A stretch of 16,330 nucleotides of DNA from an uncultured Clostridia bacterium. GTDB taxonomy: Bacteria > Bacillota > Clostridia > Christensenellales > Aristaeellaceae. The translations under genes and the position numbers were made by a program. The notes under the pieces are model-generated. The model had not been told where the DNA came from. It did no database searches and saw nothing but the letters and a program-made list of their open reading frames with translations. Within the stretch, counting starts at the first letter, position 1. Each line of letters opens with the position of its first letter. The stretch spans positions 1 to 16,330 of the forward strand of contig CALGBY010000119.1 of NCBI GenBank assembly GCA_937886445.1. Direction: 5' to 3'. This document shows, piece after piece, positions 1 through 16,330 of this stretch.

Positions 1-1
1 C

Positions 2-2719
2 AGCAACTGGATCAGCAACCATGTTCCCGGCTTCGAAAAGGAAAACAACTATCTCCGCCGGACCAGGCTCGTGGCCGATACTCTTCTTCGCCCGGAAGAC
101 CGGGAGCAGTTTCTCGCGGCAGTTGATCCTGACGTCGTGATGGAAAAAGTCAGGGGTGCCGTACCCTATTATGTGGAGTTCTGCGCCGCTGCAGACGGCG
201 AGACTCACTGGTATCAGGCGAAATATGTTCATCACGGCGCGCACGGGAATCACAAATGCGCGATCCTCGGCATCACCAACATTGATGAGATGGTGGCTCA
301 GAAGGCACACAACGAAGAGATCCTCATGAAGAATCTGAGCATTATCGAGGGTGTCGCGTCCAAATTTGCTTCGGTCCTCTATGTGGATCTGAAAGACGGT
401 TCCTTTACGTACCATATTATTCAGCAGAACCGCCAGGAACGGTATGACAAGTACGCCGCGGGCAACCCGACCTTTGACGAGGCATTCCGGACCTATGCGG
501 AAGATGTTGTTTACAAAAATGAGCAGGAAAACATCATTGAGACCTGTAAGCTGGAAAACATCCGTAACCGTCTGGCACAGGAACCGCAGTATACGGAAAC
601 ATTCCGGATCTTCAATGAAGAACGGATCGCACTGTGTCAGATGAAGATCGTGCGGGTTGAAAGCGACAACGGTGTACCGAAGGCCGCGGCCATCGGTTTC
701 TCCTATGATGAAGAAGAAGTGGCCATGAATTTCATCGATGAGAAGCTCCGTGACGAATACGAGGCGCTGTATCTCATCGATCTGGAAAATGACGAATACC
801 TTCGTCTGAGGCTTGCCTCGCATCTGAATTTTGAAAGAAATCAGCACGGGATCTTCACGAAGATCCTTCCCCAGTACGCGCAGGTCGTTCTGCCGGAATA
901 CCGCGAGATCTGGGAGAAATTTGTCGATCTTGATTTCTTCCGCCAGTATCTCGCGGATTCGGACCGGAAAGAGCTGGTGTATCAGGTATCCGGCGCGCAG
1001 ATCGAGTGGCGCCGGGCCGTTATACAGGTGATACAGAGAAAGAACGGCGTTGCCACGCTGTTCATCTTTACCTTCCAGCGGATCGACAGGGAGCAGGGAG
1101 AAAAGCTTTCGCTTCTTGAGACCATCCAGAAGCAGCACGAGGCGCTTCAGCAGGCGCTTGAAATGGCTCAGAGCGCCAATAAGGCAAAGACCGTGTTCCT
1201 CAACAATATGTCCCACGATATCCGCACCCCGATGAACGCCATCATCGGCTATACCGGCCTTGCCGCCTCGCATATCGACAGCAAGGAGCTGGTGACGGAA
1301 TATCTGAAAAAGATCGGCCAGTCCTCCGAGCATCTGCTTTCCCTGATCAACGATATTCTGGATATGTCGAGGATCGAATCGGGCAAAATGACGCTCAATG
1401 AGCAGGAGGAGGATCTTTCCGAGATCGTTCACACCATCCGCAGCATCACACAGTCCGGCATCGCCGCGAAGAGCATTGAATTCTTTGTGGATGTGTTTGA
1501 CCTGAAGGATGAATATGTCATCTGCGATAAGCTCAGGATCAATCAGGTGCTTTTGAACATTCTTTCCAATGCCATCAAATATACGCCCGCACGCGGCACC
1601 ATTACCTTTAAGGTATCCGAGCACAGGGCGAAATCCGAAGGCTACGCCACCTACCGGTTCTCTGTCCGGGATACCGGCATCGGCATGAGCGAGGAATTCC
1701 TGAAAACGATATTCGACCCGTTTACAAGAGAAAAATCCTCCACCGTTTCCGGCATCCAGGGGACGGGCCTCGGTATGTCCATCTCGAAGAACATCGTTGA
1801 TATGATGGGCGGAAGGATCAACATCACAAGCAAGGAAAACGCGGGCACAGAGGTGGTCGTCGAGTTTGATCTGAAGATCGCCGGAGCACGGAATGAAAGC
1901 GTGCCGGACGCGCTGGAGAAGCTCAAAGGGCTTCGCGGCCTCGTTGTGGATGACGATCTCGTTGCCTGCGTGAGCATTTCCAAGATGCTGAAGGATATCT
2001 CCATGAGGAGCGAATGGTGCTCCTCCGGCAAGGAGGCCGTCTTCAGGGCGCAGACCGCTTATGAAGAGGGGGACAACTTCAGCGTATACATCATCGACTG
2101 GCTGATGCCAGATATGAACGGCATCGAGACGGCCAGAAGGATCCGCAGCGTGGTGGGCGATTTTACGCCCATCATCATCCTGACCGCGTATGACTGGGCG
2201 GAGATCGAGCAGGAGGCCTATGAGGCCGGCGTTACCGCGTTTGTCAATAAGCCGCTCTTTATGTCCGACCTGAAAAAGACGCTCATCGCCTGCTGCGATC
2301 CGGACGCGTCTAAGGAAGTACCGGAGGAAAAGGCCGATTATACCGGAAAAAAGCTTCTGCTTGTGGAAGATAATGAAATGAACCGGGAGATCGCCTGCGA
2401 GATCCTTGAGGAATACGGGTTCGTTATCGATACCGCCGTGGACGGCACCTACGCCGTTGAAAAAATGGAAAAAGCGCAGCCGGGGCAGTATGATCTGATC
2501 CTGATGGATATCCAGATGCCCATGATGGACGGCTATGAGGCAACGAGAAGGATACGCGCCCTGCCTGACCCGGCGATCGCGAATATCCCCATCATCGCCA
2601 TGACGGCGAATGCCTTTGAGGAGGACCGTCAGCTGGCGCTGGCGGCCGGCATGAATGAGCATATCGCGAAGCCGATCGATGTTCCCAAGCTGATGAAGAC
2701 CCTTGGGGAGATCCTGTAA
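2..2719 (+). CDS. Hybrid sensor histidine kinase/response regulator (soluble sensor region + HisKA + HATPase_c + two REC domains), 5'-partial
   Basis: The frame of ORF 71..2719 has no stop back to base 2, so the true start probably lies upstream; GTG 71 is only the first in-window start. H-box NNMSHDIRTPMNAIIGY (His codon 1214-1216), N-box LLNILSNAIKYTP, G1 DTGIGM, G2 GTGLGMSISKNIV. REC1 phospho-Asp is in YIIDWLMPDMNG (2096-2098) and REC2 phospho-Asp in LILMDIQMPMMDG (2507-2509), each followed by T and K motifs (ILTAYD/NKP; AMTANA/AKP). No TM span in the visible ~360-aa sensor part. Confidence 0.9.
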   Translation, partial: SNWISNHVPGFEKENNYLRRTRLVADTLLRPEDREQFLAAVDPDVVMEKVRGAVPYYVEFCAAADGETHWYQAKYVHHGAHGNHKCAILGITNIDEMVAQKAHNEEILMKNLSIIEGVASKFASVLYVDLKDGSFTYHIIQQNRQERYDKYAAGNPTFDEAFRTYAEDVVYKNEQENIIETCKLENIRNRLAQEPQYTETFRIFNEERIALCQMKIVRVESDNGVPKAAAIGFSYDEEEVAMNFIDEKLRDEYEALYLIDLENDEYLRLRLASHLNFERNQHGIFTKILPQYAQVVLPEYREIWEKFVDLDFFRQYLADSDRKELVYQVSGAQIEWRRAVIQVIQRKNGVATLFIFTFQRIDREQGEKLSLLETIQKQHEALQQALEMAQSANKAKTVFLNNMSHDIRTPMNAIIGYTGLAASHIDSKELVTEYLKKIGQSSEHLLSLINDILDMSRIESGKMTLNEQEEDLSEIVHTIRSITQSGIAAKSIEFFVDVFDLKDEYVICDKLRINQVLLNILSNAIKYTPARGTITFKVSEHRAKSEGYATYRFSVRDTGIGMSEEFLKTIFDPFTREKSSTVSGIQGTGLGMSISKNIVDMMGGRINITSKENAGTEVVVEFDLKIAGARNESVPDALEKLKGLRGLVVDDDLVACVSISKMLKDISMRSEWCSSGKEAVFRAQTAYEEGDNFSVYIIDWLMPDMNGIETARRIRSVVGDFTPIIILTAYDWAEIEQEAYEAGVTAFVNKPLFMSDLKKTLIACCDPDASKEVPEEKADYTGKKLLLVEDNEMNREIACEILEEYGFVIDTAVDGTYAVEKMEKAQPGQYDLILMDIQMPMMDGYEATRRIRALPDPAIANIPIIAMTANAFEEDRQLALAAGMNEHIAKPIDVPKLMKTLGEIL

Positions 2720-2735
2720 AGCGGATAAGAGCAAA

Positions 2736-2797
2736 CGGCGCGGCGGGCTTTCGGGCGGAAAACACCGGAAGACCCGCCGCGCCGTGACTGTTTTTTC
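2736..2797 (+). terminator. Rho-independent terminator of the kinase gene
   Basis: Perfect 12-bp GC stem cggcgcggcggg (2736-2747) / cccgccgcgccg (2773-2784), with further pairing inside the loop. T6 follows at 2791-2796. The stem starts 17 nt after the stop codon. Confidence 0.85.
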
Positions 2798-2803
2798 GGA
2801 ATA

Positions 2804-2832
2804 TTGACATTTTCTGTTTCAGGTGTTATGAT
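2804..2832 (+). promoter_or_regulatory. Sigma-A promoter with extended -10
   Basis: TTGACA (2804-2809), 17-nt spacer, TGt-TATGAT (2824-2832). Confidence 0.75.
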
Positions 2833-3102
2833 TTGACCATCAATCCCGGCTGAGCCGGGAATCGGAGGTGCTTTTTGGAATCGGTCGCATAAAAGGCGGG
2901 GATGCATAACAGATACGCGGGCGCGTGACCGCTTATTTGTGCTGTGCTCCTTCGGCTCTGACCGTTCCGTGAGAGAGCCTCTTTTTTGATATAGCTTTCC
3001 CGAACGCGTCTTCCGGGCCGCCTGCTTTATTGTTCACACGCGTACCCAGAGAAATGCCGGATCGATCGGCGTTTCCCTGACATCATACAGGAGAAGAATG
3101 AC
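2833..3102 (+). promoter_or_regulatory. ~265-nt structured 5' leader (or separate small RNA) upstream of the GNAT-methyltransferase gene; class not recognised
   Basis: It lies between a consensus promoter and ATG 3103. It contains hairpin tcccggc-tga-gccggga (2844-2860), direct repeat GGAATCGG (2858-2865, 2877-2884), and GGAGG (2864-2868) 6 nt before a TTG mini-ORF (2875-2892, M-E-S-V-A-stop). A terminator-like hairpin sits at 2954-2987. Confidence 0.45.
2954..2987 (+). terminator. Candidate attenuator/terminator inside the leader
   Basis: ggctct (2954-2959) pairs with agagcc (2974-2979), plus inner ac/gt pairs. It is followed by tcTTTTTT (2980-2987). The stem is imperfect. Confidence 0.4.
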
Positions 3103-4932
3103 ATGGATAACAGTAAAATGACGGATATCGAGATCAGGAAAGAAACAGAACAGGATTATTTCGCCACGGAGGCGATGGTGCGCCGCGCCTTCTGGAACAA
3201 GTACCGCCCTGGCTGCGATGAACACCTTATGGTGCGCGCCATGCGCTCGCACCCGGATTTTCTGCCGGAGTTCAGCCGCGTTGCCGTATGCGGCGATAGG
3301 ATAGCGGGCGTTATCATGTATTTCAAGTGCAGAGTGCTCTGGCAGGGGAAGGAGATCATCGTTCCCTCCTTCGGCCCTCTCTGCGCGGATCATGCTTTCA
3401 AAAATCAGGGCATCGGCAGCCGTCTTCTGGAGGAGACCCTGCCGCTGGTCCAGGCCGCGGGCTATCCCGGCGTGATCATCTTCGGTGAGCCGGATTATTA
3501 CCCCCGGCATGGCTTCGTCCGCGCGGGAAAGCTCGGCCTTACCGATATGGACGGCAATGCCTGGGATGCCTTTATGGCTCTTGAATTCACGCCCGGCGCG
3601 CTGCGCATGCCCGGAGGAAAATTCATGGAATCCTCTCTGGCGGAGGACTTTCCTCATGAGGAGCCTGCCGTTCCGGCCCCGGACAGGCCGTTTGAAAAGC
3701 TCGCGAAGGCGGTGCGCCCCTGCCAGTGGACCTATGACAACGCTTCAGAGGAAAAGAACGGCTACCGCCTCAGGTACGCCGTGGAGGATCCCCGTGCCTT
3801 TGATATGCTGTTCCGGCAGTATATTGCCGAGCTTTCCCGCTATGACGAAAGCCTGTCGCGCCATGACCCCGCCGCCATGGTGCGGGAGCTGCGCGCGGAT
3901 ACGAACAAGGCCACCTATCTCATCATGAAGCATGATGAGCCCATCGGCCTGTTCGTTTCCTCCGTGCCCGGGCCGGAGGATGAGGGGGACGGCTGCACCG
4001 CTTATCTTGAGGAGATCTGGGTGCGCCCGGAAAACCGCGGTCAGGGCATCGCGACCGATCTTTTCCTGCGCTTTCTGCGCCAGCAGACCGGACCGACCGG
4101 GTTCTGCGTTATTCCCGCCAACCCCGCCGGAGCGCTGTGGCGCGCGCTGCTTGAAAAGGAGGGCTATTCCTACACCGAGTCTGAAGCGGAGGAGGGTCTG
4201 CGCTTTATCCGCGTCATGCCCCGCACCCTTTCGGATAAGTACCGCCGGTTCTTTACCGCAAGCTACATGATGGGTCCCAACGCTCTGCTGCTGCTGGATG
4301 CCCACGCGCGGCACGATCCCGGCCTCATCCGGGGCAATGTGATGGATCTCGGCTGCGGTGAGGGTCTTACCACGATGTATCTGGCCAATGAGACCGCCGC
4401 CGAAAGGATCTATGCCGTGGATCTCTGGATCTCCGCCACCGACAACCTGAAGCGCTTCCGTGAGAACGGCATCGCGCACAAGGCTGTCCCGATCCATGCC
4501 GACGCATTGGCGAAAACCTTCCCGGATGACTTTTTCGATACCCTTGTCAGCGTGGATGCCTTTCACTACTTCGGTACGCCGGAGGGCGTTTTCGGCGAAA
4601 AGATCCTGCCGATGGTCAAACAGGGCGGAGCGCTTTTGCTGTCCGTCCCCGGGCTTGCACGCGAGCCGGATGCCGCGGAGCAGGCCCTTCTGGACGAATG
4701 GGCGGGCGATGAAGCCTATATGTTCCGCACGCCCGGCTGGTGGCGGGCGCATCTTGAAAAGGAAAGCGCCGGCACGGCTGATGTCTGTGTTGATACCGTT
4801 TCCGATCCGGACTTTTTCTGGCAGGACTGGTACGCTACCGGGCACGAATACGCCCTGCGCGACCGTGATTTTCTTGACCGCGGCCTGAACAGCGTGATCA
4901 CCTTCCTGCTCATCACCGTGCGCAGGCACTGA
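3103..4932 (+). CDS. Three-domain fusion: YhbS-type GNAT acetyltransferase + second GNAT domain + class I SAM-dependent methyltransferase
   Basis: AGGAGA (3089-3094) lies 8 nt before ATG 3103. aa 1-175 look like a COG3153/YhbS-like GNAT (FKNQGIGSRLLE, GEPDYYPRHGF, FMALEF). aa ~220-375 form a second GNAT fold (EEIWVRPENRGQGIATDLFLRFL). aa ~385-609 are a methyltransferase (motif I VMDLGCGEGL at 4339-4368, VSVDAFHYF, GGALLLSVP). Confidence 0.85.
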   Translation: MDNSKMTDIEIRKETEQDYFATEAMVRRAFWNKYRPGCDEHLMVRAMRSHPDFLPEFSRVAVCGDRIAGVIMYFKCRVLWQGKEIIVPSFGPLCADHAFKNQGIGSRLLEETLPLVQAAGYPGVIIFGEPDYYPRHGFVRAGKLGLTDMDGNAWDAFMALEFTPGALRMPGGKFMESSLAEDFPHEEPAVPAPDRPFEKLAKAVRPCQWTYDNASEEKNGYRLRYAVEDPRAFDMLFRQYIAELSRYDESLSRHDPAAMVRELRADTNKATYLIMKHDEPIGLFVSSVPGPEDEGDGCTAYLEEIWVRPENRGQGIATDLFLRFLRQQTGPTGFCVIPANPAGALWRALLEKEGYSYTESEAEEGLRFIRVMPRTLSDKYRRFFTASYMMGPNALLLLDAHARHDPGLIRGNVMDLGCGEGLTTMYLANETAAERIYAVDLWISATDNLKRFRENGIAHKAVPIHADALAKTFPDDFFDTLVSVDAFHYFGTPEGVFGEKILPMVKQGGALLLSVPGLAREPDAAEQALLDEWAGDEAYMFRTPGWWRAHLEKESAGTADVCVDTVSDPDFFWQDWYATGHEYALRDRDFLDRGLNSVITFLLITVRRH

Positions 4933-4997
4933 GCAGGCTGTTTCCCTGCCTGCCGCGGGGGGGGGAGAGCGCGGCTCAAACGGCTTGAAAAAATATA

Positions 4998-5015
4998 CGG
5001 GAGCATGTGCTCCCG
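4998..5015 (-). terminator. Palindromic hairpin, possible minus-strand terminator or protein-binding site
   Basis: cgggagca-tg-tgctcccg has 8-bp arms. On the minus strand it is followed by tatatttttt (complement of 4988-4997). Confidence 0.3.
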
Positions 5016-5025
5016 CACGATACCG

Positions 5026-5060
5026 GCCTGAGAGGCGGCCTGCCGCATCTCAGGCTTTTT
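5026..5060 (+). terminator. Rho-independent terminator of the GNAT-methyltransferase gene
   Basis: gcctgag (5026-5032) pairs with ctcaggc (5049-5055), with an inner gcgg/ccgc extension. T5 follows at 5056-5060, about 95 nt after the stop. Confidence 0.7.
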
Positions 5061-5132
5061 GCAAAGAGACATGGGTGCCTCCTCCGGTGGACGAAGCATG
5101 GGCACGGGGGGCGGGAGAAGCAGGGAAGATAT

Positions 5133-5227
5133 GCGGATCTTGGAAAAACGGACAAAATACGGCGGATCTGCTATGGAAAAACGGACAAACAGGATAGATC
5201 CCTTATGGAAAGCTTTTTGCCTTATGG
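5133..5227. repeat. Phased direct repeats in an orphan non-coding region
   Basis: GCGGATCT + TGGAAAAACGGACAAA occurs twice (5133-5156 and 5162-5189; the 16-mers start 33 nt apart). A third partial TATGGAAAG sits at 5204-5212. CCTTATGG is duplicated at 5201-5208 and 5220-5227. Confidence 0.6.
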
Positions 5228-5262
5228 CTGCTGATTAGTTACCGGCACTTTTGTAAGCAAAA

Positions 5263-5296
5263 GGGACATTGACTTTATCGGTCAATGCCCGCTTTT
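5263..5296. terminator. Bidirectional-type hairpin, probable terminator of the toxin-antitoxin operon
   Basis: gggacattgac (5263-5273) pairs with gtcaatgccc (5281-5290): 10 bp with one bulge and a 7-nt loop. It is flanked by caaaa upstream and gcTTTT downstream, giving a U-run on both strands. It lies ~105 nt downstream of the toxin stop. Confidence 0.45.
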
Positions 5297-5396
5297 ATGC
5301 CTTCATAATGATTCGTCTTTAGTTCGCATCTTTTGTCATTTCAGTGCTGACGATCGGCTGCATGCTCCGCAACCGTGAGAGTCGGTTCAGATACAT

Positions 5397-5732
5397 TCAT
5401 CTCATCCTTCGGTCGGTCATCTGTTTTGTCTGGTCTCTTCCCGTATAGATCACCGCGCTGACCTTTACCGCCATTTCCTCATCATCCACGAGGAAATAGA
5501 TATAATAATTTCTGACTCTTGTCTTCCGTATGTCCGCGTCTTTCCATGGCTGTTCATCAACCGTTTTGATGCGCTTGGGCATTTTTGACAGAGACTTTAT
5601 CTCTTTCTCGAAAGCTTCCTGCAGATTCAGGGCTGCCTGCGGTGCAGTCAGTTCTCTTGCAATATACAGAACTATGCTTCTGATGTCCTGCTGTGCTTCC
5701 GGGAGAATGATCACACGGTAAATATCACACAT
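5397..5732 (-). CDS. Type II toxin, ParE/RelE family
   Basis: ATG 5732 overlaps the antitoxin stop by 8 nt (ATGTGTGA), so the ORF-track TTG at 5741 is less likely. YRVIILPEAQQDIRSI...NYYIYFLVDDEEMAVKVSAVIYTGRD fits the ParE/RelE (PF05016-type) pattern. Confidence 0.85.
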   Translation of the reverse strand: MCDIYRVIILPEAQQDIRSIVLYIARELTAPQAALNLQEAFEKEIKSLSKMPKRIKTVDEQPWKDADIRKTRVRNYYIYFLVDDEEMAVKVSAVIYTGRDQTKQMTDRRMR

Positions 5733-6042
5733 GCGGATCAAGTATCTCCTGCCTCAGGGATGAAAAGAACTCGTCCGCAGGCATACCTTCTCCCGCCTTT
5801 GCCTCAGCAAGACCGCGGGCCATTTTTGCGTCAAACTCTTCCTTCGTCATTTCGTCCAGAGCAAGAGGTTTACCTGCCGGGAGCGAAGGCCTGAACGGAA
5901 GCCCCTTCCAATGGATGATTTGCCTGTAGAACATATTGATCCCGTTAGATGCGGAAATCCCAAGATCGGCAAGAATTGCTTCTGCCTGCTCTTTGATCGC
6001 GGGTTCAACCCTTGCGGTTACGTTCGAACTTCTGATTGCCAT
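5725..6042 (-). CDS. Type II antitoxin, RelB/DinJ family
   Basis: From ATG 6042 the protein starts MAIRSSNVTARVEPAIKEQAEAILADLGISASNGINMFYRQIIHWKGLPF, a RelB/DinJ signature. GAAAGG lies upstream. The ORF-track start 6108 lies upstream of the predicted promoter, so it is rejected. Confidence 0.85.
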   Translation of the reverse strand: MAIRSSNVTARVEPAIKEQAEAILADLGISASNGINMFYRQIIHWKGLPFRPSLPAGKPLALDEMTKEEFDAKMARGLAEAKAGEGMPADEFFSSLRQEILDPHV

Positions 6043-6068
6043 ACAAAGCACCGCCTTTCTATGCTGCA

Positions 6069-6103
6069 ATCTTATCACTTTGTATGTCAGAGTGCAATAC
6101 AAA
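6069..6103 (-). promoter_or_regulatory. Toxin-antitoxin promoter with overlapping inverted-repeat operator
   Basis: On the minus strand: TTGCAC (6097-6092), 17-nt spacer, TAAGAT (6074-6069). Inverted repeat tttgtat (6079-6085) N11 atacaaa (6097-6103) overlaps the -35 box and spacer, as expected for antitoxin autoregulation. Confidence 0.65.
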
Positions 6104-6150
6104 ATCATGATTTTTGATACCGTGTCCCTGAAGGCCGGTTTTTCTGCTCC

Positions 6151-6197
6151 TAAAAAGCGGCTCCTATTTTCGCGTCGTTCTGCGAAAACAGGAGCCG
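6151..6197 (-). terminator. Rho-independent terminator of abfA
   Basis: cggctcct (6158-6165) pairs with aggagccg (6190-6197), with an inner ttttcgc/gcgaaaa extension. On the minus strand it is followed by cTTTTTa (complement of 6151-6157), 83 nt after the abfA stop. Confidence 0.75.
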
Positions 6198-6279
6198 TTT
6201 ATCATTCACAAAATTGAAAAGCACTTGTTCGCGGGGCAGGCAGTCTGTCCCCCTGCGGGGCAGGAGTGTTTTCTGTCGT

Positions 6280-7803
<1,524 letters not shown>

Positions 7804-7888
7804 TCAGGTGTTTATATTTTGCAGCCGGTGTGCTGTTTCTCCGGCAATCCTCCGCCTGATTACGGAGGGTGTTTGAGCCGTTGACTAT

Positions 7889-7917
7889 AGTATACTTCCC
7901 GGCGCTCCGGTTGACAA
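7889..7917 (-). promoter_or_regulatory. abfA promoter
   Basis: On the minus strand: TTGTCA (7917-7912), 17-nt spacer, TATACT (7894-7889). This leaves a ~94-nt leader containing hairpin cctccg-taatcagg-cggagg. Confidence 0.55.
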
Positions 7918-7970
7918 GCACCGCGTGGGAGTGTTTTTGTTTTCTTTTCGGAAAGACGTTGTTTCCGGGG

Positions 7971-7999
7971 AATGAAAAAAGCCCCGCCGGGTGGGTAAA
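7971..7999 (-). terminator. Weak candidate terminator of the XRE operon
   Basis: On the minus strand: acccacccggcggggc followed by TTTTTT. The GC stem is only ~4 bp. Confidence 0.3.
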
Positions 8000-8004
8000 A
8001 AGCG

Positions 8005-8355
8005 CTATTTCAGTTTTACAGCGGGCTTCAGGGGCTTCGCGTCCGGGTACTCATCCGCGGCTTCAAGAAGCAGGAGCTGCAGGTCATCGGATACATCGTC
8101 CGAAGGGTCTGTGTAATCCAGCTTTTTCAGAAGCAAGCATTGCGCCTGCTCCGGGGCGGCGCTGTAGGCTTTCTGCAGGTCACGGTTTGGAAAACTGCCC
8201 ATGTTCAGCTGGAACAGGATGCTGTTGCGGTCCGCTGCCGCGTCCTGTGCGGGGGCAAGCCAGATGTCCTCTCCGCACCGGACCGCGATCACGCCCTTCT
8301 CCGGACGGCGGTTTTTATACTGCTCGCGCAGTTCCTTTCTGCGATCGTTATCCAT
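8005..8355 (-). CDS. Small (116 aa) protein resembling the short GIY-YIG-like family of Firmicutes, with degenerate catalytic motifs
   Basis: ATG 8355 lies 1 nt after the upstream gene's TGA (TGAcATG), with AGAGGG upstream. The pattern RKELREQYKNRRPEKGVIAVR..DIWLA..D...DRNSILFQLNMGSFPNRDLQKAY matches my recollection of small GIY-YIG-annotated proteins (KEL..YK....GVY.I....YIG...DL..R.N.H...L..G.H.N..LQ), but GIY is replaced by GVI and YIG by WLA. The C-terminus is acidic. Confidence 0.5.
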   Translation of the reverse strand: MDNDRRKELREQYKNRRPEKGVIAVRCGEDIWLAPAQDAAADRNSILFQLNMGSFPNRDLQKAYSAAPEQAQCLLLKKLDYTDPSDDVSDDLQLLLLEAADEYPDAKPLKPAVKLK

Positions 8356-8356
8356 G

Positions 8357-8956
8357 TCAGTACTGCCCTCTTTTGATCTTCATACTGTACAGCCCGTGGC
8401 GGTTGCAGTACCAGTATACGCGCTCAAGGCCGCGCAAGGGGAAGCGCGCTTCGGCGGCCTCCTCGGGGTACAGCTTCACCAGAGAAAAGCCGCGGGGCGT
8501 GTAGGCGGCAAGGAAGGAAATGTGGTGATCTCTCGTCATTTCGTGGGAAAAGGAGAGGTAAAGCTCGTCCTCCGCGCGGCTGACGGCGGGGGTATGCTCG
8601 CTGTCGGGGCTTTCCGCGGTGAGCGGGGGCAGGGTGATGCCGTGGCAGGTCACACAGGCGCTGCCCATGCCGAACAGGATATTGCCGCATACCGGGCATA
8701 CATAGAGCACGCTTTTCAGGATATTGGCGGCCGGGTTGCGGTTGACGCGGTCTTCTCCGCACAGCAGCTCTGTGACGGATATGTTGAGCGCCTCCGAAAG
8801 AGACGGAAGCAGGGTGATATCGGGATATCCCTTTCCGTTTTCCCAACGGGACACCGCCTGCTCGCTTACATGCAGCTTCTCTGCCAGATCCGCCTGCGTA
8901 AGGTGATCCCGCTCCCGTAATGCGCGGATCAGCGCGCCTGTAACATAGCTGTTCAT
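8357..8956 (-). CDS. XRE-family HTH regulator fused to a desulfoferrodoxin-like (Cys4 zinc/iron ribbon + SOR centre II-like) module
   Basis: GGAGG lies 7 nt before ATG 8956; the ORF-track start 9016 has no RBS. HTH: LTQADLAEKLHVSEQAVSRWENG. Cys4: C87-P-V-C90 ... C101-V-T-C104. The SOR-like ligand set is H121 (SEHTP), H138 (SHEM), H144 (RDHHI), C184 and H187 (YCNRHGLY). This is colinear with Dfx EKHVP / HPMEEKH / YCNLHG. Confidence 0.8.
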   Translation of the reverse strand: MNSYVTGALIRALRERDHLTQADLAEKLHVSEQAVSRWENGKGYPDITLLPSLSEALNISVTELLCGEDRVNRNPAANILKSVLYVCPVCGNILFGMGSACVTCHGITLPPLTAESPDSEHTPAVSRAEDELYLSFSHEMTRDHHISFLAAYTPRGFSLVKLYPEEAAEARFPLRGLERVYWYCNRHGLYSMKIKRGQY

Positions 8957-8983
8957 CGTTTCGCCTCCTCTGAGAACACCTTC

Positions 8984-9012
8984 AGTGTAGCAGAGAAAGG
9001 GAAAAAACACAA
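8984..9012 (-). promoter_or_regulatory. Possible promoter of the XRE operon
   Basis: On the minus strand: TTGTGT (9012-9007), 17-nt spacer, TGc-TACACT (-10 at 8989-8984). The match is only moderate. Confidence 0.35.
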
Positions 9013-9080
9013 TCAACGCCTGCTTGATATGCTTTTTGTTGCCGCAAAAGCACGGAAAAACGGCAAAAACGGGCCGCGTA

Positions 9081-9109
9081 TTGACAAAAACGCGTTCAAA
9101 AGATAGAAT
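9081..9109 (+). promoter_or_regulatory. Sigma-A promoter of the vanW-tetR-FRG-peptide unit
   Basis: TTGACA (9081-9086), 17-nt spacer, TAGAAT (9104-9109). It is preceded by phased A-tracts starting at 9046, 9056 and 9065. Confidence 0.7.
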
Positions 9110-9186
9110 ATAGTAGAAAACGGTATGTTTTTTTCGGGCGCAAAAACGGGCCCGTCAGAGCCTCGACCGGAGGTGGAGCATAGGCA

Positions 9187-10905
9187 ATGTCACTGTACCC
9201 GCAGTATGATCAGAGGCCGCCGGATAACGCGCCGGTGCCGGATGACTGGGGAGAGCCCGTCCCGGGGGCGGGCGCGCGGCCCCGCGCGGATGAGCCGGAG
9301 AACGCGTATATGCCGCCGTTTGCCGATGATATAGGCGAATGGGGCTCGTATCCGGAGCAGCCGCTGCACAGGCGTTCGGACCGGCACAGGCGCAAAAAAG
9401 AGGAGCGGCCGGTGTACCGGGCGTCGTTTTCAGACGCGCGGGAGCATAGGGAAACGGACGGTGTGAAAAAACGCTCCGGCGAAAGAAGACTCTGGGCGCC
9501 GGTGTGCGTGGTGCTGAGCGCGGTGAGCATTGCCGTGATCGCCCTGATACTGAACGGGTATCTGGACGCGCTGGCGTGCGAAAGGGCGGCGGAGACCCGC
9601 TATGCCGTGCTTTACAGCGGCCGCCTGCCGGAAAATGTGTTTATTGACGATGTGTATGTGGGCGGTCTCACGCCCGATGAGGCGGCGGCGCGCCTTTCCG
9701 GGCAGACCGAAACGGGACGCACCGGGCTGGACCTGCGCGTATGCTCGGACAGCGGCGCGGTGTACCGCGTTACGGAGGAGCAGATCCCCTTCAGCCGTAA
9801 TACCGGCGTTGTGATCACGCAGGCTGCCGCCTTTTCCTGGCAGGGCATGCGCGGCACGGAGGATGCTTCGATCTCTCCCGCGGAATACCGCCTGAGAAAT
9901 CTGGACGCGCTGAAGAACGATCCCGTGGGCGCGCGGTATTACACAAGGGTGACCTGGTCCAACGAGGATGTGCTGCGCACGGTCAGCCAGATCGCGGGCG
10001 CGGAGGACCGCCCTGTGAAGGACAGTGAGGCGGTGTTTGATATCGCTTCGCGCACCTTTTCCTACAGCGAGGAGCAGGAGGGCATAAAGCTGAACGCCAC
10101 GGGGCTGTATGAGAGCCTGGTATCGCTGCTGGACGGCGGGGTGTTCCGGGGAGAGGTACGGGCCGAAACGGAGATCACGCAGCCGCGGGTGTATCTCGCG
10201 CAATTGATGAACAGCTTCGGGCTGATCTCGACCTACACCACGCAGACCACCGATGACCGCGACCGCAACACCAATGTGCGCCTCGCCTGTGAGGCGGTGA
10301 ACGGTACGGCGGTGCTGCCCTTCCAGCTGTTTTCCTTCAACGCGGCCACCGGGCAGCGCACGGAGCAGAAGGGCTACCGGCCCGCCGCGGCCATCGCCGG
10401 GGGAACGACGGTGGATGAGATAGGCGGCGGGGTGTGCCAGGTGAGCAGCACGCTGTTCAACGCGGCCGCCATGGCGGGGCTTGAAATACGGGAACGCTCT
10501 CCCCACACCTGGCCCTCCGGCTATGTGGATAAGGGACGGGACGCCACGGTGAACTGGCCCAACCTGGACTTTACCTTTGTAAACGACCGGGATACGCCCG
10601 TTTACATCATCGCGGAATACCATAACAGAACCTGCACCGTCAGCCTGTACGGCAAACTGCTTCCGCCGGGCGAAAGCATCCTGCTGGAAACAGAGGTGAT
10701 CCGGGAGGAGGCGCCGCCGGAGGAACCGGTGTATGTATATAATGAAGAGTTGCCCGCCGGCACCGAGCGGCAGAAAAAGAAGGCGCGCACGGGCTACACC
10801 GTGAACACCTGGCGCGTCTATACGGGCGGCGGGGCTGAGATCAACAGAGAGCTGCTGTGCGTATCGGATTACAAAATGATTCAGGAGACCATAGAATATC
10901 ACTGA
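9187..10905 (+). CDS. VanW-family membrane-anchored protein with C-terminal G5-like segment
   Basis: GGAG (9175-9178) lies 8 nt before ATG 9187. The protein has a Pro/Arg-rich N-tail and one TM helix (LWAPVCVVLSAVSIAVIALILNGYL). The VanW core shows GGGVCQVSSTLFNAA, PHTWPSGYV and GRDATVNWPNLDFTFVND. The C-terminal segment reads ARTGYTVNTWRVY. Confidence 0.85.
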   Translation: MSLYPQYDQRPPDNAPVPDDWGEPVPGAGARPRADEPENAYMPPFADDIGEWGSYPEQPLHRRSDRHRRKKEERPVYRASFSDAREHRETDGVKKRSGERRLWAPVCVVLSAVSIAVIALILNGYLDALACERAAETRYAVLYSGRLPENVFIDDVYVGGLTPDEAAARLSGQTETGRTGLDLRVCSDSGAVYRVTEEQIPFSRNTGVVITQAAAFSWQGMRGTEDASISPAEYRLRNLDALKNDPVGARYYTRVTWSNEDVLRTVSQIAGAEDRPVKDSEAVFDIASRTFSYSEEQEGIKLNATGLYESLVSLLDGGVFRGEVRAETEITQPRVYLAQLMNSFGLISTYTTQTTDDRDRNTNVRLACEAVNGTAVLPFQLFSFNAATGQRTEQKGYRPAAAIAGGTTVDEIGGGVCQVSSTLFNAAAMAGLEIRERSPHTWPSGYVDKGRDATVNWPNLDFTFVNDRDTPVYIIAEYHNRTCTVSLYGKLLPPGESILLETEVIREEAPPEEPVYVYNEELPAGTERQKKKARTGYTVNTWRVYTGGGAEINRELLCVSDYKMIQETIEYH

Positions 10906-10945
10906 TGCCGGGGGCGGAGCCCCTTCGGGCAGGAAAGGAAAAACT

Positions 10946-11719
10946 GTGAAAAAAGGCGAGATCAAGAGGAAAAACCTGCTGGAGGAAGCGGAAAAACTGT
11001 TTTTTCTGAAGGGCTATTTCCCCACCGGCATCAATGAGCTGGTGGAAGTGTTCCACTGCACCAAGGGCAGCTTTTACCATCATTTTTCAAGCAAGCTGCA
11101 GATCCTGAGCGAGGTGTGCGCGCTGAGGAGCGAAAAGGCCTTTGCCGAATACAAAAAGCAGTCCTACTTAAGAAACGCGGACCGGCTGAACGGCCTGCTC
11201 TACTATGCCCTGCCCTTCCGCACGGGCGAAAAGCAGATGCTGAGCATGATACTGCCTCTGGCCGGAAGCACCGAGGCGGACGCGGTGATCCAGGCGGTGC
11301 TCCGCGCGCAGCGCGCCGTGTTTCTGCCCGAAATGGAAAGGCTGCTTGAAAGTATGCGCGAAAAGGGCGAATGCTATTTCTTCCAGCCCGCCCTGCCCTC
11401 CCTGCTGTTTGACGCCTATGCCGCACTGTACCAGAAGCTGCTGTCCTGCTGCGCCGTGTATGTGAACACCGGCGCGCGCGGGCCGGAGATCGAGGCAATC
11501 AACGCCGCGCGCTTCCTGTTTGAACGCCTGCTGGATCTGCCCTACGGCAGCATGGTGATCATCGATCCTGATGAGGCCGTGAGCGCCGCGTGGAACGCCG
11601 CGCACATCGCCACGGAAAACGGGGAGCCTGAAGTACCGAAGGAAAACGCCGTGCTGGAGGAGGCCCGCAAGGCCGCTGACTTTGCCCAAAGAAACGCTGA
11701 GGAGGCAGACCATGAATGA
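10946..11719 (+). CDS. TetR/AcrR-family transcriptional regulator (long, acidic C-terminal tail)
   Basis: GTG 10946 lies 6 nt after AAGGA. The TetR_N HTH reads LLEEAEKLFFLKGYFPTGINELVEVFHCTKGSFYHHFSSKLQIL. No terminator is visible in the 40-nt gap after vanW. Confidence 0.85.
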   Translation: MKKGEIKRKNLLEEAEKLFFLKGYFPTGINELVEVFHCTKGSFYHHFSSKLQILSEVCALRSEKAFAEYKKQSYLRNADRLNGLLYYALPFRTGEKQMLSMILPLAGSTEADAVIQAVLRAQRAVFLPEMERLLESMREKGECYFFQPALPSLLFDAYAALYQKLLSCCAVYVNTGARGPEIEAINAARFLFERLLDLPYGSMVIIDPDEAVSAAWNAAHIATENGEPEVPKENAVLEEARKAADFAQRNAEEADHE

Positions 11720-12530
11720 GATCGTGATCCACAGCTGGGATGAACTGCAGAAGGAGATCTTTTCCGGCGTATGGGATCCAAGGATCATGCGCTACCGCGA
11801 CAGCTGCGTGTACCGCGGCTGCTCGGACAAAAACTGGAGCCTGCGCCCGCTGCTCAACCGCGTGTGCGCGCACGACCTGTCGCTTGAAAAGCAGATGCTG
11901 CGCTCTTTCCGCAAGTACGGCTATGCCGATCTGACGCCCGGCGCTTCCTTCTGGCAAACGGTGGCCATTGCCCAGCAGTACGGGCTGCCCACCCGCCTGC
12001 TGGATTTTACCTACTCTCCCCTTGTGGCGGCGCACTTTGCCACGGAGGATCAGAACGCTTATGACCGTGACGGCATCATCTGGTGCGTGCAGAGCGATAA
12101 AATGAACGCCCAGCTGCCGCCGCGCCTGTATAATATGCTCAGGGAGGAGCGCTGCAATGTGTTCAGCATGGAAATGATGGACCGCATCGCGGGCAGCTTT
12201 GATGAGCTGAAATCCCTGTCCGACCGGCCGTTCACCCTGTTTTTTGAGCCGGCCAGCGCGGTGGACCGTATTGCCAACCAGTACGCGCTGTTTGCCGTGT
12301 GCAGTGATGTGGCCACCCAGCTGGATGAGATCCCGCTCGCGGAGCAATCGGTACGCAAGCTGATCATCCCGCGCGAGGTGAAGCTGGAGATACGCGACAA
12401 GCTGGATTATATCAATATCTCGGAGCGTATGATCTATCCGGGGCTTTCGGGCGTGTGCAAATGGATCACCCGCCGTTTTATGGATCTGGGGCCGAAATAC
12501 AACGGCCCGCGGGATGAGCAAAAGGAATAA
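11712..12530 (+). CDS. FRG-domain protein
   Basis: GAGGAGG (11698-11704) lies 6-7 nt before ATG 11712, which overlaps the tetR stop by 8 nt (ATGAATGA). FRG hallmarks are VYRGCSDKNWSLRPLLNR and IAQQYGLPTRLLDFTYSPLVAAHFA. The ORF-track start 11682 lacks an RBS. Confidence 0.8.
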   Translation: MNEIVIHSWDELQKEIFSGVWDPRIMRYRDSCVYRGCSDKNWSLRPLLNRVCAHDLSLEKQMLRSFRKYGYADLTPGASFWQTVAIAQQYGLPTRLLDFTYSPLVAAHFATEDQNAYDRDGIIWCVQSDKMNAQLPPRLYNMLREERCNVFSMEMMDRIAGSFDELKSLSDRPFTLFFEPASAVDRIANQYALFAVCSDVATQLDEIPLAEQSVRKLIIPREVKLEIRDKLDYINISERMIYPGLSGVCKWITRRFMDLGPKYNGPRDEQKE

Positions 12531-12680
12531 GCCCGCGTTTCTCTTTTGAACGCCTTCACGGGGGCGGGCGGCAGCCGCGAAAAACGGTGAGAATATCATC
12601 GGCCTGCTGGCTATTCGGGAAATCTGTTCGTATATTCTTATGTAAGCCTGAGAGCATAACAGATGAAAAGGAGGCCCATT

Positions 12681-12941
12681 ATGGATATGATGAACAGGAT
12701 TGAGCTGAAGGATGAGCTGCTGCAGAATGTGACCGGCGGAGATCAGAAGCATTATGATGAGCTTTGCGAAAAGGCGGAAGCCTTTGTGAAAGTATGCGTT
12801 GAAAATGGGCTGAGCAAGGCTTACTATCAGTGTGAAATGAAAAAAATCATGGATGATTATATCGGAAAAGGCATGCTGGCAGGCAACGAACCCGGAAACC
12901 TGTGGAGAATCGTAGAGTATTACAGCCACAAGTTAAGGTAA
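12681..12941 (+). CDS. 86-aa precursor with double-glycine (GG) type leader peptide
   Basis: GGAGG (12670-12674) lies 6 nt before ATG 12681. The leader MDMMNRIELKDELLQNVTGG has hydrophobic residues at -4, -7 and -12 and ends in GG, with the predicted cleavage before codon 12741. The 66-aa core is helical-looking, near neutral and has 3 Cys. Confidence 0.6.
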   Translation: MDMMNRIELKDELLQNVTGGDQKHYDELCEKAEAFVKVCVENGLSKAYYQCEMKKIMDDYIGKGMLAGNEPGNLWRIVEYYSHKLR

Positions 12942-13037
12942 AAACAGTCAGCCTGTCTTTCAGAATGGATCACACAAAAACAGGTGAAGCTGCTTTCCAC
13001 CGAAGGACTGCTGTACGGCTCCCTCCCCGGGATGCAT

Positions 13038-13062
13038 CGAAGGGTCGCAGCCTTCGGTTTTT
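13038..13062 (+). terminator. First terminator-like hairpin after the peptide gene (H1 of module 1)
   Basis: cgaagg (13038-13043) pairs with ccttcg (13051-13056), followed by gTTTTT (13057-13062). Stronger 10-bp versions with T-runs sit at 13343-13369 and 13550-13577. Confidence 0.55.
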
Positions 13063-13135
13063 GATCCGTTCCCAAGGAAGCGATGATCAAAAGAGGCTGC
13101 CTGATTGATCAGTGATTCCGTAATCTGCTTCCGAT

Positions 13136-13185
13136 CGAAAAATGAGCGCTTCCGGTGTATGCTTTTCACCGGAAGCGCTTTTTAC
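13136..13185. terminator. Bidirectional intrinsic terminator (H3 of module 1)
   Basis: Perfect 13-bp stem agcgcttccggtg (13145-13157) / caccggaagcgct (13167-13179), flanked by gaaaaatg upstream and ttttt downstream. Confidence 0.7.
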
Positions 13186-13231
13186 AGGAGGCGGATGAAT
13201 CGAACGAAAGCAGGTAATGCCCAGCTTTCGT

Positions 13232-13335
13232 TCGAAGGGCGCAGTCCCGTTTCCTCCCCAAGGATGCATCGAAGGGCCGCAGCCCCGTTCCCTCCCCAAG
13301 GATGCATCGAAGGGCCGCAGCCCCGTTCCCTTCCC
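13232..13335. repeat. Tandem 37/38-bp repeat units (about 2.8 copies, running into module 2)
   Basis: aggatgcatcgaagggccgcagccccgttccctcccca (13261-13298) and aggatgcatcgaagggccgcagccccgttcccttccc (13299-13335). They are preceded by the degenerate copy tcgaagggcgcagtcccgtttcctcccca (13232-13260). Confidence 0.85.
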
Positions 13336-13647
13336 GGGATGCATCGAAGGGCCGCAGCCCTTCGATTTTCTATCCGCAGGCGGCGACATGTGCGTCGCCG
13401 AGGAGCGGCTGGAAGCCGCTTCCGATATTGGTTTCCGGCCGTAAAATGAGCGTTTTAGGTGTATACGGATCACCGAAAATGCCATTTTACAGGAAACCGA
13501 TGTGATCGTGTGAAAGCGGGTTACGCCCCGCTTTCGCACGAAAGGATGCATCGAAGGGCCGTAGCCCTTCGATTTTTGATCCGCAGGCGGCGACATGCGC
13601 GTCGCCGAGGAGCGGCTGGAAGCCGCTTCCTATATCCGTTTCCGGCC

Positions 13648-13687
13648 GTAAAAAGAGCGTTCCCGTTTTACGGAAACGCCTTTTTAC
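13648..13687. terminator. Bidirectional hairpin (H3 of module 3), likely terminator of the nucleoside hydrolase gene
   Basis: gtaaaaagagcgttcccg pairs with cggaaacgcctttttac. The minus-strand reading gives a hairpin followed by cucuuuuuac, ~65 nt past the hydrolase stop. The paralogous hairpin of module 2 sits at 13441-13490. Confidence 0.55.
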
Positions 13688-13751
13688 AGGAAACGGATGT
13701 AGTCGAAAGCAAGCGCGGCCTGCCCCGCTTGCTTTCGATGGGCGCAGCCCA

Positions 13752-14900
13752 TTATTGGCACAGCAGTTCTATTGCAACATTCCAAAAATCGTCATATCCT
13801 TCCGCCACAAATGCTTTGCCGTACCGCTCCTTCTGCGCGTCTTCAAGAAGGGCGTATTCCTCCTCTGTCAAAGCGGTGGTCATGGCATAGAAGGGGTCTG
13901 CCCGGTCCGTAACGATGGTGACATAGCTCGTTTTGCCGCGCAGGTTTTCAGCCTTCAGGAAGGCGGTCACGGTGAGGGGATCCCAGTACGGATAACCCGG
14001 CAGGACGGAAGCGTAGCGATCCAGCCAGAGCGCGGCGATCCCGCCCCGCCCCGCGTTTGCCTCTTCGATACGCTTCACTTCTTCTGTTCCGATCGGCGCG
14101 TTCACCTCACCGGGCAAAAACACCTGTACGGGAAAGCCTGCCGTTACGCAGGTGCTGAGCGAAAGCGCGTCATAGCAGGCGTTGTATTCCGCCCAGGGGG
14201 TGATGTTGGCTCCGCCCACCGCCTGCACGGGTTCGCCGCTCGTGAAGAAGGCTTCGCAGGGCGCGCCGAACGCGCCTGCCATGTAGTATACCGCAGCGAT
14301 GTTTGAAGCAAACGAGCTGTCCGCCTCCGCCGCGCGGGCAAGATTCATTACCGGGCCTATCGCGATCACGGTCACGCGCCCGGGGTATTCCTTCGCGCAG
14401 GAAAGCAGAAAATCGCGGGCGTCATTGCTGTCCGCAAGCGCGCCGGAGGAAAGATTTTCGTAAAAATGTATGGCGCCGTAGCCGCTGTTCGCCTGAAGAT
14501 AAGGCAGGCTTTCATAAAACGCGGAAAGCATGCCCGTATCGGAAGGGCCTGTGCCCGCCGGATAGTCTGTTCCGCGATATACCGGGATATCCTCACGCCC
14601 GATCAGGGCCAGAAGATCCGCGATGTTTTTGGTTTCGGCGGGCTGGACCTCGCCGTAGTTTATATAATCCGCGTCGATAAAATTGTTGCCGCCCTCCAGC
14701 GTGATGCCTATCACGCGCAGCATACCGGCCTCCTCCGCCTTCAGCAGCAGGGAGAGCGCCATAGCGTCATCATTGAAAACACCCATATCCGTGTCCAGGA
14801 TCACCAGCGGGATATCATCCTCCGCCAGGCAGCGGCAGAAAGCGCCCGCGAGGCAGGTGATCACAAGGGCAAACGAGATAAGTACGCGTATCCTCTTCAT
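13752..14900 (-). CDS. Secreted inosine-uridine-preferring-type nucleoside hydrolase family protein
   Basis: ILDTDMGVFNDDAMAL is the DXDXXXDD nucleoside-hydrolase fingerprint. The N-terminal signal peptide is MKRIRVLISFALVITCLAGAFCRCLA. GGAGGAAAGG lies upstream of ATG 14900. Confidence 0.85.
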   Translation of the reverse strand: MKRIRVLISFALVITCLAGAFCRCLAEDDIPLVILDTDMGVFNDDAMALSLLLKAEEAGMLRVIGITLEGGNNFIDADYINYGEVQPAETKNIADLLALIGREDIPVYRGTDYPAGTGPSDTGMLSAFYESLPYLQANSGYGAIHFYENLSSGALADSNDARDFLLSCAKEYPGRVTVIAIGPVMNLARAAEADSSFASNIAAVYYMAGAFGAPCEAFFTSGEPVQAVGGANITPWAEYNACYDALSLSTCVTAGFPVQVFLPGEVNAPIGTEEVKRIEEANAGRGGIAALWLDRYASVLPGYPYWDPLTVTAFLKAENLRGKTSYVTIVTDRADPFYAMTTALTEEEYALLEDAQKERYGKAFVAEGYDDFWNVAIELLCQ

Positions 14901-15079
14901 AGGCTTATGTCCTTTCCTCCGGATGAGGCGCCGAAAAACGGGCTGAGACCATTTTCACTTGCCTTTCCGGATGATCAGAATTTTTGTTTGCGGTTTGCCT
15001 GCCCGACGGGCCAGCGGAGAGGGGATAAACCCCTGAAGACCGCTTCCGTTCCGTACAGGATATCCGTACCGCGTTCACA
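14901..15079 (-). promoter_or_regulatory. ~180-nt structured 5' leader of the nucleoside hydrolase gene; class not recognised
   Basis: It lies between a consensus promoter and the ATG. Hairpins include gcgg-ucuuc-agggg-uuuau-ccccu-cu-ccgc and guacgg/ccuguac. The SD-bearing segment CCTTTCCTCCGGATGA (14911-14926, plus-strand text) is duplicated without the core TCC as CCTTTCCGGATGA (14962-14974). Confidence 0.45.
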
Positions 15080-15085
15080 CAGCTT

Positions 15086-15114
15086 ATCATATCATTCTTT
15101 TTTCACCCGTGCAA
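15086..15114 (-). promoter_or_regulatory. Sigma-A promoter of the nucleoside hydrolase gene
   Basis: On the minus strand: TTGCAC (15114-15109), 17-nt spacer, TGa-TATGAT (-10 at 15091-15086). Confidence 0.7.
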
Positions 15115-15200
15115 CCTGTTTCCAGCGGCGGCGTGAAGAATGTAGCGCGTGCCGTGTTCAATGTGCCGTGTGCCGGAAACACTCCGGCATGCAACTGAGA

Positions 15201-15310
15201 GTTACATATAGAAGCAAATAATTACAGCAAAGCAGAGCACAGGCATATGAAAGACATGTTCACGTTTATAATATGTAACCGCAGCAAACGAAAATCTGTA
15301 AAATGTAACC
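15201..15310. repeat. Inverted/direct GTTACAT half-sites in the AT-rich divergent control region
   Basis: GTTACATAT (15201-15209) is the reverse complement of ATATGTAAC (15271-15279). A third copy, AATGTAACC, sits at 15302-15310, 30 nt from the second. Confidence 0.5.
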
Positions 15311-15328
15311 AAATATATATAAAATCCC

Positions 15329-15357
15329 TTGACGCAGAAAGTATACAATGCTAAAAT
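15329..15357 (+). promoter_or_regulatory. Sigma-A promoter with extended -10
   Basis: TTGACG (15329-15334), 17-nt spacer, TGc-TAAAAT (15349-15357). Confidence 0.75.
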
Positions 15358-15406
15358 CTTACAGCGGTTTGAAGCCGCGAATAATCTTTCAAGGAGAAAT
15401 GTTACT

Positions 15407-16330
15407 ATGAAGAAACTGCTTGCTGTCGTAATCGCGCTGGTGCTTGCTCTGAGCATGCTTACCGCCGTTGCCGAAGACACTCAGGAAATCGAGATCGGTA
15501 CCTCCGGTATCGTGATCACCGTGCCCGCTTCCTATGTGGCCGGCGAGATCTCCGCTGAGGACACCGATGAGAACCAGGTGGGCTACTACAAGAGCGAAGC
15601 TTACCTTGTGGACTTTGACCTCTATCAGTGGGTCAAGGCGGACGGTGAGACCCTGGAAGGCATTGCCGCCGAAGAAGCTGCCGAGTTCGGCGCTGTTGTC
15701 GCTTCCTCCGAAGTGAACGGCATCACCGTGTGGGCTTACCTTGCTGTTGAAGAATCCGAAGGCGTTGAGTACAACACCGTTTCCTGCCTGATGGAAAACG
15801 GCGATATCATTGCCGAGATCGTGTTCTGGCTGGACGGCGAAGGCGCTGTAGAATTCGCTGACGGCATCATGGAAACCGTTGCCATCAAGGAAGCTGCTCA
15901 GATCACCGTGAGCGGCACCGAGATCGTGCTGGGCACCTCCGCCCTCAAGATCACCACTCCTTATGTGTACGCCAAGGGCGAATTGTCTGCCGAGGATACC
16001 GATGAGAACCAGGTGGCTTACTACAAGAGCGAAGAGTGCCTGGTGGACTTTGACGTGTACCAGTGGGCCAAGGCCGAGGGCGAGACCGCTGAGAGCGTTG
16101 CCGACGCGGAAGCCGCTGAATACGGTTCTGACGATGTGGCTGAGATCATCGTGAACGATATCATCGCTTACGGCTACTATGCCAACGAAGAATCCGACGG
16201 CGTGACCTATGAGACCTTCACCGTGATCACCGAGGACGGCAATGACTTTGTGGAGATCGTGTTCTGGCTGGACGGCGAGGATGCCGCTCTGATCATGACC
16301 GACATCGTTGCCACTCTGGCTCGCATCTGA
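15407..16330 (+). CDS. Secreted, highly acidic protein built from two tandem ~145-aa repeats (function unknown)
   Basis: AAGGAGA (15391-15397) lies 9 nt before ATG 15407; the ORF-track start 15329 sits on the -35 box. The signal peptide is MKKLLAVVIALVLALSMLTAVA|ED. The repeats share GE(I/L)SAEDTDENQV(G/A)YYKSE..LVDFD.YQW.KA.GET and EIVFWLDGE. The DNA repeat gagga(c/t)accgatgagaaccaggtgg occurs at 15557 and 15992, an offset of 435 nt. The stop TGA is at the last 3 bases of the window. Confidence 0.8.
   Translation: MKKLLAVVIALVLALSMLTAVAEDTQEIEIGTSGIVITVPASYVAGEISAEDTDENQVGYYKSEAYLVDFDLYQWVKADGETLEGIAAEEAAEFGAVVASSEVNGITVWAYLAVEESEGVEYNTVSCLMENGDIIAEIVFWLDGEGAVEFADGIMETVAIKEAAQITVSGTEIVLGTSALKITTPYVYAKGELSAEDTDENQVAYYKSEECLVDFDVYQWAKAEGETAESVADAEAAEYGSDDVAEIIVNDIIAYGYYANEESDGVTYETFTVITEDGNDFVEIVFWLDGEDAALIMTDIVATLARI

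Follow-up and report, generated by a model that had tools for sequence, protein, structure and literature searches.

The protein encoded on the minus strand at positions 8357 to 8956 of the window, which is the whole stretch of 16,330 nucleotides analysed here, is a divergent member of a catalogued, uncharacterised class of proteins, HTH-Dx-SOR, and its architecture is not new. We propose, with moderate confidence, that the protein is an autoregulated transcription factor in which a metal-loaded module derived from superoxide reductase (SOR) serves as the dimerisation and sensor domain. The metal site of the module is probably used for the sensing of a signal, which might be an oxidant, O2, or iron, and not for superoxide detoxification. 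The gene, the elements in front of it, and the gene that follows it are arranged in the window as listed below.

8357..8956, minus strand: gene of the HTH-Dx-SOR protein (199 aa), taken from the list of open reading frames, with its stop codon at 8357-8359.
8759..8938, minus strand: XRE/Cro-C1 helix-turn-helix (HTH), residues 7-66, with the recognition helix from S31-E32-Q33, assigned by the HTH_3 match and Foldseek.
8639..8710, minus strand: desulforedoxin (Dx)-like knuckle, residues 83-106 (C87, C90, C104, and H105, plus the clade-private C101), aligned to C9/C12/C28/C29 of 1dfx.
8378..8638, minus strand: SOR centre II-like beta-sandwich, residues 107-193 (H121, H138, H144, C184, and H187; S119-E120 replaces E-K), assigned by sequence, profile, and structure matches.
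8964..8970, minus strand: ribosome-binding site GAGGAGG, from direct reading of the sequence.
8984..9012, minus strand: predicted promoter, composed of -35 TTGTGT (9007-9012), a 17-nt spacer, and an extended -10 TGcTACACT (8984-8992), a prediction at the level of the consensus.
9012..9028, minus strand: candidate operator, the 17-bp palindrome ATCAAgcaggcgTTGAT centred at about -43, proposed from promoters aligned on the -10.
8005..8355, minus strand: gene of a 116-aa orphan protein with a predicted GIY-YIG fold, located downstream of the regulator gene with a 1-nt gap and translationally coupled to it.

An earlier reading of the DNA, made from the sequence alone, had placed the gene at 8357-8956, and a minus-strand ORF of 199 aa is indeed found there, with C87, C90, C101, C104, H121, H138, H144, C184, and H187 all occurring in the translation where that reading had numbered them. 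The start codon of the ORF is ATG 8956, with GAGGAGG lying 7 nt upstream, and because of the position of this ribosome-binding site the ATG is favoured over the upstream TTG 9016, which is used by some gene callers (as in P0001, 217 aa). The 199-aa protein (hereafter, the query) is matched by more than 7,800 homologous clusters at 90% identity, which make up the family; all of them have the N-terminus MNxYVTG and begin at the equivalent position, and therefore the 199-aa form is preferred over the calls of 217-219 aa. Overlapping ORFs on the plus strand, e.g. that at 8201-8920, are a side effect of the G+C content of the gene, which is 60%.

The class HTH-Dx-SOR is described in SORGOdb, where its 19 proteins were filed among superoxide reductases without a functional statement (Lucchetti-Miganeh et al. 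2011, BMC Microbiol, PMC3116461). The query shares the three-part order of the class, i.e. N-terminal HTH, Dx domain, and SOR centre II domain, in one polypeptide as judged from profile and model, but diverges from it in having His for Cys at the fourth Dx position, the extra C101, and an altered recognition helix. The remark of the sequence-only reading that no characterised transcription factor is known to use an SOR fold as its input domain holds insofar as no experimentally characterised HTH-Dx-SOR member was found in full-text literature searches, but the architecture has been on record since 2011. The O2-responsive regulator OseR from C. difficile was considered as a characterised relative and was rejected, being an unrelated protein of the Spx/YusI family. 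Anaerobes of the gut and rumen very commonly carry the class. Members were found in at least 537 species-level genomes, mainly those of Lachnospiraceae, Butyrivibrio, Oscillospiraceae, Christensenellales, and rumen Treponema, and the C-terminal module alone retrieved 299 representatives at 50% identity (E<1e-10). In the source annotations, the members of the family are called just "XRE family" or "helix-turn-helix domain-containing". What the present study adds to the record is the large size of the family, the conservation pattern of its metal ligands and of the catalytic Lys, an acidic loop, a conserved palindrome, and the diverged palindrome of the window clade.

That a genuine XRE HTH is fused to a genuine SOR-derived module, as had been supposed from the sequence alone, is borne out by profile searches and by modelling. 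Residues 10-64 of the query match HTH_3 (PF01381) with an E-value of 5.7e-16, and the score of 58.7 bits lies far above the curated cut-off of 23 bits. In the AlphaFold model of the query, whose mean pLDDT is 81, an HTH of the five-helix repressor fold (helices 7-16, 21-28, 32-39, 47-56, and 61-66) is connected through a short linker helix to a beta-sandwich, and Foldseek superposes the HTH on P22 c2 and 434 repressor with TM scores of 0.85-0.91. The phage-type repressors P22 c2, 434 cI, and lambda cI have an HTH fold very close to that of the query, but their C-terminal domain is unrelated to its SOR-derived module. For this module, the outcome of the profile searches was mixed. As a single sequence, the query falls below the curated cut-offs of both Pfam PF01880 (19.6 vs 22.2 bits) and TIGR00320 (27.1 vs 146.9 bits), although it does match solved SORs by itself, namely SOR from T. 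pallidum (1y07, E=9e-6) and desulfoferrodoxin (Dfx) from D. baarsii (1vzg, E=4.5e-4). The homology becomes clear with a profile of 26 family members, which aligns residues 81-192 with D. baarsii Dfx (E=6.6e-15) in all of the ligand columns: H121, H138, H144, C184, and H187 are placed on H49, H69, H75, C116, and H119, respectively, while C87 and C90 are placed on the CxxC of the desulforedoxin site. All five ligand positions of centre II are thus present, colinear with those of Dfx and homologous to them, as the sequence-only reading had maintained. The predicted structure agrees, superposing on solved SORs with TM scores of 0.68-0.76 and rmsd values of 2.5-3.5 Å; the best match is T. pallidum SOR (TM 0.76, rmsd 2.5 Å), and the TM scores with desulfoferrodoxins are about 0.7.

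Comparison with the enzymes reveals where the module has departed from its ancestor. Desulfoferrodoxins, or 2Fe-SORs, such as those from D. baarsii (2ji1/1vzg) and D. desulfuricans (1dfx), have the same fold, but the query has an extra DNA-binding domain of 80 residues, no catalytic Lys, an acidic loop where the active-site loop of the enzymes is neutral or basic, and shorter distances between its ligands. Canonical SORs show the spacings H-x19-27-H, H-x40-63-C, and CxxC-x15-CC (PMC11980386), whereas those in the query are H-x16-H and H-x39-C, both slightly short of the canonical ranges, and CxxC-x13, so that centre I of the query reads C87-xx-C90-x13-C104-H105 and departs from the 2Fe-SOR motif. 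The class III SOR from T. pallidum, the closest solved structure, is likewise an SOR with an N-terminal Dx-like domain that deviates from the Cys4 pattern, but it retains E-K-H, is an active enzyme, and has no HTH.

The metal ligands were compared in an alignment of 206 relatives, which comprised 120 database proteins, 85 genomic loci, and the query. C87, C90, C104, H138, H144, and C184 are invariant in all 206 sequences, and H121 is present in all but one of them (205/206); the conservation of these seven positions indicates strong selection on the metal ligands. A correction is required for the fourth ligand of the first site. The sequence-only reading had described a CxxC...CxxC ribbon formed by C87, C90, C101, and C104, and the four cysteines do exist in the query, but C101 is limited to the clade of the query (4/206) and the homologous ligand is residue 105, since positions 104 and 105 align to the two adjacent cysteines of 1dfx. 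Position 105 is His in 121 relatives, including the query, and Cys in 84 (together, 205/206), which means that the fourth Cys of the Dx site has been replaced by His in 59% of the family. A similar partial revision applies to H187, which is present in the query at the position of H119 of D. baarsii Dfx but is not constant as a ligand, given that position 187 is Asp in 107 and His in 95 of the 206 relatives. When both positions are considered together, the combination His/Asp is found in 104 sequences, Cys/His in 82, and His/His in 13, to which the query belongs; about 40% of the relatives retain the fully canonical set (CC + His). The covariation of position 105 (Cys/His) with position 187 (His/Asp) was considered as a sign that the two metal sites are coupled, and this was rejected: in a neighbour-joining tree, the His/Asp type forms essentially one large clade while the replacement C105H is recurrent, and the covariation is unusable as evidence for coupling because it is mostly phylogenetic. 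Such switching between Cys and His at position 105 and between His and Asp at position 187 is also typical of structural or zinc sites, which counts against a sensory role of the module.

One possibility is that the SOR-derived module is a mere metal-stabilised scaffold for dimerisation, in which case the protein would be a constitutive repressor or activator or would be controlled in some other way, e.g. by the 116-aa partner. Regulators of the XRE type need a dimerisation domain, and 2Fe-SORs are dimers (PMC11980386). In addition, the axial Cys has gone from some stand-alone and fused relatives (P0148 and P0164), and in the query clade the small GIY-YIG-fold protein accompanies the regulator in every case. 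The invariance of six ligands and the near-invariance of H121, which extend to the solvent-exposed ligands of centre II, nevertheless exceed what a scaffold usually needs; class III SOR from T. pallidum, by contrast, has lost the Dx ligands and yet retained the fold, according to its description in SORGOdb (PMC3116461). A purely structural role of the module is, in our view, unlikely.

Another departure from the enzymes concerns the residues in front of the first His ligand. The motif of SORs is (E)(K)H, in which a Lys precedes this His (PMC11980386), whereas the query has S119-E120-H121 in its place. The absence of the catalytic Lys, which the sequence-only reading had pointed out as SEH, is a property of the family: the column equivalent to Lys48 of D. 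baarsii Dfx (position 120) contains Lys in only 18 of the 206 relatives and is otherwise free to vary, while Glu occupies the column equivalent to Glu47 in 137 of them. Loss of this Lys in D. baarsii K48 mutants reportedly slows the chemistry of SOR without abolishing it. Moreover, the net charge of the 10-residue stretch ahead of the first His averages -4 in the family and is -3 in the query, compared with -1, -1, and 0 in three solved SORs, and E115 and D118 in this stretch are nearly invariant. The freely varying Lys column and the acidic loop that replaces the superoxide-steering positive patch argue against selection for catalysis. The loop also makes superoxide doubtful as the preferred ligand because it would repel the anion, while its acidic residues could serve as additional ligands of a metal or belong to a conformational switch. 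The proposal that the iron site is kept for sensing, and not for turnover, therefore survives in its general form, in that the family-wide loss of Lys fits a role other than fast turnover, but is doubtful as a statement on superoxide in particular.

These findings also bear on the possibility that the protein is a working superoxide reductase equipped with a DNA-binding domain, whose main role would be detoxification and whose HTH would serve to anchor it on DNA or to provide feedback control. Such an enzyme is implied by the listing of the class in SORGOdb, and it is favoured by the occurrence in the query of a Dx-like site and of ligands at all five positions of centre II, the fully canonical CC + His ligands of about two-fifths of the relatives, and the frequent Glu two residues before the first His. 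Yet the Lys of (E)(K)H is not conserved and the loop is strongly acidic, the fifth His has changed to Asp in half of the family, and the electron-relay site has His for its fourth Cys in the majority of members. It also speaks against an enzyme that the query scores under the curated SOR cut-offs and that neither rubredoxin nor any other electron donor was found in conserved linkage among 70 loci. A main role in detoxification thus seems quite improbable, and we advise that HTH-Dx-SOR proteins should not be annotated as superoxide reductases.

A role as a transcription factor is supported by a palindrome conserved in the promoters of the relatives. Of 78 upstream regions, 62 contain the dyad CTAC-N5-GTAG, whereas random segments taken from the same loci lead to an expectation of 1.4, and in most of these sites the dyad lies 64-68 nt ahead of the ATG. 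The conserved promoter palindrome is cTCTACnnnnCGTAGGT, centred at about -43, and the motif logo reads cTCTACtNtNCGTAGGTaG, followed about 20 nt on by TAnnaT; this distance places the centre of the dyad at about -43, with the final bases of the dyad overlapping the -35 hexamer. That the dyad might act as an RNA hairpin was rejected because it is situated upstream of the -10 element, and a search of the window against Rfam families gave no match. In the fetched loci, which total about 880 kb and extend about 6 kb on each side of the gene, the motif occurs essentially once per locus, at the promoter of the family gene; the exceptions are two palindromes, one located in L076 and the other in L002, where it precedes a Macro-domain gene. 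A scan of metagenome contigs for a 14-base form of the motif gave 120 exact matches, of which 59 lie ahead of a family gene (intact in 41 cases, cut by the contig end in 10, and internally deleted in 8). Ten others precede a gene encoding the same HTH without the SOR part; five of these were readable and proved to be two truncated family genes and three cases of a paralogue of about 196 aa, in which two predicted transmembrane helices replace the SOR module while the recognition helix is identical. The other matches are mostly located in the coding DNA of unrelated organisms, often of high G+C content; these are not followed by a -10 and look like chance occurrences.

Some apparent further targets of the motif could be explained otherwise. 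"SOR only" genes found behind it are actually internally deleted family genes, and in L094, L120, L131, L153, and L187 the family gene has been replaced at the strain level while its promoter was retained. L174 and L206 may be further targets: in them, the motif is accompanied by a -10-like TAGAAG, with an ORF resembling MATE efflux proteins by eye located about 380 nt downstream. Neither the fetched loci nor the metagenome contig matches disclosed a regulon beyond the own promoter. Since the HTH is the element common to both types of genes behind the motif, the simplest reading is that the HTH binds the motif and that these genes are autoregulated. The conserved palindrome at the relatives' own promoters, as a candidate operator, implies such autoregulation, though it could in principle bind another conserved regulator. 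Its location fits either activation or occlusion of the -35 element. Lambda cI bound at OR2 activates PRM from about -43, and the family palindrome, centred at about -43 of its own promoter, bears a likeness to that arrangement.

In the window itself, the canonical motif was not found; the best matrix score, 10.2, was obtained within a coding region, compared with a median of 29.8 for the sites. At the corresponding place, however, the promoter of the query contains ATCAAgcaggcgTTGAT, a palindrome with 5-nt arms that is suggestive of a diverged operator. It has the same centre as CTAC-N5-GTAG and matches the family consensus at 8 of 12 strongly conserved positions, for which the binomial p, with the offset fixed and the choice of the -10 left out of account, is about 0.003; the mismatches at -48 and -38 lie symmetrically about the centre. 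The protein of L088 is 86% identical to the query and has the same recognition helix; in this locus the predicted promoter stretch is kept, along with the right half of the palindrome and some of its left half, while the DNA farther upstream is not. The recognition helix has diverged in the same clade: E32 and Q33 are confined to it (4 of the 206 aligned relatives), whereas the other 202 have K33. L212 combines K33, the canonical motif, and the 116-aa partner. These observations fit a joint change of the recognition helix and the candidate operator in the query clade, although the co-variation amounts to just one evolutionary event.

The 116-aa protein encoded immediately downstream had no match in sequence searches of Pfam, NCBIfam, or PDB. 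Its AlphaFold model (pLDDT 86) matches the catalytic domain of I-TevI in a fold search (TM 0.75, E=2e-4), and the position that corresponds by eye to the catalytic Arg of I-TevI is not conserved. The family of the 116-aa protein consists of 6 clusters. The gene is paired with the HTH-Dx-SOR gene in L088, L211, and L212, the last of which has a different context, and this recurrence suggests that the 116-aa protein is most likely the co-regulated product in the query clade. None of the other neighbours in the window is linked to oxidative stress; they comprise a GH51 arabinofuranosidase, a RelB/ParE pair, VanW, TetR, and a hybrid histidine kinase. Across the 70 loci, no conserved gene neighbourhood was found within four genes: the largest cluster of neighbours comprises 5 loci, so the genomic context gives no function. 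Rubrerythrin and DJ-1/PfpI are neighbours in only 3-4 loci. The lack of a conserved neighbourhood is as expected for a regulator with dispersed targets.

The neighbourhood also matters to another possibility, which is that the protein senses metal availability, with Fe(II) or another divalent metal at the His/Asp/Cys site acting as a co-repressor or co-activator, as in Fur, DtxR, and NikR, and with redox playing no part. Both ligand sets, His3-His/Asp-Cys and Cys3-Cys/His, are of a kind typical for metal sites with a regulatory or structural function, which tolerate such exchanges, and the acidic loop beside the site would favour cations. However, no genes for metal transport or storage recur beside the gene in the 70 loci, no regulon is known, and the SOR site in enzymes holds iron very tightly and not reversibly. 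We regard a metal-availability sensor as rather unlikely.

Taking SOR-based signal sensing as the preferred role, the mechanism might be as follows. The N-terminal XRE domain, presumably dimeric, would bind the palindromic operator abutting the -35 of its own promoter, which in the query clade would also drive the co-transcribed gene of the 116-aa GIY-YIG-fold protein. The C-terminal module, descended from 2Fe-SOR, appears to have kept both metal sites, the first as a Cys3-His/Cys knuckle and the second as a His3-(His/Asp)-Cys site that most probably contains iron. The features that make SOR a fast enzyme have apparently been shed, and with their loss the module would act as a dimerisation and sensor domain. 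Events at the exposed iron site, such as oxidation, binding of a ligand, or loss of the metal, would then alter DNA binding, possibly through coupling to the acidic loop ahead of the first His. Here, we infer both the identity of the metal and the binding of the operator by the HTH-Dx-SOR protein itself. A more specific version, which we offer only tentatively, is that the protein is a dedicated sensor of an oxidant (O2, superoxide, peroxide, or NO), in which an oxidation-linked switch of a carboxylate ligand would move the acidic loop and thereby toggle DNA binding.

To our knowledge, strict anaerobes have very few known sensors that respond directly to O2 or reactive oxygen species. If oxidants or iron are sensed through the recycled active site of SOR, this would be a new sensory mechanism, and hundreds of species of Lachnospiraceae, Butyrivibrio, Oscillospiraceae, and rumen Treponema carry the class. 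Should the protein be a dedicated oxidant sensor, it would represent a widespread, previously unrecognised regulator of oxidative stress that arose from an enzyme fold in strict anaerobes of the gut and rumen. The conserved candidate operator makes the question directly testable and gives a handle for the mapping of the regulon in complete genomes.

A comparable combination of domains is found in XRE-cupin regulators and HppE (1zz6), which Foldseek matches to the full-length query with low TM scores (about 0.3) and high rmsd. There is no homology between their sensor part and that of the query because theirs is a cupin and that of the query is the immunoglobulin-like sandwich of SOR. The logic is, nonetheless, the same, in that a His-rich beta domain that binds Fe(II) comes after an N-terminal HTH of the XRE type.

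The promoters of the HTH-Dx-SOR genes carry a conserved palindrome, cTCTACtNtNCGTAGGTaG, centered at approximately -43, which emerged from a logo of the upstream regions of loci L008-L087; this putative operator was found in 62 of the 78 loci and is almost absent elsewhere within them. A second, perfect palindrome, CCTACggggtGTAGG, lies in L002 at 6632-6646, between the stop codon of the family gene and the downstream Macro-domain gene, and may be an additional operator. The same putative operator, as CTCTACTTTTCGTAGGTTG, also occurs upstream of the gene for a paralogue of ~196 aa in three metagenome contigs (L115, L158, and L197), in which the recognition helix, TDKAVSKWETGKGFPD, is identical to that of the HTH-Dx-SOR family and the SOR module is replaced by two predicted transmembrane helices.

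Comparison of L094, L120, L131, L153, and L187 with L060 (Roseburia porci) revealed a cassette replacement at the strain level: identity to L060 is 97% across the promoter and operator, as far as ~17 nt before the start of the family gene, past which another segment stands in place of the HTH-Dx-SOR gene and ~3.8 kb. The replacing segment opens with an ORF of 166 aa that matches the LCM methyltransferase family weakly. In other metagenome copies the operator is intact and the family gene is internally deleted (L133, L139, L149, L181, L190, and L194) or truncated (L152 and L200); these copies may represent recurrent pseudogenes or assembly variants.

The following features surround the regulator gene in the window.

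5397-6108, minus strand: RelB antitoxin/ParE toxin pair
6280-7788: GH51 arabinofuranosidase gene, adjoining the RelB/ParE pair
8005-8355, minus strand: ORF of the 116-aa orphan protein, predicted GIY-YIG fold
9081-9109, plus strand: near-consensus promoter TTGACA-17-TAGAAT, facing the VanW/G5-domain gene
9187-10905: VanW/G5-domain gene, divergent from the regulator

About 55 nt separate the promoter at 9081-9109 from the regulator's candidate operator. Public gene calls of near-identical copies (P0001 and L211) give a 217-aa protein from an upstream start, which corresponds to TTG at 9016 rather than ATG at 8956; the 199-aa form is the one favored by both the family alignment and the ribosome-binding site. 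The regulator and the 116-aa ORF are translationally coupled in the window, L088, L211, and L212. The orphan protein, which falls into only six clusters among 5.8 billion sequences, has no sequence match in Pfam, NCBIfam, or PDB; its structural model suggests a GIY-YIG nuclease fold, matching I-TevI with a TM score of 0.75, and the position equivalent to the catalytic Arg of I-TevI, as assigned by eye, varies among R, H, and Y.

Positions 105 and 187 of the family alignment are strongly paired, His105 occurring with Asp187 in 104 sequences and Cys105 with His187 in 82; the query has the rarer combination His105/His187 (13 sequences). On a neighbor-joining tree, the pairing reflects mostly a single clade split plus recurrent C105H changes. 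Regulator-type Dx-SOR modules of ~115 aa also stand alone, without the HTH (P0170, P0171, P0196, P0208, P0215, and P0242, in addition to P0148 and P0164). In two stand-alone modules, P0148 and P0164, the axial Cys is replaced by Ser, and iron binding at center II has therefore probably been lost.

What the first reader, a model, noticed from the sequence alone, without database searches (positions are those of the whole stretch)
12681..12941. Orphan double-glycine-leader peptide with an atypical 66-aa helical, Cys-containing core
The leader MDMMNRIELKDELLQNVTGG fits the LSxxELxxIxGG logic: hydrophobic residues at -4/-7/-12, then a GG cleavage site. This is the leader used by peptidase-C39 ABC exporters for class II bacteriocins and signalling peptides. 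The core (DQKHYDELCEKAEAFVKVCVENGLSKAYYQCEMKK...) is near neutral, rich in charged residues and has three Cys. That is unlike the usual cationic, Gly-rich bacteriocins. No C39/ABC transporter, immunity gene or modification enzyme is present in the window. The gene sits last in an operon with a TetR regulator and an FRG protein.
Basis: partly seen in the sequence, partly recalled or inferred. Interest (0 to 1): 0.62.

Follow-up and report, generated by a model that had tools for sequence, protein, structure and literature searches.

The report
Exported three-helix protein with double-glycine leader
This small gene encodes a 20-residue "cut-and-export" tag fused to a 66-residue acidic three-helix protein of a rare, unnamed family. 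It is one of about 38 such tagged genes in the genome; they probably share a single exporter encoded on another contig and a common specialised promoter.

Summary
The ORF at 12681-12941 is real, and its double-glycine (GG) leader is not a chance match. In 20 homologues, L-12, L-7, V-4 and GG are invariant. One homologue carries the same core behind a different, longer GG leader, joined exactly at GG|D.

The genome has one C39-ABC exporter, on contig C48. It is an NHLP-type three-gene cassette, and its peptidase domain is 70% identical to LahT150 with an intact Cys/His/Asp triad.

The core is an acidic, hydrophilic three-helix bundle (AlphaFold2 pLDDT 82-98). Its cysteines are not conserved, and it has no Pfam, NCBIfam or PDB relative. 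It is therefore unlikely to be a cationic pore-forming bacteriocin or a modified peptide.

A 66-residue cargo has a precedent in CtA, the substrate of PCAT1.

The gene probably does not depend on the TetR-FRG operon. It has its own ECF-sigma-type promoter (-35 box, 16 nt, CGTATA, then ATGTAAG). That box is shared with more than 25 other GG-leader genes here and is conserved in orthologues from other organisms.

Earlier scan reports had already noted GG-leader genes with a shared promoter box, in this genome and in another one.

Verdict: a new cargo family within a known export system. The function of the cargo is unknown.

The parts
12603..12650 (+). ECF-sigma-type promoter-like box. It has a degenerate -35 CTGGCT (12607-12612), a 16-nt spacer, a -10 CGTATA (12629-12634) and a downstream ATGTAAGCC box (12640-12648).
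   Evidence: A 48-nt weight matrix was trained on 15 sites upstream of other GG-leader genes. It scores this untrained site at 18.5 bits. Third-order Markov genomes give 0.8 sites per genome at that score, against 31 observed. The same box lies 51-52 nt before the ATG in orthologue loci L011 (36.3 bits) and L022-24 (26.9-32.7 bits), and in same-species L021.
12670..12674 (+). Ribosome-binding site GGAGG, 6 nt before the ATG
   Evidence: Read directly from the sequence.
12681..12941 (+). Precursor gene: 86 aa plus a TAA stop
   Evidence: The same ORF was called in five near-identical metagenome sequences (P0002) and in the syntenic contig L021.
12681..12740 (+). Double-glycine leader, residues 1-20. 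L9, L14 and V17 occupy positions -12, -7 and -4. The G19-G20 codons are at 12735-12740.
   Evidence: These columns are invariant in 20 homologues. P0021 has a different leader joined at the same GG|D junction. AlphaFold2 models a short low-confidence helix at residues 4-15 that is separate from the core.
12741..12938 (+). Predicted mature cargo: 66 aa, 7750.8 Da, pI 6.1. It is a three-helix bundle with helices at residues 22-42, 46-62 and 70-82.
   Evidence: AlphaFold2 gives pLDDT 82-92 over the core. The paralogue model has the same topology at pLDDT 94-98.
13036..13063 (+). First terminator-like hairpin plus T-run after the gene. It is part of a repeat-element copy.

Best explanation
The gene encodes an unmodified precursor of a small secreted protein.

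**Shown**
- A 20-residue leader carries the complete recognition code of C39 double-glycine peptidases (L-12, L-7, V-4, G-2, G-1).
- The leader is followed by a 66-residue acidic, hydrophilic core that is confidently modelled as a three-helix bundle.
- The genome encodes exactly one C39-peptidase ABC exporter. It belongs to an NHLP-type cassette on contig C48: a short HlyD-like membrane protein, TIGR03796 and TIGR03797. Its peptidase domain is 70% identical to the promiscuous LahT150 and has an intact C27/H102/D118 triad.
- The gene has a bipartite promoter-like box (-35 box, 16 nt, CGTATA, 5 nt, ATGTAAG) shared with more than 25 other GG-leader genes and conserved in orthologues.

**Inferred**
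- An ECF sigma factor transcribes the gene as part of a regulon of about 38 GG-leader small proteins. The candidate sigma is the one on contig C56, whose own downstream small gene carries the same box.
- The leader helix docks L9, L14 and V17 into the hydrophobic groove of the exporter's peptidase domain.
- The peptide is cut after G20.
- The unfolded 7.75-kDa cargo passes through the transporter cavity and folds outside the cell.

**Function of the cargo**
The function is not established. Because the cargo is acidic, soluble, folded and has no immunity gene nearby, I think it most likely acts by binding a partner, as a competition or signalling factor. Membrane permeabilisation seems less likely.
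For: **Leader**
- The leader columns are invariant in 20 homologues from two subfamilies.
- P0021 has the same core behind a 35-residue MKTKEEL...QVVGG leader.
- Homologues P0021 and P0012 pass the TIGR01847 cut-off, at 19.3 and 16.3 bits against 15.7.
- The genome-specific leader matrix places this protein in the top 38 of 10,944 ORFs, with a clear gap below it.

**Exporter**
- One C39 match exists in the genome, in a 730-aa open frame.
- TIGR03796 scores 915.7 bits against a cut-off of 853.3. The adjacent TIGR03797 scores 711.5 against 709.4. The C39, ABC_membrane and ABC_tran domains are all present.
- The match to LahT150 (6mpz) is 233 bits, E 1e-68, with 104 of 148 residues identical and the triad aligned.
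- PCAT1 exports a 66-residue cargo and has no cargo-specific binding site (PMC6959990).

**Context of homologues**
- In three other organisms homologues sit inside arrays of GG-leader genes: L013, L016 and L023.
- G021, the only other homologue-bearing genome in the family sample, also has a C39-ABC gene.

**Fold and chemistry**
- AlphaFold2 gives a three-helix core in both subfamilies.
- All cores have pI 4.2-6.1 and GRAVY -0.4 to -0.8.

**Promoter**
-. Of 18 untrained sites scoring at least 17 bits, 13 precede ORFs with GG-, GA- or AG-type leaders.
Against: - No experiment or expression data exist.
- The protein itself does not reach any curated leader model. It is the weakest-scoring member of the genome's GG set, with K at -11 and L at -8 where S/T and E are usual.
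- Its -35 hexamer matches the consensus GTAGCC at only 3 of 6 positions.
- No terminator separates it from the FRG gene, so read-through from the upstream operon is possible.
- The exporter is on another contig, and its pairing with this substrate is inferred.
- The genome is 89.5% complete, so a second exporter could be missing.
- The identity of the sigma factor is a guess.
- The cargo's function has no direct support.
Confidence: 0.75

Rival explanations
1. It is a classical unmodified class II bacteriocin. The 66-residue product would kill related bacteria, most likely through a specific receptor rather than by general membrane disruption.
For: - The leader type and exporter are those used by class II bacteriocins and microcins.
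- The gene is a rare accessory gene: 1 of 200 genomes of the same family carries a homologue, and none of the 3 same-genus genomes does.
- Its GC content is low, 0.45 against 0.58-0.64 for its neighbours.
- In other organisms it lies in arrays of varied GG-leader genes. This pattern is typical of competition loci.
Against: - The core is acidic and hydrophilic in every member, not cationic, Gly-rich or amphipathic-hydrophobic.
- It matches no bacteriocin family in Pfam or NCBIfam.
- No immunity-like small membrane protein lies next to it in the window or at most homologue loci.
- The core is well conserved rather than hypervariable. Within the 92-aa subfamily, identities to the genome's own paralogue are 66-98%, and most are at least 84%.
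Confidence: 0.15
2. It is a precursor of a post-translationally modified peptide (RiPP). The cysteines would be targets of a radical-SAM or lanthionine-type enzyme encoded elsewhere.
For: - The NHLP-type export cassette was first described with RiPP precursors whose modification genes can lie far away (PMC2887384).
- The P0009 locus has a radical-SAM/SPASM-like gene fragment about 850 nt upstream, assigned from its cysteine motifs and not by a family search.
- This protein has three Cys.
Against: - Cys is not conserved. The count ranges from 0 to 3 per core, and the one position shared within the subfamily is His in the other subfamily.
- The core is long, conserved and confidently modelled as a helical bundle. 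It is not a short Cys/Ser/Thr-rich hypervariable tail.
- There is no modification enzyme in 16 kb.
- The leader is only 20 residues and has no NHLP or Nif11 homology.
Confidence: 0.07
3. It is a cytoplasmic small helical protein, for example a regulator or partner of TetR/FRG. The GG would then be a coincidence or only a hinge.
For: - It lies 150 nt downstream of the TetR-FRG pair with no terminator between them.
- Three-helix bundles are common cytoplasmic modules, and the profile gives a weak hit to a Med15 KIX domain (E 9e-4).
- Other small GG-motif proteins here may be sigma-factor partners (note e1-3806550).
Against: - The full -12/-7/-4/GG code is invariant across homologues, and the leader is swapped at GG|D in P0021.
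- Both AlphaFold2 models show the leader detached from the core.
- TetR-FRG synteny is absent at every homologue locus from other organisms.
- The promoter is shared with other GG-leader genes.
Confidence: 0.08

Closest known systems
CtA, the substrate of PCAT1 from Clostridium thermocellum (PMC6959990)
   Same: Both are unmodified polypeptide precursors from Clostridia with a short GG leader (24 versus 20 residues) and a cargo of exactly 66 residues. Both are recognised through the leader only, and the function of the cargo is not described.
   Different: No sequence similarity was detectable; the family profile did not find CtA in the PDB. CtA is encoded next to its transporter, whereas this gene is on another contig. 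The exporter here is closer to LahT than to PCAT1 (233 versus 54 bits).
LahT / LahA system of Lachnospiraceae C6A11 and the NHLP/Nif11 export cassette TIGR03794/6/7 (PMC6363468, PMC2887384)
   Same: The exporter's peptidase domain is 70% identical to LahT150, and both ABC subunits score above the equivalog cut-offs. One promiscuous exporter serves many precursors with similar leaders and diverse cores. Substrates may be encoded far from the transporter.
   Different: LahA, NHLP and Nif11 substrates have long leaders of about 70-83 residues and short modifiable cores. This protein has a 20-residue leader and a long, folded, probably unmodified core. The HlyD-like partner here is only 222 aa and matches only the N-terminus of TIGR03794.
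EbfG1-4 / PteB of Synechococcus elongatus (PMC4997328)
   Same: Both are small proteins (6-7 kDa after processing) with GG secretion motifs. They are exported by a C39-peptidase transporter, have no known domains, and have a non-antibiotic role (biofilm formation).
   Different: They come from a different phylum and share no sequence similarity. The ebfG genes lie next to pteB. No biofilm role is implied here.
Class II bacteriocins and peptide pheromones with TIGR01847-type leaders (lactococcins, plantaricins, ComC)
   Same: The leader logic, the GG cleavage site and the C39-ABC export route are the same.
   Different: Their cores are typically 20-60 residues, cationic and membrane-active (bacteriocins) or short (pheromones), and are accompanied by immunity or sensor genes. 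The core here is acidic, folded and stands alone.

Membership tests
Double-glycine-leader substrates of C39-peptidase ABC exporters (PCAT/AMS) | Gly-Gly (or GA/GS) at positions -2/-1 of the cleavage site | tested here: met
   G19-G20 are present and invariant in all 20 aligned homologues.
Double-glycine-leader substrates of C39-peptidase ABC exporters (PCAT/AMS) | Hydrophobic residues at -4, -7 and -12 on a short helix. These are the recognition determinants in the LahT150 and PCAT1 structures (PMC6363468, PMC6959990). | tested here: met
   V17, L14 and L9 fill these positions, and the columns are invariant in the family. AlphaFold2 models a helix at residues 4-15 with low confidence.
Double-glycine-leader substrates of C39-peptidase ABC exporters (PCAT/AMS) | Score above the cut-off of the curated leader model TIGR01847 (15.7 bits) | tested here: not met
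   This protein gives no hit at E<=1 and is not among the 27 genome matches. Homologues P0021 (19.3 bits) and P0012 (16.3 bits) pass. A genome-specific matrix gives this protein 16.4 bits, rank 38 of 10,944, with the next ORF at 11.9 bits.
Double-glycine-leader substrates of C39-peptidase ABC exporters (PCAT/AMS) | A catalytically competent C39-ABC exporter in the same genome | tested here: met
   The exporter is at C48:10917-13094(-). It carries C39, ABC_membrane and ABC_tran domains, scores 915.7 bits on TIGR03796, and has C27/H102/D118 aligned to the LahT triad.
Double-glycine-leader substrates of C39-peptidase ABC exporters (PCAT/AMS) | Actual cleavage after GG and export | not testable with these tools
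   This needs an in-vitro protease assay or supernatant peptidomics.
Class II (unmodified) bacteriocins | Small cationic or hydrophobic membrane-active core, or a match to a known bacteriocin core family | tested here: not met
   The core has pI 6.1, and the family range is 4.2-6.1 with GRAVY -0.4 to -0.8. No bacteriocin core family matches in Pfam or NCBIfam.
Class II (unmodified) bacteriocins | Adjacent immunity gene | tested here: not met
   None is recognisable in the window or at homologue loci. L011 has an uncharacterised membrane-protein fragment downstream, which remains inconclusive.
Class II (unmodified) bacteriocins | Antimicrobial activity | not testable with these tools
   This needs purified product and indicator strains.
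NHLP / Nif11-type RiPP precursors | Long leader homologous to nitrile hydratase alpha subunit or Nif11 (TIGR03793 / TIGR03798) | tested here: not met
   No NCBIfam hit. The leader is only 20 residues.
NHLP / Nif11-type RiPP precursors | Short hypervariable Cys/Ser/Thr-rich core and a modification enzyme | tested here: not met
   The core is conserved and helical, and Cys is not conserved. There is no modification enzyme in the window.
ECF-sigma-dependent promoters | Bipartite -35/-10 with a 16-17 nt spacer and a CGT-containing -10. This resembles B. subtilis sigma-W TGAAAC-N16-CGTATA, which I cite from general knowledge. | tested here: inconclusive
   The motif GTAGCC-N16-CGTATA recurs before GG-leader genes and is statistically enriched. 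In the window the -10 is perfect and the -35 matches 3 of 6 positions. No transcription start or sigma-binding data are available.

The most novel reading that the evidence does not exclude
In this group of uncultured Clostridia the double-glycine/PCAT route may not be a bacteriocin pathway. It may instead be a dedicated secretion regulon controlled by an ECF sigma factor, serving about 38 small, mostly folded proteins: three-helix bundles, LysM modules, zinc-ribbon-like proteins and ferredoxin-like proteins.

The sigma factor's own small partner protein carries a GG-like export motif. The single LahT-like exporter could therefore both secrete the cargo set and remove the partner. That would couple exporter activity to activation of the regulon.

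Under this reading, the family studied here would be a new kind of secreted three-helix effector within that system.
Probability: 0.2. Interest if true: 0.75.

Novelty: new member of a known kind. Interest (0 to 1): 0.45.

Why it matters
It adds an unnamed, rare family of folded acidic cargo to the double-glycine export system. Together with CtA and EbfG, it supports the view that C39-ABC exporters secrete small proteins as well as cationic peptides.

It also gives testable handles on how such scattered "orphan" genes are organised:
- one LahT-like exporter;
- about 38 leader-bearing genes;
- one shared ECF-type promoter box, which can be used to find further members and the controlling sigma factor.

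For annotation, the leader-plus-promoter signature recovers small genes that curated models miss.

Tried and rejected
- **Family scans.** Pfam and NCBIfam scans of the protein gave nothing usable.
- **PDB sequence search.** The family profile gave only a weak hit to the Med15 KIX domain (E 9e-4), which I treat as chance, and it did not find CtA.
- **Structure search.** Foldseek against the PDB gave nothing below E 0.9 for either model. The hits were generic three-helix bundles such as ribosomal protein S20.
- **Spurious homologues.** The exhaustive HMMER search returned two repeat proteins (P0006, P0008). I rejected them as repeat-driven or short-motif hits.
- **First leader regex.** My first loose regex for leaders returned 330 mostly spurious ORFs. 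I replaced it with the TIGR01847 genome scan and a score matrix.
- **Empty-site check.** Looking for an empty insertion site in same-genus genomes failed, because the only matching contig ends inside the FRG gene.
- **Literature.** Searches found no paper linking ECF sigma factors to double-glycine-leader genes. That is absence within the searched library only.
- **Metal-site idea.** I considered a metal site (H24, with Cys or His at position 39) and dropped it. The two residues are 15 positions apart on one helix, and I could not test it.

Full report
**1. The observation**

GGAGG lies at 12670-12674, 6 nt before the ATG. The longer ORF from 12663 starts inside the ribosome-binding site.

The first 20 residues end in V-T-G-G, with L at -12, L at -7 and V at -4. 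The remaining 66 residues have three Cys, pI 6.1 and net charge about -1.

The window contains these genes:
- a hybrid histidine kinase;
- a GNAT/methyltransferase protein;
- a RelB/ParE toxin-antitoxin pair;
- an XRE-family regulator;
- a VanW/G5 protein;
- a TetR regulator and an FRG-domain protein;
- a nucleoside hydrolase on the opposite strand.

It holds no C39 or ABC exporter, no recognisable immunity gene and no modification enzyme.

**2. Is the leader more than chance?**

Curated models do not reach the protein itself, so I used three independent tests.

(a) *Homologues.* An exhaustive HMMER search of 1.8 billion representatives found three true relatives. A profile search found 22 in all. 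They fall into two subfamilies: one of 83-108 aa like this protein, and one of 92 aa that includes a paralogue in this genome at C18:5420-5695. In the 20-sequence alignment the invariant columns are L-12, L-7, V-4, G-2 and G-1, plus four core positions.

(b) *Leader swap.* P0021, from an NCBI assembly, has the same core behind a different 35-residue leader, MKTKEELDAIKEEVEMMKKKLKELNEEELKQVVGG. The two are joined exactly at GG|D. It is the first of four tandem genes that carry similar GG-ending leaders with unrelated cores; three of them share this long MKTKEEL leader. P0021 and P0012 pass the TIGR01847 cut-off.

(c) *Genome-specific score matrix.* I built a matrix from 30 other GG leaders of this genome. 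It places this protein at rank 38 of 10,944 ORFs. All 37 higher-scoring ORFs look like GG leaders, and there is then a drop from 16.4 to 11.9 bits.

The leader is real, although it is the weakest of the set.

**3. The exporter**

The genome (143 contigs, 89.5% complete) has one C39 match. It lies in a 725-aa gene on contig C48 with C39, ABC_membrane and ABC_tran domains.

- This gene scores 915.7 bits on TIGR03796, against a cut-off of 853.3.
- The next gene scores 711.5 bits on TIGR03797, against a cut-off of 709.4.
- The upstream gene encodes a 222-aa membrane protein that matches only the N-terminus of the HlyD-like TIGR03794.

This is the three-gene cassette that Haft et al. linked to precursors encoded far from their export genes (PMC2887384).

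The peptidase domain is 70% identical to LahT150 (6mpz; 233 bits), with C27, H102 and D118 aligned to the catalytic triad. LahT150 needs only the last 13 or so leader residues. [quoted passage not shown]

No substrate gene lies next to the cassette. Its upstream ORFs look like ribosomal proteins L10 and L7/L12, which I judged from their sequences alone without a family search.

G021, the only other genome of the family sample with a homologue, also has a C39-ABC gene. The cassette scores above its cut-off in 6 of 31 genomes searched (30 relatives plus this genome).

**4. The cargo**

AlphaFold2 with the family alignment gives a low-confidence leader helix at residues 4-15 and a coil around GG. 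The core forms three helices at 22-42, 46-62 and 70-82, with pLDDT 82-92. The paralogue model has the same topology at pLDDT 94-98, with a disordered leader.

Neither model has a significant PDB neighbour. The profile finds no solved relative apart from a marginal KIX-domain hit.

All 20 cores are acidic (pI 4.2-6.1) and hydrophilic. Cys counts range from 0 to 3. These properties argue against two readings:
- a cationic membrane-active bacteriocin;
- a Cys-dependent modified peptide.

A 66-residue cargo is exactly the size of CtA, the PCAT1 substrate (PMC6959990). Small non-antibiotic GG-motif proteins are also known, such as EbfG1-4 (PMC4997328).

**5. Context and regulation**

The TetR-FRG neighbourhood is kept only in another strain of the same species (L021). 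In other organisms the homologues have different neighbours:
- after an SDF-family transporter (L011);
- inside arrays of GG-leader genes (L013, L016 and L023).

I followed a lead from an earlier scan note on this genome (e1-3806549), which mentioned a shared promoter-like box. Upstream of most GG-leader genes I found the motif GTAGCC, 16 nt, tCGTATA, 5 nt, ATG(A/T)AA.

I trained a 48-nt weight matrix on 15 such sites, leaving out the window.
- It scores 12603-12650 at 18.5 bits.
- Third-order Markov genomes give 0.8 sites per genome at that score, against 31 observed.
- Of 18 untrained sites scoring at least 17 bits, 13 precede ORFs with GG-, GA- or AG-type leaders.

The same box lies 51-52 nt before the start codon in several loci, although the rest of the upstream DNA has diverged:
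- the orthologues in L011 (36.3 bits) and L022-24 (26.9-32.7 bits);
- the paralogue type in L017 (40.4 bits);
- same-species L021 (18.6 bits).

The architecture resembles ECF-sigma promoters. The comparison with the sigma-W -10 CGTATA comes from my own knowledge and was not tested here.

An ECF sigma gene on contig C56 (Sigma70_r2 and r4 domains) is followed directly by this box and a 67-aa ORF containing ...DDDLAFVAAG. That makes it a candidate regulator.

In the window the -10 is perfect, but the -35 matches only 3 of 6 positions. No terminator precedes the gene, so read-through from the upstream operon cannot be excluded.

The gene's GC content (0.45) is well below that of its neighbours (0.58-0.64). 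The family is rare: 1 of 200 genomes of the same family carries a homologue, and none of the 3 same-genus genomes does. This fits a horizontally acquired cassette made of a promoter plus the gene.

**6. Mechanism and verdict**

The best-supported reading is as follows.
- An ECF-type promoter drives the gene.
- The LahT-like peptidase domain of the single exporter recognises the leader through L9, L14 and V17.
- The precursor is cut after G20.
- A 7750.8-Da acidic protein is exported and folds into a three-helix bundle.

Shown are the sequence features, their conservation, the presence and integrity of the exporter, the predicted fold and the statistics of the promoter motif. Inferred are the pairing with the exporter, cleavage, export, the sigma factor and the function.

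I place about 75% on this reading as a whole. The rivals are a classical bacteriocin (about 15%, which overlaps with the main reading as a possible function), a cytoplasmic protein (about 8%) and a RiPP precursor (about 7%).

This is a new cargo family in a known export system. Earlier reports of this scan had already noted other GG-leader genes in this genome, and an ECF-promoter-driven GG-leader protein in a Victivallales genome. The general pattern is therefore not new to the scan. New here are the location of the exporter, the family itself, the leader swap and the quantitative promoter test.

Noticed in passing
window 12998-13730: The 0.8-kb spacer after the gene is built of repeated hairpin units (ATGCATCGAAGGGCCGCAGCCCTTCGAT plus a T-run) and a 118-nt pair. 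About 50 related copies are scattered over the genome, several of them next to other GG-leader genes on C88, C90, C131 and C134. The same spacer is only 484 nt in another strain (L021).
   Followed up: partly
genome contig C56:18013-18812 (locus L025): An ECF sigma gene (166 aa) is followed at once by the GTAGAC-N16-CGTATC box and a 67-aa ORF, ...MMSDDDLAFVAAG|VEHPLSEEEQETRRRKEIKDN. A paralogous 59-aa ORF (...LSLDDLAFVAGG|VRSDEAKDEKQN) lies at C58:16597 behind the same box. The sigma factor is a candidate regulator of the GG-leader gene set, and its partner carries an export-like motif.
   Followed up: partly
genome-wide (e.g. C33:1045-2400, C52:47100-48280, C99:33900-35740, C64:5481-6180): About 38 ORFs carry GG leaders. 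They include tandem arrays with a long MKTKEELNALKEEVE.LNKKLAEL..EEL.QV.GG leader. By eye, the cargos include LysM-like modules (C58:15348, C34:20239), zinc-ribbon-like Cys pairs, a 2x[4Fe-4S]-ferredoxin-like core (C13:8610) and 85-aa beta-rich proteins; none of these was checked with a family search.
   Followed up: partly
genome contig C48:8683-13774 (locus L002): The only C39 exporter cassette sits between a P-type ATPase and what look like the rplJ/rplL genes, with no substrate gene beside it. Its HlyD-like component is only 222 aa, far shorter than the 421-position TIGR03794 model.
   Followed up: partly
window 12681-12941: The gene's GC content is 0.45 against 0.58-0.64 in the flanking genes, which suggests recent acquisition. 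The empty-site check in same-genus genomes failed because the matching contig ends in the FRG gene.
   Followed up: partly
window 5397-6108 (-): A RelB-antitoxin / ParE-toxin pair with overlapping genes.
   Followed up: no
locus L011:2959-3300: The closest orthologue (P0005) is followed 220 nt downstream by a gene fragment for a multi-pass membrane protein. It is the only candidate for an immunity-like neighbour seen at any homologue locus.
   Followed up: no

Follow-up and report, generated by a model that had tools for sequence, protein, structure and literature searches.

Positions 13004-13752 of the window (the whole stretch of 16,330 nucleotides analysed here) are occupied by three homologous multi-hairpin modules and a 38-nt tandem repeat. 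This array very probably consists of three degenerate copies of a non-autonomous transposable element (MITE), arranged head to tail, and of two additional left-end fragments of it. The modules of the window are homologous to a dispersed family of elements, a MITE family that had not been named before and that occurs in uncultured rumen Clostridia, and this family shares terminal inverted repeats (TIRs) and hairpin duplications with insertion sequences (ISs) of the IS1182 family. Because it is made of worn copies of a dispersed non-coding transposable element, the array is a selfish repeat of an ordinary kind, rather than a novel RNA or a new regulatory system.

Module 1 (13025-13253), module 2 (13332-13543) and module 3 (13544-13752) all lie on the plus strand, have lengths of about 210-230 nt, and were each recognized as a TIR-less MITE interior from a profile of foreign copies and from repeat-finder hairpins (I21, I20 and I16; I25, I14, I17 and I18; I19 and I10, respectively). 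Module 1 contains the hairpins H1 (13036-13058), H2 (13076-13119), a long H3 (13123-13196) and H4 (13200-13235). H2 is represented by two hairpins, H2a and H2b, in the other modules: module 2 has H1 at 13343-13366, H2a at 13381-13400, H2b at 13402-13423, a long H3 at 13427-13501 and H4 at 13506-13541, and module 3 has H1 at 13550-13573, H2a at 13588-13607, H2b at 13609-13630, a long H3 at 13634-13698, H4 at 13703-13738 and a terminal mini-hairpin at 13738-13752. The initial annotation had described three hairpin modules here, and this description is upheld by a mean column identity of 81% in an alignment of the three and by recovery of the listed hairpins (I25, I14, I17, I21, I20, I16, I18 and I10). 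Modules 2 and 3 are, as had been noted, 93% identical (across 118 nt; repeat-finder repeat D2), and their differences in H1 and H2a are all in loops. The modules are not, however, three adjacent units of ~205 bp, since a tandem repeat lies between the first two and module 1 is both larger (~230 nt) and more diverged. Similarly, the H3 hairpin of ~20 bp does exist, but it is only the top of a composite helix of ~28 bp, in which ATCCGTTTCC also pairs with GGAAACGGAT (hairpin I19; covariation helices 6 and 7).

The tandem repeat (13232-13360, plus strand) comprises 3.4 copies of a 38-nt unit (TRF score 216, matches 93%). The unit is composed of TCGAAGGGCCGCAGCCC, the left-end spacer and GATGCA, that is, of left-end and half-H1 fragments, and these fragments match the foreign-copy profile at HMM positions 18-46 with an E-value of ~1e-6 (nhmmer). 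The motif ATCGAAGGGCCGCAGCCC occurs seven times in the window, against 0.03 occurrences expected. At the left edge of the array (13004-13030, plus strand), AGGACTGCTGTAC, a possible TIR remnant, and the spacer GGCTCCCTCCCCGG form the degenerate left end of module 1 and sit where canonical copies have CAGAYTGTCGAMAAA and GTCCCCGG; only about 6-7 of 13 bases match a TIR, a degree of similarity that is suggestive only.

The array is located between two convergent genes. Upstream, a 92-aa ORF (12663-12941, plus strand), whose translation has an N-terminus like a double-glycine leader, is conserved in two related loci (L086 and L087), and its product showed no Pfam match. Immediately left of the array, the terminator scan recognized a host hairpin (12983-13001), which on the minus strand is terminator-like, with GGTGGAAAGCAGCTTCACC followed by TGTTTTTGTG. 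In canonical copies of the family a host hairpin adjoins the left TIR, and the hairpin at 12983-13001 is the probable original insertion target; its sequence is unique in the window, and no second copy was found to the right of the array. Downstream, the minus-strand gene at 13752-14900 encodes an inosine-uridine nucleoside hydrolase (Pfam PF01156, E = 8e-36), for which an exact lookup of the protein sequence gave no matching record. The native C-terminus of the hydrolase reaches 1 nt into the last mini-hairpin, so that the overlap reported between the array and the hydrolase stop codon (13752-13754) exists, but amounts to just one base. A right-hand TIR at 13758-13770 (inverted repeat I24, with its partner at 13004-13014) was considered and ruled out, because these positions encode ELLC of the hydrolase C-terminus (...AIELLCx*), which is conserved among homologs of 44-69% identity.

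The H1 motif was found at 68 loci in 15 species-representative metagenome-assembled genomes (MAGs) of rumen Clostridia, often at contig ends; the MAG RGIG7947 alone has 28 of these loci, and four other MAGs have 5-6 each. The initial annotation had held that novelty would go if the module were a high-copy dispersed repeat with an already described family, and this largely applies, since the module is a dispersed repeat present in many copies. In the MAGs, the H1 motif belongs to a non-coding element of ~230-310 bp with 15-nt TIRs, CAGAYTGTCGAMAAA. The 28 complete copies are between 197 and 462 bp long, most of them 236-314 bp, and contain no transposase gene. The order in intact copies is CAGAYTGTCGAMAAA, spacer, H1, H2a/H2b, long H3, H4 and a terminal hairpin, the last of which consists of the TIR and its own inverted copy (a doubled right TIR). 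Direct duplications of a whole host hairpin (18-38 bp, median 24 bp) flank 22 of the 28, and for the 40 nt preceding the left TIR the median folding energy is -14.0 kcal/mol, compared with -9.2 kcal/mol in random windows (p = 1.5e-6). One insertion is common to two species (loci L009 and L065). Nested insertion was ruled out as the origin of the long variants (~300-460 bp), in which extra submodules replace H2a and no flanking duplication is found.

An nhmmer profile built from 17 foreign copies only, with the window modules left out, matched modules 2, 3 and 1 with E-values of 9.4e-50, 3.4e-47 and 3.6e-26, respectively. The match is limited to the interior (HMM positions 18-230, all of which are spanned in module 1), with the TIRs missing or degenerate, and thus neither TIR is retained in the window copies. 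The modules of the window have neither an intact TIR nor a duplicated flanking hairpin, and their mobility is inferred from homology only. A metagenome scan with the window-specific variant of spacer and H1, CCTCCCCRRGGATGCATCGAAGGG, gave 0 matches and so added no copy to the window subfamily; in addition, no long tandem array comparable to that of the window was present at the 68 loci, and modules 2-3 had no blastn match among annotated plasmids and phages.

This organization bears on the earlier suggestion of a REP/BIME-like mosaic cluster, which was made because the array is extragenic, palindromic, mosaic and clustered. REP/BIME sequences are likewise extragenic palindromes that form mosaic clusters between convergent genes. 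However, REP units are 20-40 nt long, have neither TIRs nor target duplications and rely on Y1 HUH transposases, whereas the units here are ~250 bp long, have 15-nt TIRs and hairpin-length target duplications, and end like IS1182 elements of the DDE type; moreover, no HUH or RAYT domain was recognized in the scanned proteins of the window. A REP/BIME-type cluster moved by a RAYT is therefore extremely improbable, and what survives of the suggestion, the closest of those offered, is a mosaic cluster of repeat elements. The BOX, RUP and SPRITE repeats of Streptococcus pneumoniae (PMC3049150; PMC10969869) are also modular, mosaic, hairpin-rich and intergenic, and they cluster and insert beside or into each other; SPRITE resembles rho-independent terminators. 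The likeness is one of description; BOX has no signature of TIRs and target duplication and no known transposase, and RUP is tied to IS630 and a TA duplication.

Complete elements of the IS1182 family begin with the same 16-19 terminal bases as the rumen element. The family TIR, CAGACTGTCGACAAAG(TCC), is the left end of one such IS (at 686-2249 of locus L069) and is identical at 18 of 19 bases to the end of ISEfa7; the L069 element has a duplicated 21-bp hairpin at its flanks, and its transposase reaches 440 bits with the NCBIfam model NF033551, for which the cutoff is 270. The ISEfa7 clade (ends CAGACTGTMGACAAAG) resembles the rumen element in its almost identical terminal 18-19 bases (CAGACTGTAGACAAAGTCC versus CAGACTGTCGACAAAGTCC), in a hairpin formed at one end by the TIR and an inverted copy, in a subterminal hairpin ahead of the right TIR, and in inserting beside a host hairpin, which is duplicated in full (19-28 bp). 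The two are different in that the rumen element is ~250 bp long without a transposase gene, compared with ~1540-1740 bp for the IS, and its H1-H4 interior resembles no recovered IS, the hosts of which are low-GC Bacillota. The duplicated hairpins are 20 and 23 bp for ISEfa7 on finished E. faecium plasmids and 26 bp for a copy on an S. simulans plasmid. Among 69 metagenomic IS copies, 20 have hairpin duplications of 19-28 bp and 49 have different hairpins at the two ends, as does one ISEfa7 insertion (in two plasmid records); such flanks are not foreseen by a simple duplication model. Similar ends and the same hairpin-duplication signature were also found in two MITEs with unrelated interiors (L071 and L089).

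A tblastn search with three IS1182 transposases detected none in the window, nor in the ~450 kb of MAG loci that surround the copies, and an nhmmer search of 100 IS loci with the MITE profile detected no shared interior. The only candidate obtained from TIR pairs in the 68 loci (1.15 kb, in L033) lies inside a response-regulator gene and was dismissed as a chance occurrence. The IS1182 partner elements were found only in other Bacillota, and since they come from low-GC hosts and have no interior similarity, the partner is identified by its ends and insertion signature only. On this basis we infer that the element is mobilized in these genomes in trans, by a DDE transposase of an ISEfa7-like clade of the IS1182 family.

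The behaviour of IS1272 and TnSha1, IS1182-family elements of staphylococci, provides a precedent: they insert into hairpins whatever their sequence, most often the terminator that follows a gene, in either orientation and more than once at one and the same hairpin, and IS1272L carries a tandem duplication of its own left end, which resembles the left-end 38-nt repeat of the window (PMC5678879; PMC4923244). These elements are different from the rumen family in that they are reported to delete or replace part of the hairpin and to make no target duplication, whereas the rumen family duplicates the hairpin intact; the published model predicts whole-stem-loop duplication (PMC5678879; PMC4923244), and the intact duplication corresponds to its pathway b (PMC5678879). 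The MITEs associated with ISMac2 in Methanosarcina (PMC3852290) are likewise short, non-coding and multi-copy, and have inverted repeats in common with an IS1182-family partner; however, they are archaeal, measure 160-169 bp, have direct repeats of 0-4 bp, and no hairpin-length duplication or multi-hairpin interior has been reported for them (PMC3852290).

In the history that we propose, what the transposase recognizes would be a structure rather than a sequence, namely a DNA hairpin or cruciform, in most cases that of a rho-independent terminator. The element would be joined at the feet of the stem, and repair would then double the whole hairpin, leaving one on each side. Because terminators lie 3' of genes, a convergent gap is an expected landing site, and because every insertion adds hairpins and duplicates its target, accretion at one spot would be favoured. 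Recombination between the direct repeats TCGAWGGGC(C)GCAGYCC, or slippage between them, may have cost the window copies their TIRs, and the same process would make the 38-nt unit and whole modules expand and contract.

Strain comparison is informative about the stability of the array. Loci L086 and L087, whose flanks are 98% identical to those of the window, have only two modules with a single 38-nt unit, which is one module and two units fewer than the window, and they show deletions within H3 and H4. Module 2 has no counterpart in either locus, while H4 of module 3 is near-identical in L086. The indels between strains in the array region are not multiples of three, and the junctions between the window and these loci resemble products of recombination and not clean insertions. 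From these differences among strains of 98% identity, it follows that the array is unstable and that individual hairpins are dispensable.

The region 13325-13757 folds far better than shuffled sequences (z = -14.5), with either strand alike, and module 1 also does so (z = -6.4). Among 19 sequences of the family, 67 consensus pairs are 96.4% paired, two-sided changes occur at 30 of the 67 pairs compared with 4-11 in slid controls, and the observed covariation was reached by none of 500 shuffles. Thus, the proposal that the stems are preserved through two-sided changes holds family-wide. Selection on structure, which the initial annotation had concluded from it, is not secured, because strains of 98% identity lack H3 and part of an H4, and many of the differences look like replacements of whole hairpins or of several bases. 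Nevertheless, family-wide stem covariation exceeds what a passive MITE needs, and the MITE model offers no explanation for it.

This covariation, together with the conserved linkers between helices in the family alignment and the excess of G.T over A.C cells on the plus strand (71 versus 11), would suit modules that are structured RNA genes or cis-elements (small RNAs in many copies, or 3'UTR elements), with helices maintained by the function of the RNA and with the TIRs as a mere spreading vehicle. However, 48 of the 71 G.T cells are in three fixed columns, leaving sporadic cells at 23 G.T versus 11 A.C. A search of the whole window on both strands with Rfam 15 gave zero matches at E <= 1, no promoter-like site was recognized within the array, and the copies are oriented evenly with respect to terminator polarity (three classes of 7, 9 and 9). 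The two strands fold equally well, showing no strand preference by energy; the near-identical strains lack the greater part of H3 as well as half of an H4; and many stem differences are swaps of whole hairpins or of several bases. Structured RNA is thus a very unlikely account of the modules, and the tandem family of small RNAs proposed earlier is unsupported.

The stems may instead be kept by a mutational process, either template switching or gene conversion between the arms, or whole-hairpin replacement in IS1182-type events, and this is quite possible, if short of probable. The alternative versions of H2a, H2b and H4 differ at almost all positions, including the loops; the H3 cores vary in length from 15 to 28 nt; the H4s of the window show adjacent multi-base compensations; sporadic G.T cells are not clearly commoner than A.C cells; and IS1272 has been reported to replace the inverted repeats of its target (PMC5678879). 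Against such a process stand several compensations at single positions of helices 6 and 7, such as AU:12 with CG:5, or UA:10 with AU:7.

The array may have been co-opted to insulate the convergent peptide and hydrolase genes from each other, or to serve them as a multi-terminator, which is compatible with its origin from MITEs. Here, H1 and its T-run would stop transcription on the plus strand, and the A/T-flanked H3 would stop it in both directions. A consensus terminator scan flagged the H1 of each module on the plus strand and, on the minus strand, the H3 of module 3, with six sites against 2.4 expected. The H3 cores are hypervariable (29 distinct sequences in 33 copies), yet every one forms a hairpin between the conserved AAAATG and CATTTT. 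Because insertion parts a copy of the host hairpin from its T-run, a built-in terminator would lessen the harm. On the other hand, the T-runs are short (4-5 T), and those of H3 lie within the longer helix; canonical copies do not conserve the T-run that follows H1, many of them having GATTGTAATCC; and relatives with H3 nearly deleted retain the same genes. We therefore regard this role as possible but on the unlikely side.

It is more doubtful still that the MITE interior as a whole (H1, H2a/b, the 28-bp composite H3, H4 and the conserved linkers) is kept by selection for some function. Such an interior may act as a terminator or insulator that is portable, works in both directions and makes good the terminator disrupted by the element, or it may be a structured nucleic acid that the hairpin-recognizing transposase needs in the donor. 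If the interior is functional, arrays of this kind would be multi-terminator blocks built by a structure-guided transposon.

In short, a candidate novel RNA array is struck off and replaced by a concrete MITE annotation. The family itself is of modest interest, but it supplies many natural cases in which structure, rather than sequence, guides insertion. Its target duplication, as long as the host terminator hairpin (18-38 bp), complements the work on staphylococcal IS1272, in which the hairpin is deleted. Copies of the family break MAG assemblies and sit at the 3' ends of genes, and knowledge of the family aids assembly, annotation and the prediction of terminators and small RNAs in these genomes.

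The convergent gap that holds the array (about 13004-13752) is bordered upstream by a 92-aa ORF (12663-12941, plus strand) and downstream by an inosine-uridine nucleoside hydrolase gene (13752-14900, minus strand; Pfam PF01156). The three homologous modules described in the initial annotation are present here, with a mean column identity of 81% in their alignment; a repeat finder aligned modules 2 and 3 over 118 nt at 93% identity and recovered the hairpins already listed (H1 to H4), the coordinates of which were re-derived. The uniform module size of about 205 bp did not hold for module 1, which is longer and has diverged further. The segment 13232-13360 is a 38-nt tandem repeat (3.4 copies) built from left-end and half-H1 fragments. 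The hairpin H3 of about 20 bp forms the upper part of a composite helix that spans about 28 bp, and the overlap of the array with the hydrolase stop codon is limited to one base. Folding is far more stable than in shuffled sequence, with z = -14.5 on either strand for 13325-13757 and z = -6.4 for module 1. The 92-aa ORF lies downstream of FRG-domain, TetR and VanW/G5 genes, has an N-terminal double-glycine leader-like motif (...MNRIELKDELLQNVTGG followed by DQKHY...) and then a Cys-containing 67-residue part, gave no match in a Pfam search, and is conserved in two close relatives of the window (L086 and L087).

The hairpin modules are a dispersed repeat and not a local array. An exact scan for the H1 motif in 185,579 species-representative genomes revealed 68 loci in 15 MAGs, all of them from uncultured rumen Clostridia or Clostridiales, with 28 loci in MAG RGIG7947. 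Many are situated at contig ends, as expected of a repeat that breaks assemblies. Intact copies have a conserved order: a left terminal inverted repeat (TIR; CAGAYTGTCGAMAAA), a short spacer, H1, H2a and H2b, a long H3, H4, and a terminal hairpin that the TIR forms with an inverted copy of itself (CAGNGTGTCGAAAAtacTTTTCGACACNCTG). Because some copies carry extra hairpin submodules and others lack H3 and H4, the family is mosaic. Two different species-representative MAGs (RUG563, L009, and RUG14706, L065) each have a copy with the same left flank, so that some insertions are older than the lineage split, or the region was exchanged between lineages.

A profile HMM made from 17 foreign copies, with the window sequence left out, matched module 2 (13332-13539, E = 9.4e-50), module 3 (13544-13742, E = 3.4e-47), module 1 (13025-13241, E = 3.6e-26) and two of the 38-nt units (13257-13285 and 13296-13323, both E about 1e-6). 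The window modules are members of the dispersed family that have lost their ends: their matches are restricted to profile positions of about 18-230, so that they lack both the left TIR and the terminal hairpin. A degenerate TIR may survive at 13004-13016. The left edge of the array adjoins a host hairpin at 12983-13001, terminator-like on the minus strand in a terminator scan; no second copy of it was found to the right of the array. As a right TIR, 13758-13770 was rejected because it is native coding sequence of the hydrolase C-terminus (...AIELLCx and stop), which is conserved among homologs of 44-69% identity.

Both sides of the element are occupied by a host hairpin that is different at every locus. 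A direct duplication of 18-38 bp (median 24), folding as a hairpin, flanks 22 of the 28 complete copies, and a T-run, where present, follows only one of the two hairpin copies. The 40-nt segments just ahead of the left TIR form more stable folds than do random windows from the same loci (median -14.0 versus -9.2 kcal/mol, p = 1.5e-6). The IS1182-family elements IS1272 and TnSha1 insert into hairpins irrespective of sequence, mostly confirmed terminators, in both orientations and with repeated use of one hairpin (PMC4923244; PMC5678879). In these elements the hairpin is deleted or replaced, whereas in the rumen family the whole hairpin is duplicated; this matches one pathway of the model of PMC5678879, in which joining at the cruciform 5' feet duplicates the entire stem-loop.

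A scan of viral contigs for the 16-nt TIR located it immediately behind host hairpins, where it opens a complete insertion sequence (L069, 686-2249; right end ...TTTGTCTACAGTCTG) that is flanked by a duplicated 21-bp hairpin. With 440 bits, the single 444-aa ORF of this element exceeds the cutoff (270) of NCBIfam NF033551, the IS1182 family transposase model, and it also matched DUF772, DDE_Tnp_1 and DDE_Tnp_1_6 in Pfam. The same end sequence adjoins two further transposases of about 50% identity (L091 and L075/L078). With a profile of the three transposases, 80 metagenomic loci were recovered, 69 of which have both ends (consensus CAGACTGTAGACAAA); among these 69, 20 show an exact hairpin duplication of 19-28 bp and 49 (e.g. 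L094 and L125-L133 within L092-L171) have unequal hairpins at the two ends. The named element ISEfa7 (1536 bp; end CAGACTGTAGACAAAGTCC) belongs to the same clade and has hairpin duplications of 20 and 23 bp at its flanks on finished plasmids; for an IS copy on a Staphylococcus simulans plasmid the duplication is 26 bp. One ISEfa7 insertion, in two E. faecium plasmid records (L175/L176), has differing hairpins on its two sides. Differing flanks are not predicted by the hairpin-duplication model, and could result from recombination between copies, a second insertion mode or chimeric assembly. In the S. simulans plasmid record NZ_CP023496.1, genes are mirrored around the IS1182 copy (15519-16853) over about 12800-22700, with the same proteins at 13529-15387 (plus) and 20830-22688 (minus); this is either a large inverted duplication adjoining the IS or an assembly artefact. 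Neither the MITE-bearing MAG loci nor the window yielded a mobilising IS1182 transposase, and the likeness between the MITE and the recovered IS elements is confined to the ends.

Two MITEs with unrelated interiors have similar ends and the hairpin-duplication signature. That in L071 (463-654, about 192 bp) has the exact 16-nt sequence CAGACTGTCGACAAAG as its left end, an interior that is richer in GC and shows no relation to H1-H4, and a duplicated 28-bp hairpin (AACGGGGATGTGAT..TCACATCCCCGTTC) at its flanks. That in L089 (6306-6494, 189 bp; ends CAGGCTGCTGACAAA and TTTATCAGCAAGCTG) lies between two exact copies of a 23-bp hairpin (CTGCCTGAGTTATGCTCAGGCAG; region 6283-6517), downstream of a hydrolase homolog of 55% identity. 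L076 (3761-4457) holds an IS1182-family element cut down to 697 bp by internal deletion; both ends remain, but the transposase gene is reduced to its first 127-158 or so codons. This element is a plausible step on the way from IS to MITE. MITEs derived from IS1182 have already been listed in Methanosarcina (PMC3852290).

The pattern noted earlier, stems that still pair after changes on both sides, proved real at the family level, with selection on structure as one possible cause. The alignment combined 15 foreign copies with three modules from the window and one from L086. Its RNAalifold consensus had 67 pairs (96.4% of cells paired); 30 of them showed two-sided changes, versus 4-11 with the partners slid by 1-3 columns, and none of 500 shuffles reached the observed values. 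The invariance of H1 is an artefact of a search made with H1. H2a, H2b and H4 each occur in alternative versions with differences at nearly all positions, loops included. The H3 cores (15-28 nt) comprise 29 distinct sequences among 33 copies, which resembles replacement or arm-to-arm conversion more than compensation in steps. There are 71 G.T cells and 11 A.C cells, but 48 of the 71 lie in three fixed columns, leaving a sporadic remainder of 23 versus 11. At these columns (99/108, 117/139 and 144/221 of the family alignment) almost every copy has a plus-strand G.T wobble, which would read A.C on the other strand; they may hint at one-strand folding or at inheritance from a master copy. Orientation relative to flanking-terminator polarity is balanced (T-run right only in seven copies, A-run left only in nine, both in nine), both strands fold equally well, an Rfam scan gave no match, and the array contains no promoter-like site. 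These observations argue against a strand-specific RNA gene. Termination is a possible side-effect of the array: the terminator scan flagged H1 of all three modules on the plus strand and a single H3 on the minus strand, but the T-runs are short and not conserved across the family.

In the contigs L086 and L087, the hydrolase is 98% identical to that of the window and has the same neighboring genes. Their gap is 483 bp, versus 810 bp in the window; module 1 has an H4 without its 5' arm, the 38-nt unit occurs once and not 3.4 times, and there is a single downstream module with a module 3-type H4 and an H3 shrunk to GTAAAACGAAGTTTTAC. The array thus varies by indels and copy number among strains that are nearly identical, and it can lose single hairpins. 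Slippage or unequal exchange could act on the direct repeats of TCGAWGGGC(C)GCAGYCC at 13232, 13269, 13307, 13344 and 13735. None of the other 68 loci showed a tandem array like this one; a parallel to the 38-nt left-end repeat is the tandem duplication of a 25-bp left-end sequence in IS1272L (PMC5678879). In short, the array consists of clustered, decayed copies from a MITE family not named before, of a kind already known, namely, non-autonomous derivatives of hairpin-targeting IS1182-family elements, of which those recovered have only their ends in common with the MITE.
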